A stretch of 64,000 nt of DNA, taken from the NCBI GenBank assembly GCA_965140415.1, contig OZ223209.1, forward strand, positions 2,400,001 through 2,464,000. The letters run 5' to 3'. Below, one piece after another: positions 1 to 64,000 of this stretch. The number at the start of each line of letters is the position of its first letter. The stretch's first letter is position 1. This DNA comes from Myxococcota bacterium. Lineage in GTDB: Bacteria; Myxococcota_A; SURF-8. The position numbers and the translations under genes were made by a program. The notes under the pieces were generated by a model. The model searched no databases and was not told the origin of the DNA. It worked only from the letters and a program-made list of their open reading frames with translations.

Positions 1-786
1 TGCAGATCCCGGACAGACGTATTGGATCGCTTTCCCTTTGGGGGTAATGAACGGCACCAGTTTGTTGAAATCACGTCGTCCCAGCACAGTTAGTGTTGAA
101 ACATCTTTTACTAGTGGAATATAGCTGATTTTCAGCCGGGTATCTCCCACAACGGGCTTTGTTTTGGCTGTTTCGCTGTTGTATAGATAGGTTCCATTGT
201 TTGGAACGTTCTTGAAATCTGGGGATTTTCCGAAATCGAAAGGTTGCCATCCATAGATTGTGGCCATTTCGATATCTACATGCAGCCGCCCAATGCTGAT
301 ACGCCCAGCCATATGTTGTTGTGAGCGTGCTTCAGGGTATTCCTGTTTGTGTCCTGTGTAGACTCCGAAGTGTTGCCAGTCGCTTGGTTCTTCCGACCAA
401 TCTAAATGATATTTGTAGCGATCCACTGCTCGAACCGGTGGAGGCGGTAGATCCTTTTCCGCGACTTTGGTCTCGAACCAAGAGTAGTATTCAATTGTTT
501 TTTTAAGTCCAAGAATATACCCCTGGATCATATCGACGGGTAAACTGCGGATAGTGACGATACCTGTTGCCAATACCGGTCGGTCTTCCGGCGTTTCCTC
601 TGGCTTTTCAAGGTCTTGGAGAACGATGGCTTGATCGAAGAAGGTAAGCGGATGTTCACTTTCGATATCGTTGTAAATGGATTTGCTGATCAATCCGAAA
701 ACGAGGAAGGTAATCGCAGAAGCGAACAGAATTAGAGCGATCCATCGTCTTTTCGTTTTTTCCTTAGGCGCTGACAACGCTACCAT
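1..786 (-). CDS. TMEM43/DUF1625-like membrane protein; runs off the left edge; absent from the ORF track
   Basis: Manual translation from ATG at 786 (purine-rich SD-like GGAAAGGAAG upstream) is open to position 1: MVALSAPKEKTKRRWIALILFASAITFLVFGLI (TM helix)...LKKTIEYYSWFE...YHLDWSEEPSDWQHF...GH...PVVGDTRLKISY, similar to TMEM43 motifs. Confidence 0.6.
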   Translation of the reverse strand, partial: MVALSAPKEKTKRRWIALILFASAITFLVFGLISKSIYNDIESEHPLTFFDQAIVLQDLEKPEETPEDRPVLATGIVTIRSLPVDMIQGYILGLKKTIEYYSWFETKVAEKDLPPPPVRAVDRYKYHLDWSEEPSDWQHFGVYTGHKQEYPEARSQQHMAGRISIGRLHVDIEMATIYGWQPFDFGKSPDFKNVPNNGTYLYNSETAKTKPVVGDTRLKISYIPLVKDVSTLTVLGRRDFNKLVPFITPKGKAIQYVCPGSA

Positions 787-883
787 TGCACTTCCTTTCC
801 GAATTCGTTGCTTTATCGTAACGCTCTATTTTGATTCGGTCAAGTAGACCTTTCCAAGTAACACAATCATTTTCTACAGCCTG

Positions 884-960
884 ATAGTGACGAAATGGTC
901 AGAAATGGCTTGACAACCAGATGGGAGGTGTATACGGTAAACTGACGTTGTCGTCACTAT
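884..960. promoter_or_regulatory. Pair of inverted 19-bp operator-like sites flanking a TTGACA (910-915); likely sites for the adjacent TetR
   Basis: ATAGTGACGAAATGGTCAG (884-902) matches the reverse complement of CTGACGTTGTCGTCACTAT (942-960) at 16/19 positions; each has a TGAC-N6-GTCA core. Confidence 0.55.
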
Positions 961-975
961 TTGGAGAGCCAGCGA

Positions 976-1602
976 ATGACGAAGCACAGAAAAGCGGAAG
1001 ATCGCATCGCGGAAATATTGGACGCAGCACTCGAGCAAATCGATCAGCATGGATATGCCAGTTTGACGATGGATAAGATCATTGCTCGGACCAGTCTCAG
1101 CAAGGGTGGGGTGTATCGATTCTTCAAGAACAAGAACGAAATCTGCCTCGCGCTTTTCAACCAATTATATAAAGATTACGAGCCAATAGACATTGAAGAA
1201 GCACTGGCCTGGAATCTTCCTTTACGAGATACCATCGTTCGCTTTTTGTTCAATCGACACAATGGAAATCTGGTGCACGAGCGCAATTCCAGAGTGTGGT
1301 TGCAGATGTTGCCGGAGACGATGCAGGACAGCGAGTTTCGTACCGCCAAATTGGAGCACACCACGCGAATCAAGCAGAAATACATGCGGTTGATTCGTGC
1401 GATACGAGCAAGGGATCATGTCGAAATCACGGCCAAAGACGAACTGCGTTTCTCCCAGGCGATTGAAGTCGGAGAACTGTTGATGGAAGGCTTGGTGATC
1501 GAACAATTGGGAGGGGCTCGCCTGGAAGGACTGGAGTCCAAAGTTCGATGGTATATCGAATTGATTTTAGACGATGCACTAAGTCTTGCCAAAGTTTATT
1601 GA
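976..1602 (+). CDS. TetR/AcrR family transcriptional regulator
   Basis: N-terminal HTH ILDAALEQIDQHGYASLTMDKIIARTSLSKGGVYRFFKNK; ATG 976 with GGAGAG upstream preferred over TTG 961. Confidence 0.9.
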   Translation: MTKHRKAEDRIAEILDAALEQIDQHGYASLTMDKIIARTSLSKGGVYRFFKNKNEICLALFNQLYKDYEPIDIEEALAWNLPLRDTIVRFLFNRHNGNLVHERNSRVWLQMLPETMQDSEFRTAKLEHTTRIKQKYMRLIRAIRARDHVEITAKDELRFSQAIEVGELLMEGLVIEQLGGARLEGLESKVRWYIELILDDALSLAKVY

Positions 1603-1636
1603 CATAACACCGGCTTGACCTTAAGGATTTGAATAA

Positions 1637-2725
1637 ATGAAAAGCATGCAGACAAGAGGTAGAGGCATGAGTGATAAAGCTCGAACAAGAAGCGCCGTGT
1701 CCATTTTGGTCGGGGCTTGGTTATTGCTGTCGTTGCTGGTATTACCGGGCTGCGAGAAATTGAACGGCAAAGAGGTTTCCGAACGTTCTCCCGTTCTTGT
1801 GGAAGTTGCTCAGGTTGAAAAAAGCACAAAGAATACGTTTCGACGTTTTTCCGGTTATGCGCATCCCTGGGAAAGCCACGGAGTCGGTTTCCTTGTTGCC
1901 GGTAGGGTTACCGCTTTGCCGGTCGAGCAGGGACAGCTCGTTTCGAAGGGGAGTTTATTGGCGACGCTCTCTGCCGAGGATTACAAACTGGTAGAGCAAC
2001 TGGCCAACGCTCAACTGGAAGCGCTGGAGCCTAACTACCACCGGGTGGATTCATTGGTGGAAAAAGAAGCGTTGCCGCAGAGTGCCTTGGATAAAATCAA
2101 AGCGCAATACGATGCTGCCGTAACACAGAAAAAGCAGGCCCAGCGGCAGGTGAAATATACCCGATTGAACGCGCCGATTACCGGTGTCGTGCATGAATTG
2201 CGAACCAGTGTGGGACAGATCATCGGGCAGGGAATGCCGGCAGTCGTACTATTGGACATCGATCGCATCAAAGTGCGATTTGGTGTGACTCAGAGTGAGT
2301 TGGAGTATTTCGAAAAGGGTCAGGATGTAACCGTCGATTTCCCTGGTGTAAAAGAGAAGGTTGAGGGTCGCATCTATCATATCGATTTCGTGGCTGACAG
2401 CATGACGCGCACCTATGACGTCGTGGTCGAAGTGCAAAACGCCGATCATGTGTTGCGCCCCAGTATGCTGGCGCAAATGACCATCATCAAAGAAAGCTTG
2501 AACGGCTATTTCCTGCCGATCGGATCGCTGATGCAGGATATCAGCGGGAAACACTATGTCATGCTGGTCGACACGAAAACGAACATCGTTGAAAAACGGG
2601 TCGTCTCGATCGGGCGACGTTTCGAGGAATACCTGGAAATTACGGAAGGATTGACTGGAGGCGAATCCGTCGTGATCCGGGGCAACAACTTTGCCAAGGC
2701 TGGTGACAAGGTGGTAGTCAAATGA
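1637..2725 (+). CDS. RND efflux periplasmic adaptor (membrane fusion protein), lipoprotein
   Basis: Lipobox LPGC; motifs V.QGQ.V.KG..LA.L and YTRLNAPITGVV; stop overlaps the RND start (ATGA); true start may be 1667. Confidence 0.9.
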   Translation: MKSMQTRGRGMSDKARTRSAVSILVGAWLLLSLLVLPGCEKLNGKEVSERSPVLVEVAQVEKSTKNTFRRFSGYAHPWESHGVGFLVAGRVTALPVEQGQLVSKGSLLATLSAEDYKLVEQLANAQLEALEPNYHRVDSLVEKEALPQSALDKIKAQYDAAVTQKKQAQRQVKYTRLNAPITGVVHELRTSVGQIIGQGMPAVVLLDIDRIKVRFGVTQSELEYFEKGQDVTVDFPGVKEKVEGRIYHIDFVADSMTRTYDVVVEVQNADHVLRPSMLAQMTIIKESLNGYFLPIGSLMQDISGKHYVMLVDTKTNIVEKRVVSIGRRFEEYLEITEGLTGGESVVIRGNNFAKAGDKVVVK

Positions 2726-5700
2726 ACATCCCGCGTTTTTCAATTACGCATCAGCCGGTGGTCTGGGTCGTTCTATTTCTTGTTCTTGCAGTCGGCGTTC
2801 ATAATTATCTTACGATCAGCCAGCGTGAAGACCCTGAATTCAAGATTTCCGTGGCTTTGATCGTTACGATCTGGCCTGGCGCCAGTGCGGAAAAAGTAGA
2901 GCGACTGGTTACCGAAAAGCTGGAAGATAAATTCGAAGAAATGACGGTGACCAAGGAAATTACCTCGACCACCCGCGAATCCCTTTCCGTGATTATGATC
3001 AAGGTCGACTATGACTGTGACGTCGATATGGCCTGGCAGAAGTTGCGTAATAAAATCGCGGAAGTTTCCGACGAATTACCGGACAACATCATCGGTCCGG
3101 ATGTGATCGACGATTTTGGCGATGTCACGGCCATGATTTACACGCTTTCCAGTGCGACTGCACAGCCGAGTGAACTGAAACAATGGGCGGAATTGCTGAA
3201 GTCCGATCTGAAAAAAGCGCCTTCTTGCGGAAAAATCGAACTGTTGGGTGAACGGCAGGAAGCCATCTACATTGAAGGTCCGTTGGAATCGTTCAGCTTG
3301 TACCAGTTTTCGCCGCTGACTGCCGCAAAAATTCTGGATTATCAGAATGTGAACATGATGGCGGGATACGCTCGAACTCCGGATCGGAAATATCGAATGG
3401 AAGTTTCGGGCAGTTTCAAGCTTACCGAACAATTGGAAAATGCAATTCTGGATGTTTCCCGAAAATCAGGCACGCCATTGAAAGTCAAGGATGTGTTTTC
3501 CGTCCGGCGTGCATACAAGGAACCGCCGCTTGATTTCATGCGTAGCAATGGTCTGCCCGCAATCGGCCTGGATATTCGTATGAAAAAGGGGCGAAATCTG
3601 GTCGAACTCGGTGAGGAAATCAAGGCCATTGGAGAACAGTTTGCACCGCGCCTGCCTCCCAATATCAAGATGGAGCTGGTTCACGATCAACCGCGGCAGG
3701 TGGGCACGTTTGTGGATACCTTCATGAATAACCTTTTCGAAGGTTTGTTCATTGTTATCATCGTGATGTTTCTGGCCATGGGGTTGCGTTCGGCGGCCAT
3801 TATTGCAATCAGCCTGCCGTTGTCTATCGTGATGGCCTTCGCGTTGATGCCTCGCTTTGATGTAGATCTGGAAACGGTGTCGATTGCGGCTTTCATTATT
3901 GCGCTGGGTATGCTGGTGGATAATGCCATCATCATTACCGACAACATCGATGTATACCTGCAACGGGGGATGAATCGCTTAGAGGCGGCCATCAAGGGGG
4001 CTCAGGAATTGGCGATTCCGGCGCTTAGCGGTACCCTGGCAACGGTATTGGCTTTCATTCCGTTGATTTTGATGAGTGATGAGTCCGGCGATTACATCCG
4101 GTCCTTGCCAATCGTGGTGTCTCTTTCATTGTTGGCATCCCTGGTGCTGGCGGTTACGGTTACTCCGATCACCAGTTACCTGTTTTTACGTCGGAACAAA
4201 AAGGTTGAAACGGATACCGCCAAGGCGGAATCCCGTTTCGTGCGCTTTTATCGAAGCATGATGACCTGGAGTCTGCGTCATCGTTTCGTAATGATTGTAC
4301 TTACCGGGGCCGTGCTGACCGGTTCGCTTTTCCTGTTGCAGTCGATCGGCTTTTCTTTCTTCCCGGAGGCGCAGCGCGATCAATTCATGATCGACATCTG
4401 GCTGCCGGAAGGTGCATCCCTGCAACACACGACAGAGGTGGCAGAAGAAGTCGAAGCCATGCTCGAGCAAGATGAGCACATTCGGAACTACGTTTCCTAT
4501 GTGGGAAAGGGCGGTCCGCGTTTTTACATGTCGATCAAACCCGAATTCAATGCGACGAATTTCGCACAGATCATTGTAACGACAACGGATGCCATGAAGA
4601 CACGCTCTATAGTGGATCACTTAAACGAGCGATTCCCACAAGACATTTCCGGGGCGCGGGCAATTGCTTCCAATCTTTGGATGGGGGTTCCGGTTGAGGC
4701 TCCCATTGCCATGCGTGTTACCGGACCCGATTTGGCCATCATGAAGGAAATTTCGGATCAGATTCAGGATGTGCTGCGTTCCATCGACGGTACCGAGCAT
4801 GTACGGGATAATGTGGGAATGCCGGTACCGAACCTTGCTGTTAATGTCGATAATGAATCGGCGCTGATGGCGGGGATTACCAATACCGAAGTGGCGGTAT
4901 CGTTATTGACCGCCTATGAAGGCTTGCCGATCACCAGTTTCCGTGAAGGGGACGAGGAGGTTCCAGTGTACATGCGCCTGATTGAGTCGGAGCGCAATAT
5001 GGGCAATACACTGGATCAGATCAGGGTGCCGTCGCAGACCACGGGAGAAAAGGTGCCGCTGACGACGTTTGCTTCAATCGAAACGGTCTGGGGTCCGGGC
5101 GTGATCAAGCGTACCGATGGCAAACGATCCATTACGGCCTTGGCGAATATTAAAGGAAGATTGGCTTCGGATATCTTGAAGGAAGCATGGCCGCGCATCG
5201 ATGCAATTGACTTGCCGGCTGGTTATGAGATCGAAAGTGTCGGTGAAGAAAAAGAGCGGAATAAGTCGTTTGGTGAAATGATCGTAATCTTTTCATTGAT
5301 TATCGCTCTGATACTACTGATGCTGGTGATACAATTCAACTCGATCAAGAAGGCTCTCGTTATCTTGACGAGTGTGCCCCTGGCGATTATCGGGGCAGTT
5401 TTCGGGTTGTTTATTAGTGGCAACAGTTTCGCTTTCATGCCATTCTTGGGAGTGATCTCGCTTGCGGGTATGGTCATTAAAAATGCGGTTGTATGGATGG
5501 AGTTCGTTAATCAGTCGGTAGCGGAAGGAAACTCGTTGGATCTTGCGATCATCGAGGCTGGGCGTCAGCGTTTACGCCCGATCATTCTTACGGCTGCTAC
5601 GACTATTGGAGGATTAATACCCCTGGCGCTGTTCGGTGGAAGTTTATGGGAAGGTATGGCGTATGCCATGATCTTCGGTCTGGCGCTGGCGACGGTATTG

Positions 5701-5757
5701 ACTCTGGTCGTCGTACCGGTGATCTATTACGCCGTGTTCAGGAAAGCGGAAGCTTAA
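2722..5757 (+). CDS. RND efflux permease (AcrB/CzcA-like)
   Basis: 1011 aa with duplicated TM blocks; GMLVDNAII, GMVIKNAVV and RLRPIILTA motifs. Confidence 0.95.
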   Translation: MNIPRFSITHQPVVWVVLFLVLAVGVHNYLTISQREDPEFKISVALIVTIWPGASAEKVERLVTEKLEDKFEEMTVTKEITSTTRESLSVIMIKVDYDCDVDMAWQKLRNKIAEVSDELPDNIIGPDVIDDFGDVTAMIYTLSSATAQPSELKQWAELLKSDLKKAPSCGKIELLGERQEAIYIEGPLESFSLYQFSPLTAAKILDYQNVNMMAGYARTPDRKYRMEVSGSFKLTEQLENAILDVSRKSGTPLKVKDVFSVRRAYKEPPLDFMRSNGLPAIGLDIRMKKGRNLVELGEEIKAIGEQFAPRLPPNIKMELVHDQPRQVGTFVDTFMNNLFEGLFIVIIVMFLAMGLRSAAIIAISLPLSIVMAFALMPRFDVDLETVSIAAFIIALGMLVDNAIIITDNIDVYLQRGMNRLEAAIKGAQELAIPALSGTLATVLAFIPLILMSDESGDYIRSLPIVVSLSLLASLVLAVTVTPITSYLFLRRNKKVETDTAKAESRFVRFYRSMMTWSLRHRFVMIVLTGAVLTGSLFLLQSIGFSFFPEAQRDQFMIDIWLPEGASLQHTTEVAEEVEAMLEQDEHIRNYVSYVGKGGPRFYMSIKPEFNATNFAQIIVTTTDAMKTRSIVDHLNERFPQDISGARAIASNLWMGVPVEAPIAMRVTGPDLAIMKEISDQIQDVLRSIDGTEHVRDNVGMPVPNLAVNVDNESALMAGITNTEVAVSLLTAYEGLPITSFREGDEEVPVYMRLIESERNMGNTLDQIRVPSQTTGEKVPLTTFASIETVWGPGVIKRTDGKRSITALANIKGRLASDILKEAWPRIDAIDLPAGYEIESVGEEKERNKSFGEMIVIFSLIIALILLMLVIQFNSIKKALVILTSVPLAIIGAVFGLFISGNSFAFMPFLGVISLAGMVIKNAVVWMEFVNQSVAEGNSLDLAIIEAGRQRLRPIILTAATTIGGLIPLALFGGSLWEGMAYAMIFGLALATVLTLVVVPVIYYAVFRKAEA

Positions 5758-5809
5758 ATCGAGTTGATTTCGGAGACTAGAGGTTTCTCGAATTAGAAAG
5801 GGAGTAATC

Positions 5810-6484
5810 GTGATGGTACGTCGTTTGTGTGTCGCTGTTGCTGTTTCATGCTGCCTCATGCTGTTGCCCATTATCGCACAGGCCGAAGAGGAGCCGGAAT
5901 TCAAGAATCCCAATCCGGTTTTTAAATCGAATACGCCTGAAATGGAAAAGACGTTGGCAGCCAAGAAACTTGGCAAGCCGCCGAAACTGAGCAAAGACGA
6001 AATGAAACAACTGGTGGGTGGGGAAATTCTGGTTCGCGAATTGCCCAATCAGACCAAAGGCGCCAAACGTTTCGAAGCGATTGGCATCGTTAAAGCATCA
6101 CCCAAAGCCGTGATGGCCTTTCTTCGGGATTTCGACTCTCAGGTCGGCGTGATGCCGCATTTGATCAAGGTGGATTATACCTGGGATCGCAATCTGGCAC
6201 ACATGCAACAGACTTTGAAAATCGCCTTGATGAAAATCAATTATACATTAAACGTCCTGCACTATGGTGACAGCGTCATCGAATGGGAATTCGTCAAGGG
6301 AGATATTAAGGACACAAGTGGTTACTACAAATTCTTCCCGTTCTCAAAAGGGAAAAAGACGCTGGTGGTGTACCACGTTTTCAACGATCCGGGTATGGCT
6401 GTTCCCGATTTCATTCAGGATCTGCTTACGAAAAACTCCATGCCGGATGTCATTCAAACCATTCGCAAGGTCGTGGAAAAATAG
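5810..6484 (+). CDS. Secreted SRPBCC/START-like (polyketide cyclase-like) lipid-binding protein
   Basis: Signal peptide ending AQA; SRPBCC pattern IVKASPKAVMAFLRDF...MPH...IEWEFVKGDIKDTSGYY...DPGMAVP. Confidence 0.65.
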   Translation: MMVRRLCVAVAVSCCLMLLPIIAQAEEEPEFKNPNPVFKSNTPEMEKTLAAKKLGKPPKLSKDEMKQLVGGEILVRELPNQTKGAKRFEAIGIVKASPKAVMAFLRDFDSQVGVMPHLIKVDYTWDRNLAHMQQTLKIALMKINYTLNVLHYGDSVIEWEFVKGDIKDTSGYYKFFPFSKGKKTLVVYHVFNDPGMAVPDFIQDLLTKNSMPDVIQTIRKVVEK

Positions 6485-6487
6485 CGA

Positions 6488-7333
6488 TCAGCGCGCCAGA
6501 TCGTCGAGGTTGAATTTTTTCGACAGGATGCGATCCGTTACGGAAACGGGCAGAATCTTTTTGATCAGCGGCATTTTCACGGCATTTCTCCCCATGCGGA
6601 AGATTGCGGGAGGGGAGGGTTGCAGGATTGCACTAACCGTTTTTCGCGCGAAGACATCGACCGGTGTTGCGGCATCTTGAGAAATGCTGGCGCGTTGGGC
6701 GATGTGTTGAGCCGCTTTCTTGTACAGAGAATCCTCGGTTTGGTAGCGTTCGAGGCCGCTTGCGGCGTTTTGACCGAAACTGGACTGAATCCCGCCGGGT
6801 TGGACGAGAATGACTTGAATACCAAAGGGGGCGAGTTCCAGGCGCAGCGAGTCCGTTAACTGGTGCAGTGCGGCTTTGGAGGCACAGTAAGCGCCGGAGT
6901 AGGGGGTCGCCAGAATTCCGGACACGCTACCGATATTCACGATTCGGCCCGACTTCTGCTTTGCCAAAACCGGAGTCACCGCCTGGATCATCGCCACGGC
7001 ACCGATGACGTTGGTTTCGAACTGGCGGCGCATATCGTTCAAATCGATTTCTGCAACAGGTCCCATCAGGCCGAAACCGGCATTATTGATCAGGATATCG
7101 ATTCGTCCCTGCTTTTTTACGCAGTGTTCGATTGCGGAACGGACGGAATCGGCGTCATTGACATCCAAAGCCAGGGTGTCGATGGAATCGGAAGCTAGAT
7201 CTTCGATTGACTCCGGACGACGGGCTGTCGCAAATACAAAGTGGCCGCGCGAGGCGAATTCTTCGGTCAAGGCTCGACCGATACCACTGGAACATCCCGT
7301 AATCAATACAACTTGCTTCGAATCCGCAGACAT
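6488..7333 (-). CDS. Short-chain dehydrogenase/reductase
   Basis: TGCSSGIG, NNAG and catalytic YCASK motifs. Confidence 0.9.
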   Translation of the reverse strand: MSADSKQVVLITGCSSGIGRALTEEFASRGHFVFATARRPESIEDLASDSIDTLALDVNDADSVRSAIEHCVKKQGRIDILINNAGFGLMGPVAEIDLNDMRRQFETNVIGAVAMIQAVTPVLAKQKSGRIVNIGSVSGILATPYSGAYCASKAALHQLTDSLRLELAPFGIQVILVQPGGIQSSFGQNAASGLERYQTEDSLYKKAAQHIAQRASISQDAATPVDVFARKTVSAILQPSPPAIFRMGRNAVKMPLIKKILPVSVTDRILSKKFNLDDLAR

Positions 7334-7650
7334 CTTGAACTCCCTCCTGTCGCTACACCTTCAAATACTGATCATATGCTGACGCGAAGCAAGATTAACG
7401 TGGAATGCGTTGATTGAAAAGGAATATTTCGCCTGGATGATGAGTCTGGTCTGCAATTAGGTGCAAAGGTTGGTTAGCCTGGCCGGTATTTGAGAATTTA
7501 TCTGATTTCCTGTTGACGGTTTGCGCCTCTGCGCTATGATGAGAACAATTACATCAGGCTCTCGGGGTGGGAAAAGCCGATTGTTCGATGGCGTATTCGG
7601 TACGGACTTGGTAGTTCAAGTGCCGGTGATCTATATGTAAAAAGGAACGA

Positions 7651-8982
7651 GTGATGAGTGAAAAAAACGATGAAATGATGGACTGGAAGAGCGCCTCTCG
7701 TGGTGGGTATGCCTATCCCGATTTGCGCCTGGATCAAATCGATGTCGAGGTGACGGAAGCCTTGCGCGCCGAGCGCTTGCGGCAGGAAAACAACATCGAA
7801 CTGATCGCCTCTGAAAATTATGTTTCCCAGGCGGTTATGGATGCCGTAGGGTCATTTGCTACGAATAAATACGCCGAAGGGTATCCTGGGCGGCGCTACT
7901 ACGGCGGCTGTCAACATGTGGATAAACTGGAAACCTTAGCCATCGAGCGGGCCAAGAAACTCTATGGAGCCGAGCACGTCAATGTGCAGACTCATGCCGG
8001 ATCGCAAGCCAATATGGCCATTTACATCGCAGCCATCGAGCCGGGCGATGAAGTGCTGGCCATGTCGTTGGACCATGGCGGTCACTTGACGCATGGTTTC
8101 AAGTTGAATTTCTCTGGCCGATATTTCAAAGTTCACAGCTACGGCGTCCGCAAAGACACGGAGCGCATTGACTACGACCAGGTGTATCGCCTGGCCAAGC
8201 AGAACAAACCGAAAATGATTATCGTGGGGGCTTCGGCATATCCCCGCGAAATCGATTTCGAACGATTCGGCGAAATCGCCACCGAGGTCGGCGCGTTATT
8301 GATGGCGGATATCGCACACATTGCCGGCGGTGTCGCCGCCGGGTTGCATCCATCTCCGATTCCCTATGCCAACTTTGTGACGGCTACAACCCACAAAACC
8401 TTGCGCGGTCCGCGTGGCGGTCTTATTCTGACCAAAGAGGAATGGGCCAGGCGAATCGATTCCGCCGTGTTTCCGGGCATGCAGGGCGGACCATTGATGC
8501 ACGTAATCGCCGCCAAGGCGGTTGCATTCGGAGAAGCCTTAACGCAGGGCTACAACGAATACATGGCTCAGGTACACAACAACGCCAAAGCGCTGGCCGA
8601 CGAACTGACCTTGCTTGGATATCGCTTGGTTACCGGCGGCACGGACAATCACCTGATGCTGGTGGATGTGGGTGCTAAAGGGCTGACAGGCATTGCAGCA
8701 GAGCGTGTGCTGGATCGCATCGGTATTACCGCCAACAAGAATCTGATTCCTTTCGATACGCGCAAACCGGCGGAAGCCTCCGGTATTCGCCTGGGAACTC
8801 CCGCCATGACCACTCGCGGATTGAAGCAGGTGCATATGCAGCAGATCGCACGCTGGATCGATCAGGCCTTGACCAATATGGACGACGAGCAAGTGCTGGC
8901 GCGTGTCCGTCAGGAAACCTTGGAGTTGTGCCGCTATTTTCCCATCGCACCGGGAAATCGCCTGGGTTACACAGGAATTTAA
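7651..8982 (+). CDS. glyA: Serine hydroxymethyltransferase
   Basis: [28 protein letters not shown] and PLP-lysine motif [12 protein letters not shown]. Confidence 0.97.
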
Positions 8983-8995
8983 GCAAGTAAAAAGA

Positions 8996-9036
8996 ATCCC
9001 CCTGAACGACGATCTGGATTTGTCGAACAGGGGGAT
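8996..9036. terminator. Bidirectional intrinsic terminator between convergent glyA and fadD
   Basis: ATCCCCCTG...CAGGGGGAT stem with A-rich left flank and T-rich right flank. Confidence 0.7.
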
Positions 9037-9069
9037 ATTTTTATGTGTGCTGTCTATCCTGATTCTGTA

Positions 9070-10875
9070 TCAAGTGTACATTTGTTCGATCAGATTGGAA
9101 TACTTCTCGTTCACTGCCTTGCGCTTCAATTTCATCGTTGGGGTTAGTTCGCCTGTTTCCTGTGAGAAAGAATGGTTGACCAGCCGGAATTTTTTGATTT
9201 GTTCCACTCGTGCGAATTGCTGATTGATCGCGTTGATCCGATCTTCAAACAACTTTTGCACGTCGGCATGTTCGATCAGTTCCTGCGGCTGATCGTAGCT
9301 GATGTTCTTTTCTTTGGCCCAATTCTGCAAGGCTTCAAAGTCGGGAACGATCAGGGCGGAGATGAAACGTCTGGCATCGCCGATTGCGACGGCGTTTTCG
9401 ATATAGCGATCCACAATCAATGCTTGTTCGATGTTGGCGGGAGAGATGTTCTTCCCTCCGGCAGTGATGATCAACTCCTTTTTACGGTCGGTGATCTTTA
9501 AAAAGCCATCGTTTAATTCTCCGATATCGCCGGTCTTGAACCAGCCATCTTCGGTGAACGCTTCGGCTGTCGCTTCCGGTTTGTTGTAATAGCCTTTCAT
9601 CACCTGCGGGCCTTTAATCAGGATCTCGCCATCTTCGGCGATCTTGATCTCGGTGTCCAAAACCGCTTTTCCGACGGACCCAAAGCGGAAATTCTTGAAG
9701 TCGCTGGCGGTTGCAATCGGTGTGGTTTCCGTCAGGCCGTAGCCCTCGTGAACCGTCAAACCGATGGCGTGGAAGAAACGGTTGATTTCCTCGTTTAATG
9801 GACCTCCACCGCTGACCAGGGTTTTGATTCGATCTGCTCCGAGGTTCTCCTTGATCTTCGTGAAGACCACTTTATCGGCCAGCGCATGTTGGGCTCGCAG
9901 TCCCAGAGGCATTTTTTTATTTTGCGTGATGTATTGGGCGGCTTTCGCCCCGACATCCAACGCCCATGCGAAAATTTTCTGTCTTCTCGGAGGAGCGGTC
10001 TGTAGCTTTTCCTGTATGCCGGAATAGATCTTTTCGAAAAGGCGGGGAACCGACACCACAAAATTGGGTCGGATTTCCTTCATATTATCGATTACCGTCA
10101 GCGGACTTTCCGCAAAATACATGCATCCACCCAAATAGACGACCACATACCAGTCCGCCGTCCTTTCAAGGCAGTGACTTAATGGAAGAAAACTCAGGCT
10201 GCGTTGACCGCGTTCGAACATCTCTTCGTGCGACAAATACGCCTGATAGGCATTTACCAGGAAATTGAAGTGAGTGAGAATCACGCCTTTAGGCGGTCCG
10301 GTTGTGCCGGAGGTATAAATCAGGGTGGCCATATCTTGCTGGTCGATGTTCATCAGTCGTTTGTCCAACTCGGACTGTTCGCCAAATTTCTCTCCCATGC
10401 TGAATACTTCGTCGATGTGCAGCACTTGGTCGTCGTCGTAGGCTCCACGAATGTCATCCATCGTGATGATGTAAGTCAATGAAGGAACACGCTCGCGAAC
10501 GGCCAGTACGCGCTCCAGGTGATCCTTCTCGGCCACGATAACGATTGTACTTTCCGAATCGTTCAGAATGTATTCCGATTCCGTTGCGGAGTTGGTCGGA
10601 TAAATCGGGATATCGGCGCAGCCGGCAGAGAGAATAGCGAGATCACTGACGCACCACTCCCAGCGATTCGGCGAAAAGAGCGCGATGTGGTCTTTGGGTT
10701 TCGCTCCCAGTGAAATCAGTCCAAGGGCCAGGTTTCGGACTTTGCGGTTCGCCTCTCCCCAACTCATGCTTTTCCACTGCTCGTTTTCTTTCCAGCCGAA
10801 AAGCGGTTGCTGGTGCAGTTCTTGAACGTTATTGTAAAACATTTCAGGGATGCTGCGTTCTTTGACCTCGATCAT
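9070..10875 (-). CDS. Long-chain fatty acid-CoA ligase (FadD-like)
   Basis: YTSGTTGPPKG, EGYGLTET, GWFKTGDIG, TPTMKLKR; ATG 10875 with AAGGAG SD; own TTGACA-16-TAATAT promoter at about 10963-10990. Confidence 0.92.
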   Translation of the reverse strand: MIEVKERSIPEMFYNNVQELHQQPLFGWKENEQWKSMSWGEANRKVRNLALGLISLGAKPKDHIALFSPNRWEWCVSDLAILSAGCADIPIYPTNSATESEYILNDSESTIVIVAEKDHLERVLAVRERVPSLTYIITMDDIRGAYDDDQVLHIDEVFSMGEKFGEQSELDKRLMNIDQQDMATLIYTSGTTGPPKGVILTHFNFLVNAYQAYLSHEEMFERGQRSLSFLPLSHCLERTADWYVVVYLGGCMYFAESPLTVIDNMKEIRPNFVVSVPRLFEKIYSGIQEKLQTAPPRRQKIFAWALDVGAKAAQYITQNKKMPLGLRAQHALADKVVFTKIKENLGADRIKTLVSGGGPLNEEINRFFHAIGLTVHEGYGLTETTPIATASDFKNFRFGSVGKAVLDTEIKIAEDGEILIKGPQVMKGYYNKPEATAEAFTEDGWFKTGDIGELNDGFLKITDRKKELIITAGGKNISPANIEQALIVDRYIENAVAIGDARRFISALIVPDFEALQNWAKEKNISYDQPQELIEHADVQKLFEDRINAINQQFARVEQIKKFRLVNHSFSQETGELTPTMKLKRKAVNEKYSNLIEQMYT

Positions 10876-11013
10876 AAATGTCTCCTTCTTGGCACGCACA
10901 AGCAGAGATACGGATCACGGCGCGGTGTTCGATTTCGAGTTAGATTGTTAGTAGCAACGATAATATTATCTGTTTTATGGCAAATGTCAATTTCATAGAT
11001 GGGGGAGGCTGTT

Positions 11014-11052
11014 AAAAAGCAAAAGCCCCTTAGCTTGTTAAACCAGGGGGCT
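11014..11052 (-). terminator. Intrinsic terminator after the FAD oxidoreductase
   Basis: Minus strand reads AGCCCCCT...AGGGGCT followed by TTTGCTTTTT. Confidence 0.6.
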
Positions 11053-11140
11053 AGATGTTACGACCAGCAGCCTTTTTGCAGGATTTTCCTCCGCTTTGGA
11101 GGAAGTTAGTGAAGAAGACTTAAGGGGGGATTAAGAGGGT

Positions 11141-12478
11141 CTACTCATAGTTTTTCGGTGCGAATTTTTCGTAGAGGTTGCCGAACAAATTGTTCGGGTC
11201 CATACGCTTTTTCGCAGCTTGAATGCGGGGTTTACTGTAAATGTCCCAGAAGGTCTGCTCGTCGTAGTGATTGCGAGAAATCAAGGTTTTGACTCCTCCC
11301 AGTTCGTATACTTTCTTTTCCAGAATTTCCGAATAATCGATGCTGGGGTGGTTGTTCAATTTGCCGTATACCGCCGCATCGACGATGAATGTTTCTCCCA
11401 TTCGCTTGGCATGTTCGTCACTGACCCACGGATAGATGGCTTTCATTTTGTAGGGAACGACCCACAACGGGAAAAAGTCGAAGTCACGCTCGTACCAGTC
11501 GTAGAATTCCGGGAAGCGGCGCGATGGCAGAAAGACGTCTACCACCACTTCCGGTCGCTTTTTCATGCGCAGTACCGGTTTGACCCGGTTCGACCAGCTT
11601 ATCAGATTGGTTGAACCTAAAAGCATTTTACCCGCCACCAGACGCATGGCCTTGTTTTCCATCAAAGGCAAGGTGCGCGTGAGCCAATGACATTCCGCGT
11701 CGTAACGGAAAAAGTAATCCTTGATGGTCATGTAGTCTTCGGTCTTTTTCAGGCTGCTCTTGTAATAGATATTCAGCCAACTGTAGTCGGTATGATAGGG
11801 CGCGCTATCCACCATCGTTCCCAGGCACAGGACAAATGCATCCGGTCCATGAATGATGCCGTCCATGAACGGATAGTCGCCCGCCTCGATGCGATCGTTC
11901 ATGTCCTTCCAGAACGCTTCGAATGTGGTGTGTTTGTGATATTCCATGTGAACGTAGGGTTTGGCGGGCATCAGTTTGAACGTCAACTTGGTGATGCGCC
12001 CCAAGGTGCCGTAGGAACCGTGCAGCAGGTTGAATATTTCGGCATCCTGTTCCGGCGAGCAGGTCAGGATTTCTCCCGTTCCGGTTAGCACTTCGTATTC
12101 CAGGCAGCTATCGTGAAAACCGCCATAGCGGTAGGATTGCGACTCGATGGAGCAACCGGAAACGGCTCCGCCAACGGTGATCGTTTTCAGTTCCGGTACA
12201 ACATAAGGCATCAAGTTGTACTTTAGAGTTTCATCCTCCAGATCGCAAAAGGCCAAACCTGGTTCGGCAGTGGCCGTCATCTTTTCCGGATCGATGGCCA
12301 ACAGCCGGTTCAGCTTGGAGAAGTCGATTTTCTGCTTTCCGGAATCATTCGAATAGGGATTGGGAACGAAATGAGAAATGTTTCCCTTTTCGAAACGCAA
12401 TGCGTCTCCATTTCGCCTTTCGGCGTTGCCTTTAAGCGCTTGAACGATCTGACGAACGTTTCGGTCGTGTTCAATCAT
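11141..12478 (-). CDS. FAD-linked oxidoreductase, VAO/PCMH fold, delta(24)-sterol reductase (DHCR24)/TmsA-like
   Basis: VVPELKTITVGGAVSGCSIESQSYRYGGFHDS, GSYGTLG, C-terminal DPNNLFGNLYEK; ATG 12478 with AAGGA SD. Confidence 0.8.
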   Translation of the reverse strand: MIEHDRNVRQIVQALKGNAERRNGDALRFEKGNISHFVPNPYSNDSGKQKIDFSKLNRLLAIDPEKMTATAEPGLAFCDLEDETLKYNLMPYVVPELKTITVGGAVSGCSIESQSYRYGGFHDSCLEYEVLTGTGEILTCSPEQDAEIFNLLHGSYGTLGRITKLTFKLMPAKPYVHMEYHKHTTFEAFWKDMNDRIEAGDYPFMDGIIHGPDAFVLCLGTMVDSAPYHTDYSWLNIYYKSSLKKTEDYMTIKDYFFRYDAECHWLTRTLPLMENKAMRLVAGKMLLGSTNLISWSNRVKPVLRMKKRPEVVVDVFLPSRRFPEFYDWYERDFDFFPLWVVPYKMKAIYPWVSDEHAKRMGETFIVDAAVYGKLNNHPSIDYSEILEKKVYELGGVKTLISRNHYDEQTFWDIYSKPRIQAAKKRMDPNNLFGNLYEKFAPKNYE

Positions 12479-12491
12479 GGTGTACTGTCCT

Positions 12492-13379
12492 TCACTGAAG
12501 GGTGTTGAGATAGTTTTCGATATCATTCGCCATCGCGGCGCTATGCATGTACTTATTCGATTCGCAGGGGATGAGTGTGCTCCGACCAATCAACTCCGCC
12601 ATGCGATTGATGCTGTCGGTGCCGTGCAGTTTGTCGGTAGAGGCATAGGCAATGCCAACCGGACAGGAAACCTGTTCCAGTTCCGACCAGATCCGGTAGT
12701 TCATAAACGCCATGCAACTCAGCTTGATGCGTTGCGGGTGGGCTTCCAGCAATGTACGCCGATAGCGCCCAATCTGCTCCGGCTCGTTTTTGGAATCCAC
12801 CCTGAAATGTTGCAGATACCAGATGATGAAATACTTGATAATGTGGTAGCTGGCAGCGGGCATATGTGGAATCCAGCGCAGAAAGGCTGGAACATGAAAT
12901 TCGCTGTTGGGACCGATACAGAAAGCTGCCTTCAATGGCAGGTGGTTCTCCTTCAGTGCGTGCAGGATGCTTGTTGCGCCTAAAGATGAACCGCAAAGGA
13001 CGGTTCGTTCCAGATCGATCGGCAGCGCATTGCAAACCCGAGTCAGATCCTCTGCAAAGCGTTCGATGCTGAATTCCTTGGCATGCTTCTGAGGCTGGTC
13101 GTGTTGTGCGCTTTGCTTTTCGCGGGTTTCGATGTAGTACAGCGGATGCGTTTTCCCGATTTCACGAAGCAAATCCGCCCAGCCGGATTCGACGGACACC
13201 CAGCCTGGAACGAATAGAATCGGATCGACATCGTCCGTGGCTGCTTTTGGAATCCAGTTCATTACCCGCAGGTTAACGCCATTTGTGGTTGGAACGTAGA
13301 ATTCCCGGTAGTCGGCTTCTTTCAAATCGATGGGGTCGTGATGTTGATCTTGCATGTTCAGCTCCATAGCTAACGTCAC
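12492..13379 (-). CDS. Alpha/beta-fold hydrolase
   Basis: PILFVPGW oxyanion region, GSSLG nucleophile elbow, Asp in STDKLH, late His in KYMH. Confidence 0.75.
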   Translation of the reverse strand: MTLAMELNMQDQHHDPIDLKEADYREFYVPTTNGVNLRVMNWIPKAATDDVDPILFVPGWVSVESGWADLLREIGKTHPLYYIETREKQSAQHDQPQKHAKEFSIERFAEDLTRVCNALPIDLERTVLCGSSLGATSILHALKENHLPLKAAFCIGPNSEFHVPAFLRWIPHMPAASYHIIKYFIIWYLQHFRVDSKNEPEQIGRYRRTLLEAHPQRIKLSCMAFMNYRIWSELEQVSCPVGIAYASTDKLHGTDSINRMAELIGRSTLIPCESNKYMHSAAMANDIENYLNTLQ

Positions 13380-13437
13380 AAATCATTTTCTGCTGGTATC
13401 GCGTTTAGCGTTTAACGACTTTCTACTTCCTTATTCC

Positions 13438-16400
13438 TCAGCCAATGGTCTTGCTTGATGCGGCGCGACGTTGTTCCCGTTGTTGATTCTGCTCGAAGCT
13501 ATTGGCGATATTGACGATGTAGGTATCCACGATATCATTGATGTCGCCTTCTCCGTCGTAGAACATATTCGCTACGGGAACGCCGTACTCCTTCTGAATC
13601 TGCTGGAAAACACCGCTGGTAATCGATCCTGGCATACAGCCGAAGGGGGCGCAGTTGACTACGAGCGAAGCGCCATCTTTCATGTACTCGATGGCACGGC
13701 CTAGCGTGATGATGGTTTCACCTTCGAAGTCCATCGGAACAAAACGCGCTCCGGCGTTTAAGGTGCTGACAATCGACGGCTCGTGGCGTTTATCCAGCAG
13801 GGGAGAGGCCAGATCCATCCACATCTTTTCGTCCTTGGTCAAGAAGCGGTTTTTCAACAGCTTGCCCATGCGGTCCATCAAGCCGCCGGTACGATGACCT
13901 TTCGTCCAGCTTTCCATGTAGGCGGTATAGATGATCCATTCGGAGATCGGTGCCAGCCAGGCTTCGCCACCCGCTTTTTCGATACGCCGCACCACATCCT
14001 GGTTGGTGAAGCGGTTATTGCGGACGTAAATTTCGCCGATAATACCTACCAGCGGCTTTTTCTTATCGATGATCGGAATCGCTTTAAATGCATTGGCGAT
14101 TTCTTTCATCAAAGGTTTGCAGTCTGCTCGCGATTCGATGGCGGCTTCCATCCGTTCGATGCTTTTCCAATAAAGCTCTTCGGTTTCTCCTGCGTTCACT
14201 TCATAAGGCGTTACGCGACAGCGAAGTTTGAACAGCACGTCTCCGAGTACGATACCGGTCCACAGCCAGCGCCGGGTTTCATCGTCGGTGCCGTCGTAAC
14301 TGTCCGTGCTGGTCCAGCTTACGATGGGAACGTGATTCCAGCCCATTCGGTTCATCGAGATGCGATCCAGGGTGCAATATTGACCGAAACGGCACGGACC
14401 TTCGGCGGTCGGCATGAACAGAGCGTGTTCGTTGGTATTGCCGCCATGCTTTTCTATGGTAGAGAAGAAGGTGCCAAGCGTAGCGGGGCAGGGGACACAC
14501 TCTCCTCCACGAGTTGCAGCGCGTCCGAGTTGGAAGGCATAGTCGTCTTCCGGCGGCAAGGGACGGGCATTGACTCCTGCGCCTCGCAATGCGGCGGCCA
14601 TGAAAATCGGTTGACCTTCACCCATCGGCGGCACCCACAGGGTGCGTGTTTTCAATGCAGCGGAATCAATCGGAGGTTTCGTGAACGTAAATCGCTTTGC
14701 AGTGTGAATTTCGTTTACTTTAAGCACGTCCGTAAAGGCTTCCAGCCGGGTTAAATAGCCCGCGTCTGCGCCGTGTTCGTCCAGTTCAAGCATCAGCATG
14801 GGTTTTTCGCCCATGACTTCTTCCGCATAGGTTTGAAGGAATGAGTCCGGTCCGCAACTGAAGTTACTGAAATATACGGCGTACAGGTTCGGTTGACGCG
14901 CGACGTAGCGTACCGCTTCCATGATTTTCCGTCCGTAATTCCAGTACATGTTCTGAAATTCCTCGCCGAGATCCTCTTCCGCGATGGGTAGGTATTCCAG
15001 CGGAACAACCGGCAAACCCAGCCGCGCGATTTTCTCCGGCAGAGCCAGGTTCGCTCCCGGATCGAAAACGTTGTACGGGCGTCCCAGGATGACAATGGCG
15101 GGCGTATCGCTCTGGGCGACTTCCTGTAACGCCTTTTGTCCTGCAATTCGCACGGATTCCTCGAAATGTTGCTGTGTTTTCCAGGCTTCGCGCCAGGCTT
15201 TTGAAATGCTGCGCTTGTTCGCTTTCAAGCATTTACCCAGATCTTCGTGCAGCCGCTCGATGGTCGTTTTCTCATTCCAGCGGAGATCCAGGGTGGCCGA
15301 AATCAAACGTTCGCCATCGACGCCGTTTAAGTGCATGGCCGAACGCAGCATGGCCGGCAACGAGATGTTATACGGGCAGAAATAGGATTCCGTCGTTTTT
15401 CCGCTTTTATCGCCAGCCGACACCATGTAAGGCGCGAAAACACGCTCGACGCTGTTTTCCAGCAACAGGCGGGTGTGACCGTGCGCCAGTTTGACCGGAT
15501 GGCAATAGTCTGCACCCACCCAGTCGGAGGAGAGCCGGGTGGTTTCATCGTCGGTGGGACCGGATAGCGTCAGGCGATAGCCCAGTTCTGCGAAGAAGCG
15601 CCGCCAAAGCGGGTAGTAAGAGTGCGCCAGCAATGCGCGCGGATAGCCGATGACCGGTGCGTCTTTCGGCAGTTTCTTTTCCGCGCCGCTGGACTTCCAA
15701 AGCCGTTCCCGTTCTTTGAAAAAGCGGAACTCGCGGTTTCGCTTGACGCCGTCGTCTTCCGGGTCGCGTCCGCATAAATATCCCCAACTTGGGCGCTGGT
15801 CCAGGCCATCCACTTCGGCAAAGGTGATATGGCAGTGATTCGCACAGAGTTCGCAGTCCTCGGTGGAGAGGCGTACTTCCTTGTCGGCGAAATCCACTCC
15901 CACAAAGCGGGTTGTCTCCTTTGCGGCTTCCATCTGACGCTTGGTCAGCAGTGCGACGCCCCAACTGCCCATAACGTGACAGTAAGGCGATACCACGACT
16001 TCGACTCCCAGCAGATTTTCGAATGCCGCGACCAATCCTTTGTTGCGTGCCGTCGCGCCCTGGAAAAAGACTTTGGTTTTGTTGTAATAGCGATTGCCCA
16101 CCACCTTGTTCAGGTAGTTTTGCACAACGGAATAGAGCACCGCGCCCATGACTTCACGTGGAGTGAAACCCTTGCGCAACAGGCTGCGGGCGTCCTGGTC
16201 CATAAACACGGTGCAGCGGTCACTGGTGATGGGGGGGACGACGCCCAGCACTTCGTCACCCAGTGTGAACAGATCGAAACCCATTTTCCGCGACAGTTCT
16301 TCCACGAACGAGCCGGTTCCTGCTGCACAGACGTAGTTCATGTTCGCGTTATGCAGATTTCCATTGACGGTGTGCACGTATTTGGCGTCCTGACCGCCGA

Positions 16401-17673
16401 TTTCGAAAATGGTGTCGATGCTCGGATCGACTTTCATCGCGCCGGTGACGTGAGCCGTGATTTCGTTATGAACGCGATCCGCCTGAATCACGGCGCCGAC
16501 AAGTTTCCGTCCCGAACCGGTTGTGCCGACGCCAAGAATTTCAACCTGCCCACCGCGTCTGGCGGCCAACTGGCGCAGGGCGCGGAACAGCGCTTTGGTT
16601 GCGCCGATCGGATCGCCTCCGGTTTTGCGATAGATGTCCAGCAGAACCTCTTCCTGCTCGTCGATCAGCATCAGTTTGGTGGATGTGGACCCGATGTCGA
16701 TTCCCAGATATCCGGTCAGACGACCATCTTCCGGCCAGCGGCTGACACGGATTTCGTTCTTTTCCTCATCGATGACGAATTCTTCGACATCGAAAGACGG
16801 ATACTGGCTGCGTACCAATTCCAATGGTTTGCGTACGCTCTCGCGGGTCTGTTCGTCCTCTTCATCCAAGAGCCGATTCCACGACACCGATCCCGATACC
16901 GGTTCCGCAAGCAGAGCCGCGCCGGTGGAGCCTGCTTCCTGGGGAGCTTCCAGTTTTTCCAGACCGCCAGGTAACTCCTTTGCAAGCCAGCGCATGACGT
17001 CGCGATTACGGGCGACACCGCCCACGGCCACCGTTTTGCCCTGCGGGCGACGACCTTTGAATAGCGTCATCAAGATGGTGCGTGTCAGGCCTTTACATAG
17101 TCCGGCCCACATCTCCGGCTTGCCGAAACCTTCCTGCTGACGGTGAATCAAATCGCTTTTGGCAAAAACCGCGCAGCGGGCGGCAACAGAGGGGGGAGCC
17201 TCGATTACGGGCATCGCAGCAATATCATCGTATTCGATCCCCAAACGGGCGGCCTGCTCGTCCAGAAAAGAACCGGTGCCTGCTGCACAGACGGTATTGG
17301 TCTGATAGCCGGTGAATTCACCTTGTGCGTTCAGTTCCACCAAGGACAAAGAACCGCCACCAATATCGATGATCTGACGGACATTGGGGTGTTCACGGCG
17401 CACACCTTCAACAATCGCGGCAACTTCGTTACCGGCAGACAAACCCAATTTCTCTGCAATCGGTTTCGAATGCAGCCCGACAAGGCCCACGGCTTGAATC
17501 GTTTCCGGCAAGGAGAGCTCGGAAAGCAACTGGTGTAGAACCTTGTAAACGTCGCCTTTATGCGGACGGCTTGCTCGTTGAACGATTTTTCCATTCTTGT
17601 CGAGCAACGTCACTTTGACAAACAGTGCACCGACATCCAAACCGACTTGGGTTATTGTCTGTTGATCGCTCAT
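13438..17673 (-). CDS. Fused CoA-substrate-specific enzyme activase with DUF2229/dehydratase-like domains (PlsA/PlsR/Ger-type architecture)
   Basis: Two ASKHA ATPase domains (GLDVG/GIDIGSTSTK, two CAAGTGSF, RCAVF/RCTVF); CELCANHC linker; YCHPVKLAHGH, FCPY, FSCGPD, GPCRFGQY, PFGCMPG; ATG 17673 with AGGAAGG SD. Confidence 0.85.
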   Translation of the reverse strand: MSDQQTITQVGLDVGALFVKVTLLDKNGKIVQRASRPHKGDVYKVLHQLLSELSLPETIQAVGLVGLHSKPIAEKLGLSAGNEVAAIVEGVRREHPNVRQIIDIGGGSLSLVELNAQGEFTGYQTNTVCAAGTGSFLDEQAARLGIEYDDIAAMPVIEAPPSVAARCAVFAKSDLIHRQQEGFGKPEMWAGLCKGLTRTILMTLFKGRRPQGKTVAVGGVARNRDVMRWLAKELPGGLEKLEAPQEAGSTGAALLAEPVSGSVSWNRLLDEEDEQTRESVRKPLELVRSQYPSFDVEEFVIDEEKNEIRVSRWPEDGRLTGYLGIDIGSTSTKLMLIDEQEEVLLDIYRKTGGDPIGATKALFRALRQLAARRGGQVEILGVGTTGSGRKLVGAVIQADRVHNEITAHVTGAMKVDPSIDTIFEIGGQDAKYVHTVNGNLHNANMNYVCAAGTGSFVEELSRKMGFDLFTLGDEVLGVVPPITSDRCTVFMDQDARSLLRKGFTPREVMGAVLYSVVQNYLNKVVGNRYYNKTKVFFQGATARNKGLVAAFENLLGVEVVVSPYCHVMGSWGVALLTKRQMEAAKETTRFVGVDFADKEVRLSTEDCELCANHCHITFAEVDGLDQRPSWGYLCGRDPEDDGVKRNREFRFFKERERLWKSSGAEKKLPKDAPVIGYPRALLAHSYYPLWRRFFAELGYRLTLSGPTDDETTRLSSDWVGADYCHPVKLAHGHTRLLLENSVERVFAPYMVSAGDKSGKTTESYFCPYNISLPAMLRSAMHLNGVDGERLISATLDLRWNEKTTIERLHEDLGKCLKANKRSISKAWREAWKTQQHFEESVRIAGQKALQEVAQSDTPAIVILGRPYNVFDPGANLALPEKIARLGLPVVPLEYLPIAEEDLGEEFQNMYWNYGRKIMEAVRYVARQPNLYAVYFSNFSCGPDSFLQTYAEEVMGEKPMLMLELDEHGADAGYLTRLEAFTDVLKVNEIHTAKRFTFTKPPIDSAALKTRTLWVPPMGEGQPIFMAAALRGAGVNARPLPPEDDYAFQLGRAATRGGECVPCPATLGTFFSTIEKHGGNTNEHALFMPTAEGPCRFGQYCTLDRISMNRMGWNHVPIVSWTSTDSYDGTDDETRRWLWTGIVLGDVLFKLRCRVTPYEVNAGETEELYWKSIERMEAAIESRADCKPLMKEIANAFKAIPIIDKKKPLVGIIGEIYVRNNRFTNQDVVRRIEKAGGEAWLAPISEWIIYTAYMESWTKGHRTGGLMDRMGKLLKNRFLTKDEKMWMDLASPLLDKRHEPSIVSTLNAGARFVPMDFEGETIITLGRAIEYMKDGASLVVNCAPFGCMPGSITSGVFQQIQKEYGVPVANMFYDGEGDINDIVDTYIVNIANSFEQNQQREQRRAASSKTIG

Positions 17674-17739
17674 TATTGCCTTCCTTTCGATTGCCTGCTG
17701 CCGGTTCTGTTTCACAGTGGAAGATTCCGGCAGGGAACT

Positions 17740-17774
17740 TAACTAATCAGTTAGTTAGTCTAACTGGTTAGTTA
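17740..17774. promoter_or_regulatory. Tandem palindromic operators TAACTAA-N4-TTAGTTA upstream of the activase operon
   Basis: TAACTAAtcagTTAGTTA (17740-17757, perfect arms) and agtCTAActggTTAGTTA (17757-17774). Confidence 0.7.
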
Positions 17775-17858
17775 ATCGTAGTGATTGTTTTTTTACGCTC
17801 TAGCATTTCTATAAAGTTGTCATCGTAACTTAATGTGTAAAACGGAACTTTCGAACAA

Positions 17859-18485
17859 TTAGGAGGAAGACGTTGGTTCGTTAAGCAGTATTCGCATGAT
17901 CATGTGCATCAGTAAATCGCGTCGCATTTCAACTTGAGAATCGCTTGTTGCATCTCGGTCCATCAGAATTTCCAGAAACGGACTGTCTGAGAAATACGTT
18001 ACGGTCATGCCGTAGATCGCCGTCAACAACTGATCGGGATCGATCGGCTTGAAAATACCGGTTTGACTTCCAGCCAGGATAAAACGCTTGGCCTCTTTGT
18101 ACAAAGGCTTGAAGTGTTGCCGGATCAAATCGGCGAAATAGTCCTGATTATCATGGCCAGTCTCCATCGCCGTAATGCGTGCGAAATTGCGGTGACGGGA
18201 GGCGTAGTCGAAGAAACCTTTAAAGAATAGTTCCAGTTTGGTTACGGGATCGATGGGCTCTGGAGCTATTTTTCCAACCAATTCAACAAGATCCTCTACC
18301 ATACGTTTTAAAACCGCTCGGTGCAGTTCTTCTTTGGAATTGAAATAGTAGTGGATCATGGCGCTGGTGATTCCGGCGCGGGCGCTGATGTCCTTGATGC
18401 GTGCACCACCGAAGCCATTCTCTGCGAATGTCGCTTCTGCGCTATCGATGATGCGTTCTCGTGTGTCTTTCTGCTGCTCAGCCAT
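17859..18485 (-). CDS. TetR/AcrR family transcriptional regulator
   Basis: HTH RERIIDSAEATFAENGFGGARIKDISARAGITSAMIHYYFNSKEEL; ATG 18485 preferred as start. Confidence 0.92.
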   Translation of the reverse strand: MAEQQKDTRERIIDSAEATFAENGFGGARIKDISARAGITSAMIHYYFNSKEELHRAVLKRMVEDLVELVGKIAPEPIDPVTKLELFFKGFFDYASRHRNFARITAMETGHDNQDYFADLIRQHFKPLYKEAKRFILAGSQTGIFKPIDPDQLLTAIYGMTVTYFSDSPFLEILMDRDATSDSQVEMRRDLLMHMIMRILLNEPTSSS

Positions 18486-18520
18486 TGTTTGTCGTGTCGC
18501 TCCATGAAGTTCAATGGCAC

Positions 18521-18538
18521 TAACTAAACAGTTAGTTG
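18521..18538. promoter_or_regulatory. Third copy of the operator, in front of tetR (autoregulation)
   Basis: TAACTAAacagTTAGTTg, just downstream of a minus-strand TTGACA-17-TATTCA (18577-18549). Confidence 0.7.
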
Positions 18539-18705
18539 AATTGAGTGTTGAATACACGGTCGACCTGCTTTTGTCAAGGGAGAAAACTCACTTGTTAAAT
18601 TAAGTTCGTTTCATTATTCAAGTTTCAATGTGAATCGCGGAGGTTAGGGTTTGAATAAATATGCGGAAAGGTGCAAAAAATCAAAAAATAATAGCGAATC
18701 AAATG

Positions 18706-18734
18706 TTGACAACCATGGGTTGTTTATATAGATT
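18706..18734 (+). promoter_or_regulatory. Sigma70 promoter of the his operon
   Basis: TTGACA (18706-18711), 17 bp, TAGATT (18729-18734), with an A-rich UP-like tract upstream. Confidence 0.75.
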
Positions 18735-18740
18735 AAACGC

Positions 18741-18803
18741 ATGATTAGACAGGGCAATAAAAATAAAGGACATCATCATCATCGCTTTAAACGAGCCGGG
18801 TGA
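18741..18803 (+). CDS. hisL: His operon leader peptide MIRQGNKNKGHHHHRFKRAG
   Basis: 20-codon ORF with four consecutive CAT codons, directly upstream of attenuator hairpins and hisG. Confidence 0.88.
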   Translation: MIRQGNKNKGHHHHRFKRAG

Positions 18804-18859
18804 TGGTTCAGTCTGTGATTTCGTAACCATCAGCGCCGGCTCGCAGTCGGCGCTGTTTT
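18792..18859 (+). terminator. His attenuator: mutually exclusive antiterminator and terminator
   Basis: Terminator CAGCGCCGGC-tcgca-GTCGGCGCTG-TTTT (18831-18859). Antiterminator CGAGCCGG (18792-99) with CCGGCTCG (18836-43) and TGATGGTT (18801-08) with AACCATCA (18825-32). Confidence 0.85.
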
Positions 18860-18879
18860 GCGTTTATGAAAGGTAAATC

Positions 18880-19755
18880 ATGGTCCAGATGGAATTGGAA
18901 AAACCGTTGCGCTTGGCGTTACCGAAAGGACGGATGAAGGCGGGGATCATTCGTCTTCTGGAGGAAGCCGGAATTCAATTGACGGTCGACGAGCGAAATT
19001 ATCGGCCCACGTTGTCTGTTCCCGGATTCGAAACCAAGCTGCTAAAACCCCAGAATATCGTGGAAATGCTCCATGTCGGTTCGCGGGACATCGGTTTTAC
19101 CGGCTTGGACTGGGTCCGGGAATTGAACGCCGATGTGGTTGAAGTGCTGGATACGGAATTGAATCCGGTTCGGATCGTGGCTGCCGCTCCCGTGTCGATT
19201 CTGGAAAACGGACAACTTCCTCAACGGAAATTGGTGGTGGCATCGGAATATGAACGCTTGACGCGGGAGTGGATTAAGGAAAAGAAGATCAACGCCTCTT
19301 TTGTCCGCTCTTATGGCGCAACCGAAGTCTTTCCGCCGGAAGACGCCGATATGATTGTGGATAATTCGTCGACCGGGAGCACGCTGTCTGCCAATCGGTT
19401 GCAGATTGTGGATGAATTGTTGAAGTCGTCCACACGCCTGTTCGTCAATCCGAAAACATTGGAAAATCCGGAGCGCAGGCAAGTCGTGGAACGCTTCGTC
19501 CTGTTGTTGAAGTCGGTGCTACAGGCCAGAAAACGGGTCATGCTGGAAGTAAACGTTACGGCAGAACGGCTGGAGGCCGTCGTCGCGTTATTGCCCTGCA
19601 TGCGCCGACCGACGATTGCTTCGCTGTACGGTGATGAAGGATATGCAGTCAAAGCAGCGGTGCCCAGGGCGATCTTACCCACTCTGATTCCCGAATTGAA
19701 AGAAGCGGGAGGAACGGATGTGGTGGTGACGGCTCCCGATCAACTCGTGCCATAA
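18880..19755 (+). CDS. hisG: ATP phosphoribosyltransferase, long form
   Basis: LALPKGR, DIGFTGLDW, SYGATE, DMIVDNSSTGSTL, plus C-terminal regulatory domain. Confidence 0.95.
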   Translation: MVQMELEKPLRLALPKGRMKAGIIRLLEEAGIQLTVDERNYRPTLSVPGFETKLLKPQNIVEMLHVGSRDIGFTGLDWVRELNADVVEVLDTELNPVRIVAAAPVSILENGQLPQRKLVVASEYERLTREWIKEKKINASFVRSYGATEVFPPEDADMIVDNSSTGSTLSANRLQIVDELLKSSTRLFVNPKTLENPERRQVVERFVLLLKSVLQARKRVMLEVNVTAERLEAVVALLPCMRRPTIASLYGDEGYAVKAAVPRAILPTLIPELKEAGGTDVVVTAPDQLVP

Positions 19756-19774
19756 GCTCATGTGGAGTGATGAA

Positions 19775-21493
19775 ATGACAACAAAGCCTGTACCCACGAG
19801 TTTCGTTTCTTCGATGCCGAGTTACGGCGTTCCCTATGCGCCTGCGCCAACGGATCTGAGGCTGGATTCCAATGAAGGCATCGGACCGGAATTGTCTTTG
19901 CTTGCAGCCTTGGATGAATTCGGACCGAACCTGGTTCGCTATTATATGAAAACAACCGACCTGGAAGGGCGAATCGCCCAGAAACTCGGTTTCGATGCAG
20001 GTCAGGTGATCGTAACAGCGGGAGCGGATGATGCCATTACTCGCCTGTTCAGGGCGTATCTCTCACCCGGACGGGAAGTGATTCTCGTTACTCCGACGTT
20101 TGAAATGTTCACCATTTTCACTAAGCTCGTCGGTGCGACGATGGTCTGTGTGCCTTGGGGAGAGGGCGACTATCCTGTGGATGCAATTTTACAGGCCGTT
20201 ACTCCAAAAACGGCAATGATCGTCGTCGTATCTCCCAATAACCCCACGGGAGCGGTCGTATCCGAAGCCGCCTTGAAACGCTTATCCGATGCTGTGCCAC
20301 AGGCCGTTATTGCACTGGATCTGGCGTACACCGCTTTTACGGAACAGGATCTGTTTCCCATTGGGCGGACGCTGGAAAACGTGGTTTGCCTGCACACCTT
20401 TTCCAAAAGCTGGGGATTGGCCGGGCTGCGTGTCGGATATGCTACCGCCAGTGCCGAAATGATTCGTTATTTGCGTTTGGCAGGGACGCCCTATCCGGTT
20501 TCCAGTGTGTCGCTGGCATTGGCCACAAAATGGCTGGAACAGGGGGAAGAACCGACTGCCGCTTACGTGACCCGAATCAAATACGAGCGGGAAGAATTGA
20601 CCGCCTTATTGAAGCGACTGGGGGCGTCGCCTTTACCGTCTGAAGCCAACTTCGTATTTACGCGCGTCGCCGATCCCGTCTGGCTGCGGGATGCCTTGGC
20701 CGGCATGGGCATTTCGGTGCGCCTGTTTGTGGATGCTGGCGAATTCCAAGGTGGTGTGCGCATCACCTGTCCCGGTAAGGAAATCGAGTTTGAGCGATTG
20801 TGTGATGCACTGAGAACCATCCTGAAACCGCAGGCGTTATTGTTCGATATGGATGGCGTTTTGGCGGATGTGTCCCGCTCTTATCGCCGCGCGATTCAAC
20901 AGACTGCCAAAGCCTTCGGCATTGAACTGGACGAACAACAGATTGCCGCCGCCAAAGCCGAACCGGGATCGAACAACGACTGGGTAACCACGCAGCGCCT
21001 GTTGCAGCAGCATGGTATTCAGGTGGAGTTAGATGAAGTAACACGACGTTTCGAAGAGCTCTATCAGGGAACGGCAGAGCGCGCCGGACTGCGGGAGCAG
21101 GAAAGCTTGTTGGTCCAGCGCGATTGGTTGCAACGCATGGCGGCACGACTGCCGCTGGGAATCGTCACCGGTCGTCCACGCGGCGATGCCGAACGTTTCC
21201 TTTCAAAAATGGAAGTTAACGATCTGTTCACCTGTGTAATCTGCCTGGAAGATGGTCCACGCAAGCCGGACCCGGCTCCGGTTCATCTCGCTTTGCAGAA
21301 ATTGGGCATAGAGCAGGCTTGGATGATCGGAGATGCGCCGGATGACATCGCCGCCGCTCGGGCAGCAAAGGTGCTGCCGCTTGGAATCGTTGCTCCCGGC
21401 GACGATAGGGAGAGTACGGCGCGGCTGTTGACACAAACCGGTGCCGCGCGAGTATTCGAAAAGGCAAGCGATATTGAGGAGGTTCTGCCATGA
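19775..21493 (+). CDS. hisC: Histidinol-phosphate aminotransferase fused to a C-terminal HAD hydrolase (probable histidinol-phosphatase)
   Basis: LDSNE, SPNNPTG, TFSKSWGLAGLRVG; then HAD motifs FDMDGV, TGRP, KPDP, GD..DD. Confidence 0.88.
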   Translation: MTTKPVPTSFVSSMPSYGVPYAPAPTDLRLDSNEGIGPELSLLAALDEFGPNLVRYYMKTTDLEGRIAQKLGFDAGQVIVTAGADDAITRLFRAYLSPGREVILVTPTFEMFTIFTKLVGATMVCVPWGEGDYPVDAILQAVTPKTAMIVVVSPNNPTGAVVSEAALKRLSDAVPQAVIALDLAYTAFTEQDLFPIGRTLENVVCLHTFSKSWGLAGLRVGYATASAEMIRYLRLAGTPYPVSSVSLALATKWLEQGEEPTAAYVTRIKYEREELTALLKRLGASPLPSEANFVFTRVADPVWLRDALAGMGISVRLFVDAGEFQGGVRITCPGKEIEFERLCDALRTILKPQALLFDMDGVLADVSRSYRRAIQQTAKAFGIELDEQQIAAAKAEPGSNNDWVTTQRLLQQHGIQVELDEVTRRFEELYQGTAERAGLREQESLLVQRDWLQRMAARLPLGIVTGRPRGDAERFLSKMEVNDLFTCVICLEDGPRKPDPAPVHLALQKLGIEQAWMIGDAPDDIAAARAAKVLPLGIVAPGDDRESTARLLTQTGAARVFEKASDIEEVLP

Positions 21494-22077
21494 CATTGCG
21501 AAAGGCAACGGTCAAACGGGAAACATTGGAAACGACGATTCAATGCACATTGAAACTCGATGGCAGCGGAAAGGCCAAAGTCGATACCGGCATTGGATTT
21601 CTGGATCATCTGCTGTCTTCATTGGCAAAGCATGCGCGTTTCGATCTGACGTTGTCCTGCAAAGGCGATCTGCACATCGACGATCACCACACCGCCGAAG
21701 ACTGTGCGCTGGTGCTGGGAGAGGCCTTCGATAGGTCGCTTGGGGAGCGCAAGGGAATCAGCAGATACGGTTATGCCTACGCTCCACTTGACGAGGCGCT
21801 GGCGCGTACGGTCGTCGATCTGGTTACGCGCCCATATGCCGTTTTGGATCTGGATTTGCAACGGGAATACATCGGCACACTGGCCACGGAGAACGTTGAA
21901 CACATTCTGTATTCCTTTGCCATGGCGGCCCGGTTGACCTTGCATGTAGATGTGTTGAAGGGTGCAAACGATCATCACCGGGCGGAGGCGGCATTCAAGT
22001 CGCTGGCATTGGCATTACGGCAGGCGGTTACAGTCGATCGAACCGCCGGAGATGGCAGTACGAAAGGAAGCTTGTAA
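21490..22077 (+). CDS. hisB: Imidazoleglycerol-phosphate dehydratase (monofunctional)
   Basis: GDLHIDDHHTAED and NDHHRAEAAFK motifs. Confidence 0.96.
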   Translation: MTLRKATVKRETLETTIQCTLKLDGSGKAKVDTGIGFLDHLLSSLAKHARFDLTLSCKGDLHIDDHHTAEDCALVLGEAFDRSLGERKGISRYGYAYAPLDEALARTVVDLVTRPYAVLDLDLQREYIGTLATENVEHILYSFAMAARLTLHVDVLKGANDHHRAEAAFKSLALALRQAVTVDRTAGDGSTKGSL

Positions 22078-22694
22078 TGAAGGAACTTGAAGTCGTTGTG
22101 GTCGGCACCGGAACGGCGAATCTCGCCTCGATTCTTGCGGGATTCCGGCGTGCCGGCGCAAAACCGCGAATCAGTAATAATATCGAGGATGTCGCATCGG
22201 CAAGAGCCGTCGTATTGCCGGGAGTTGGAGCTTTGGCTGCCGCGATGGTGCAATTGAATGCAGATGGCTTGGTCGAGCCGCTGAAAGCTCGTGTTCGTGC
22301 GGGTCGTCCTACCTTGGCGGTTTGCCTTGGATTGCAGCTATTATGTGAATACAGCGACGAAAGCCCGGGTGTCGCCGGATTGGGGATTATCCCGGCTGAT
22401 ATCAAGAGCTTCCCCGAGGGCATCCGTACTCCCCATTTCGGCTGGAATCAGGTTGAACCGACTGCGGAATGTCGGCTGCTGCAACCCGGTTATGCTTATT
22501 TCGCCAATTCCTTCCGTTTGCCGCAAGCCCCGGAAGGTTGGAACGTGGCGTACACGGATTATGCCGGTCCATTTGTCGGCGCGATGGAAAACGGCGCGGT
22601 GCTGGCCTGTCAGTTTCACCCGGAACTGAGCGGTGACTGGGGACTGGACCTGTTGAAACGCTGGCTCTCTCGCGCGGAAGAGGAGGGGAATTGA
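22077..22694 (+). CDS. hisH: Imidazole glycerol phosphate synthase, glutaminase subunit
   Basis: LPGVG, VCLGLQLL, PHFGWN, QFHPELSG. Confidence 0.95.
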   Translation: MKELEVVVVGTGTANLASILAGFRRAGAKPRISNNIEDVASARAVVLPGVGALAAAMVQLNADGLVEPLKARVRAGRPTLAVCLGLQLLCEYSDESPGVAGLGIIPADIKSFPEGIRTPHFGWNQVEPTAECRLLQPGYAYFANSFRLPQAPEGWNVAYTDYAGPFVGAMENGAVLACQFHPELSGDWGLDLLKRWLSRAEEEGN

Positions 22695-22695
22695 G

Positions 22696-23451
22696 ATGCT
22701 GACCAAGAGAATCATACCCTGCCTGGATGTCCGCGATGGTCGCGTGGTGAAAGGCGTACGTTTTCAGGGCTTGCGCGATGCCGGTGATCCCGAGGAACTG
22801 GCCTATGCCTATCAGTTGCAAGGCGCGGACGAACTGGTGCTGCTGGATGTATCTGCCACGCCGGAAGGACGCAAAACGGCCTATGATACGGTCCGCAGAG
22901 TCCGGGAGAAAATCTCCATTCCGTTGACGGTCGGTGGCGGTGTGCGCGGCGCAAAAGACGCACAGGCGCTATTGGAAGCGGGAGCGGACAAAGTCGGCAT
23001 GAATACGGCGGCGGTCAATGATCCTGCCTTGATTGCGGATGTCGCCACCCGTTTCGGGAGGCAGTGCACCGTTCTTGCCGTAGACGCCAAGCGGGTGTCG
23101 GAAACGGCGTGGCAGGTGGTGGTGCAGTCGGGAAAAAAGGATACCGGTATCGATGTGCGTGAGTGGGTGCGCCAGGGCGTCGCGCGCGGTGCCGGTGAAA
23201 TCCTGCTGACCAGCTGGGATCGTGATGGCACCCGTAGCGGCTACGATCTGGAATTGATGACCATGGTTTCCCAGGCCGTCAATGTGCCTGTCATCGCTTC
23301 AGGTGGCGCGGATACGCCATTACAGCTAAAAGAAGCGCTGGATGCCGGTGCGGAGGCCGTACTGGCGGCGTCGATCTTCCACGATGGAGACTGGACGGTT
23401 GCCGGGTTGAAAAAAGTATTGGCTGAAATGGGAGTGGAGGTGCGGCCATGA
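22696..23451 (+). CDS. hisF: Imidazole glycerol phosphate synthase, cyclase subunit
   Basis: MLTKRIIPCLDV, GAGEILLTSWDRDGT, PVIASGGA. Confidence 0.96.
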   Translation: MLTKRIIPCLDVRDGRVVKGVRFQGLRDAGDPEELAYAYQLQGADELVLLDVSATPEGRKTAYDTVRRVREKISIPLTVGGGVRGAKDAQALLEAGADKVGMNTAAVNDPALIADVATRFGRQCTVLAVDAKRVSETAWQVVVQSGKKDTGIDVREWVRQGVARGAGEILLTSWDRDGTRSGYDLELMTMVSQAVNVPVIASGGADTPLQLKEALDAGAEAVLAASIFHDGDWTVAGLKKVLAEMGVEVRP

Positions 23452-24707
23452 TCGTTCCATCGATCGATTTAATGAATGGTAACGCCGTGCAATTGATCGG
23501 CGGCAAGGAATTCGAACTGGACGCCGGAGATCCGCGCCCATTGGCCGAAACCTTTCGTATCGTAGGCGATACGGCGGTGATCGATCTGGATGCCGCGCTT
23601 GGCAAAGGAAGCAATCGAGGCGTCATCGAAGAACTCGTGCGCATGGCTCCCTGTCGGGTCGGTGGTGGCATTCGCGATGCGCAGGCGGCCATTGACTGGT
23701 TGGATCGTGGTGCGAAGCAGGTCATTTTGGGGACTGCAGCGGTTCCCGAAGTCTTGCAGCAACTGCCGCCAGAGCGCGTGATCGCCGCGCTGGATGCAGT
23801 GAACGATGAAGTGGTCGTCGAAGGTTGGCAAACGCGCACCGGGCGCACTATTCTCGACCGCATGAAAGAGTTGAACGGTCTGGTGGGTGGTTATCTGGTG
23901 ACTTTCGTCGAGCGTGAAGGCCGCATGGGCGGTATCGATCTCGAACGCGTGAAAGCCCTGGTACAGGCGGCAGGCGGTGCCAAGGTGACTGTCGCCGGTG
24001 GAGTGACGACGCCAGAAGAAATTGCCGCCATCGACAAATTGGGAGCCGATGCCCAGGTCGGTATGGCGCTGTATACGGGAAAAATGGATCTCACCGAGGC
24101 CATGCTGGCACCCATGACATCTGACCGTCCCGATGGCCTATGGCCGACGGTCATTGTTGATGAGGGCGGGGTGGCTTTGGGACTGGCGTATTCTGACATG
24201 GAAAGCGTGAAGGAAGCGATGCGCTTGAAGAAGGGTGTGTATCATTCCCGCTCACGCGGACTGTGGATCAAGGGGGAAACCTCCGGAACTCCCCAGGATC
24301 TGTTGGCCATTGATCTGGATTGCGATCGTGATACCCTGCGTTTTACGGTGCGTCAACATGGTAGCGGTTTCTGTCATTTGAACACGCGAACCTGTTGGGG
24401 GGAAGATCGTGGGCTTTCCCATCTGATTCGACGCTTGACTGCCCGTTTGGAAGAGGCTCCTAAGGGCTCGTATACACGACGATTATTGGACGACCCGGAT
24501 TTACTTAAAAGTAAATTGCTGGAAGAAGCCCAGGAATTGAATAATGCTGGTACAATAGAAGAGGTCATATGGGAGACGGCGGATCTGTTGTACTTTGGTC
24601 TGGTGGCGATGATTAAAGGCGGCGCGACAATGGAAGAGGTGGAAGCGGAGTTGGATCGAAGAGCGAAGAAAGTCACCCGCCGCCCCGGAAACGCCAAAAC
24701 CAGCTAG
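23448..24707 (+). CDS. HisA-HisI-HisE fusion (isomerase barrel, PR-AMP cyclohydrolase, PR-ATP pyrophosphatase)
   Basis: N-terminal MIVPSIDL...VGGGIR...VAGG; middle SRSRGLWIKGETSG...DCDRD...FCH; C-terminal SYTRRL...KLLEEAQE...ETADLLY. Confidence 0.88.
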   Translation: MIVPSIDLMNGNAVQLIGGKEFELDAGDPRPLAETFRIVGDTAVIDLDAALGKGSNRGVIEELVRMAPCRVGGGIRDAQAAIDWLDRGAKQVILGTAAVPEVLQQLPPERVIAALDAVNDEVVVEGWQTRTGRTILDRMKELNGLVGGYLVTFVEREGRMGGIDLERVKALVQAAGGAKVTVAGGVTTPEEIAAIDKLGADAQVGMALYTGKMDLTEAMLAPMTSDRPDGLWPTVIVDEGGVALGLAYSDMESVKEAMRLKKGVYHSRSRGLWIKGETSGTPQDLLAIDLDCDRDTLRFTVRQHGSGFCHLNTRTCWGEDRGLSHLIRRLTARLEEAPKGSYTRRLLDDPDLLKSKLLEEAQELNNAGTIEEVIWETADLLYFGLVAMIKGGATMEEVEAELDRRAKKVTRRPGNAKTS

Positions 24708-24716
24708 GAGGTTGTA

Positions 24717-25982
24717 ATGCAAACGCGGATGCTCAGAATCATTACCCCGGAACAGTTGCCTTCATTGCGCAGAGATGTTGTCGATGCCAATACCCTGGCG
24801 GCGGCGGCTCGTATCGTGCAGGATGTACAAGATAGGGGCGAAGCGGCGGTAATCGAGCATGCCCAGCGATTAGGAGATCGAAAGCCGGGAGAGCCGCTTG
24901 TGTATGGTCAAGACGCCTTGAACGATGCTCTACGGTCGATCCCCAATGCGACGCGAGACGTGCTGACTAGAACGGCGGAACGAATCCGGCGTTTTGCTGA
25001 GCAACAACGCGGTTGCTTGCGCGAATTGGATATGGCCGTTGCCGGTGGACGAGCCGGACATAGCATTCTTCCGGTGGAACGCGCCGCCTGTTACGCTCCT
25101 GGTGGACGATTTCCCTTGCCATCTTCCGTGCTTATGACTGTCGTGACCGCACGCGCAGCAGGCGTTCAATCGGTATGGGTGGCTTCGCCCAAACCCTCGG
25201 TAGAAACCTTGGCGGCGGCGGCGATTGCAGGTGCCGATGCTTGTTTGGCAGTTGGTGGTGCACAGGCCATTGCGGCTCTTGCTTTTGGTGCTGGGGACAT
25301 CCCTGCCTGTGACGTTATCGTGGGACCGGGAAATCGCTGGGTGACGGCGGCCAAACAGTTGGTGTGTGGTCGGGTTGCAATCGACATGCTGGCGGGACCG
25401 TCCGAATTGCTGGTGGTTGCGGATCAAGGCGCGGATGCTGCCGTGATTGCGGCGGATCTTTTGGCACAGGCGGAGCATGATCCCGACGCTATGCCCATGC
25501 TGATTGCGACCGAGCAGGAATTGTTGGATGCGGTGGATGCTGAATTAGCGCGCCAGTTGTCGGATTTGCCAACCGCCGAGACTGCTCGTGAGGCTGTAAA
25601 AAATGGGTTCAGTTTGCTTGTGCCGGATATCGACGCTGCAATCCGCGTTGCCAATAAACTGGCTCCCGAGCATTTGGAATTGATGATCGAGGATGCGCAC
25701 TCCAAGGCTGTCCGGTTCACGAATTATGGTGCGCTCTTTATCGGATCGAATAGCGCGGAAGTACTTGGAGATTACGGTGCGGGACCGAATCATGTCCTTC
25801 CTACCGGTGGAACGTCGCGCTTTGTGGGAGGACTGTCCGTGTTCCATTTTCTGAGAACACGTACCTGGTTGCGCATCGAGCATCCTGAAGAAGGAGCGGA
25901 AATGATTCGCGACGCTGAAGCCTTGGCACAGGTGGAAGGATTGATCGGCCATGCCCGATCCGCAGCGATTCGGAGACGTTAA
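24717..25982 (+). CDS. hisD: Histidinol dehydrogenase
   Basis: [47 protein letters not shown]. Confidence 0.96.
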
Positions 25983-25988
25983 GGCAGG

Positions 25989-26861
25989 CTAACGCCACGT
26001 GTCGGCATGCTTTTCTGCGAATTGGGTGAACGTGGTCGGTGACTGACCGCAGAGGTCCGATAACGCATCCGTCGTTTTCGCACAATGCCCGGATCGAATA
26101 TGCTGATTCAAACTCATCAGCATTTCCGTTTCCCAGGCCGAAAATCCCATCTGTTTCATCCCTTCACGCGCAGTGTGATCGTCGATGGCAACGTAGGTTA
26201 CCTGCTGACCGATTGCGTTTCCGATTTGATCGGCAATCTCGGCATTTGACAACGCCTGGGGACCGGTAAGGTCGAAGATCTCATTCAAATGATTTTGTGG
26301 GTTTTCCAGAATTGAAGCAGCAACTTTTGCAACGTCTTGCACATCAATCAAGCTGATACGACCGTCTCCTTGAGGGAGATATAGCGCGCGTTCTCCTTTT
26401 ATCATCTCGGAATAGTAATTGACATAATTTTGCATGAAGCTGTTGGGACGTAGAATGCAGTATGGGATTTCACTGTTTCGAACGAATCGTTCCGCTTCGC
26501 CGTGTATTCTACCCAACTTGAAATCGCCATCAAAATCGGCTCCCATAGAAGAGAGGCGCAGCACGAAGGAGACTCCTGCTGCTTTGGCCGCTTCCAGGCC
26601 CCATGAAACCCAGTCCAGCATCGATTCAACCAAGGGCGTTATCAGGATAAGGGCCTCGATTCCTTCCATCGAGGATTGCAGGCTCTCTTTATTGTTGAAA
26701 TTCAGGATGATCGTGTCGATCCCTTGTTGATTCAGGTTCTCTCCTTTTTCCAAACTTGTAACTGCTGCGATGATTTCATTCCGATCCGACCGACGCAGGA
26801 GATCGATCATGTGGCTTCCGACGTTTCCCGTTGCTCCCGTAACCAGAATCCTTTTCGGCAT
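25989..26861 (-). CDS. NmrA-like NAD(P)H-binding atypical SDR
   Basis: ILVTGATGNVG, ILRPNSFMQN, IDVQDVA, LTGPQALS; ATG 26861 with AGGAG SD. Confidence 0.85.
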   Translation of the reverse strand: MPKRILVTGATGNVGSHMIDLLRRSDRNEIIAAVTSLEKGENLNQQGIDTIILNFNNKESLQSSMEGIEALILITPLVESMLDWVSWGLEAAKAAGVSFVLRLSSMGADFDGDFKLGRIHGEAERFVRNSEIPYCILRPNSFMQNYVNYYSEMIKGERALYLPQGDGRISLIDVQDVAKVAASILENPQNHLNEIFDLTGPQALSNAEIADQIGNAIGQQVTYVAIDDHTAREGMKQMGFSAWETEMLMSLNQHIRSGHCAKTTDALSDLCGQSPTTFTQFAEKHADTWR

Positions 26862-27010
26862 GAAAACTCTCCTTGACAAGCGAAGATCACAAGAAAGCTA
26901 TGGCCCATGATGTTCATGGATCATGGACTTCGTTCGTATGGACAGTGTCTGTACTAAGTGTTAGAGGGATGAAACGATACGTGAATTCCAAGAAAGAACG
27001 TGTAAAATTA

Positions 27011-27042
27011 GCGAACTAGCCGAAAAGGAAGGGCTAGTTCGC
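27011..27042 (-). terminator. Probable terminator after tex
   Basis: 11-bp stem GCGAACTAGCC/GGCTAGTTCGC followed by TAATTTT on the minus strand. Confidence 0.6.
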
Positions 27043-27052
27043 TTGAGGTGGG

Positions 27053-29356
27053 CTATCGTTTTAATTTCGCAAATGGATTGTTGCTGAAACCTTCCTGTTT
27101 GGCCTTCTGTTTTACCTGACGAGAGGATTTATTTCCAGAGCGTTTGGGAGAGGAATCGGAAGATGGAGCTCTGCGAGTTGGGGTTTCGGCATCTTGTTTA
27201 CGTGCTGTCAGTGAAATTCTTCGCAGAACGAGATCCACATCCAGAACGCGAACAGTTAAGCGCGATCCGGCACTGACGACATCGTGTGCGTCTTTTACGA
27301 AATGATCGGCAAGTTGAGAAATATGAACGAGTCCGTCCTGGTGAACGCCGATATCCACAAAGGCACCGAAGTTGGTTACATTCGTGACGACGCCTTCCAA
27401 CTCCATTCCGATCTGAAGATCTTCCAGGGTGTGGACATCTTCACGAAAGGCGGGCATTTCAAAGCTTTCGCGGGGATCGCGCCCGGGTTTTTTCAACTCG
27501 GTGATGATGTCTCGTAATGTCGGCTCGCCAACATCGCTGGTGACATAGTTGCGGATATCGATTTTATCCGCCAACTCCGGATGACCGACGAGGTCTTTCA
27601 GGGAAACATTAAGATCCTTCGCCATCTGTTCCACCAGCGCATACCGTTCAGGATGCACCGCAGATGCGTCCAGCGGATGTTCTCCACCACGGACGCGAAT
27701 AAAGCCTGCCGCCTGCTCAAAGGTCTTGGGACCGAGTCCGGCGACTTTCAACAGTTTTTTCCGACCTGGGAAAGGTCCGTTTTCTTCGCGGTATGACACT
27801 ACTCGGCTAGCGATGGAAGGACCGATGCCCGCTACACGTGCAAGAAGTGGTGCGCTGGCCGTATTCAATTCAACACCGACATGGTTGACGCAGGATTCAA
27901 CTACTTCATCCAGTTTCTGCTGCAACATGGGTTGATGCACATCATGTTGATATTGACCGACACCGATGGCTTTCGGGTCGATTTTTACCAATTCCGCTAA
28001 CGGATCTTGCAAACGACGCGCGATGGAAATCGCACCGCGAATCGACACATCCAGATCCGGAAATTCCTCGCGAGCGATGTCCGATGCACTATACACACTG
28101 GCACCACTTTCACTCACTGCCAAAACAGGGATGGAAGGCAGAGAATGGCTTTTGATGACCTCGCGGGCAAAACTTTCCGTTTCTCTTCCTGCCGTGCCGT
28201 TGCCAACCGCTACAATAGCCGGATTGAATTTCTGTAAAAAGGTTGCCAAATCATGAGCGGCGCGCTCGCTTCCCGAGCCGCCGTGCTGCGGGTAAATCGT
28301 TAAATGCCCAAGGAATTTTCCCGTTTGATCCACTGCCACGCACTTGCAGCCGGTGCGGATACCGGGATCGATGCCCACAACGGATTTTTCGCCGAGTGGC
28401 GAAGCGAGTAGTAAATCTCTGACGTTACTGGCAAATACTGAAATTGCACCATCGTCCGAGCGCAATTTCAATTCAACCCGAAGATCCGTTTCGATGCTGG
28501 GGTGAAGCAGGCGTTTGTAACTGTCTTCAACAGTCAGATGTAGTTGATCCGCAAACGGCGAACGATTGTCGATGGGCAGCAGCGAGTGAATCTGTCCGTG
28601 AATCCGTTCCGTATCGCCTTCGATTCTTGTTTTCAAAACGCCTTCCCGTTCTCCGCGACGGATGGCCAGAAAACGATGCGATGGAATGTTCGCGATCTCT
28701 TCGTGGTAATCGTGATACTGCTGGTATTTCGTGGGTTTATCCTTGAATTCGGGCAATGCTTCCGAATGCAGGATACCACTTTTAAAAAGTCCTTCACGTA
28801 CCATTTTGCGGACATCGGCATTTTCCGCAATGCGTTCGGCCAGGATATCGCGAGCTCCGGAAAGTGCGATATCTTCATCCGTAACGCCAAGTTCTTCGTT
28901 CAAATAGCTTGCGGCTTCGATCTGTGGTGAACCGGTGGAGGGCTGCTCCCAAATCATTTCCGCCAGGGGCTCAAGTCCTTTCTCGCGGGCGATGGTCGCT
29001 CGTGTACGCCGCTTCGGACGATAGGGCAGATAGAGATCTTCAAGCCCGGTTTTGGTCGTACAGGCAGTGATCTTGTTCTTCAATTCCTCAGTCAGTTTCC
29101 CCTGGTCCTCAATAGAGGTCAGAATGGTCTCCCTGCGGTTTTCCAGTTCCGTCAAGTAGGCGTGTCGCTGTTGGATGTCGCGAATTTGGACTTCGTCCAA
29201 TCCTCCGGTGGCTTCTTTGCGGTAGCGAGCGATAAAAGGAACGGTGTTGCCTTCGTTCAAAAGCGTGACGACGGCTTTTACTCCAATGGGAGGTAACTGT
29301 AATTCCTTTGATAAAGCCGGAATCGGATCGTAGCTAGCAGCCGCAGTAGTCGCCAT
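27053..29356 (-). CDS. tex: Tex family RNA-binding transcriptional accessory protein
   Basis: GNTVPFIARYRKE, GIDPGIRTGCK, IGVGQYQHDV, S1 domain FGAFVDIGVHQDGLVHIS. Confidence 0.95.
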   Translation of the reverse strand: MATTAAASYDPIPALSKELQLPPIGVKAVVTLLNEGNTVPFIARYRKEATGGLDEVQIRDIQQRHAYLTELENRRETILTSIEDQGKLTEELKNKITACTTKTGLEDLYLPYRPKRRTRATIAREKGLEPLAEMIWEQPSTGSPQIEAASYLNEELGVTDEDIALSGARDILAERIAENADVRKMVREGLFKSGILHSEALPEFKDKPTKYQQYHDYHEEIANIPSHRFLAIRRGEREGVLKTRIEGDTERIHGQIHSLLPIDNRSPFADQLHLTVEDSYKRLLHPSIETDLRVELKLRSDDGAISVFASNVRDLLLASPLGEKSVVGIDPGIRTGCKCVAVDQTGKFLGHLTIYPQHGGSGSERAAHDLATFLQKFNPAIVAVGNGTAGRETESFAREVIKSHSLPSIPVLAVSESGASVYSASDIAREEFPDLDVSIRGAISIARRLQDPLAELVKIDPKAIGVGQYQHDVHQPMLQQKLDEVVESCVNHVGVELNTASAPLLARVAGIGPSIASRVVSYREENGPFPGRKKLLKVAGLGPKTFEQAAGFIRVRGGEHPLDASAVHPERYALVEQMAKDLNVSLKDLVGHPELADKIDIRNYVTSDVGEPTLRDIITELKKPGRDPRESFEMPAFREDVHTLEDLQIGMELEGVVTNVTNFGAFVDIGVHQDGLVHISQLADHFVKDAHDVVSAGSRLTVRVLDVDLVLRRISLTARKQDAETPTRRAPSSDSSPKRSGNKSSRQVKQKAKQEGFSNNPFAKLKR

Positions 29357-29825
29357 GAAAAACCCTCGTTTCTGTTTTGTGATGTATTGATAAAGCCACC
29401 TGTCAAGGCTGGTCGGCTTGTCTTTCGGCGGCATACTTTGCCATAGTTCGAGCGCAAAGGAAAGATTTTAGCTGTAATACCAGGATAAGAAGGTCGAAAT
29501 GCCAAAATGTGGCTTGAAACCGTGACTTGAAGTGATCGGATGCTCTCGTTAAATATTGTTGCCATTATGAGTGCGTGACTAGGTTTTGAAAATTTAATAA
29601 TCTGAACAGTTTATGTAATTTCTGATATTTGGTCTCATTTGGTTGTTAGATTTCTAAATACTGTTGAATTTGAAAAATATAGTTCAACTGGCTGAAATAA
29701 CGACAGAAAGCAATGGTAATGCCGGGTATTCGTTTAGAAAGTTAATTGAACCCACTAGCCGTTTGTCCTTTCCTGAAATCTACGTAACTCATTGAGGTAA
29801 CAACTTAAAAACATGTGCCGTGGTT

Positions 29826-29842
29826 TTGGCATAGAGAGTGCT
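29826..29842 (+). promoter_or_regulatory. Sigma54 -24/-12 promoter
   Basis: TTGGCATAGAGAGTGCT has exact GG-N10-GC spacing, with about 250 bp of AT-rich DNA upstream. Confidence 0.6.
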
Positions 29843-30125
29843 TATTGTTTGTGCCGTACTGTGCTTCGATCACAGCACTTCGAGCAGATCAATACAGGGG
29901 TCGTTTGAACGGGATAATCAAAGGTTGGAGTAATGATCAGATTCGTTTTTTAGAGAAACGATAACGGGCAATACAAAATGATCAGTCAAAATTTTCTTGA
30001 AACAGCAATGAAGACTCTGGGCATATCAAGAAACGATTGTTTGCAGTTGCTGCAAGTGTTTCGACCGGAAGAAACGGAGTCCTGGACGGAGAAGGATTGG
30101 GAGGATAATGGTTGGCAACTGACTA

Positions 30126-31043
30126 GAAGCCATCTCAAAAATGCCTGAGCAGTATAATAGCGCATCCTAACAGCAGAAATCCTTCATAATTGATTTCGTT
30201 ATACTCCCATCGAACCACGAGCCTGCGGAAGTTGTGCAGCCAGGCAAACAGTCTTTCCACCTTCCAACGGCGTACATAGCGGCGTAGCGCCCGACCATCC
30301 TGGGTTTTATCTTTCTTCCGGTTGCCCTTGTGCGGCGCAATCATTTCAATGCCACGTTCCTCAAGAAGTCTCTCATCCAGTGGATCGCTGTCATACGCCT
30401 TGTCTCCGATCAACCTCTCCGGCGAGCCTTCGGTTACAACAGCATCCAGCGTTTCTTCCACTAAGGTCACTTCGTGCGGCGAAGCGCTTGTTGTGCATAC
30501 GGCGACAGGAAGACCAGCGCTGTCAACGATCGCCATGATCTTACAGCCCTTTCCCCGCTTGGTTTTCCCGACTTTGAGCCCCCCTTTTTAGCGGAAGAAA
30601 AACTCCCGTCGATGAAGCACTCGGAGAGGTCGATTCCGCCGCGTTGCTCAAGGTCACGCGCAAGTTCCTGAAGAATCCTCTGCATGATACCGGCCTCGTT
30701 CCAATTTTGAAAGCGTCGATGCACTGTCTGATAAGGCGGATATCTGCGTGGAAGATCCTTCCAGGGAGCGCCGGTTCTCAGAACCCAAAGGATGCCGTTC
30801 ATGATGGCGCGGTCATCCTGTGCGGGTCTCCCGCGTTTTCCGGGTTGGCTTTTGTGAGGCGGCAGCAGCGGCTCGATCAGGCTCCATTGTTCGTTGGTCA
30901 GTTCCATCGAAAGCACCTGTAGATATTAAGTATATTATATACAGTATATCATAGTGGGGCAAAATTTCACTCAGACTACACTGGGAGACGAATAGTTCTG
31001 AAATATCAGATGTTTGGGATTATGCTATTTTTGAGATGGCTTC
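30126..31043 (-). mobile_element. IS5-family insertion sequence (IS427/IS1031-like), 918 bp
   Basis: Perfect 17-bp terminal inverted repeats GAAGCCATCTCAAAAAT (30126-30142 and 31027-31043), flanked by duplicated TA (30124-25 and 31044-45). Confidence 0.93.
30135..30907 (-). CDS. IS5 transposase in two ORFs joined by a predicted -1 frameshift
   Basis: OrfA MELTNEQW...[15 protein letters not shown]...IDGS; slippery AAAAAGGGGGG at 30589-30579; Orf[17 protein letters not shown]...GDKAYDS...[11 protein letters not shown]. Confidence 0.9.
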
Positions 31044-31569
31044 TAAGATGATTGAAAAAATGATTGCAGAAGCCAAGGAAGCGCTTCCGATAAAACGTAT
31101 TCTTATTGCGGTTGAAGACCCCTCGGAGACACTGAGACTCAGCAAGCTTTTGCAACAATTGAAAGGTCATATCGCAATTGAAGCTGCTTTTCATATTAAC
31201 GAACGAATTTTGGATCTTATTTGTACGGCCCCCAATGTTCTGCTGATTGATGAAGCGACATATCGAAATCACAAACGAAATATCTCCTCCGCTGTCCATT
31301 GCGCTCAGAATGGAAGAATGATGAGAGTGCTGTTACTTGGCAGCAGTCAGGATCATTTGGCGGATACGATTTTCGACGATGTCATACATACTTTGAAAAC
31401 AACAGACAGCCAGATGATCGAGGTCATACGTCGGTATCTGGCGGAATCCGAGTTGGGAAGAAGTACAGGTTATTGATTGAAATGCATTTTTAGATGGTTC
31501 GATGTTCTGAGTGCTTGTTCGGTGTGGAATTGTGACATGCATGAAAAAAACCATGAAAGGGAGTGAGAA

Positions 31570-34218
31570 ATGTTTGCGAAATTGTCGTTGAAGGTGAAAT
31601 TAGTTGGCGTTTTCATCTTGATTGCAGCTGTTGGCATCGTGATCGGACTGACGGGGCTGCATGTGCACCGCACCTTGGCAGATGGGATGACGGAAGTCGC
31701 AGATGTACGTATGCCGGCAGTTAGTGCACTGCTTCAGATTCAAGAGGCTCAGACCGCCGTTCTTGCTGGAGAAAGGGCATTGTTAAGCAGGCGTATGTTT
31801 CTTGATGATGACGTACGCCGGGCAAATGAAAAGTTTATGGATAATGCGTTGAGCCGTGCAGAGCAGGCCTGGAAGAACTATGATATTTTACCTCAGACCT
31901 CGGAAGAATCGGAACTTAAAAGCCTATTAAGTTCACAATGGAATTTCTGGCGAACAGAGGATAAAGCCTTCAGGGATTTGGTTACGCAGAAAAAAAATAT
32001 GATTTCTGTTGGTGTTGCTCTTGACGATTCAAAACTGGAGCAGCTTGATGATCGGATTTTCACGAAATCGGGAGAAGTTCGTAGTGCCTTCTTGGTTTCA
32101 AGAGCCACATTAGAAAAGCTGGTCAAATCCAATGAAGACAATGCTACCCAAGGTGCTCTCGCCGCACATGAGGTTGCGGATTCCGGGAAAAGCCAGTTGA
32201 TCATGTTCATGTTGTTCGGTTTTTTTGGTGCGGCTGTTTTCGGTTATGTTTTCTCGCGTTCAATCAGCACACCGATTTTGAGGCTGAATGATGCCGCACA
32301 GGAGGTGGCTGGTGGAAATTTGAATGTGGACGTGGAACTGCGACGACAGGATGAACTGGGACGCCTGGCGGAATCTTTTGGAACGATGATCGGCAACTTG
32401 AAGCACTCGGATCAGATGGTTAAATCAGCCATGGCGGAGGCGGGACAGAAAGTCGAGAATCTGAACAGCATTCCGACCCCGATCATGACGATAGATAAAG
32501 AGTTCAACGTTACTTACATGAATCACGCCGGGGCTGGTCTTGTCGGTTTGACCTCGGAAACAGTCAAAGGCAAAAAATGCTACGACCTGTTTAAAACTCC
32601 CCATTGTCGCACCGCCGAATGTCGTTGCCAGCAGGCCATGCAGGATAAGAACGTTCATTCAGGTGAAACAGTTGCAGATCCCAGCGGCTTGAATATGCCG
32701 ATTCAGTATACGGGTGCACCGGTTACGGATGAGCAAGGCAAGGTTATTGGAGCGTTGGAGTATGTTGTAGATATTACGAACACCAAGAAAGCAATGGACG
32801 ATGCGAACCTGAAGGTCGGCTTCCTCGATGCGATTCCGACTCCGGTAATGGTGATCGACAACAATTTCACGGTGCAGTACATGAATCCGGCTGGTGCAGC
32901 AGTCGGCGGGAAAAAGCCTGAAGAAGTCAAGGGAACGAAGTGTTATGACTTCTTTAAAACGACTCATTGCAAAACATCCGAATGCCGTTGCAAACAAGCG
33001 ATGGAGCGGAAGGAAAATTCCAACGGAGAAACCGTGGCAAATGTGAGCGGTCAAAAAATTCCGATCGATTACACCGGATCTCCCCTGTATGACGAGAAAG
33101 GCAACGTTATCGGAGCGTTGGAGTATGTCCTGGACATCACCGAACGTAAAGAAGTTTTAAACGACATTATCCACGTGGCAGAAGCGATGGCGCGCAATGA
33201 TCTGACGGCAAAAGCAACCGGAAATTATCAAGGCGACTATCTCAAAATCGCCGATAGTCTGAATCAGGGTATGGCAGCACAGCATGAAGCCATGGCTCAG
33301 GTTGCGGAAGCGGTGGAGCAGATCACGGCAGCGGGGCAGCAAATCGCTTCCAGTAGTCAATCCGTGGCAGAGGGAGCTTCCGAGCAAGCCAGCTCTTTGG
33401 AGGAAACCTCTTCAAGCCTGGAAGAGATGGCCAGCATGACAAAGCAGAATTCCGACAACGCCAGACAGGCGGATGGCATGGCGAGCGAAGCCAAGAAAGC
33501 CAGCGATGAAGGTGGCGAATCCATGAAACGGATGGCTTCAGCCATGGGTAAGATTAAAAATTCGGCGCAGGGTACGGCGGCGATCATCAAAGACATCAAT
33601 GAGATTGCTTTCCAAACCAATCTGCTGGCGCTCAATGCAGCTGTCGAGGCGGCAAGAGCAGGAGAAGCCGGGCGTGGTTTTGCTGTGGTTGCAGAAGAAG
33701 TTCGCAACCTTGCGTTACGAGCAAAAGAGGCGGCTCAGAAAACCGAGAATCTGATCAATGAGTCGGTGGGGTTAGCTGAAGAAGGGGAACAGGTGTCCGA
33801 TCAAGTCAATACCAAGCTCAGTGATATTCTCGAAGGCATTCAGAAGGTGGGAGGTATTATCAGTGAAATCGCGACGGCCAGCGAGGAGCAAAGCCGGGGC
33901 ATCGATCAGGTGAACCGGGCTGTGGCCGAAATGGATAAGGTCACGCAGCAGAATGCAGCAAACTCCGAGGAATCGTCAAGTGCTGCTGAAGAGTTGGCCA
34001 GTCAGGCTCAGGAACTGACCGCGATGATTCGCCGATTCACGTTGAATCGTGCGATGGATCACCAAGTCGAACACGTTAAAGCAGTTGAAGTAAAAGCAAA
34101 GCCGAAAAAATACATTGCTTCACCTTTCCGTAAAAACGCAACGGGTGCTTCTGGTATCGCATTGAAACCAGAAGATATCATTCCTTTGGATAACGATCCG
34201 GATTTCTCCAGTTTCTAA
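31570..34218 (+). CDS. Methyl-accepting chemotaxis protein (4HB sensor, HAMP, two PAS, signalling domain)
   Basis: Two TM helices, HAMP ([10 protein letters not shown]), duplicated [41 protein letters not shown]-terminal DFSSF pentapeptide. Confidence 0.95.
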
Positions 34219-34235
34219 AGAAAGCTTCTATGACA

Positions 34236-34267
34236 AACCGGAAGAGATAGTGACGTCTCTTCCGGTT
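34236..34267 (+). other. Strong intergenic hairpin without a U-tract (stabiliser or weak terminator)
   Basis: Perfect 12-bp stem AACCGGAAGAGA/TCTCTTCCGGTT. Confidence 0.5.
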
Positions 34268-34290
34268 ACATTACCAAGGAAACCAGTAGT

Positions 34291-35370
34291 ATGGAGATCA
34301 GGATGCAGAAAGCGGAGTTAGGTCGTTCATGCAAGCAGTGTGGCGCTTGTTGTCAGTACGAGATTCCAATTACGTTGTACGACATTCAAAATTTAGCTCG
34401 TTCAAGGTCGTTACCGGATAAAGAAGTATTTGCTTTGCTGATCCAAAAAGAAATCTCTTCCAACTCTGGTCTGTATAAGATCAAAAAGAAAGAAGATAAC
34501 AATTGCATTCTATTGGATCATAGCGCCAAATGCTCCGTCCATAAAAGTAAACCGATGGTTTGTGCAATGTATTCATGTGCGCAAGGCAAAAGAGACAAAA
34601 TACTTTCGTGGACGGCTGACTGCCGGGATGAGAAATCGAAGCTTACGGTCTGGAAGCAATCCGTGGCTGTTGCCGTAACGAAAGCCTATATCAAGCGCTT
34701 CGGAGCGACATGGAATGACAAGGCTTATGCTCAAGCGATCACTTCCATAAATACGCAATCAGGCAACGATGGAAAATGCAACGTCAAGTTATCCCAGGAC
34801 AAAGATGGAAACCCCTTGGCGTTGATTTATGATTGTGAAAACTGCGAAAGGAGAGGGCAACACGCGCATGAAACCATCGTAACAATCGATGATGTTTCAA
34901 GAATAAGTAAATTCCTGGGAGTGAGTGCTGAATTCGTCTTTTCAACCTACTTGCATGATGCTCCTTCGTTGAGTACTGGTGGATTGAAAACGATACGAGC
35001 CCAGACGTGCATTTTTCGTGGGGCTTCGGGAAAATGTACGATAGAACAGGTCAGGCCTATGCATTGTCGGTTTACACCATGTCCGTCAAGGGTCAAATCA
35101 AATGACATGATGGACCGCCTGTATCTTGGTGCCGGAACGGTGGAGCAGCAGTTCCGACATCAACTGGCGATGCAATACACGAGAAACTATGTCGAGGAAT
35201 ATGGTGCGGCTTATCATGCACAAGGGATGGTAGCGGCTCAGAAACAGCTTGAGAGGGATGTCAGGGATCAGGTGTTATATAGGCAATTCAGCCTGAAGAT
35301 CGCTCCATACCGTTACCTGGAGGACGCAAGGGGGATTGTTCAGAATACTCAGGTGTCAATAGGTGGGTAG
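34291..35370 (+). CDS. Tandem YkgJ-like (CxxCxxCC) cysteine-cluster protein
   Basis: CKQCGACC...CILL...CSVHKSKPMVC; second copy CENCERRGQHAH...CIF...CTIEQVRPMHC. Confidence 0.75.
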   Translation: MEIRMQKAELGRSCKQCGACCQYEIPITLYDIQNLARSRSLPDKEVFALLIQKEISSNSGLYKIKKKEDNNCILLDHSAKCSVHKSKPMVCAMYSCAQGKRDKILSWTADCRDEKSKLTVWKQSVAVAVTKAYIKRFGATWNDKAYAQAITSINTQSGNDGKCNVKLSQDKDGNPLALIYDCENCERRGQHAHETIVTIDDVSRISKFLGVSAEFVFSTYLHDAPSLSTGGLKTIRAQTCIFRGASGKCTIEQVRPMHCRFTPCPSRVKSNDMMDRLYLGAGTVEQQFRHQLAMQYTRNYVEEYGAAYHAQGMVAAQKQLERDVRDQVLYRQFSLKIAPYRYLEDARGIVQNTQVSIGG

Positions 35371-35386
35371 TTGAAGATGATAAAGG

Positions 35387-35424
35387 AAAAGGGCCATGAA
35401 GCCGGTTGGCTTGATGGCCCTTTT
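35387..35424. terminator. Bidirectional intrinsic terminator
   Basis: AAAAGGGCCAT...ATGGCCCTTTT between convergent genes. Confidence 0.8.
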
Positions 35425-35452
35425 GTGTTTGTAAGATTGTAATCTGGAATTC

Positions 35453-36538
35453 TTACGCAGGATTCTTGTCGTGGAATTCTTCCATGAACTGTACCAGAGC
35501 CTGTACGCCTTCGATACTCATTGCGTTATACAATGATGCCCGTAAATGACCGACCATGAAGTGACCGGCCAAGCCAACCATGCCGCGTTCCTTTGCTTCC
35601 TGGACGAATTTATCTTCCAGTTCTTTCGTCGGCAACTGCCAGCAGATGTTGGTACGGGAACGATCTTCCTTGACGATCGGGCAGTCGTAGTAGCCGGGGA
35701 AAGCGTCGATTGCTTTATACAGCATGTCGGCGCGTTCGTCGCAGTTTTTGTCCATCTGAGCCAGACCGCCATGCTCCTTGGTCCACTTCAGCACGCTACG
35801 CATCATGTAGATGCAGAACATCGGCGGCGTGTTGTACAGACTGTTGTGCTCGTGGTGAATGTCATAGCGCAAGTAAGCCGGGATATTGCGGTTATTGCCT
35901 TCCATGAACTTCTTGTTCACGATTACCACCGCCATGCCGCCGGGACCGAGGTTTTTGGTCAGTCCGGCGAAGGTCAGCACGATGCGCGACCAGTCGACCG
36001 GGCGGGTCAGAATATCCGAGCTCATATCGGCGATGATCGGTACACCGTTGGTCTCCGGATATTCATGCAGCTCGCTACCGTAGAAGGTATTGTTGGTCGT
36101 AACATACAAGTAGCGGGCGTCTTTGCTGATCGGATAACCTTTGGGGACATAGGTGTACTGCTTATCTTCGTTGTTGGCGATGATGCGGGCGTCGCCGATC
36201 AGTTTGGCGTCGTTATAGGCTTTCTGCGCCCAATGGCCAGTCAACACATGCTCTGCAAAGGTTCCCGGCGTCAGGAAGTTCATCGGGATCATGGCGAACT
36301 GGAGAGTGCCGCCACCACCGAGGAACAATACGCGATGTGTATCCGGAATCTGGAAGACGTCCATCATCAGTTCTTCCGCTTCGCGCTGGATCGCTTCATA
36401 GCCCGGTGTGCGGTGACTGGTTTCCCATAGAGACATGCCGCTGTTTTCGAAATCCTTGCATTGGGAGTGGACTTCCTCCAGTGCGGATTCAGGCAAAGTG
36501 CAGGGGCCGGGGAAGAAATTGTAAACTCGCTTGCTCAT
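35453..36538 (-). CDS. Phosphoserine aminotransferase (SerC)-like class V aminotransferase with an altered active site
   Basis: YNF.PGP, SHR, GGGTLQF, DMSS, KN, YNTPP, RASLYNA; canonical GAQKN is GLTKN and GHR is GHF; ATG 36538 with AAAGGAG SD. Confidence 0.85.
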   Translation of the reverse strand: MSKRVYNFFPGPCTLPESALEEVHSQCKDFENSGMSLWETSHRTPGYEAIQREAEELMMDVFQIPDTHRVLFLGGGGTLQFAMIPMNFLTPGTFAEHVLTGHWAQKAYNDAKLIGDARIIANNEDKQYTYVPKGYPISKDARYLYVTTNNTFYGSELHEYPETNGVPIIADMSSDILTRPVDWSRIVLTFAGLTKNLGPGGMAVVIVNKKFMEGNNRNIPAYLRYDIHHEHNSLYNTPPMFCIYMMRSVLKWTKEHGGLAQMDKNCDERADMLYKAIDAFPGYYDCPIVKEDRSRTNICWQLPTKELEDKFVQEAKERGMVGLAGHFMVGHLRASLYNAMSIEGVQALVQFMEEFHDKNPA

Positions 36539-36590
36539 TTCAGGTGTCTCCTTTACATCCACGCCACCATCAGGTGCGTGTATGAGAAGG

Positions 36591-36619
36591 GGAGGGGAAC
36601 CCGTAAAAGGTTCCCCTCC
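36591..36619 (-). other. Intercistronic hairpin between xsc and the serC-like gene
   Basis: 11-bp stem GGAGGGGAACC/GGTTCCCCTCC with no clear U-tract. Confidence 0.55.
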
Positions 36620-36656
36620 GATCGATTTTTCAAAATTTCAAGCTGCCAGGCGTGCC

Positions 36657-38393
36657 TTATTTCTTGGCAGCCAGGTGCTTGTACTTGGGCAGGAAACGTT
36701 CCGGCATCTTCAATGCGTCGCGACGGAACGGCTCGGCGAGAACTTCTTCTCCACCCTGGATGACTGCATTGATGACACAGGGTTTGCCGCTGGCAACGGC
36801 TTCTTTGACCACGTCGCCGACCTGATCGTAATGATCGACCGTGTAGCCCTTGGCTCCCATGACTTCCGCCAGCTTGGCGTAGTCGGGGTTGGTGGGCAGG
36901 TTCGCGCCGACGAAACGGCTTTCGTAGTAATCGATCTGGTTCTTTTTCTCTGCGCCCCACTCGTGGTTGTTAGCGACCACGGCGATGACCGGGATGTTCT
37001 CGCGAACGGCGGTCATGACTTCGGACATGCCGCTGATGCCGTAGGCACCATCGCCCTGGAACGCGAAGGTCGGAGCGTCGGGGTTGCCGATCTTGGCGCC
37101 CATGGCCGCGCCGTACGCGAATCCGCAGTTACCCCAGGACAACGCGCTGATGTGCTGACGGATGTTGTTGAACTTGAAGTAGGAGTTGCACATCGAAGAG
37201 TTGTTTCCGATGTCGGTGGCAACGATGGAGCCTTCCGGCATGGCCAGAGACAGCTCACGCAGGAAGCGGCGCGGATGCATCAGCGAATTGGTGCTGGTGG
37301 ACCAGTCTTCCAGTTCCGCACCCCAAGTGGCTTTTTCCTGCTCGATGTCGGCAATGCGTTCGGCGTTCGGCTTCAGATCTGCCTTGATGGCCTTGACGGC
37401 TTTGAGCAGTTCGGAGGTGTATTCCTTCACGTCTGCGCAGCTGGCGACGTCCACGTGGCGGCTTAAGCCCAGCACCTTGGCGTCTACATCGACCTGGATC
37501 AGTTTGGCATTCTCGGGGAAGTAGGAAATGTCATACTGCGGCAGGGTGCCGAACGGTCCCAGGCGGCTGCCCAGCGCCAGAACGACGTCTGCTTTGGCGA
37601 TGGTACGCATGGCGGCTTTGGAACCGCAGTAGCCGATCGGACCGACGGACAACTGATGTTTGGACGGGAACGTGTCGTTATGCAGGTAGCTGTTGCAAAC
37701 CGGAGCGGTAAGGTATTCGGCCAGCGCTTTGGTTTCTTCCAGCGCGTCACCCTGGGAAACGCCACCACCGGAAAGGATCACCGGGTATTTGGCGTCCGCC
37801 AGCAATTTCGCTGCGGCTTCCAGATCTTCTTTTGGGCCGACGCCGCGCTTGATCGTCATGGTCGGATAGATTTCGTCTTCCAGCGTACCATAGAAGTAGT
37901 CACGCGGAATATTCAACTGGGTCGGACCGTTTTCCAGTTTCGCCATGTAGAAGGCGCGACGGGTCAGCTCGGCCATACGTTCGTGACGATTGACACGCAC
38001 CTGGTAGACCGTCTGACGACGGAACATGTCCATCTGATCCAGTTCCTGGAAACCACCGGTGCCGATTCCCATCGTGCCGGTTTCAGGAGTGATGGCGACG
38101 ACCGGAGAGTGCGCCCAGTAGGCGGCGACGATGGCGCTGACGAAGTTCGCTGCGCCGGGACCGTTCTGCGCGATGCAGGCTTGCGGACGACCGGTGACGC
38201 GGGCCAGACCGTCGGCGGCATGCGCGGCGGCTTGTTCGTGGGCGACCGGGATGAAGCGAATGCCGGCTGCGGGGAAGAGGTCCAGGGCATCCATGAACGC
38301 GCTGCCGACGATACCGAATACATCGGTGACGCCTTCGGCGACCATGGTCTCGACCATTGCTTCACTGGGGGTCATTTTCATTTTATCGGCCAT
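36657..38393 (-). CDS. xsc: Sulfoacetaldehyde acetyltransferase (ThDP enzyme)
   Basis: MTPSEA, FGIVGSAFMD, VAHEQ, TDIGN, SWGNCG, GDGAYG, WGAEKKNQ, C-terminal EPFRRDA typical of Xsc. Confidence 0.9.
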   Translation of the reverse strand: MADKMKMTPSEAMVETMVAEGVTDVFGIVGSAFMDALDLFPAAGIRFIPVAHEQAAAHAADGLARVTGRPQACIAQNGPGAANFVSAIVAAYWAHSPVVAITPETGTMGIGTGGFQELDQMDMFRRQTVYQVRVNRHERMAELTRRAFYMAKLENGPTQLNIPRDYFYGTLEDEIYPTMTIKRGVGPKEDLEAAAKLLADAKYPVILSGGGVSQGDALEETKALAEYLTAPVCNSYLHNDTFPSKHQLSVGPIGYCGSKAAMRTIAKADVVLALGSRLGPFGTLPQYDISYFPENAKLIQVDVDAKVLGLSRHVDVASCADVKEYTSELLKAVKAIKADLKPNAERIADIEQEKATWGAELEDWSTSTNSLMHPRRFLRELSLAMPEGSIVATDIGNNSSMCNSYFKFNNIRQHISALSWGNCGFAYGAAMGAKIGNPDAPTFAFQGDGAYGISGMSEVMTAVRENIPVIAVVANNHEWGAEKKNQIDYYESRFVGANLPTNPDYAKLAEVMGAKGYTVDHYDQVGDVVKEAVASGKPCVINAVIQGGEEVLAEPFRRDALKMPERFLPKYKHLAAKK

Positions 38394-38961
38394 GAGAACT
38401 TCCTTTCCTAATTTGTCTTAGAGTACGGATCTGAATACACCAATTCACTGTTTATTCCGGCTTGTCCATAGAAAGCCGTAATGAATAAGCTGTCATGCTT
38501 TCGGAATTCGGAGCCGAAAGCGATATACGAAAGTTGATGAGTGTGCGTTGCCGTAAACGGCAGCTTCAATTCTCTCCTTCGATGAAAAACGAAGAAGAAA
38601 GATATCAGACCCGTGGGCCTCCTGGATCGCGTTCGCAGGCCCATTCATCCAGCGCGTTATCACGGATGGAGTTGTAATGGCCTTGCAGTCGGAAAATGGA
38701 AGATCGTTTGGTGAGGTAAAACACGGAGGATTCTCCGCTTTGATATCGACGCGAACTCGAAGAGCGAACCATCGTGTTAAGGCCGAAATGATTCATCCCT
38801 GGTACGTACCCCGAAGCTTTAGGCGAGCCACGCATGCGATCTGTCCATCGATACCAATATGCTTAACAGCGTTTACTAACCAAGTCGAAGACTAACTCTC
38901 ATCGACTAACACTCTTTTTTTTCGCTTCTGTCAAGCAAAATATGGAGAGTTTCTATAAAAT

Positions 38962-40032
38962 TTACTTTTGCAGCAACTCATAAGCCAGCTGTGCGATCAT
39001 CCATTCTTCATTCGTCGGGATGACATAGGCGCTGATGGTGGAGTGAGCACTGGTAATTTTGCCTTCATTGCGATTGTTGCTGTCTTTGTCCAATCGAATG
39101 CCGAGATGAGCTAGCGGAGCCAGAATGCTGGCGCGAATCGCTGCGGCGTTTTCTCCGATTCCTCCAGTAAATACAATGGCTTCCACTGGGCCGATTGCTG
39201 CCAGATAAGCGCCGATGGTTTTTCGGATTCGATAACAGAAAATGGAAACAGCCAGTTTGGCGTCTTCATCTGTGCGTTCGAGCAGGGTACGCATATCTTT
39301 TTCATTAGCCAGGCCCATTAGCCCCGACTCGTGCCATAGCAGATGTTCCACCTCTTCAAGAGATAATCCTTGTTTTTGTAAATACAAGGGGATCGCCGCA
39401 TCCAGATCGCCGCAACGGCTGCCCATCACCAAGCCCTCAAGGGGAGTCATCCCCATGGTTGTATCGATGCACTGACCTTCTCGAATGGCGGCGGCACTTG
39501 CTCCAGCGCCAAGATGAAGTAGAATCAGGTTGGGCTGTGGATTACCGGTCATTTGCGTGTATTTACGGGTCAGATAGTGATACGACTGTCCGTGAAACCC
39601 GTATCGGTAGACCTGAAATCGCTCCCTAGTCTCCGATGGTAGTGCGTAGTTTTGTGCTTCTGGTGGCATATTCCTGTGGAAAGCGGTGTCAAATGCGGCC
39701 ACCTGCGGCACGGCCAACACGCTTGTTGCTTCGATTCCAGCCAAGGCAGGAGGATTATGCAGTGGTGCTAGCGGAGACAGCTTTTTCAAGTTTTCAATGA
39801 CTTCCGGTGTAAGCAAAACCGGTTTGTGATATTCCCGGCCACCATGAACGACTCGATGGGCGACGGCATCCGGTTTTTCCGGCAAGGCGTTTAATATTTG
39901 CGTGATTGCGCTGGCATGATTTTCCGTGACTTCGACGAGTCCGGAATCGAGCACAGTAGATTGCGTATCATCCCAGGAATAAAGCTTGAATTTTACGGTA
40001 GAACTTCCGCAGTTGAGTATGAGCAGATGCAT
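38962..40032 (-). CDS. ackA: Acetate kinase
   Basis: LNCGSSTVK, HRVVHGG, APLHNP, FDTAFH, YGFHG, MGMTPLEGL, FTGGIGEN, IPTNEE; ATG 40032 with GGAGG SD. Confidence 0.95.
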   Translation of the reverse strand: MHLLILNCGSSTVKFKLYSWDDTQSTVLDSGLVEVTENHASAITQILNALPEKPDAVAHRVVHGGREYHKPVLLTPEVIENLKKLSPLAPLHNPPALAGIEATSVLAVPQVAAFDTAFHRNMPPEAQNYALPSETRERFQVYRYGFHGQSYHYLTRKYTQMTGNPQPNLILLHLGAGASAAAIREGQCIDTTMGMTPLEGLVMGSRCGDLDAAIPLYLQKQGLSLEEVEHLLWHESGLMGLANEKDMRTLLERTDEDAKLAVSIFCYRIRKTIGAYLAAIGPVEAIVFTGGIGENAAAIRASILAPLAHLGIRLDKDSNNRNEGKITSAHSTISAYVIPTNEEWMIAQLAYELLQK

Positions 40033-40373
40033 GGTACCTCCATCGAGAACAAGATGCTGCGGTCTGCACAGGCAGAACGAATCATGATTTTTGGGGCGTT
40101 GGCCAGGCTGTCGGGATTTATCGACATTAGCCCCGATTCGAAGGCACTTTATCACAGAATTCGCTGGTGCCAATCAATTTTGGAGAAAGATCGTCCGATT
40201 CTCTTTTTGGGCATGTCTATCTTCCTGTTTCTGTTCTTAAATTACAAAAAAGCTAGGCTTGACTTTTCGCTATATAACGGTGTAAACAAAAAGCTCAACA
40301 ACGATGTGACACTTCAATGATATTGCCTTTTGCAGGCAGTGTTTGCCATGCAAGCAAAAGAAGGGGAGTCGAG

Positions 40374-40943
40374 ATGAAAACTGCGTTCGAGGAAATCAGC
40401 GCCAAGGCGCTCAACATCCCGAAGGATTGGCGTGTCGCAAGGCGCTTGAAAGCCAGTACCTGTTCGATATCGCTGCTTGCCTTGGGAGCGACTTTCGAAT
40501 TGACCAGCCAATACGTCGAAGAGATGAAGCAAGAAATCGCAGACTGGGAAGACGGTCGGAAAGTCGGTATAGGCGTTTTGCCGGAAGGTCCGTACATTAC
40601 GATTCAGAAACAGGGCGATCGCTTGCGCTATTTGGGAACGGGATTGATCGACCCCGATATTTCCATCCTGTTCAAGAATCTCGATTCGGCGATCCTGATT
40701 TTTACCGGGATGCTGGGCGCGCCGCAAGCGGTTGCGGAAAACCGTGTCTGCACGCATGGTGAAAACTCGATGGCCATGCAGGTGACGCGCTCGATGGCCA
40801 TTGTTCAGACGTATCTTTTCCCAAGCCTGATTACCAGCCGAACGTTCAAGCGTCCTCCGATTCTGACCGGTAAACAGCTTGCAACCAAAGGGATGATCAT
40901 GGGTCTATTGACTCCCAGGCTTTTGGGACTGGCGATGAAATAA
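40374..40943 (+). CDS. Hypothetical protein, possibly SCP2/sterol-carrier-like
   Basis: PDISILFKNLDSAILIFTG...AVAENRV..HG resembles SCP2-type folds; GGGGAG SD; directly precedes the Fe-ADH gene. Confidence 0.5.
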   Translation: MKTAFEEISAKALNIPKDWRVARRLKASTCSISLLALGATFELTSQYVEEMKQEIADWEDGRKVGIGVLPEGPYITIQKQGDRLRYLGTGLIDPDISILFKNLDSAILIFTGMLGAPQAVAENRVCTHGENSMAMQVTRSMAIVQTYLFPSLITSRTFKRPPILTGKQLATKGMIMGLLTPRLLGLAMK

Positions 40944-40994
40944 GGATGTCGAAGGTTTTAACCGACGATTTATCGAAATCGATAACGAAAGGGC

Positions 40995-42176
40995 ATGAAC
41001 ATGTTGCCGAAATATTTCGAATTTATCTGTCCCGTAAAAATTTTATCCGGGCGCAAGGCGCTTTCCAACTTGCCGTATGAGTTGAAGCAACTCAATTCAA
41101 TCCATCCCATGGTCATTACCGATAAAGGTGTGGCGCAGGTCGGATTGTTGGATAAAATCAACGCGGCGTTTGCAGATAGCGATATTGAAATCAGTGAAGT
41201 CTTCGATGATACTCCCGCCGACAGCAGCAACCGTGTGATCAACAAGGTTGCCGATCTGTATCGTGAAAAGGGTTGCGATTCGCTCGTCGCAGTCGGCGGT
41301 GGAAGCGTGCTCGATACTGCCAAAGGCGTCAATATCGTCTTGTCGGAAAAAACCGACGATCTACTCAAATTCCAGGGTGTGGATCGTATCGTGGGACCGA
41401 TGCAGCCTTTCATCGCGATTCCGACGACGGCTGGAACCGGTTCGGAAGTAACGGCGGCGGCAGTGATCTACAACGAGGAAAAAGGGGCCAAGATGGCCTT
41501 TATGAGCAACAAACTCTATCCCGATGTGGCAATCGTCGATCCGGCAATGACGGAGACCATGCCGCCTAAAATCACGGCAGCGACCGGTATGGATGCGCTG
41601 ACTCACGCCGTTGAAGCCTATTACTGCTTACAGAAAAATCCGGTTTCCGATGCCTATGCCATCGGTGCGATTCGCCTGATCAAAGAATACCTGATTCCGG
41701 CGGTGGAAGATGGCAGCAATGCGGATGCGCGGCTGGCGATGGCGAACGCGGCCTTATTGGCTGGAATCGCGTTTTCGAATTCCATGGTTGGCATGGTGCA
41801 TGCCCTGGCGCACGCTACCGGCGGTGTGGCGCATGTGCCTCATGGTGTTGCAAATAGCATTCTGCTGCCTTTCGGAATGGAATACAACATCGAGAAGATG
41901 CAACCGGTCATCGCCGAGTTGGCGGATTGGCTGGGCGAGCCGGAAGCGCATCTGGACGAGCGCCAGCGCGCCTATCTGGCGGTGGAATCGGTGCGGCGAA
42001 TGACGGAGCGCTTGCACGAACTCTGCGGTTTACCGCTGACTTTGAAAGAGGCGGGCGTGCAGGAAAGCCAGTTGGAGCAGATCGCCAAGTTGGGCATCGA
42101 CGATGGCGCGTTGACCTACAACCCGGAAGAGATGACCTACGAAGATGGTTTGACGGTATTGAAGAAAGCGTTTTAA
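40995..42176 (+). CDS. Iron-containing alcohol dehydrogenase
   Basis: GGGSVLDTAK, IPTTAGTGSEVT, GMDALTHAVE, VHALAH, HG. Confidence 0.93.
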   Translation: MNMLPKYFEFICPVKILSGRKALSNLPYELKQLNSIHPMVITDKGVAQVGLLDKINAAFADSDIEISEVFDDTPADSSNRVINKVADLYREKGCDSLVAVGGGSVLDTAKGVNIVLSEKTDDLLKFQGVDRIVGPMQPFIAIPTTAGTGSEVTAAAVIYNEEKGAKMAFMSNKLYPDVAIVDPAMTETMPPKITAATGMDALTHAVEAYYCLQKNPVSDAYAIGAIRLIKEYLIPAVEDGSNADARLAMANAALLAGIAFSNSMVGMVHALAHATGGVAHVPHGVANSILLPFGMEYNIEKMQPVIAELADWLGEPEAHLDERQRAYLAVESVRRMTERLHELCGLPLTLKEAGVQESQLEQIAKLGIDDGALTYNPEEMTYEDGLTVLKKAF

Positions 42177-42204
42177 CCGAATTTCAATCCGGTAACTGAT
42201 TATG

Positions 42205-42238
42205 CCGCGCCCGCCGTAAAAGGCGGGCGCGGTTGTTT
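42205..42238 (+). terminator. Probable intrinsic terminator
   Basis: CCGCGCCCGCC-gtaaaa-GGCGGGCGCGG-TTGTTT. Confidence 0.65.
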
Positions 42239-42266
42239 GCACTCAGCTATGACAAGGAGTCTTACG

Positions 42267-43175
42267 ATGCCCAAAGCAGTGAGTACGATCATCGATTCCG
42301 ATGCCTGCATCGGTTGTGAACGCTGCATTCAAGTGTGCCCGCTGGATACGTTAAGCATGCAAAACGGAAAAGCCGTTGTCAGCGGTTCCGAATCGCTCTG
42401 GTGCGATCACTGTGTGGCGGTCTGCCCGGCCAATGCGATTCGCGTTGAAGGTTTGGATGCAGATTGGCTGAAGCTGGAAACGGTGGAAAATCACGAAAAA
42501 TGGCTGCCCTTTGGCGATTCGGATACGGGAGAACTGGTACGGCTGATGCGCTCGCGGCGTTCGTGCCGAAATTATACGGACAAGCCAGTGCCACTGGAAG
42601 TCTTGAACGATCTGGTGAAAATCGGTACCACAGCGCCTTCCGGTTCCAACTCCCAGTTATGGACCTTTACCATTTTACCGACTCGTGATACCGTAGTGAA
42701 ACTGGGGGAGCATGCACTTCGATTTTTCGAGAAGATCAACAACATGGCGGCCAAATCTAGTTTGCGGATGTATTCCAAGGTTTTCATGAAGGATGCCCTG
42801 GGCATTTACCACAGGGAATATAGCGAATTGGTAAGCAAAGCCATTGCCGATTTTAAAAGTGGCGGAAAAGATCGCATGTTTCACGGCGCGCCGGCTTTGA
42901 TTTTGGTTGGTTCCAAGGAAGGGGCAAGCTGTCCGGTGGAAGATGCCTTGCTGGCCACCCAGAATGTTCTGTTGGCGGCGCATTCGATGGGCTATGGCAC
43001 TTGTCTGATCGGCTTCGCGGTTGAAGCGGTCAAGCGAGACGCCTCGATTCGGCGCTTTTTACAGTTGAATAAAGATGAAAAAATTCATGCCGTGATCGCT
43101 TTAGGTGAGCCGAAAGAAAAGTGGGTACGCCTGACAGGTAGACGGGCAATCACGCCGCGCATCATCAACGGGTAA
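42267..43175 (+). CDS. Nitroreductase family protein with an N-terminal 2x[4Fe-4S] ferredoxin domain
   Basis: CIGCERCIQVCP and SLWCDHCVAVCP (first Cys replaced by Ser), RRSCRNY, APSGSN, GYGTCLIG; AAGGAG SD. Confidence 0.9.
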   Translation: MPKAVSTIIDSDACIGCERCIQVCPLDTLSMQNGKAVVSGSESLWCDHCVAVCPANAIRVEGLDADWLKLETVENHEKWLPFGDSDTGELVRLMRSRRSCRNYTDKPVPLEVLNDLVKIGTTAPSGSNSQLWTFTILPTRDTVVKLGEHALRFFEKINNMAAKSSLRMYSKVFMKDALGIYHREYSELVSKAIADFKSGGKDRMFHGAPALILVGSKEGASCPVEDALLATQNVLLAAHSMGYGTCLIGFAVEAVKRDASIRRFLQLNKDEKIHAVIALGEPKEKWVRLTGRRAITPRIING

Positions 43176-43207
43176 GGAGTTCCGTGATCGTTTGAAGGTT
43201 GGAGAGG

Positions 43208-44161
43208 CTAGCGGGAAGGATTAGGCGAATCATCTTTACCTGATTCGAAATTTCCCGAGCCGGTAGCAGGAGTGGGTTGCCCCGATTTTCCAATCGTGGT
43301 GCTTGGATGCTTTTGAGGGAACTCCGCAGCAAGGAGAGTTTCTCTCCAATTCTGTTCGTATTCGCTCTCTGTCACGGCAAACTGGCTTCGAAAGGCTTCA
43401 CGGAAGCTCAGATCTTCGCGCATCATGGCAAGCATCTTTAGAACCTGATCCATACCTGCCTGCTCAACCAGATCTTCAAACATCCAGTGTCCGACACTGT
43501 AGACTTCGCGCGGATGCTGTTGCACCAGTTTATGGCCTTCGGAAATGGGATCGCCTGCATAATCCTCACCGAGGTAGTACTTTTGCAGGTCGTGGCGGCT
43601 CATGCGAGAATCGCCCTGATCGGCAATATAGCTAGCCATGCCTTCCCGAAACCAGAGAGGAATCGGCTTTTTATACCAGTCCTTACCTTCACCGATTGTC
43701 TGGTACATCAGCACGTGGGCAAGTTCGTGCGTTAACAGACGCTTGACGCGCGTTTGGAGCATGACTCCAGCCCAAGTGCTGGGTGCTTGCAGAAGAATGA
43801 CGTCGAAACGCGCCCAGGCCCTTAGCCAGGGATAACCGGAGCGATGAACCTGCTGCTCCAGTTCGGTATGTGTCGGTATGATCCGAATCAAAACCGGATA
43901 GCGGAACTGTCCCACCTGACCGAGATGCTGCATGATCGAGGGCAACAAGTCGCTGATCAGTTCGCTGTCCCGATGTGTTGTGGCGCTGTATTCGACGAAT
44001 ACCTTGGCCTGTTGCTTTGGGAAAAGATAAGCACGGTGGCGGTCGTAGCGGACGGTGTTCGCACAGCCGTTGAATGTCAGAAGCAGCGCCAATAAGACAG
44101 TGGCAAAGCACAAGGCAAGTAGTCGCGAAGAGGCTGAAATGTTGTACGGCTTGCTCTTCAC
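43208..44161 (-). CDS. Lipoprotein zinc metallopeptidase (gluzincin, peptidase MA-like)
   Basis: Lipobox FNGC; HELAH followed by PLWFREGMASY. Confidence 0.75.
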   Translation of the reverse strand: MKSKPYNISASSRLLALCFATVLLALLLTFNGCANTVRYDRHRAYLFPKQQAKVFVEYSATTHRDSELISDLLPSIMQHLGQVGQFRYPVLIRIIPTHTELEQQVHRSGYPWLRAWARFDVILLQAPSTWAGVMLQTRVKRLLTHELAHVLMYQTIGEGKDWYKKPIPLWFREGMASYIADQGDSRMSRHDLQKYYLGEDYAGDPISEGHKLVQQHPREVYSVGHWMFEDLVEQAGMDQVLKMLAMMREDLSFREAFRSQFAVTESEYEQNWRETLLAAEFPQKHPSTTIGKSGQPTPATGSGNFESGKDDSPNPSR

Positions 44162-45540
44162 GGTTGTTCCCCATTCGCTTCCATATCTGTTTTAGCTGGC
44201 GCTCGTTTTTGAAGCAGATCCAGCCATTCACGATATGCCGGTTCCCATTTATAAAGGCGTACGGCAGCCTGTGCTCCTTTTATCGCCAGTTCATTTTCGC
44301 CGAGCGAATCGTAACCTTTCGACATCTTGTAAGAAATCTCAGCAAGCCACTTGCCGTAATGGCCATCGACGTTCTTCGGTGTCAGGCGCAGCACCTTTGT
44401 ATAAGCGGAAATGGCCTGTTTCCATTCCTTGCGTGAAGCATGCCAGTCGCCGTCATAAGCAGCGCTACGAGCCTGCATCCAGGGCGCGTAGTCGGGACAG
44501 GGACCGGAATGGGAGACAAGCAGATCGTAGCCTTGACTGTAAGTGATGTCCTTGTTGTTGTTCATCAGGCAATGCGTAGGCAGATCGTAGAAGTCGGGTA
44601 GTTTGAAAATGGCGTGACCCAGTTCATGTGCGATGATATAGGCGCCGACAATGTGGTTCCGCTGTGAGCGGCTGACGGTTTCCTTCGGGTTCTCTTTGAA
44701 AAATGGGATATCGGTGTCCATGCCGAAGGTGCTGCCCATGATCACCCGTTTGCCAAGAGTCGGGCGATGTTCGTTTTTATGCGAGAGACCGCCGACTTTG
44801 TTGGTAGTGAAAATGCTGTGGGGAAAGGGTTGCTCCATGTTGTCGAAGAGAATGAAGGTATTGGTCAGAACTAGGTCGTATTCTGTCTGGGTTTCCAGGG
44901 CGACCATCCAGTTCAGCAAACTGCGAACACGCTGCTTTTCCTTTCGCAGAATTGATTGGCCATTGTGTTGCAAGGACTGGATGTAGTCGATTTTGGACGT
45001 CATCTGACGGCTGATGCCGTCGAACAACTTGTCGTAACTGTCGTATTGGCTTCGTTCCTCTTCAGGAAAGAACGCCTGTAACTGTTCGATCTGCCAGTTT
45101 TTCAGAAACGCCAGGATGATGTCACGCTTGGCGCTGAAGTTGTTCTGCCCACCGGGATGAAAGCGTTTGGCCTCTATCTCGTGCAGACGTTCAGGATTAG
45201 CGGACAAGGTCTGCTGAAAAAACGTTTCGATCGATTGAACGCCGGCATCCTGAAAGCGGATGTTGTCGATCTGAAATTTGTCCTGGTACATACTGCGAGC
45301 GGTATTAAGGATTTCCTTTAAATCCTGATCCGAAATTTCCGGGAAGTCGTCGTCGATGACCCGCAGCACCGTGAGAGTCATCTGGGGGATATGTGCGAAC
45401 AAAGGCGTTTCGGTTGACTCGGAAGTTGTGGGTGCTTCCGGTGTGCTCGTTTTACAGGCAAGCAGAGACAGTACGGCAACCAATATGACGATCCATTGGG
45501 TTGCACCCTGGTGTTTCATGCTGTGAAACGGAGTAACCAT
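44158..45540 (-). CDS. Lipoprotein with a metzincin-like zinc-protease motif and C-terminal TPR-like helices
   Basis: Lipobox LLAC; AHELGHAIFKLPD...CLM; WKQAISAYTKVLRLTP. Confidence 0.65.
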   Translation of the reverse strand: MVTPFHSMKHQGATQWIVILVAVLSLLACKTSTPEAPTTSESTETPLFAHIPQMTLTVLRVIDDDFPEISDQDLKEILNTARSMYQDKFQIDNIRFQDAGVQSIETFFQQTLSANPERLHEIEAKRFHPGGQNNFSAKRDIILAFLKNWQIEQLQAFFPEEERSQYDSYDKLFDGISRQMTSKIDYIQSLQHNGQSILRKEKQRVRSLLNWMVALETQTEYDLVLTNTFILFDNMEQPFPHSIFTTNKVGGLSHKNEHRPTLGKRVIMGSTFGMDTDIPFFKENPKETVSRSQRNHIVGAYIIAHELGHAIFKLPDFYDLPTHCLMNNNKDITYSQGYDLLVSHSGPCPDYAPWMQARSAAYDGDWHASRKEWKQAISAYTKVLRLTPKNVDGHYGKWLAEISYKMSKGYDSLGENELAIKGAQAAVRLYKWEPAYREWLDLLQKRAPAKTDMEANGEQP

Positions 45541-45693
45541 GTCTCTGCCACGACCTCACTTCGCGTCAATCTGAAAAACATCCAAACAAATTACATCTTT
45601 TACCAGTACCATCCATCCATCGCTTTCACAAGGGCAATACACCGGTGGATTTCAGATTGTGCGATGGATAAATCCTGGGAAATATTTCGTTCT

Positions 45694-46455
45694 TCAGTCC
45701 GCCAGGCAGCGTAGGTATCCTCCGGGTGAGGCGCTGGTAAGCAACTTGTCGTTTAACTCGCGGTCCAACTCGAAGCGGGGATTTTGCTTTAAGAATTCCG
45801 TTACGGCGGTATAGGGATTGTTTCCCGGATGCCAGGGACGATTGGGAAAGGTGTCTTCGGGTAGGAATTCCACGAAGGTGTCGAAGACCATTAAATAACA
45901 TCCCTTCGTAACCAGCGGAGAATAGAACTCCAATTCTTTGAGGACGTGGTCGTGAGTGTGCATCGAATCGAGCACGACCATCACACGCGCAGAACGATCT
46001 TCCGTCATATTCTGTTCGTGCTGCCGGACGATCTCCCTAACTTGGGCGGCGGTTGCCGGATCGACGGAGGAACCTTCGATCATCGTAATATGGGGGAACA
46101 TCAGATGCTTTTCGATTTCCACCCGGTTATGAGTGCGGATGTCGATATCGACACCCACAACACGTCCGCCATTTCCCAACAGTTGCAGCATCGAAGCGTA
46201 AAAAACCATGGAGCCGCCGCGCGCGATGCCGGTTTCGATGATGATGTCAGGTCGGGTTTCCCACACAACTTCCTGCATGGCCACGATATCCGCCGGAAAC
46301 TGAATGATCGGCAGACCCATCCAGTTGAAATGGTAGCAATACTGGTGGGATAGGGCTTGATGCAGCCAGTCCGTCGACTTGCTTTTCAGTTCGTCATCCT
46401 GTCCGATGCGTCGTATGTTTTCCCGCTTTTCGCGTTCGAATTGCTCGTCCATCAA
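45694..46455 (-). CDS. CmcI/cephalosporin hydroxylase family (putative sugar O-methyltransferase)
   Basis: WMGLPIIQFPAD, PDIIIETGIARGGS, VLDSMHTHDHVLKEL. Confidence 0.85.
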   Translation of the reverse strand: MMDEQFEREKRENIRRIGQDDELKSKSTDWLHQALSHQYCYHFNWMGLPIIQFPADIVAMQEVVWETRPDIIIETGIARGGSMVFYASMLQLLGNGGRVVGVDIDIRTHNRVEIEKHLMFPHITMIEGSSVDPATAAQVREIVRQHEQNMTEDRSARVMVVLDSMHTHDHVLKELEFYSPLVTKGCYLMVFDTFVEFLPEDTFPNRPWHPGNNPYTAVTEFLKQNPRFELDRELNDKLLTSASPGGYLRCLAD

Positions 46456-46482
46456 GTATGCCTTTATCCTTCTCTTTTGCGA

Positions 46483-47031
46483 TTACTTTTCTTGACCTGA
46501 TCCTGGAGTGACAAGTTTCCATTGCTTGTCTTTGTCGGAAACGATTTCGATGGGTCGCGGCCATAAAATGCCGAAGACCGGATCGTCGTAGCGCACACCG
46601 CGTGACGCCTGCTCGTTGTAAGGAACGGAAATCTGGTAAAATACTTCGCTGAAATCTTCCAAAGTCAGAAATCCGTGCGCCAACCCCTGTGGTGCATAGA
46701 GCAGACGATTGTTTTCTGCCGTCAGTTCCGTTCCGTACCAGTGGCGATAGCTTGGCGAGTCGGGGCGCAGATCCACCAGCACGTCGAAGACCGCGCCGCG
46801 CGTGCAGCGGATCAGTTTGCATTCCGCATGGGGTTCGATTTGATAATGCATCCCACGCAGGGTTCCGGCCTTCAGGTTGAATGAGGTCGAACATTGGGCG
46901 ATTTCCGGATTCAAACCGGCCTGCTCGAATTCTTCCCTACAGTAGGTGCGAGCGAAAAAGCCGCGTGAATCGCTCTGTTCTTCCAACTCGATCAGAAAAG
47001 CTCCTGCTAGATTCGTTTTTGTGAATTTCAT
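46483..47031 (-). CDS. rfbC: NDP-4-keto-6-deoxyhexose 3,5-epimerase (RfbC/RmlC family)
   Basis: DSRGFF, GTLRGMHYQ, GLAHGFLTL. Confidence 0.9.
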   Translation of the reverse strand: MKFTKTNLAGAFLIELEEQSDSRGFFARTYCREEFEQAGLNPEIAQCSTSFNLKAGTLRGMHYQIEPHAECKLIRCTRGAVFDVLVDLRPDSPSYRHWYGTELTAENNRLLYAPQGLAHGFLTLEDFSEVFYQISVPYNEQASRGVRYDDPVFGILWPRPIEIVSDKDKQWKLVTPGSGQEK

Positions 47032-48287
47032 AACTGAACTCCAGTGCCATATTCAATAATGCGAGGAGTTGGAACGGGAAGGATGAAGTGTCCTCCATTT
47101 CGTAAAAACGATTCCTGCTGCCGGATGATTTCGCTTGCAAAGTTCCAGGTCAGTAGCAGGACGTAGTCGGGATTTCTGGTCTGCAATGTTTCTGGCGGAA
47201 GTATTGGTAGAGTTTGACCGGGCATGTAAAGCCCCTGCTTGTGCGGGCTTCTATCCACAACAAAATCCAACAGGTTTTCCCCGATGCCGAAGACGTTTAG
47301 TAATGTACTTCCTTTAGCCGCCGCACCGTAGGCCGCTAGCTGCTTTCCCTTCGCTTTAAGCTCTTGCAGCAGTGAGGTGAGCGTGTCTTTCAACTCCCAG
47401 ACGCCGTCGCTAAAAGCCTTGTAGCTTTGCGGCTGATCTACTCCCCATTCCGATTCTTCCAGCAGCAGTTGACGAACGCTGCGGTCGGGAACCACGTTTT
47501 TCGCATGGCCTACAACGAGCCTGAGTGATCCGCCATGAATCGGCACCTGCTCGACGCGTAGCAGTGCCAACTCGTGCGAACGGAACAGACGTTGCAAAGC
47601 GGTTAAGGAAAAGTAGCACAGGTGTTCATGGTAAATCGTGTCGAATTCCAGCCGGTCCAGCAGCGGCTTTAAATAGGGGGCTTCGATCACGGCGATGCCA
47701 TCGGGTTTCAACAGCAAACGGAAGCCTTCAACAAAGCCATTTAAATCGGCGACATGTGCCAGTACATTGTGGGCGTGAATTACATCTGCTTTCCCTAACG
47801 TCGATGATACCTGCTCGGCGACTTCTGGATTGAAAAAGGCGACCGTTGTAGGAATGCCGTGTTGCTCGATTGCGACATTGGCGACGTTCTCCGCCGGTTC
47901 AATGCCGTGCACCGGGATATTGTGTTGCTTGTAATATTGCAGCAGGTAGCCATCGTTGCTGGCGATTTCTACGACCCGGCTACTCGTGGAAAGATTTCGT
48001 TCTTCGATGATTGCGCTGGCCAATGATTTTGCATGGGCGAGCATCGTATCGGAATAAGAGGAAAAATAGGGATAGTCTGAAAATAGCATTTCAGGTGGTA
48101 CTGTTTCGCTGATTTGTACTAAGCTACAAGCAGGGCAGAGCAGCAGGCGCAATGGATAGATCGCTTCCTGCTGTGAGAGTTCCTTTTCGCTGCGCAACGC
48201 ATTGGCTAACGGCGTTTCTCCCAAGTCCAGAATTTCAACGAGATCCCTATGGCCGCAAGCTCGGCAATGGGTGATTTCCGGACTCAT
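47028..48287 (-). CDS. NDP-hexose C-3 methyltransferase (zinc-binding, TcaB9/EryBIII-like)
   Basis: CRACG and [40 protein letters not shown]. Confidence 0.9.
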
Positions 48288-49270
48288 GATTGCTCCTCGA
48301 AATAGCGCCGGTACCACGCAATCGTTTGCATGAGTCCTTCCTTCATTGAGAAATCCGAACTCCAGCCCAGTAACTCATGAGCTTTTTTGGCGCTGAGATA
48401 TTGTTCTTTTATTTCATGACTGGCTTGATTTTGCACGACCGCTTGCAGATTCGAATCCATCGCCTGCAAAACGGCATCCACAACTTGTAGGACCGTCATT
48501 GGCGTTTCTGTAGAGAAATTGAAGGCTTCGCCGATTAACGAACGGTTTTCGGCCAGTTTTTCCGCCAATGTCATATAGGCGCGAGCGCCATCTTCAATGT
48601 AGAAATAATCGCGAACGAAAAGACCGTCCGAGCGAACGATCGGAGAGTCTCCGCGAAGCACCGAGCGAATGGTGCCGGGGATGATCCGATTCCAGTTCAA
48701 ATCGCCGCCACCGTAGAAATTGCCGCAGCGGGTGATGGCAACCGGTAGTTCGTAGGTTTTAGCGTAACTTTGTGCAAGTAGATCCGCACAGGATTTGCTG
48801 ACGTCATAAGGGTAACGCCCGATCAGCGGTGCGTTTTCGGTGTAGGGCAATTCGGATTGGTCCCCATAGGCTTTGTCGGAAGAAGCCAGAACAATCTGCT
48901 TGACGGCAGGGCTTCTGCGGGCGGCTTCCAGCACCGTCCATGTTCCCCTAATGTTTGAATCCAGTGTGGAAATCGGATTGCGAGACGCAACCTGCACCGT
49001 GGTTTGCGCAGCCAAATGGAAAACCGTATCGATTTCGTATTCTCCAAGTGCGCGTTCCATCAATTCCTGATCTCGGATGTCCCCATAGACCGCTCGTACC
49101 CGATTAAGGTTTCCTGTTCGTAACAGATCCGCCTGGGGTACGTGATCGCGCAGCAGGCAAACTACATCCGCTTGGTGTTTGAGTAGTTCCGTTACCAACC
49201 AGCTTCCAAGTAAGCCGGTGGCGCCGGTGACGAAAACCGGGCGATCTTGCCAGAAGGGATTCAACTCCAT
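48284..49270 (-). CDS. rfbG: CDP-glucose 4,6-dehydratase-like protein
   Basis: [35 protein letters not shown]; adjacent to rfbF. Confidence 0.82.
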
Positions 49271-50031
49271 AGTTTCCATTCGGGATTTCCCTTTTGCCAG
49301 AGTGATTCAAGATAACGTTTGTCGCGCAAAGTGTCCATGCATTGCCAGAAGCCGTCGTGACGGTAGGCTGCTAGCTTTCCTTGTTTAGAAAGGATCGTCA
49401 GTGCTCCGCGCTCCAGGCTGTCCATCTCACCGTTGATCAGATCCAAGGCCTCCGGATTCAACACCATATAACCGCCATTGATCCAGCCTTCGCCGATTTG
49501 CGGTTTTTCCTCGAACACGGAGACCAGATCGCCGTCGAGCGACAAGCCACCGAAGCGGGAAGGGGGGCGAACTGCGCTGATGGTGGCTGTAGCCCCGTTT
49601 TGTTTATGGAAATTCGATAGTGCTCGCAGATCGATGGTGCTGACGCCGTCTCCGTAAGTGAGGAAGAAGGGCTCGTCTTTCAGATGCTCTTTCAGTCGCA
49701 ATACTCGGCCACCGGTTTGGGTCGGTTGGCCGGTGTCATGCAGATGGATCGTCCAATTCTCACGATGAGGAGTGATGCGAGTCAAGTCGCCCTGCTTGAG
49801 ATCGATGGTCAGATCGCCGGAAAGGTGCATCATGTCCATGAAATAGCGCTTGATGATTTCACCTTTATAACCCAGAGCGATGTGAAACTCGTCAAATCCG
49901 AAGTGGGCGTAATGTTTCATGATATGCCAGAGAATCGGATATCCGCCGATTTCCACCATGGGTTTGGGGCGAATTTCGGTTTCTTCTGTCAATCGAGTTC
50001 CGAGACCGCCAGCCAGTATCACGACTTTCAT
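49261..50031 (-). CDS. rfbF: Glucose-1-phosphate cytidylyltransferase
   Basis: [40 protein letters not shown]. Confidence 0.95.
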
Positions 50032-50341
50032 ATTGATGTCCCATTGCATATACTGGAAAAACAACATATTTTCCAAGCATTATAGCGTATTGGAAAGGTA
50101 GGGACAAGTGAATATATTGAGTGCCTCTCTACACAGAACGAAATTCAGGATTCAAAATGGAAATGACTGTTAGAAATCCAACACAAACTGAAGGTGTTTT
50201 TCCTCTTTTCAAATGTATTTTTAAGCCCCTTTCCTTTACACTAAAGTGACTTCAAACTAGAATGAAGCGAAAGCACGTTATGCATTATGTAAATGACAGT
50301 TATTGATATCAAGTCTTGTTTCTTTGTTGGAAAGGCAGTTG

Positions 50342-50956
50342 ATGGATCTCGATATTCAAACCTTGCAGGATAAGCTGAAACAACAGACGCATTCGGAATT
50401 GGAACCTCAGTGGAAAAAGTCGATGGTTGCCTCTGCTGTATTGGCTCCGCTGTTTGTAAAAGACGGTAAACCGCATTTGTTGTTTACCAAGCGGACGGAC
50501 TTGGTCAAGCATCATAAAGGGCAGATCAGTTTTCCCGGGGGACGCAGAGATCCGGAAGATGTCTCCATGTTGGATTGTGCGTTGCGGGAAACCAACGAAG
50601 AAATCGGAGTGCCGCCGGAACAGGTTACGATATTGGGACGTTTGGATGAGCAACCCGTAATAACCAATTATCGAATCGCGCCCTTTGTGGGTCGAATTCC
50701 TTACCCATACGATTTTGAATTGAGTGCATCTGAAATCGATCGATTGATCATCGTTGCTGTAGAAGACTTTTTCAATCCGGATGTGTATCGTCTGGAAATA
50801 CGAAACTTTATGAATCAAGCCTTTCCGATTCATTTCTATGATGTGGCCGGAGAAACGATATGGGGGGCGACGGGACGGATTTTGACAAATCTGTTAATGG
50901 TGGGTTTTGATTATACTCCACCGGCTTACAAGCAGTATCTCGCTAAAACCACATAA
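50342..50956 (+). CDS. Nudix hydrolase, CoA pyrophosphatase family
   Basis: LLFTKR...HKGQISFPGG, Nudix box ALRETNEEIG, IWGATG. Confidence 0.9.
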   Translation: MDLDIQTLQDKLKQQTHSELEPQWKKSMVASAVLAPLFVKDGKPHLLFTKRTDLVKHHKGQISFPGGRRDPEDVSMLDCALRETNEEIGVPPEQVTILGRLDEQPVITNYRIAPFVGRIPYPYDFELSASEIDRLIIVAVEDFFNPDVYRLEIRNFMNQAFPIHFYDVAGETIWGATGRILTNLLMVGFDYTPPAYKQYLAKTT

Positions 50957-51015
50957 AACGATATCCCAAAACTGTGCAGATCGCTTTCGTATCACAGCAG
51001 GTTGAGTGAAGAATT

Positions 51016-52194
51016 TTACTCTACTAGGGGAGATTCTTTGACGGAACTGGAAAGAATCGTGGTGTCACGGGTTTCTTTGGCTTGATACAGGGCTTTATCG
51101 GCGGCTTGAATCAAGCTGTCACTATCGTGGATGTCCGGATTGGGAAAGTCTGCGACCCCCATGCTGACGGAGATGAAAATATCATCCGGCAGGTAGGTAA
51201 ACTGGAATGCTTTGACTTTCTCTCTTAGGCGTTCACAGAAAATGTAGGCGTGTCCTTCGCGAATCGATGGCAGCAGGATAATGAATTCCTCTCCGCCGGT
51301 TCGTGCCACCACATCGACCTGCCGCACTGACCCTCGCAGGATTCCGGCCAATTCGTACAGAACCATATCTCCGGCGAGATGGCCGTATGTGTCGTTGATT
51401 CTCTTGAACCAATCGATGTCCAGCAGCACCAGCGAGAAGGGCTGGCCGTAGCGGATCGAACGCTGGATTTCTTCGCTAAGTCTTTTGAACAAGTAGCGGC
51501 GATTGTAGAGCTTCGTCAATTCGTCGGTGATGGACATTTCTTCAAGAATGCGACTGCGTTGCCGCACCTCTTCCATTCTGTCGGCCATCTTCATTTCGAG
51601 AGAACGATTATATTCTTCGATGATTTCCTGAGATTTCTCCAAAGAGGAAATCAGTCGACGCGTTTCTGTCATGTCGCGACCGATTCCTACGATTCCCACA
51701 ATGTTGCCGTCTTCATTTTGAATGGGAGACCCGGAGAAACTTATTGGGATTGGATCGTTGTTGCGGTTTTTGTAGTTCAACTCATAGTTGTACAGGGAGT
51801 TGTCATCAACGATGGAATTGATGATAAAACGTTCTATTTCTCGATGGGTGTCGGTGTCTTCTTGAGTGTTTTCATTGGTCAGTACGAAATCGGATAGATG
51901 ATGACCAATGATTTCGTCTGGTGCAAAGCCTGTCGTTAGCTGGAATACGCGGTTTGCGCCTTGAACGATTCCTTTGAGATCGATAATCAATGCACATTCG
52001 GGCAGAGACTGAAAAATTTGATTGTAGTTCTTGACTGGGGATTCATCCGCAGAAATGGGTGTCCCCTCCGCACTACCCAAATTAATCGTTGGAGGAAGAG
52101 AATCCGGACCCAGCCGAATGTCACTTTCTTTGGGCTTGTCAGTGTTTGCCATCGTCTTTGTGCATTCTTCCGTGAAGCTTTTTGTCGATTCCAA
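51016..52194 (-). CDS. PAS-domain diguanylate cyclase
   Basis: PAS, coiled coil, DELTKLYNRR, FKRIND.YGH..GD, I-site RQVD, GGEEF; start may be 52152. Confidence 0.92.
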   Translation of the reverse strand: MESTKSFTEECTKTMANTDKPKESDIRLGPDSLPPTINLGSAEGTPISADESPVKNYNQIFQSLPECALIIDLKGIVQGANRVFQLTTGFAPDEIIGHHLSDFVLTNENTQEDTDTHREIERFIINSIVDDNSLYNYELNYKNRNNDPIPISFSGSPIQNEDGNIVGIVGIGRDMTETRRLISSLEKSQEIIEEYNRSLEMKMADRMEEVRQRSRILEEMSITDELTKLYNRRYLFKRLSEEIQRSIRYGQPFSLVLLDIDWFKRINDTYGHLAGDMVLYELAGILRGSVRQVDVVARTGGEEFIILLPSIREGHAYIFCERLREKVKAFQFTYLPDDIFISVSMGVADFPNPDIHDSDSLIQAADKALYQAKETRDTTILSSSVKESPLVE

Positions 52195-52412
52195 CCGTTT
52201 CCTGGGTTGATTTAAAACGGACTTACATTATCATGTCGATATGGAAAACACAATAAGAATTCGGCAGTCACCGACATCCAAAAAAAATTGACTTCGGGAA
52301 TAAATCTTGATACTAAGCTGTTTCTTCAACCGAGTGCGGGCAATCTATTCAAGGCCCATGTATAGTATGGCAGATAAGTACTTGTTAACAATAGTGAATT
52401 GAGAGGGTTATC

Positions 52413-53342
52413 ATGATCTCTGTGACTAACCTCACGAAGCGTTATGGTCCTGTCACTGCCGTCGACGATATCTCATTCGAGGTAAAACGAGGTGAGATTC
52501 TGGGATTTCTTGGACCAAATGGGGCCGGGAAGACCACAACGATGAAGGTGATTACCGGCTATTTGAATCCCACATCCGGGCAGGCCTCTGTGAAAGATTT
52601 AAACACAGCGACCAATCCGATGGAAGCCAAGCGCTCAATCGGGTATGTGCCGGAAAGTTTTCCGTTATATGAAGACATGATGGTGTATGAATACCTGGTC
52701 TTCATCGCTCAGATCCGACAGATTCCCTCTAGCCAGCAGGCTGATAAAATAATGCATATCGCAACCTTATGCGGATTACGTGAAGTTCTACATAAGGATA
52801 TCAGCGAACTGTCGAGAGGGTATCGGCAACGTGTCGGCCTGGCTCAGGCCATGATTCACGATCCGGATATTCTGATTCTCGATGAGCCAACCAGTGGTTT
52901 GGATCCCAACCAAATCGTGGAGATTCGTAACCTCATTAAGAAAGTTGGCGAAGAGAAAACGGTCATCCTTTCGACCCATATCCTTCCTGAAGTCACCGCG
53001 ACCTGTAACCGCGTGATCATCATCAACGAAGGTAAAATCGTTGCCGACGGTACCCCCGATGAATTGCTGGAGCGCGACCAGAGCAACGTGGTGATGACCG
53101 TGCAGTTGCAGCAGAATTACGACAACATCGAGGAAAGCTTGCAGCGGGTCGATTTCATCGAGAAGGTGCGGCGCTTGGAAGGGCATGAAGATACTCCTTC
53201 TTTCATGCTGGAATACAAAAAGGTGCATGACATTCGTGCCAAGGTTTTCCAGCTTGCGGTAGAGAAAAACTGGGTGCTGTTGGAAATGAAGAGTGAAGCT
53301 GTCAGTTTGGAAGATGTCTTCCGTAAGTTGACTGTGAGCTAG
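52413..53342 (+). CDS. ABC transporter ATP-binding protein (GldA-like)
   Basis: GPNGAGKTT, LSRGYRQRVGLAQA, ILDEPTSGLDP. Confidence 0.93.
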   Translation: MISVTNLTKRYGPVTAVDDISFEVKRGEILGFLGPNGAGKTTTMKVITGYLNPTSGQASVKDLNTATNPMEAKRSIGYVPESFPLYEDMMVYEYLVFIAQIRQIPSSQQADKIMHIATLCGLREVLHKDISELSRGYRQRVGLAQAMIHDPDILILDEPTSGLDPNQIVEIRNLIKKVGEEKTVILSTHILPEVTATCNRVIIINEGKIVADGTPDELLERDQSNVVMTVQLQQNYDNIEESLQRVDFIEKVRRLEGHEDTPSFMLEYKKVHDIRAKVFQLAVEKNWVLLEMKSEAVSLEDVFRKLTVS

Positions 53343-53359
53343 CACAGAGAGGTGCATTC

Positions 53360-54070
53360 ATGAAACAGATATGGTCTATTGCCAAGAAAGAGTTTGCGAG
53401 TTATTTCAACTCGTTGATTGCCTATATTGTGGTCGTGGTCTTTCTCCTGATCACCGGCTGGCTCTTTTTTCAGCAGTTCTTCCTTGCCGGGGAAACATCG
53501 GTTCGTTCTCTCTTTTCCATTATGCCGGTATTGTTTATCTTTTTCGCTCCCGCGATCACGATGCGTCTGATCTCGGAAGAGCGCAAAACCGGTACTCTGG
53601 AATTGATGATTACGTTACCGCTACGCAGTATGGATGTGGTTGTGGGAAAATTCCTGGCGGCTTTCGGGCTGTTGACCGTTGCCATTCTACTAACACTGAC
53701 CTACCCGATTACCGTTTCGTTTTTGGGAAATCTGGATTGGGGACCGGTGGTTGGCGGATATGTCGGATTGTTGCTGATGGGAGCTTCCTATCTGGCGCTT
53801 GGAACCTTCTGCTCGATTATCACACGCAACCAGATTGTGGCCTTCATCATAGGACTGGCATTGTGTTTCGGTCTGTACATCCTTGATAAGGTGTTGATAT
53901 TCTTGCCGAGTTTCATGGCAAGCGTAGTGGAATACATTTCGATCGACTATCACTTTAACAATATTGCAAGAGGTGTGCTGGATACGCGAGATCTGGTGTA
54001 TTACCTGAGCTTCATCGGAATGTTCCTGATGATCTCGGTGTATTCGCTGGACAGTGAAAAACTCAAGTAA
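53360..54070 (+). CDS. ABC-2 permease (GldF-like)
   Basis: Six TM helices; PAITMRLISEERKTGTLEL, RGVLDTRDLVYY. Confidence 0.88.
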   Translation: MKQIWSIAKKEFASYFNSLIAYIVVVVFLLITGWLFFQQFFLAGETSVRSLFSIMPVLFIFFAPAITMRLISEERKTGTLELMITLPLRSMDVVVGKFLAAFGLLTVAILLTLTYPITVSFLGNLDWGPVVGGYVGLLLMGASYLALGTFCSIITRNQIVAFIIGLALCFGLYILDKVLIFLPSFMASVVEYISIDYHFNNIARGVLDTRDLVYYLSFIGMFLMISVYSLDSEKLK

Positions 54071-54087
54071 TCCATGCAAGGTCAAAG

Positions 54088-55683
54088 GTGGTTAGGATGA
54101 AAGAAAAAACAGTCTCCAAAACCTCTACCGGCATCTTTATCGTCATGGTGATCGGTATTTTAGTGTTGGTTAATATCGTGTCCGCTCGACTTTTCGGTCG
54201 CTTGGATCTGACGGAAGATCAGCGCTTTTCCCTGGCTGATTCCAGTAAGGAAATCATGGCCGGTTTGGACGATCAGGTTTATGCCAAGGCGTACTTCACA
54301 GCCGATCTGCCTGCGCCATACAATGGGCTGGCGCGCTTCGTTCGTGACTTGTTCGAGGAATATTCGGCATACTCAAAGGGTAAATTTCAGTTTGAGTTCA
54401 TCGATCCGGGCGAGGATGAAGGTCAGCGCGGCGAAATGATGATGTTGGGTATCCCGCCGGTTCAGATTCAGGAAATTCGCGACGATAAGTTCCAGGTGCG
54501 TCAGGTGTATCTGGGAATCGTGTTCTATTTTGCAGATAAAAAAGAAGTGATTCCTATCGTGAAATCGACGGTCGGCCTGGAGTACGATATCACCAGCGCC
54601 ATCAAGAAACTGACCGCCGATAAGCTGAGGACGGTGGCGATCATGCAGGGGTATGGCACGCCGGATTACAATGAGCAGATGAGGGGTATCACGCAGGCGC
54701 TTTCTCATGACTTCAAGGCTGTACCGATCGATTTGAGCAGCAATGCCGCTGATAAATTGGACGAGGCCGACACGCTGTTGATCGTCAACCCGACCAGCGA
54801 AATCCCCGATGAGCAGCTTTACCTGATCGACCAGTTCCTGATGAAGGGACGCACGCTGGCGTTTTTAACGAACAATATTGACGTTAATATTCAAGAGACA
54901 CGCGCCAAGAAAGTCTCTACCGGTCTGGAAAAGTTGTTGCAGGCTTATGGGTTTACGATTAAAGACGATCTGTTGCTGGATTTACAGAACAAGCGCATCA
55001 ACGTATCGTCACAGCAGGGCATGTACCAGATCCGTAACATTATCAACTATCCGCTGATTCCAGTGATTACCGATTTCGATCCGGAAAACGTGTTGACCAG
55101 CCGATTGGATGCGCTTGGGCTTCCGTTCATGTCCTCTCTTGTCGTATCGCCCGATACGGAAAAAGTAACGTATCAGGTGTTGGGACGGACTTCTCCGAGA
55201 AGTTGGTCGCAGTCCGGCGTGTTTAACATTAACCCGATGGAAGACTTGTCGCCAAAAGGTGAGTCGGAGATGGGACCGTTCTCGGTTATCGCCTCCGCCA
55301 AGGGCAAGTTTACCAGCTATTTCGCGAAGAAAGCGAATGAATCCAATGGTATCGTGGATTCGGAACGGTTCTTGTCGGAAAGTCCGGAAACGAGAATTCT
55401 TGTCGTCAGTGGAGGCAATTTCGTAACCGATCAATTCGGTGATCCGAACAACATCGTATTCATCACCAACTGTGTGGATTGGCTTGTTCAGGACAACGCG
55501 CTTATCTCCATTCGCGGACGTGGAATACAGAGTAAGCCGATTGCCGAACTGGAAAACTGGGAGCGAGATGCCATCAAATACCTGAATTTGATTGGTGTGC
55601 CGTTGTTCTTTATCCTGTACGGATTGTTCCGTTGGCAAATGAGAAAAGCTCGCAAGCGCGGGTTGCAGTTGGCTTCGAAATAA
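54088..55683 (+). CDS. GldG-like ABC auxiliary protein
   Basis: RLDLTEDQRFSL, FEFIDP, LEYDITSAI, IDQFLMKG, C-terminal TM helix. Confidence 0.85.
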   Translation: MVRMKEKTVSKTSTGIFIVMVIGILVLVNIVSARLFGRLDLTEDQRFSLADSSKEIMAGLDDQVYAKAYFTADLPAPYNGLARFVRDLFEEYSAYSKGKFQFEFIDPGEDEGQRGEMMMLGIPPVQIQEIRDDKFQVRQVYLGIVFYFADKKEVIPIVKSTVGLEYDITSAIKKLTADKLRTVAIMQGYGTPDYNEQMRGITQALSHDFKAVPIDLSSNAADKLDEADTLLIVNPTSEIPDEQLYLIDQFLMKGRTLAFLTNNIDVNIQETRAKKVSTGLEKLLQAYGFTIKDDLLLDLQNKRINVSSQQGMYQIRNIINYPLIPVITDFDPENVLTSRLDALGLPFMSSLVVSPDTEKVTYQVLGRTSPRSWSQSGVFNINPMEDLSPKGESEMGPFSVIASAKGKFTSYFAKKANESNGIVDSERFLSESPETRILVVSGGNFVTDQFGDPNNIVFITNCVDWLVQDNALISIRGRGIQSKPIAELENWERDAIKYLNLIGVPLFFILYGLFRWQMRKARKRGLQLASK

Positions 55684-55713
55684 ACCCGATTTGCGATAGC
55701 GGGAGGAACAAGA

Positions 55714-56730
55714 ATGCAGAAAAACAAAACTCTTATCGCCGTTGCGATTTTCATTGTCTTGCTGTTGATTGTGATCTTTACCCATGAAGATCCTTATCAG
55801 CAGCCGGAAGCGAAGAATTTACCGACTTTGCCCAAGTTGCAGGTGGACCAGATCAATAAAGTGGAGCTGGTCAACAAAGCCGAGGCGATTACGTTTGAAA
55901 AAGAGGGTGACGCCTGGTATAGCAGCAAACCTGCCAGATACAAAATCGATGAGACGTTCGGTTCACTTGTAGTGGAAAAACTGGGCGATATCGAGCTGGA
56001 CCGGCCTGTCAGTGAAAGCGCTGAAAAACACAATCAGTTTGAGGTGGATGAGGAAGGCACACGCGTTAAGGCATTTGTCGGAGACGCGGAAGCGCTTTCG
56101 TTGATTGTTGGTAAGAATACTCCAGATTATAGAGGGACGTTCGTTAGATTGCCTGATTCGGATGTCGTTTACGCCACGAAAAAAGTGATCAGCAGCATGC
56201 TGAAGAAAAGCATTAAAGATTGGCGAGACAAGTCTATCCTTGGCAAATTCGAAGTTCCCAATGTGACCTCATTGGATATTACTCGCGGCAAGGAAAAAAT
56301 GACATTCGCCAAAGGTGATGTCGAAGTAGTAGAAAAGTCAGACGGCGACGGCAGTGACATCGTTACAAGTAAAGAAGGCTGGATTCTTAAGGATTATCCA
56401 GAGTTTACAGTAGATAAAACTCGCTTGGAAGGCTCGATTCGCATGCTGTCTACCATGAAGTGGTCCGATGTGATTGACTTGCCGAAATCGCTTTCCGATT
56501 ACGGTTTGGATAAGCCGGCAGCCTCACTGGAAATCGGCATGAAGGAAGGCGAGGCAAAAACGTTGCTGGTCGGCAAATTGAATGCGGAAGACAATGTCGG
56601 TTGGGTTAGCGTCGTCGGAGATGCTCGTGTGTTCAAGATTCAGAAGTATCAATACGACAAGTTACTCAAGGACAAAAGCTATTATAAAGGCGATTCCAAA
56701 GCTGATGTAAAGGTACCGCCAAGTAAGTAA
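55714..56730 (+). CDS. DUF4340-like protein
   Basis: N-terminal anchor; WRDK and YGLDKP motifs; usual position after GldAFG-like genes. Confidence 0.75.
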   Translation: MQKNKTLIAVAIFIVLLLIVIFTHEDPYQQPEAKNLPTLPKLQVDQINKVELVNKAEAITFEKEGDAWYSSKPARYKIDETFGSLVVEKLGDIELDRPVSESAEKHNQFEVDEEGTRVKAFVGDAEALSLIVGKNTPDYRGTFVRLPDSDVVYATKKVISSMLKKSIKDWRDKSILGKFEVPNVTSLDITRGKEKMTFAKGDVEVVEKSDGDGSDIVTSKEGWILKDYPEFTVDKTRLEGSIRMLSTMKWSDVIDLPKSLSDYGLDKPAASLEIGMKEGEAKTLLVGKLNAEDNVGWVSVVGDARVFKIQKYQYDKLLKDKSYYKGDSKADVKVPPSK

Positions 56731-56749
56731 AGAGCGTTGACCGTTTAAG

Positions 56750-56791
56750 AAAAAGACAAGCAGTTGCGTTCGTGCGGCTGCTTGTCTTTTT
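56750..56791 (+). terminator. Intrinsic terminator
   Basis: AAAAAGACAAGCAG...CTGCTTGTCTTTTT. Confidence 0.8.
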
Positions 56792-56990
56792 AAGTTATTC
56801 TTTACGATGAATTTCGCTTACATCTACAAGTCATAACTTACATTTATTTTATTCACTTGTTGTTCCGTGAAAAACATGATAGCTAGCGTTACACGTTCAT
56901 TATTCTAATTAGATAATGTTCAAGGATGCTTTGGTTTTGAAGCGGCGATGCTTTCGCCAAGGAAACAGATAACCTATAGGAGAAAAAACC

Positions 56991-58175
56991 ATGATTAAAC
57001 CGCTCGGATCCGAAACTCTGAATCCCTTGTTTGTGATGGACGATGTCAAGCGCAAGGAACTGCTCAAAGAGGCGGCAGGTTTGCCTTCTATCGTCGTTAG
57101 CTCCGCCGCAGCCGGAAACGCCGTCATGCTGGGTAGTGGCTACTTCAACCCGCTGACCGGTTACATGAACAAAGCGGATGCCATTGCGGTCGCGAAAACC
57201 ATGCATATGGCCAATGGCCAGTTCTGGCCGACCCCTGTGTTGAACATGGTCGAAGATGCTTCCGCCATTAAAGACGCCAAGCGCATTGCGCTGCTCGATC
57301 CCAACGTCGAAGGCAACCCCGTGCTGGCCATCATGGACGTGGAAGCCATCGAAGAATACACCGATGAAGAAATGAAGGAAATGACCCTTCAGGTGTACCG
57401 CACCGAAGATCCGGCTCACCCGGGCGTGGCCGCGTTCAATGGCTCTGGCAAAGTTGGCATCAGTGGTTCCATCCAGGTGCTGAACTTCTCTTACTTCGTT
57501 AAAGAATTCGCCGACACCTTCCGTACCGCCTGGCAGATTCGCGACGAAATCAACGTGCGTGGTTGGGAAACCGTGTGTGCTTTCCAGACCCGTAACCCGA
57601 TGCACCGCGCCCATGAAGGCCTGACCAAGATGGCCATGGAAGCCGTCAACGCCGATGGCGCCGTCATCCATATGCTGCTTGGCAAATTGAAGAAGGGCGA
57701 CATTCCCGCCGACGTGCGTGACGCCGCCATCCGTAAAATGGTCGAACTGTACTTCCCGCCGAACAGCTGCATGGTCACCGGTTACGGTTTCGATATGCTG
57801 TATGCCGGTCCGCGTGAAGCCGTTCTGCACGCCGTGTTCCGTCAGAACATGGGTTGCACCCACTTGATCGTCGGTCGTGACCACGCCGGTGTGGGCGACT
57901 ACTATGGTGCGTTCGATGCGCAGACCATTTTCGACGACATCAGCAAAGACGATCTGCAGATCGAGATCTTCCGTGGCGACCACACCGCTTACAGCAAAAA
58001 GCTGGGCAAAGTCATCATGATGGGTTCGGTCAGCGATCACACCAAGGAAGACTGGGTCTTCTTGTCCGGCACCAAGGTGCGTGAGATGTTGGCTGCTGGC
58101 CAGGCTCTGCCGGTCGAATTCGCGCGTCCGGAAGTCGCTGAGATCCTGATGAAGCATTATCAGAGCGAAGCGTAG
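56991..58175 (+). CDS. sat: Sulfate adenylyltransferase (ATP sulfurylase, Sat type)
   Basis: AFQTRNPMHRAHE, MLYAGPREAVLHA, GRDHAGVGDYY, LSGTKVREML. Confidence 0.96.
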   Translation: MIKPLGSETLNPLFVMDDVKRKELLKEAAGLPSIVVSSAAAGNAVMLGSGYFNPLTGYMNKADAIAVAKTMHMANGQFWPTPVLNMVEDASAIKDAKRIALLDPNVEGNPVLAIMDVEAIEEYTDEEMKEMTLQVYRTEDPAHPGVAAFNGSGKVGISGSIQVLNFSYFVKEFADTFRTAWQIRDEINVRGWETVCAFQTRNPMHRAHEGLTKMAMEAVNADGAVIHMLLGKLKKGDIPADVRDAAIRKMVELYFPPNSCMVTGYGFDMLYAGPREAVLHAVFRQNMGCTHLIVGRDHAGVGDYYGAFDAQTIFDDISKDDLQIEIFRGDHTAYSKKLGKVIMMGSVSDHTKEDWVFLSGTKVREMLAAGQALPVEFARPEVAEILMKHYQSEA

Positions 58176-58241
58176 TCTGTAAGGACTTCGGTTTTCTCTG
58201 AGCTTTAGCTTCCTCAAAGTAGGGGGCTGAAAAGCAAGAAC

Positions 58242-58269
58242 AAACCCCGTCGTTTTCGGCGGGGTTTTT
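58242..58269 (+). terminator. Intrinsic terminator, possibly bidirectional
   Basis: AAACCCCGTCG-tttt-CGGCGGGGTTTTT. Confidence 0.75.
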
Positions 58270-58303
58270 CTATGGGATCTTCTATTTGTATTCTAATGAA
58301 ATG

Positions 58304-59107
58304 TTACTGCGTTTCCGCATCCATGATGAAAGTGGCTATTGCATCCGCGGTTTGGTTCGGATGATCGATAAACGGCCAATGTCCACTGTCAGCGATGTGC
58401 TGTGTTGGGATGTTTGCCTTTGCAAGTAGTTCCAGGCTACGCAGGCTCGCGCCGCCTGGATAACCTGCAATATACAGCTTGGGAATCGTGAGAGCGGCCA
58501 AGCGTCTGGCCAGTGTTTCCTGTTTTGAAAATTCCACCAATTCAATTGAATGCCGGTAAAAGGTTGCTGGGTCGCAGCGCAATAGGCTGGTGTAATAGCC
58601 TTGGCTGGCGGCATCGTTTTGACCAACCTGCTGAACGTCTTGTAGAAGTGTGGCAAATACTTGTTTCGCTTCCGCTTTGTCTGCTGCGGACGTCATGTGA
58701 CCGCTATACGCGCAATCGTCCAGTGATTTGTTTCCATCGATATCGATGAGACTACAGATCAATTCCGGATAGCGTTCCGCGAGCAGCAGTGCGAAAACTC
58801 CTCCCAGGGAATGTCCCACTACATGCAATGGTCGTTTTTGTGTCGCCTGTATCCAACGGGCGAGATGATCGACCGTCTCAACGATGGAAAAAGGGGAGTC
58901 AGGTTCAAGACTTAAGCCGTAACCATGCAGATCGGGTACGATATGGGGCCAACGATTCAGATGTGGATGTCCTACGAAAGATTCAAAGCATAAACCGGAT
59001 TCTCCGAGACCGTGAATCCAAAGTACTTCGGTAGAAGAACATTGGCTATTGAACCGGCGAACATGCATCCCATATTCTTGCGAATGAGTGGGGAATTCGG
59101 AATTCAT
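58304..59107 (-). CDS. Alpha/beta hydrolase
   Basis: IHGLG, PDLHGYGLS, GHSLGG, SGHWPF; start uncertain (59107 or 59068). Confidence 0.85.
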   Translation of the reverse strand: MNSEFPTHSQEYGMHVRRFNSQCSSTEVLWIHGLGESGLCFESFVGHPHLNRWPHIVPDLHGYGLSLEPDSPFSIVETVDHLARWIQATQKRPLHVVGHSLGGVFALLLAERYPELICSLIDIDGNKSLDDCAYSGHMTSAADKAEAKQVFATLLQDVQQVGQNDAASQGYYTSLLRCDPATFYRHSIELVEFSKQETLARRLAALTIPKLYIAGYPGGASLRSLELLAKANIPTQHIADSGHWPFIDHPNQTADAIATFIMDAETQ

Positions 59108-59156
59108 GGGAGAAACTCCAGAGATATCATCGGCGATCAGGGTGGATTTCGTGTAA

Positions 59157-59194
59157 ACCGGGAGCACCCCGAGTTGAACTCGGGTGCTCCCGGT
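59157..59194 (-). terminator. Long hairpin after the FG-GAP gene
   Basis: ACCGGGAGCACCC(C)GAGTT-g-AACTCGGGTGCTCCCGGT, near-perfect inverted repeat. Confidence 0.7.
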
Positions 59195-59207
59195 GAGTCA
59201 GGTTCGG

Positions 59208-62200
59208 TTATTTTCCGAGGATGGGATCGGAGAAGCGCAAGTACAGGTAATACTCACCTTGGCTGACATTTCCTGAACTGGTGACGCCATCCACGACGAT
59301 GCAGTAGGTGCCCAAGCCAAGCGCCTGGTCGATGATGCGAGGGTTTTGACCCCAGCCACCGACTCCACCGCCATCGTCATTACATGCAATCGTAGTGTAG
59401 GACGAAGCACTACAGGCTCCACTGCGTAACTCCACCGCCGAATCGAAACTTCCAACGACACTGAGACGTTCCAGTGTGACATTGTCACGAATGGAAATTT
59501 GATAGTAGCGATCTGGAGAACCGCTGGTGGTAGCGCAGCTCAAGTCTTCGTTGTCGGCATAGCCAAGGGTGGAACCGCGAACCACGCGGCCCGTCCAACT
59601 GGCACCCCGGCTGTCGTTGAGCCGTTCCGGTACATCGCTGCGACCACCGATGCCAGGTCCGACAAGACGGCCAAGCGTATGAATCGAAATGGATTTTACT
59701 TCGGCAGCCTCGGAAGTGTCGTTGGTGATCGTGACGGTCCAATCTCCGGTCGGTTGAACCGTAAGCAACGTGGACAAATCACTGACTGTTGCATGCGGCG
59801 GATAGTTGGCGATCAGTCGCCAGGCTGTTGGACTGGCGGAGGGCCAAGCTTCCAATTCCCCAACATCATGCGTGGCAAGGGTGACGAAATAGCCGTTGGG
59901 AGCGGTTAAGGTGGTTGTCAACGAACCGCTGGATGGTTCTTCTGCAAATTCTACGTATAGTTCAATGGCGATTTCTTCAAGATCCTGCGTTGCCTGATGC
60001 ACGTTGAAAGAAGCGCTTTCGGATGGTCCCGCCGGGATCTCCACAGAAACTAAATCCAACTCGGTCATGCGAAGTTCCTGATTGATCGGTTCCGGGTTGA
60101 AGGCGGGGGTTAAGGATCGAAGTGCGCTACTGCCATTATTGGCGATGATAAGATCGGTACCGCCGTCTCCATTCAAATCACCGGCTGCAACGCCTTTGGG
60201 ATAGTTGTCAGCAGAATACAGAACCGGTTCCGAAAGTGTGCCGTCGCCATTACCAAGCAAGACTGCTGCGTAGTTGTTTTCAAAGCTACAGGTCGCGATA
60301 TCGTACATGCCATTGCCATCAAAGTCCGAAACGACCAAATCAAAGGTGTCGCCTATGGCTGGGAAGGTTGTGGAGGAATCGAATCCACCTGCTCCGTCGC
60401 CAATAAACAACTCGACCGTGGTTCCGGCGTTGTAGTTGGATGTGATGATGTCGTCCAAGCCATCGCGGTTAAAGTCTGCCACTTGCAATCCATAGTTTCC
60501 GTTGGTTTCAGTGCTGAAGGTTGTTGGCGTTCCGAAGGTACCGGTTGGCTTGCCGCTACCGTCGATTGTTCCAAGTAAAACGCTGAACTTGTACATCCAG
60601 TGACCGACGATAAGATCTACGGCACCATCGTTATTGACATCTGCCGCAGCGATGCTTGTTGGCTCGTCATCTACCGAATACTGGACCTTGGTCCCAAACA
60701 CGCCCGATCCGTTGTTGATATACACGTTGACCATATCGCTATCCTTCGCGACTGCTGCAATATCGGGATCGTCATCGTTGTCGAAGTCCGCCGAGATGAT
60801 GGAGTAGGGGCTTGAATCGGTGGCATAGGTTGTTAAAGCCCCAAGCGCGCCTGCACCATCGCCCATGCGTATGCCGATGGTCCGTGGATGGTAGATGTAT
60901 TCGCAGGAGTTGGTGGCGGCGACATCTCCGTAACCATCTCCATTGAAGTCCATGATGGCCAGATCGGAGGGGTAGCTGATATTGCTGGTTGTATGGGTGT
61001 TGTACATGACAGCCGCTTGAGTGGAACCGTCTCCGTTGCCTAGCAGCAAGGAAAGATAAAAACTCGAATCTTGTGGAACCAGTACGTCAAGGGCACCGTC
61101 CCGGTTTAAATCGGCCAACTGCGGACGTGTATTGGAAGTTCCCGATCCGTGAGTCCGGGTGACGGTCCAGGCGGTTCCCGGAATGTTGATCAGGGTACGA
61201 ATTTGATCTCCACCGTTATAAACCATGGCAAGGTCGATGTTGTAATCGGAACTGAAATTTCCTGTGATAAGGAAACGGGGAGTCAAACCGAAATTTCGTT
61301 CGGCACCGGTGAAACTAGCCGTGCCGTCATTGAAAAGGAAAGTTGCATAAGTCGAACCGTTAAATCCAGCAACAAGATCAACATGGCCATTGCCGTTCAA
61401 GTCCGCAGCGCTGATGGAGGTGACGTCATTGTTTTTGACATCGATGTCGATTGCAGGCTGCATCGTACCATCGCCATTACCGAGCAGGACGTTGACATGG
61501 TCGTCACTGACCCAGGCACCGTTTGCCACTGCGATGTCCAGGACTCCGTCGTGGTTGAAGTCGGCTATCGCAAGGTCGATCGGACCCGCCGAGGTCGCCG
61601 TTACCAACCCGGTTTCGAATGTACCATCGCCTTTATTAAGGAATACGGTTACCCGCGAAGAAGATGCACTGGCGGAAACGATGTCCAGGATGCCGTCGCC
61701 ATTCATATCGGCCAGCTCTGCATCGATCGGACTAGGAGCATACAACGATACTGGTGACTGCGAGAAAGGATCGCTGCCACCGGTATTGAAGTACATCGAC
61801 AATCGATTGCTTTGGCGTTCGGATAACACGATATCGGGGAAGCTGTCTCCATTCAAATCCCCAGCTTCGATATCTTCTGCACTGTTAAGGCCGGAAAGGA
61901 CGTCCGGTTCGTCGAAGGTGCCGTCACTGTTGCCGTAAAGCAGGCTGACAGTGTCCGAGTTCCACTGGTGACCGACTGCAATGTCCGGATAGTTGTCGCG
62001 GTTAAAATCGGCTACAGTCGCGCGTGCCGGATTGCTGCCCAGGTTGTGGCTGTCCAGTTCCATATAACTGGAACTTACCGTGTCATAGTAAAGTGCGGTC
62101 AGGCTGTTGTCGTTATAATTCAATACAACCAGATTTTCCGCGTACGGAGGCAGGTTGGCATTTGATTTGTACGCATGGATGAAGTTAGGACCATCACCAA

Positions 62201-63998
62201 CCGATACGGCTGGTTGAAGGGAGAATGCACCGCTTGGGGGACGGTGCAGTGGTGCATTGAATTCCACCGTATGGGTGCCGGGGCGTGCTCCCAATGCCAA
62301 AGTCCACAGGTTTGTACCCAGCGGGATGCCGGAACCATATTCAAGCGAATTCAGACGATACAGCAATTCACCGTCACCATTATAGCCCGCAAGTGTTTGG
62401 TCGTGGTAGGGACTGGAAAGGAAAAACGCGGCAGACGATTCCAGAGTGTTGACCGTTACCGTGAGGTTGTCCAGTGCATCATAGCGCTCTTCGAAGTAGT
62501 CCGATTCGTAGGTAATGTAATCGGTGTTACGTTGGGTCGATGACGTCAAGGCATCCAAGCTGCGAGCCGCGTAGTTGACTCCAAAGCCCATGGTGGCCTG
62601 GCCACCACCCGGGTTGGGATTGGAAGCCGTAAGTGTGTATGCATCATCCTGGGGCTGGAGGTCCATATCGAAAACCTGCGCTAGGGCGATCTGTCGGTAG
62701 GGATCCCAGGAGGGCGGATCGGGATCGTCGATAACGGAGCGAACCAGTGCATTGGTGCCTTGGATCGAGAAGTCGATGTTATTCATGAATTTACGACCCC
62801 AGATCATCAGATCGAAGCTCTGACTGCTATCGCTTTCCATAACATAACGTATGTTATGCAAGGGTAGCGAACACTGATCGACAATACCTTCCAGGCAGGC
62901 TGTGCTGGCGCTTTCCATAACCGTGAAATCAAAAAGCTCCGGTTTTGGCGCAACGACATTCAAAAATGCGCTATTTACGCTGACACCGGTTCCGGTTACC
63001 GGGCTGGGAGTGACGATACGGGTCAAGTAGCTTCCCGCGTTCTGGACCAAGGCCCAGGCAGGAGAGGAGGGAATCAGTGTGGTGGCGCAACAGTTGTAAC
63101 AATCGGTATCGCTGGGATCGCAACTGTCACCCGCGAGATTGGCATCTGTGCAGGTGACACCGAGCGCCGAACCATCCAATCCGGTGCAGGTCGCCGTCAA
63201 TTCGAAATCGCCAACGCGGATGGCGGTGTCTGTTGCGAATTGGCTTCCTATGACGGTAATCGTGTAGTTGGAAGCACTGAATGCGATCAAGGATTGCGGA
63301 TAAAGTCGGCTCAGAACCGGAACCGGGCGAACCGGTTGAGGCGCGACCAGTTGCAGGGCGAACTCACCGTTGGTTGTACTGCCATTCATGGCTTGATCGA
63401 AGAAACGATAATAGAGTGTCTTCATGCCTAATGAGGTACTGACGGAGAAAACTTTAGACGGCGTAATGGCGGCGCAGGAATCGCCTGTGATCTGACAGCT
63501 ATCCAGATCGGATTCCGTTTCGCTGATTTCAAAGTAAACCGCATCGGAATCCGCCGGGAAGATTTCCACAACGATACTGGCGTCTTCAATCTGAAGTGGC
63601 AGACCGCCATCATCGCTTTCGCCATTTACCTGGATCGTACCCAATTGGGGTGGGCGGGTATCCGCTTCGATCACGCTGAAGAAGGTGTTCGACGTGTTCC
63701 CTGCTTCGTCGATGAATACGGCTGTAACCGTGTTCAATCCGTTGGCGTCGGCAAGTGTCACGTTAAACGGGAAGTCGTCGTAGTCGTGCAGACCGCCGCC
63801 TGCACTCAAGTCGCCACCAAGGCGAACCTGATAACTTGAATCACCGCCCACTACACCAGCAGGTACAATGGCGCTGTTGACCAGATCGTCTCCACCAGCC
63901 AGAAGCAGAGTGCCTGCTACCGGTGGCGTGGTGTCCAGGTATACCGTGTCGTAGTCACTGCTGATGTTGCCTGCACGATCCTTGAAACAGGCGTAGAC
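59208..63998 (-). CDS. Very large extracellular FG-GAP/VCBS repeat protein (Ig-like repeats, two beta-propellers, P-domain-like and PPC-like domains); starts beyond the right edge
   Basis: Frame stays open upstream of 63851 to the window edge (VYACFKDRAGNISS...LDTTPP); 13 D[FLM]N.DG..D[IL] repeats; LTAPNG...GDWTVTI; C-terminal ACNDD...GTYCIVVDG. Confidence 0.88.
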   Translation of the reverse strand, partial: VYACFKDRAGNISSDYDTVYLDTTPPVAGTLLLAGGDDLVNSAIVPAGVVGGDSSYQVRLGGDLSAGGGLHDYDDFPFNVTLADANGLNTVTAVFIDEAGNTSNTFFSVIEADTRPPQLGTIQVNGESDDGGLPLQIEDASIVVEIFPADSDAVYFEISETESDLDSCQITGDSCAAITPSKVFSVSTSLGMKTLYYRFFDQAMNGSTTNGEFALQLVAPQPVRPVPVLSRLYPQSLIAFSASNYTITVIGSQFATDTAIRVGDFELTATCTGLDGSALGVTCTDANLAGDSCDPSDTDCYNCCATTLIPSSPAWALVQNAGSYLTRIVTPSPVTGTGVSVNSAFLNVVAPKPELFDFTVMESASTACLEGIVDQCSLPLHNIRYVMESDSSQSFDLMIWGRKFMNNIDFSIQGTNALVRSVIDDPDPPSWDPYRQIALAQVFDMDLQPQDDAYTLTASNPNPGGGQATMGFGVNYAARSLDALTSSTQRNTDYITYESDYFEERYDALDNLTVTVNTLESSAAFFLSSPYHDQTLAGYNGDGELLYRLNSLEYGSGIPLGTNLWTLALGARPGTHTVEFNAPLHRPPSGAFSLQPAVSVGDGPNFIHAYKSNANLPPYAENLVVLNYNDNSLTALYYDTVSSSYMELDSHNLGSNPARATVADFNRDNYPDIAVGHQWNSDTVSLLYGNSDGTFDEPDVLSGLNSAEDIEAGDLNGDSFPDIVLSERQSNRLSMYFNTGGSDPFSQSPVSLYAPSPIDAELADMNGDGILDIVSASASSSRVTVFLNKGDGTFETGLVTATSAGPIDLAIADFNHDGVLDIAVANGAWVSDDHVNVLLGNGDGTMQPAIDIDVKNNDVTSISAADLNGNGHVDLVAGFNGSTYATFLFNDGTASFTGAERNFGLTPRFLITGNFSSDYNIDLAMVYNGGDQIRTLINIPGTAWTVTRTHGSGTSNTRPQLADLNRDGALDVLVPQDSSFYLSLLLGNGDGSTQAAVMYNTHTTSNISYPSDLAIMDFNGDGYGDVAATNSCEYIYHPRTIGIRMGDGAGALGALTTYATDSSPYSIISADFDNDDDPDIAAVAKDSDMVNVYINNGSGVFGTKVQYSVDDEPTSIAAADVNNDGAVDLIVGHWMYKFSVLLGTIDGSGKPTGTFGTPTTFSTETNGNYGLQVADFNRDGLDDIITSNYNAGTTVELFIGDGAGGFDSSTTFPAIGDTFDLVVSDFDGNGMYDIATCSFENNYAAVLLGNGDGTLSEPVLYSADNYPKGVAAGDLNGDGGTDLIIANNGSSALRSLTPAFNPEPINQELRMTELDLVSVEIPAGPSESASFNVHQATQDLEEIAIELYVEFAEEPSSGSLTTTLTAPNGYFVTLATHDVGELEAWPSASPTAWRLIANYPPHATVSDLSTLLTVQPTGDWTVTITNDTSEAAEVKSISIHTLGRLVGPGIGGRSDVPERLNDSRGASWTGRVVRGSTLGYADNEDLSCATTSGSPDRYYQISIRDNVTLERLSVVGSFDSAVELRSGACSASSYTTIACNDDGGGVGGWGQNPRIIDQALGLGTYCIVVDGVTSSGNVSQGEYYLYLRFSDPILGK

Positions 63999-64000
63999 GC

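Follow-up and report, generated by a model that had tools for sequence, protein, structure and literature searches.

In the 64,000-nucleotide stretch of DNA analyzed here (the window, to which all positions refer), four operon genes lie on the minus strand. The first (17859..18485, ATG at 18485) encodes a TetR-family repressor of 208 aa with Pfam matches to TetR_N and TetR_C_29. A 185-nt spacer separates it from the gene of a large PlsA/Ger-family enzyme (13438..17673; 1411 aa, 156.8 kDa), whose ATG at 17673 is preceded by AAGGAAGG. The next two genes encode an esterase-like alpha/beta-hydrolase (12492..13379, stop at 12492; 287-295 aa depending on the start chosen) and a VAO/PCMH-type flavoprotein (11141..12478) of 445 aa, which has an FAD_binding_4 domain and AAGGA upstream. 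The initial annotation had described the enzyme, hydrolase, and flavoprotein genes as closely spaced and co-oriented, and their order and strand, read from the sequence, are as it stated. Its 13-nt gap between the hydrolase and flavoprotein genes stands as well, but the 58-nt gap given between the enzyme and hydrolase genes rests on a GTG at 13379. GGAG lies six bases upstream of the ATG at 13355, which agrees with the starts of orthologues; this ATG is likely the hydrolase start, and the gap would then be 82 nt.

A terminator had also been placed after the flavoprotein gene, and folding of the sequence recovered a terminator-like hairpin and U-run at this end of the operon (11014..11052, minus strand), with 12 pairs and one bulge at 11024-11052 followed by UUUGCUUUUU. 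A simple scanner left this hairpin unflagged, and the 68-nt fold had a z-score of only -0.74. Rfam gave no matches across 8900-19100 at E 0.1. The initial annotation had noted the gene for a long-chain acyl-CoA ligase, here identified as FadD11-like (9070..10875, minus strand), next to the three genes. Because it has its own promoter (TTGACA-16-TAATAT at 10990-10963) and no copy of the operator described below, we regard it as a separate transcription unit. No ligase lies beside the enzyme gene in the other 30 loci of the enzyme's clade, and this gene is hence outside the conserved unit.

The promoter regions of the repressor and enzyme genes both contain the operator-like palindrome AACTAA-N4-TTAGTT. 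A perfect copy, AACTAAACAGTTAGTT, lies in the TetR promoter region (18522..18537), and a perfect and an imperfect copy stand in tandem, one base apart, in the spacer before the enzyme gene (17741-17756 and 17758-17773, respectively). Searching the 5.98-Mb genome with up to one mismatch gave three sites, all of them perfect (0.36 expected), two of which fall at this locus. The remaining site precedes the gene of a paralogous TetR (24% identical) that stands alone, and no further regulon member comes with it. The motif is also present in the TetR-enzyme spacer of four relatives (G006, G002, G001, and G009), and a TetR orthologue is encoded upstream on the same strand in 10/31 loci of the enzyme clade. 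The earlier proposal of a dedicated TetR with tandem operators is consistent with these data, as the protein has the TetR_N helix-turn-helix and a ligand domain and the palindromes occur at both putatively regulated promoters. No operator was found at up to two mismatches near the unlinked flavoprotein and hydrolase genes of relatives. Judged by sequence, the conserved unit is a two-gene module of TetR and the big enzyme. Such an arrangement has already been published for E. faecalis, in which the TetR/AcrR gene EF1326 lies immediately upstream of the pls gene EF1327 (PMC9702350).

The big enzyme matches PF01869 (BcrAD/BadFG activase) in two stretches (E 6.5e-52 in Pfam; TIGR00241, E 2.3e-65) and PF09989 (DUF2229) at residues 689-907 (E 1.6e-56), and the PDB sequence matches of its activase part are HgdC-type activators. 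On the last 520 residues, PF06050 (HGD-D) scored 19.2 bits, below the cut-off of 28.4 (E 0.00098); published Ger likewise has BBD plus only small or short H/D (HGD-D-like) matches (PMC13159169). The PlsA/Ger layout attributed to the protein is present, with two activase stretches and DUF2229 matching the published description. Thirteen cysteines are invariant in 35/35 aligned family members and all are present in the big enzyme (C129, C167, C449, C487, C607, C614, C634, C724, C766, C940, C1059, C1094, and C1346), including the activase-domain pairs C129/C167 and C449/C487. E. faecalis PlsA (EF1327) is, like this protein, a single polypeptide with two activase plus reductase/dehydratase domains (PMC12838417). 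This likeness is one of layout, and no esterase or flavoprotein has been described downstream at the E. faecalis locus. The Ger proteins of Thermotoga maritima (Tmari_0479) and Desulfatibacillum alkenivorans (SHJ90043) also have the BBD order, two activases, and weak HGD-D-like matches, and Ger occurs in deltaproteobacteria-like lineages, as the big enzyme does.

Phylogenetically, the big enzyme falls within a monophyletic clade of 26 sequences (support 0.99) that is separate from the two other clades in the tree. Identity to the other clades of the same phylum is only 25-30%, and any match outside the clade in a phylum-wide search was at most 35% identical. In a sample of the Desulfobacterales order, the clade was present in 2/241 genomes whereas 197/241 contained some family member, and the remaining matches listed were 30-36% identical to the big enzyme; in a setting rich in Ger-type proteins, the clade is rare. 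From its sequence, we read the locus as a member of an uncharacterised PlsA/Ger-family clade with a predicted TetR regulator and lineage-specific accessory genes.

Ger and PlsA are not assignable from sequence according to the authors of PMC13274423, and whether the product here is an alkenyl or an alkyl ether cannot be read from the sequence either. The same paper ties the two-activase layout to the alkyl-ether-forming Ger, but this rule is weak because E. faecalis PlsA, drawn with two activase domains, produces plasmalogens (PMC12838417). Ger alone in E. coli yields saturated mono- and diethers (PMC13159169, PMC11150832); it needs no partner there, and no TetR or accessory genes have been reported for Ger. 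Ger2 of D. alkenivorans (SHK01260), a close paralogue of the proven Ger and a second family member within one genome, gave no ether lipid upon expression in E. coli (PMC11150832). The genome studied here similarly encodes a second family paralogue, near FakA/DegV, FabG, and LolA genes.

The Ger2 precedent, together with the deep divergence of the clade, a second paralogue that could be the housekeeping lipid enzyme, and the difficulty of telling Ger from PlsA, fits a scenario in which the clade acts on another carbonyl substrate or, as with Ger2, has no activity, the hydrolase and flavoprotein being part of that other pathway or passengers. We consider this rather unlikely, as the big enzyme has kept all family-invariant cysteines, a literature search with the domain names returned ether-lipid papers plus one unrelated match, and same-strand glycerolipid genes stand beside the enzyme gene in 5/31 clade loci, a modest enrichment. 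These neighbors are a PlsB-type GPAT (acyltransferase) gene 35 nt downstream in L062, MMPL genes 21 nt downstream in L061 and upstream in L058, a GDPD gene upstream in L164, and a CDP-alcohol phosphatidyltransferase gene downstream in L167. To our knowledge, PlsA and Ger are the only functions ever shown for the two-activase PlsA/Ger architecture.

The hydrolase has a weak Pfam match to Hydrolase_4. It contains the nucleophile elbow GSSLG, and Ser128, Asp245, and His275 are invariant in 10/10 orthologues. Its structural model (pLDDT 88.5) has an alpha/beta fold closest to esterases, PhaZ, and the phospholipase PlaF (Foldseek E 5e-14 to esterases, TM 0.73). The elbow, the Asp, the His, and the modeled fold point to a serine esterase of the alpha/beta-hydrolase type. 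The neighbors of nine hydrolase loci are not conserved, except for a Metallophos gene in one genus.

For the flavoprotein, the match to PF01565 (FAD_binding_4) has an E value of 1.3e-18, and the model shows a two-domain VAO fold (pLDDT 89.6). Its nearest folds are DprE1, L-galactono-1,4-lactone dehydrogenase, cytokinin dehydrogenase (CKX), and alditol oxidase, four dehydrogenase/oxidase chains that align over 358-371 residues with Z 25.8-28.4 (Foldseek E 1e-20 to 1e-18). The flavoprotein shares with these enzymes the whole-length fold and FAD_binding_4, but it is only 14-18% identical to them and its gene is found without a sugar or cytokinin context. MurB, the enolpyruvyl-UDP-GlcNAc reductase, is an enol-ether reductase of the FAD_binding_4 superfamily, and vinyl-ether reduction has its nearest chemical precedent in this enzyme. 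We rejected a MurB-type assignment; the structural match is far weaker than that to the dehydrogenases and oxidases (Z 8.9-10.6, 218-243 residues aligned), and there was no MurB_C match at E 0.001. Alkyl-DHAP synthase (AGPS) matched the flavoprotein sequence in the N-terminal domain only (E 7e-10; Z 15.1-16.5), and the flavoprotein has no match to FAD-oxidase_C, the cap present in AGPS, which has about 580-660 aa. The names of matches in protein searches were generic, and the ESM Atlas gives the nearest clusters the automatic name 'Delta(24)-sterol reductase', which serves as a lead only.

The initial annotation had treated the enzyme, hydrolase, and flavoprotein genes as a triad, but the neighborhood analysis did not show a conserved operon. 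The hydrolase gene adjoins the enzyme gene in 1/31 clade loci, that of this genome, and in four genomes of three genera the flavoprotein gene lies behind that of the enzyme. Among 80 metagenome loci with a flavoprotein gene, 43 of which had at least 1.5 kb of upstream sequence, not one contained the enzyme, TetR, or hydrolase gene. Clustering of the neighbors at 100 flavoprotein loci revealed no recurrent partner, with any one neighbor present in at most 6/100, and lipase-type genes were located within about 3 kb in 2/20 loci of the phylum (L037 and L049).

At the level of whole genomes, the three genes are associated. The hydrolase is present in 10/401 genomes of the phylum, and nine of these also encode the clade enzyme (0.7 expected). 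The flavoprotein is present in 29/401; 14 of these encode the clade enzyme (2.1 expected), and eight have no member of the enzyme family at E 1e-100. When genomes were grouped into families, the 10/70 enzyme-bearing families covered 5/5 families with the hydrolase and 8/17 with the flavoprotein (p = 2e-5 and 9e-5, respectively, with related genomes not being independent). As the three genes co-occur above chance, some link between them is plausible. Neither the hydrolase nor the flavoprotein is an obligatory partner of the reductase, and both were absent from the five genomes with a clade enzyme outside the phylum sample. [quoted passage not shown] In our literature search, no report described a PlsA/Ger gene together with genes for an esterase and a VAO-type flavoprotein, in agreement with the earlier view that this gene combination had not been described.

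The enzyme that converts vinyl to alkyl ethers is unknown in the field (PMC13274423). The initial annotation had assigned this step to the flavoprotein, with the big enzyme making a vinyl ether (plasmalogen), the flavoprotein reducing it to an alkyl ether, and the hydrolase and ligase remodeling acyl chains. MurB and DHCR24, two enzymes of the flavoprotein's superfamily, reduce C=C bonds, in an enol ether and an alkene, respectively. These precedents, the sterol reductase label, the position of the flavoprotein gene behind the enzyme gene in four genomes, and the co-occurrence above chance are in favor of the proposal. However, E. coli expressing Ger alone produces saturated ethers, and thus a separate saturation step is not needed. 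Moreover, the closest folds are dehydrogenases and oxidases, with Z values well above the 10.6 reached by MurB, the flavoprotein mostly occurs without the enzyme (including a 56%-identical member labeled Polyangium sp.), and the ligase belongs to a separate, non-conserved unit. Hence, we do not favor a flavoprotein that saturates vinyl ethers and consider this role very unlikely.

The similarity in fold to DprE1 and CKX could instead suggest an oxidative reaction. The substrate of DprE1 is lipid-linked, and the reaction of cytokinin dehydrogenase breaks a C-N bond; by analogy, the flavoprotein might convert an alkyl to a vinyl ether without oxygen, or oxidize the ether alpha-carbon and so cause cleavage, while the esterase hydrolyzes off the acyl chain that is left. 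In that case, the role of the accessory genes would lie in the conversion or turnover of ether lipids and not in their synthesis. The lipase-type genes near two flavoprotein loci are compatible with such a reaction, as is the layout tied to the alkyl-ether-forming Ger (PMC13274423), but the two-activase E. faecalis PlsA makes plasmalogens, and the flavoprotein, whose lipid substrate is putative, has no recurrent neighbor among the 100 loci. We see little chance that this reading is correct. The genome gave no match to a CarF/PEDS1-type desaturase (PF10520), which could favor an oxygen-free route, but the controls were equally silent and the result is uninformative. It also seems improbable that the flavoprotein is the missing oxygen-free interconverter of vinyl- and alkyl-ether lipids, in either direction and with the esterase as its partner, in a pathway that is dispersed in relatives and assembled here.

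As an explanation of the whole locus, we favor, with a probability of roughly 0.55, a TetR-controlled ether-lipid module of the PlsA/Ger family with a locally recruited esterase and flavoprotein. TetR would bind AACTAA-N4-TTAGTT in its own promoter region and at the tandem sites before the big enzyme gene. By analogy with characterized members, the two HgdC-like ATPase domains may use ATP to deliver low-potential electrons into the Fe-S-bearing DUF2229/HGD-D-like part, which, under anoxic conditions, would turn the acyl ester at sn-1, and perhaps sn-2, of a completed membrane phospholipid into an ether by reduction. The genome encodes COX1, a haem-copper oxidase, and the repressor therefore probably restricts the oxygen-sensitive enzyme to suitable conditions; E. 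faecalis can likewise respire or tolerate oxygen. The genes for the serine esterase and the DprE1/CKX-like flavoprotein, which stand alone elsewhere, appear to have been drawn in behind the enzyme in this genome. Their products most likely remodel lipids of the same pool in accessory steps; for instance, the esterase might deacylate the lipid and the flavoprotein catalyze a flavin-dependent redox reaction on it.

Widely used palaeoclimate proxies are based on bacterial ether lipids, on which the 'lipid divide' debate also rests. The locus offers a distinct PlsA/Ger clade with a defined predicted repressor and operator, which provides a handle for finding the inducing signal, and two candidate accessory enzymes whose co-occurrence with the clade is well above chance. 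If the accessory genes are unrelated to the enzyme, the locus would simply add a further PlsA/Ger homologue accompanied by a TetR, an arrangement known from Enterococcus. If the flavoprotein interconverts ethers, it would explain how anaerobes set the ratio of plasmalogens to alkyl ethers and fill the step drawn with a question mark in schemes of bacterial branched tetraether (brGDGT) synthesis.

The TetR regulator (17859-18485; 208 aa, TetR_N and TetR_C_29 domains), the PlsA/Ger-family enzyme (13438-17673; 1411 aa, 156.8 kDa, two BcrAD_BadFG stretches and a DUF2229), the alpha/beta-hydrolase (stop at 12492) and the FAD_binding_4 flavoprotein (11141-12478; 445 aa) are all encoded on the minus strand of the window. 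The initial annotation had placed gaps of about 58 and 13 nt between the last three genes. The 13 nt beyond the hydrolase stop are as described, but the 58 nt depend on a GTG start at 13379; the ATG at 13355 is the most likely hydrolase start, because GGAG lies six bases upstream and the position agrees with the starts of orthologues. Downstream of the flavoprotein gene, folding revealed the proposed terminator as a hairpin of 12 pairs with a U-run (11014-11052, minus strand), although a simple terminator scanner did not flag it. We treat the gene of the FadD11-like ligase (9070-10875, minus strand) as a separate unit because it has its own promoter-like site (TTGACA-16-TAATAT); such a gene adjoins the enzyme in no other of the 31 loci examined, and its suggested role as a pathway partner is not borne out.

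A profile search of the large enzyme identified two PF01869 domains and one PF09989 domain, followed by weak HGD-D-like matches only. This order matches the layout of glycerol ester reductase (Ger) in the available text of PMC13159169, which likewise describes weak HGD-D-like hits behind the same three domains, and the predicted PlsA/Ger architecture thus holds; according to the accessible part of PMC13274423, plasmalogen synthase (PlsA) and Ger are not assignable from primary sequence. We aligned 35 proteins translated from genomic loci: the window protein, 25 other members of its clade and 9 members of two other clades. Thirteen cysteines are invariant, including both pairs of the activase domains, and the enzyme looks catalytically intact in sequence. 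In a FastTree analysis of the same sequences, the window clade (26 sequences, support 0.99) is separate from the other two clades of the phylum, which are 25-30% identical to the window protein, and matches outside the clade in a phylum-wide search reach at most 35% identity. The frame of the orthologue is broken into two pieces in one related genome (G001, L033) and three in another (G009, L031), which could reflect assembly error or decay. The window's genome encodes a second family member (G000:C1:436548-440243, L003:8477-12721, minus strand; 1414 aa, 29% identical), which adjoins a gene with a Lar_N domain, with genes for a FakA/DegV fusion, FabG and LolA nearby; this paralogue may be the housekeeping lipid enzyme.

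Family members (E 1e-100) are present in 85 of 401 sampled genomes of the phylum, and window-clade orthologues (at least 44% identity) in 29. Within the order around a MAG labelled Desulfobacula, 197 of 241 sampled genomes encode a family member; among the matches listed, with 115 weaker ones lying outside, two are window-clade orthologues and the others are 30-36% identical. On these counts the window clade is distinct and fairly rare. Proteins from two MAGs labelled Desulfobacterales and Desulfobacula (L058 and L061) nest beside the window protein in this Myxococcota-labelled clade, a position that suggests transfer between phyla.

The 185-nt spacer between the TetR and enzyme genes contains a perfect AACTAA-N4-TTAGTT palindrome (17741-17756) and, one base away, an imperfect copy (17758-17773), in line with the tandem operators proposed for a dedicated TetR; a second perfect copy precedes the TetR gene (18522-18537). 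Allowing up to one mismatch, the 5.98-Mb genome has three sites, all perfect, where 0.36 are expected. Four relatives (G006, G002, G001 and G009) also have the predicted operator between their TetR and enzyme genes. From this rarity and conservation we infer, with good support, that the window TetR represses the enzyme gene. Of 31 clade loci, 10 have a TetR gene upstream of the enzyme gene and co-oriented with it. We looked for the operator at the unlinked flavoprotein and hydrolase genes of relatives and found none there. The third perfect site (G000:C1:2259247; L074, about 5248-5263) has a promoter-like pair (TTGACA/TTATGT) on one side and the gene of a stand-alone TetR_C_29 regulator on the other. 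This regulator is a paralogue of the window TetR with 24% identity, and both proteins may use, or compete for, the same operator sites.

We compared gene neighbourhoods at 31 loci, some ending at contig edges: the window, 8 loci of close relatives, 7 named MAG loci and another 15 from the phylum. The triad of enzyme, hydrolase and flavoprotein is not conserved as a unit. The hydrolase gene adjoins the enzyme in the window only (1 of 31), while the flavoprotein gene lies directly 3' of it in the window, G006 and G009, and in the same order, split over two contigs, in G003. Five loci have same-strand glycerolipid genes beside the enzyme: a PlsB-type glycerol-3-phosphate acyltransferase beginning 35 nt downstream (L062), MMPL transporters 21 nt downstream (L061) and upstream (L058), a GDPD gene upstream (L164) and a CDP-alcohol phosphatidyltransferase downstream (L167). 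These neighbours give modest but consistent support for a membrane glycerolipid as the likely substrate.

The three genes nevertheless co-occur. The hydrolase (40-50% identity) is found in 10 of 401 genomes, 9 of them with the clade enzyme (0.7 expected by chance); the remaining genome is 79% complete. The flavoprotein (at least 44% identity) is found in 29, of which 14 have the clade enzyme (2.1 expected), 7 have an enzyme from another clade, and the other 8 have none. The clade enzyme occurs in 10 of 70 families, and these include all 5 families with the hydrolase (hypergeometric p 2e-5) and 8 of the 17 with the flavoprotein (p 9e-5); these figures overstate independence, because families within an order have common ancestry and may live in similar habitats. 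Several genomes (G001, G002, G008) have all three genes scattered, and the window is the only examined locus with all three in one operon. Both accessory genes were absent from 5 clade-enzyme genomes outside the phylum sample, with the window's genome as positive control.

The hydrolase has a GSSLG elbow, a Ser/Asp/His triad invariant in 10 of 10 orthologues and a predicted generic esterase fold; we found no conservation of its neighbours in other genomes. The flavoprotein model (pLDDT 89.6) is closest to DprE1 (Z 28.4), L-galactonolactone dehydrogenase (27.8), cytokinin dehydrogenase (26.3) and alditol oxidase (25.8), ahead of AGPS (15.1-16.5) and MurB (8.9-10.6), and the Foldseek results were in agreement. 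MurB and DHCR24 are C=C reductases of this superfamily, and the nearest ESM Atlas clusters are automatically named 'Delta(24)-sterol reductase' (score 0.98), in line with the earlier proposal that the large enzyme makes a vinyl ether and the flavoprotein then saturates it. An enzyme linking vinyl and alkyl ethers is also missing in the field, judging from the available text of PMC13274423. This step is improbable, however: the fold and distribution of the flavoprotein do not favour it, and it is not needed, as E. coli expressing Ger by itself forms saturated mono- and diethers in the portions available of PMC13159169 and PMC11150832. An oxidative role, in desaturation or ether cleavage, would fit the nearest modelled folds at least as well as saturation, and we consider it similarly doubtful.

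The flavoprotein family is widespread, and a protein search returned generic names. Among 80 metagenome loci with a flavoprotein orthologue (47-71% identity), 43 of which extend at least 1.5 kb upstream, none had the enzyme, TetR or hydrolase, and any one neighbour was shared by at most 6 of 100 loci. In two phylum genomes (L037:11334-12437 and L049:4119-6950) the flavoprotein gene is separate from the large enzyme but has a lipase-type gene no more than about 3 kb away, Lipase_2 in one and a PAF-acetylhydrolase/PETase-like type in the other. L049 additionally contains a FadD-like match at a distance of 7 kb.

Overall, the core of the locus is a putative PlsA/Ger-family lipid ester reductase under predicted TetR repression. 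This lineage has added the esterase and the flavoprotein, which probably act on the same lipid pool. In design, the core closely resembles the TetR-pls pair of E. faecalis reported in the available part of PMC9702350. A repressor over an oxygen-sensitive enzyme would make sense here, since the same genome encodes a haem-copper oxidase. The enzyme family, its architecture and an upstream TetR are already known. Our literature search returned no description of the window clade or its conserved operator, nor of an esterase and a VAO-type flavoprotein co-occurring with the clade and joined in one operon, in agreement with the initial annotation that the gene combination is undescribed.

Upstream of TetR, the plus strand carries a probable his-operon attenuator (18706-18879), as judged from its layout: a promoter-like site (18706-18734), a leader ORF of 20 codons (18741-18803; MIRQGNKNKGHHHHRFKRAG) that contains four His codons in a row, and a strong terminator-like hairpin with a T-run (18831-18855) 25 nt ahead of hisG. 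A search of this region against Rfam at E 0.1 found no family. The gene directly 3' of hisG (19760-21493, plus strand) encodes a 577-aa protein in which a class I/II aminotransferase is joined to a HAD phosphatase domain; it may be a fused HisC/histidinol-phosphatase.

Follow-up and report, generated by a model that had tools for sequence, protein, structure and literature searches.

What is a gene of the SerC (phosphoserine aminotransferase, PSAT) family doing directly behind xsc, the gene for sulfoacetaldehyde acetyltransferase? The question is raised by a locus in a genome labelled Myxococcota (G000, assembled as one 5.98-Mb contig), within a stretch of 64,000 nucleotides that was analysed as a whole (positions 2400001-2464000, hereafter the window). 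We call the gene serCx and its product SerCx; the protein of G000 is P0001. A sequence-only reading of the window had proposed that the anion pocket of this enzyme is remodelled and that it may convert taurine to sulfoacetaldehyde or cysteate to sulfopyruvate, as a new entry to C2-sulfonate catabolism. The features of the locus are collected in Table 1.

Table 1. Features of the xsc-serCx locus, in window coordinates.
Feature	Position	Strand	Description
serCx	35453..36538	(-)	SerC-family class V aminotransferase, 361 aa (P0001); ATG at 36538, stop codon ending at 35453
hairpin	36591..36619	(-)	GC-rich, 11-bp stem, in the xsc-serCx spacer; no T-run after it on the coding strand
xsc	36657..38393	(-)	sulfoacetaldehyde acetyltransferase, ThDP enzyme, 578 aa
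ackA	38962..~40032	(-)	acetate kinase

The xsc product scored well above the cut-offs of two curated families (780.1 bits on TIGR03457, cut-off 676.4; 858.8 bits on NF005713, cut-off 620). As the sequence-only reading had it, serCx lies directly behind xsc on the same strand: 118 nt separate the end of xsc from the serCx ATG, which is preceded at 7 nt by a ribosome-binding site, AAAGGAG. On the other side, a gap of 570 nt separates xsc from ackA, whose open reading frame is listed from a TTG at 40173, with AckA homology starting at the internal Met of MHLLILNCGSS. Divergent from ackA are an Fe-type alcohol dehydrogenase gene and a ferredoxin-nitroreductase fusion; the remaining genes of the window are of the histidine biosynthesis, sugar-nucleotide, ABC-transporter and signalling kinds.

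SerCx was found in four genomes besides G000 among 61 relatives (G001, G004, G006 and G008), and in all five serCx comes immediately downstream of xsc, in the same orientation, after a spacer of 91-189 nt. The five genomes represent three families of one order, and because they are kin, the five-of-five counts given here and below overstate independence. A motif scan of JGI metagenomes returned 17 stretches, 16 of which were chance matches by tblastn; the single real one (L127) encodes P0008 exactly and carries an xsc (80% identical) directly upstream. The co-occurrence of GHF-type SerC with xsc, named by the sequence-only reading as a check, was thus borne out in 6 of 6 reachable loci of ten protein clusters, a count that comprises the five genomes and L127, the contexts of P0003-P0006 standing outside it. 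Around the pair nothing else was conserved in the five genomes; ackA, for example, adjoins xsc only in G000 and G006. The Xsc proteins of the other four genomes scored 763-769 bits on TIGR03457.

A hairpin comparable to that of G000 was seen in the spacers of the other four genomes, as judged by eye. Scanning positions 34000-42000 against Rfam gave no match, and a simple promoter and terminator scan gave sites no more numerous than in shuffled sequence. Two candidate features were rejected. A sigma-54 site upstream of xsc had two poor consensus matches in G000 and zero in the other genomes; the Fe-type alcohol dehydrogenase (40995-42176), considered as a sulfoacetaldehyde reductase, fell short of the SarD cut-off (242 bits; cut-off 700) and has no counterpart at the other four loci.

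Judged by its profile and structure matches, P0001 is a SerC-family protein. Its sole Pfam match is PF00266 (93.6 bits), the class III family PF00202 giving none; the top match among solved structures is the phosphoserine aminotransferase 1w3u (E 1.6e-101), and no PhnW model (TIGR03301 or related) is among the six NCBIfam families that match P0001 at E <=0.001. With 420.4 bits on NF003764 (cut-off 253), SerCx could be taken for a redundant isozyme of ordinary phosphoserine aminotransferase function that stands next to xsc by chance. Against such a reading, P0001 stays below the cut-off of TIGR01364 (408.4 bits; cut-off 443.6); it is also below that of NF009112 (311.9 bits; cut-off 563).

The active site gives arguments to both sides. 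Alignments show that SerCx retains K195 (the PLP lysine), D171, W103, H42-R43, R333 and N236-T237, and an ordinary phosphoserine aminotransferase would be expected to keep just such PLP-binding residues, first His-Arg pair and carboxylate Arg. The motifs singled out by the sequence-only reading (ETSHRT, AGLTKNLGP and GHFMVGHLRASLYN) are present in P0001. Set against the Bacillus enzyme, SerCx has AGLTKN for AGAQKN and GHFMVGH for GHRSVGG, the SHR motif corresponding to H42-R43 and the Arg of RASxYN to R333. The second His-Arg pair therefore reads H326-F327 in SerCx, the first being kept, and the (G/A)xQKN motif at the PLP lysine is absent, K195 being preceded by T194.

The consequences can be read from Arabidopsis PSAT1 (AtPSAT1). 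According to the structural study (PMC6043687), two residues of a gate-keeping loop (391-401), H396 and R397, bind the phosphate of phosphoserine together with H110 and R111 from the other subunit, R403 binds the phosphoserine carboxylate, and Q264, which precedes the Schiff-base lysine, contacts the PLP phosphate. This agrees with the earlier premise that two His-Arg pairs hold the substrate phosphate. It contradicts the treatment of the Gln before the lysine as a substrate-anion site, since that residue contacts the PLP phosphate instead. By alignment to AtPSAT1 (PMC6043687), F327 is the loss of the loop Arg, a phosphate ligand in that enzyme, with the equivalents of H110/R111 and R403 kept; T194 is the exchange of the PLP-phosphate Gln, and H331 occupies the site of the loop's second Gly. 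The loss of a direct phosphate ligand speaks against an ordinary phosphoserine aminotransferase.

Are these changes particular to SerCx? We searched 5.8 billion protein clusters, scored 8000 candidates and examined the best 120. The top ten clusters (P0001-P0010, 62-72% identical to P0001) are the SerCx proteins, with W38, T194, F327 and H331 (P0001 numbering) as clade-specific residues: the first three occur in all ten members and position 331 is H, F or K, while R333 and W103 are invariant in the ten. The remaining 110 of the best 120 homologues lack T at position 194 (109 have Q and one has H) and F at position 327 (108 have R, one has K and one has P); 109 have G at position 331, and none has W at position 38. 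Every SerCx member and none of those 110 others thus has T194 and F327, which makes the remodelled site a fixed trait of a separate clade, and the fixation of T194, W38 and F327 is hard to reconcile with a redundant isozyme. A wider set of 150 SerC-like representatives qualifies the picture for the Arg. In that set the residue before the PLP lysine is Q in 145 of 150, and over all the sequences compared T was seen solely in the ten SerCx members; the second Arg, however, is replaced in 33 of 150 other SerC-like representatives, so that loss of the loop Arg alone proves little, and its absence from other SerC-like lineages even suits the ordinary-enzyme reading. P0062, P0193 and P0195 are examples of other lineages in which the residue before the lysine also varies.

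We then placed SerCx in a maximum-likelihood tree of 53 proteins (rows 1-45 of the homologue set and eight more distant ones). The ten SerCx proteins were monophyletic with support 100/100 and a stem length of 0.37, and were nested in a 100/99 clade with the canonical SerCs of the same genomes. From this nesting among the lineage's own SerCs, a duplication of the resident SerC followed by fast divergence can be deduced; the long stem branch is again at odds with an ordinary isozyme. Between the same genome pairs, identity was 62-66% for SerCx, 70-74% for canonical SerC and 81-84% for Xsc.

A second, canonical serC, looked for as a check of the sequence-only reading, is indeed encoded in G000 (P0014; C1:3037282-3038358), 600 kb from serCx: its product is 57% identical to P0001 and carries the motifs GVQKN and GHRSVGG, hence serCx is not the sole serC. 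Canonical SerC is also present in G001 and G008. It is absent from G004 and G006, as would be expected if SerCx did the housekeeping work there; those two genomes, however, encode an AGAT-family class V aminotransferase (BhcA-like, 281-292 bits, below the cut-off) that is absent from G000, G001 and G008. AGAT-family class V enzymes act as phosphoserine aminotransferases in organisms without SerC. The complementary pattern of canonical SerC and AGAT-type enzyme suggests that in all five the housekeeping role belongs to an enzyme other than SerCx, and by sequence every SerCx genome has another PSAT candidate. Taking this together with the strict linkage to xsc, which a chance neighbour would leave unexplained, we regard an ordinary phosphoserine aminotransferase as very unlikely. 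Paralogy, clade-specific substitutions, synteny and gene content are all observed, and we are largely convinced that SerCx is a SerC that has acquired a new function in connection with the Xsc pathway.

Which step SerCx would take in that pathway is best approached from other xsc loci. Of 401 genomes of the phylum, 38 had a match to Xsc at the E-value limit and 36 exceeded the family cut-off; 30 xsc loci were examined with 1.5-kb flanks by tblastn. Four carried SerCx, nine a class III aminotransferase and 17 neither. Xsc is thus not always in need of an adjacent aminotransferase, since 17 of 30 loci have none within 1.5 kb, but these belong mostly to a distant Xsc clade (13 loci, ~41% identity). 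In the Xsc clade nearest to ours (54-58% identity), a class III aminotransferase was found at 9 of 10 loci. The gene order in G057 is ackA, xsc, class III aminotransferase, and that in G000 is ackA, xsc, serCx: the layout of G000 mirrors that of G057 with the aminotransferase family swapped. G037 and G032 have the class III gene immediately upstream of xsc, and two of the three xsc-linked aminotransferases of G057, G037 and G032 pass the model of the omega-aminotransferase AptA. The SerCx-linked Xsc proteins form a clade of their own, 81-86% identical across the five SerCx genomes and 55-59% identical to the class-III-linked Xsc proteins.

The sequence-only reading had stated that the window holds no class III aminotransferase. 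This is correct: all seven PF00202 matches of the genome fall outside positions 2400001-2464000, the nearest at 2487433. The seven are an ornithine aminotransferase, an ArgD-like protein, HemL, two HemL-like proteins and two unassigned ones; none is an orthologue of the xsc-linked class III enzymes (24-33% identity), and none of the seven reaches the cut-off of the omega-aminotransferase models. Two uncharacterised class III aminotransferases of G000 are encoded in a glycyl-radical-enzyme cluster ~50 kb away and may be alternative candidates for a taurine aminotransferase in this genome. SerCx probably replaces the usual taurine aminotransferase at the step ahead of Xsc.

The following pathway may thus be proposed, in which the substrate, the direction of the reaction and the amino acceptor are predictions. 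SerCx would transfer the amino group of taurine to pyruvate or 2-oxoglutarate and yield sulfoacetaldehyde, Xsc would cleave sulfoacetaldehyde to acetyl phosphate and sulfite, AckA would obtain ATP from acetyl phosphate, and a dissimilatory sulfite reductase would use the sulfite as electron acceptor. DsrA above the cut-off, with DsrB beside it, was found in all five SerCx genomes. A comparable scheme, with the class III enzyme Tpa, Xsc, AckA and sulfite as acceptor, is given for the sulfate reducer Desulfotomaculum ruminis (PMC3569383). SerCx would hold the role that a class III Tpa/Toa-type enzyme has elsewhere, a non-orthologous displacement. The taurine route is the simplest pathway that uses all the conserved parts. 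That SerCx is a non-orthologous, SerC-derived taurine aminotransferase feeding Xsc is, on sequence grounds, an even call in our view. With taurine as the substrate, a known step would be taken by a different enzyme family, and the idea of a new entry to C2-sulfonate catabolism has to give way to that of a replacement.

At the active site, homology suggests an ordinary PLP ping-pong reaction carried out on K195. The keto-acid partner would be gripped at its carboxylate by R333, and the pocket that took the phosphate in SerC would receive the sulfonate, with H42/R43 from the partner subunit and H326 as its ligands. F327 in place of the lost Arg, together with the added aromatic or imidazole side chains of W38, residue 102 and H331, would make the pocket smaller and lower its charge; this geometry is likewise a prediction.

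The alternative named with taurine from the outset is cysteate, which SerCx would convert to 3-sulfopyruvate for an unrecognised decarboxylase or for direct action of this clade of Xsc. Chemically it has much to offer. SerC enzymes act on alpha-amino acids, and taurine has no alpha-carboxylate; cysteate resembles phosphoserine most closely and would ask for less evolutionary change. All ten SerCx members retain W103 and R333, the Arg for the alpha-carboxylate; a smaller and less positive pocket, as predicted from the substitutions, would fit a beta-sulfonate, and the divergence of the SerCx-linked Xsc clade described above would suit a changed Xsc reaction. R333 is required for the keto-acid partner anyway, however, and this Xsc passes both curated Xsc models. 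Moreover, the search for sulfopyruvate decarboxylase came up empty in all five genomes (93-96% complete), where nothing matched ComD and the matches to ComE were weak, of a generic ThDP kind and under the cut-off, and the omega-aminotransferases in the equivalent position at other xsc loci point to an omega-amine substrate. We therefore consider cysteate unlikely as the substrate: of the two options first put forward, taurine is favoured by the positional equivalence with class III enzymes, and cysteate is left without its decarboxylase in all five genomes.

One version of the cysteate route would do without ComDE. SerCx would form sulfopyruvate, and the SerCx-linked Xsc would take it up directly: the enamine formed from sulfopyruvate by ThDP-dependent decarboxylation would be identical to that formed from sulfoacetaldehyde, and sulfite elimination and phosphorolysis would follow. 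Two enzymes would then carry cysteate to acetyl phosphate, CO2 and sulfite. We think this improbable.

The linkage to xsc ties SerCx to a pathway and leaves its substrate undefined, nor is the input defined by any nearby transporter. No sulfonate transporter was seen in the window, no taurine transporter or TauR-type regulator was seen linked to the locus, and TauA, the taurine-binding protein of the ABC system, was not found in any of the five SerCx genomes. SerCx might accordingly act on another amine or aldehyde (hypotaurine, homotaurine, 2-aminoethylphosphonate), or run in reverse as a safety valve that turns sulfoacetaldehyde into taurine. PhnW, a class V aminotransferase, accepts an omega-aminophosphonate, and in this sense supports a different substrate. 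The lack of any PhnW match for P0001 at the threshold given above argues against it, as does the fact that Xsc has no role for phosphonates, and a detoxifying role leaves unexplained why serCx occupies the site that, in the sister Xsc clade, belongs to a class III aminotransferase. We judge another substrate, or the reverse reaction, to be not very likely, and retain taurine as the favoured candidate.

How would a SerCx acting on taurine compare with known enzymes? SerCx shares fold and length with SerC/PSAT proteins (those of E. coli, Bacillus circulans (1w3u/1bt4) and Arabidopsis PSAT1). It differs from them in having Phe for the Arg of the second pair, His, Phe or Lys four residues further on, Thr for Gln before the lysine, and Trp38, and also in its company: in reachable loci it is always next to xsc, with another PSAT candidate in the genome. 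With Tpa and Toa it would have in common the proposed reaction, and the gene position by xsc, often near ackA, is analogous; those enzymes, however, belong to class III (PF00202), whereas SerCx belongs to PF00266 and would be a functional analogue at most. The chemical precedent is PhnW, which belongs to the AGAT branch and accepts an omega-amine with an anionic group, whereas SerCx belongs to the SerC branch.

If confirmed, SerCx would be an independently evolved aminotransferase for taurine or another sulfonate, with its origin in the SerC branch of class V. Because annotation pipelines call SerCx phosphoserine aminotransferase, a capacity to respire taurine or sulfonates would go unnoticed in uncultured, dsrAB-bearing relatives of the genome labelled Myxococcota. 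The family would also offer a natural case of neofunctionalisation in which G000 still encodes the parent enzyme alongside serCx and the candidate switches of specificity form a short list: T for Q at 194, F for R at 327, H for G at 331, and W at 38. Few defined switches and a surviving parent would make it a tractable system for the change of a phosphate pocket into a sulfonate pocket.

The SerCx family is rare: the nine other clusters amount to 16 sequences, and the sole name given by their sources is "phosphoserine aminotransferase". Its ecological weight is therefore probably small. A profile search of 1.84 billion representatives at 50% clustering, a level at which the SerCx clade has no representative of its own, gave a best score of 412 bits and no new members, but did bring up the SerC-like lineages without the second Arg. 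In a contig scan with P0001, dominated by one generic peptide pattern, SerCx was found in one (L003) of the 80 loci listed. Full-text literature searches, with subscription journals outside their scope, yielded no description of a SerC-type sulfonate aminotransferase, no paper joining sulfoacetaldehyde acetyltransferase with phosphoserine aminotransferase, and none joining xsc, serC and sulfoacetaldehyde.

Finally, an aquatic metatranscriptome library yielded sequence similar to both genes: four short contigs resembled xsc at 89-95%, and another, of 226 nt, matched serCx with 18 differences; eight of the 11 listed differences of the latter fall at third codon positions. The contigs leave parts of the stretch uncovered, including most of ackA. 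They are a weak sign that a relative expresses xsc and serCx, DNA carry-over in the library being possible. Three sequencing runs of one other study contain the stretch, one of them, possibly its source, near-identically.

Canonical SerC is missing from two genomes that carry SerCx, the SerC-family paralogue encoded downstream of xsc (G004 and G006), and each of these encodes an AGAT-family class V aminotransferase (coordinates in the table below). This enzyme is absent from all three SerCx genomes that have a canonical SerC. The AGAT-family protein is likely to serve as an alternative phosphoserine aminotransferase in G004 and G006.

Loss of the loop arginine, the Arg of the second His-Arg pair, is also seen in other SerC-like lineages outside the SerCx clade (P0062, P0193, P0195, P0243 and others), and in some of these the Gln preceding the PLP lysine is replaced too. 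The motifs read SHKN and GHTVVGH in P0193, AHKN and GHSIVGD in P0195, and AHKN in P0062. The lineages lacking the loop arginine may represent further neofunctionalised SerC families.

The xsc-serCx spacer, 91-189 nt long in the five SerCx genomes, contains a GC-rich hairpin in every one of them (the window and loci L003, L094, L095 and L096), with stems that vary in sequence. In the source genome, G000, the coding strand shows no T-run after the stem; in G006 the stem is followed by a T-rich tail. The hairpin may act as an intercistronic stabiliser, or it may partially terminate transcription and in this way set how much SerCx is made relative to Xsc.

Features in and beyond the window, with the AGAT-family genes of G004 and G006
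Feature	Coordinates	Strand	Remark
Aminotransferase-hydrolase fusion, 577 aa	window 19760-21493	+	inside histidine operon
359-aa protein, N-terminal CxxCxxCC (PF03692) metal-chelating domain	window 34291-35370	+	
GC-rich hairpin	window 36591-36619		xsc-serCx spacer, G000
ackA ORF	window 38962-40173	-	listed start TTG at 40173
Fe-type alcohol dehydrogenase and 4Fe-4S ferredoxin-nitroreductase fusion	window 40995-43175	+	divergent from ackA
Glycyl-radical-enzyme cluster	G000:C1:2486000-2495600 (L134:7184-16597)	-	~22 kb past window's end
AGAT-family class V aminotransferase, G004	G004:C2:1576921-1578096 (L113)		
AGAT-family class V aminotransferase, G006	G006:C1:1654910-1656049 (L112)		

Homology to AckA sets in at MHLLILNCGSS, 47 codons inside the listed ackA ORF. 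[quoted passage not shown] The Fe-type alcohol dehydrogenase falls short of the cut-offs of both ErcA (334 bits against 550) and SarD (242 against 700); both this gene and the ferredoxin-nitroreductase fusion are absent from the four other SerCx loci.

In the cluster beyond the window, the genes for a glycyl radical enzyme and its activase are accompanied by those for a GntR regulator, a PNPOx-like protein, a Zn-ADH and a tandem pair of class III aminotransferases. The radical enzyme scored 375 bits on HypD, 367 on HpfG, 354 on HpsG and 318 on CutC, far under every curated cut-off, and the cluster may encode an uncharacterised radical pathway acting on an amino alcohol or an aminosulfonate.

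The gene for the 359-aa PF03692 protein is convergent with serCx; the protein matches no NCBIfam family, and the other SerCx loci do not share it. The 577-aa protein joins a class I/II aminotransferase domain (HisC-like) to a HAD-family hydrolase domain, and may unite histidinol-phosphate aminotransferase and histidinol-phosphatase in one polypeptide.
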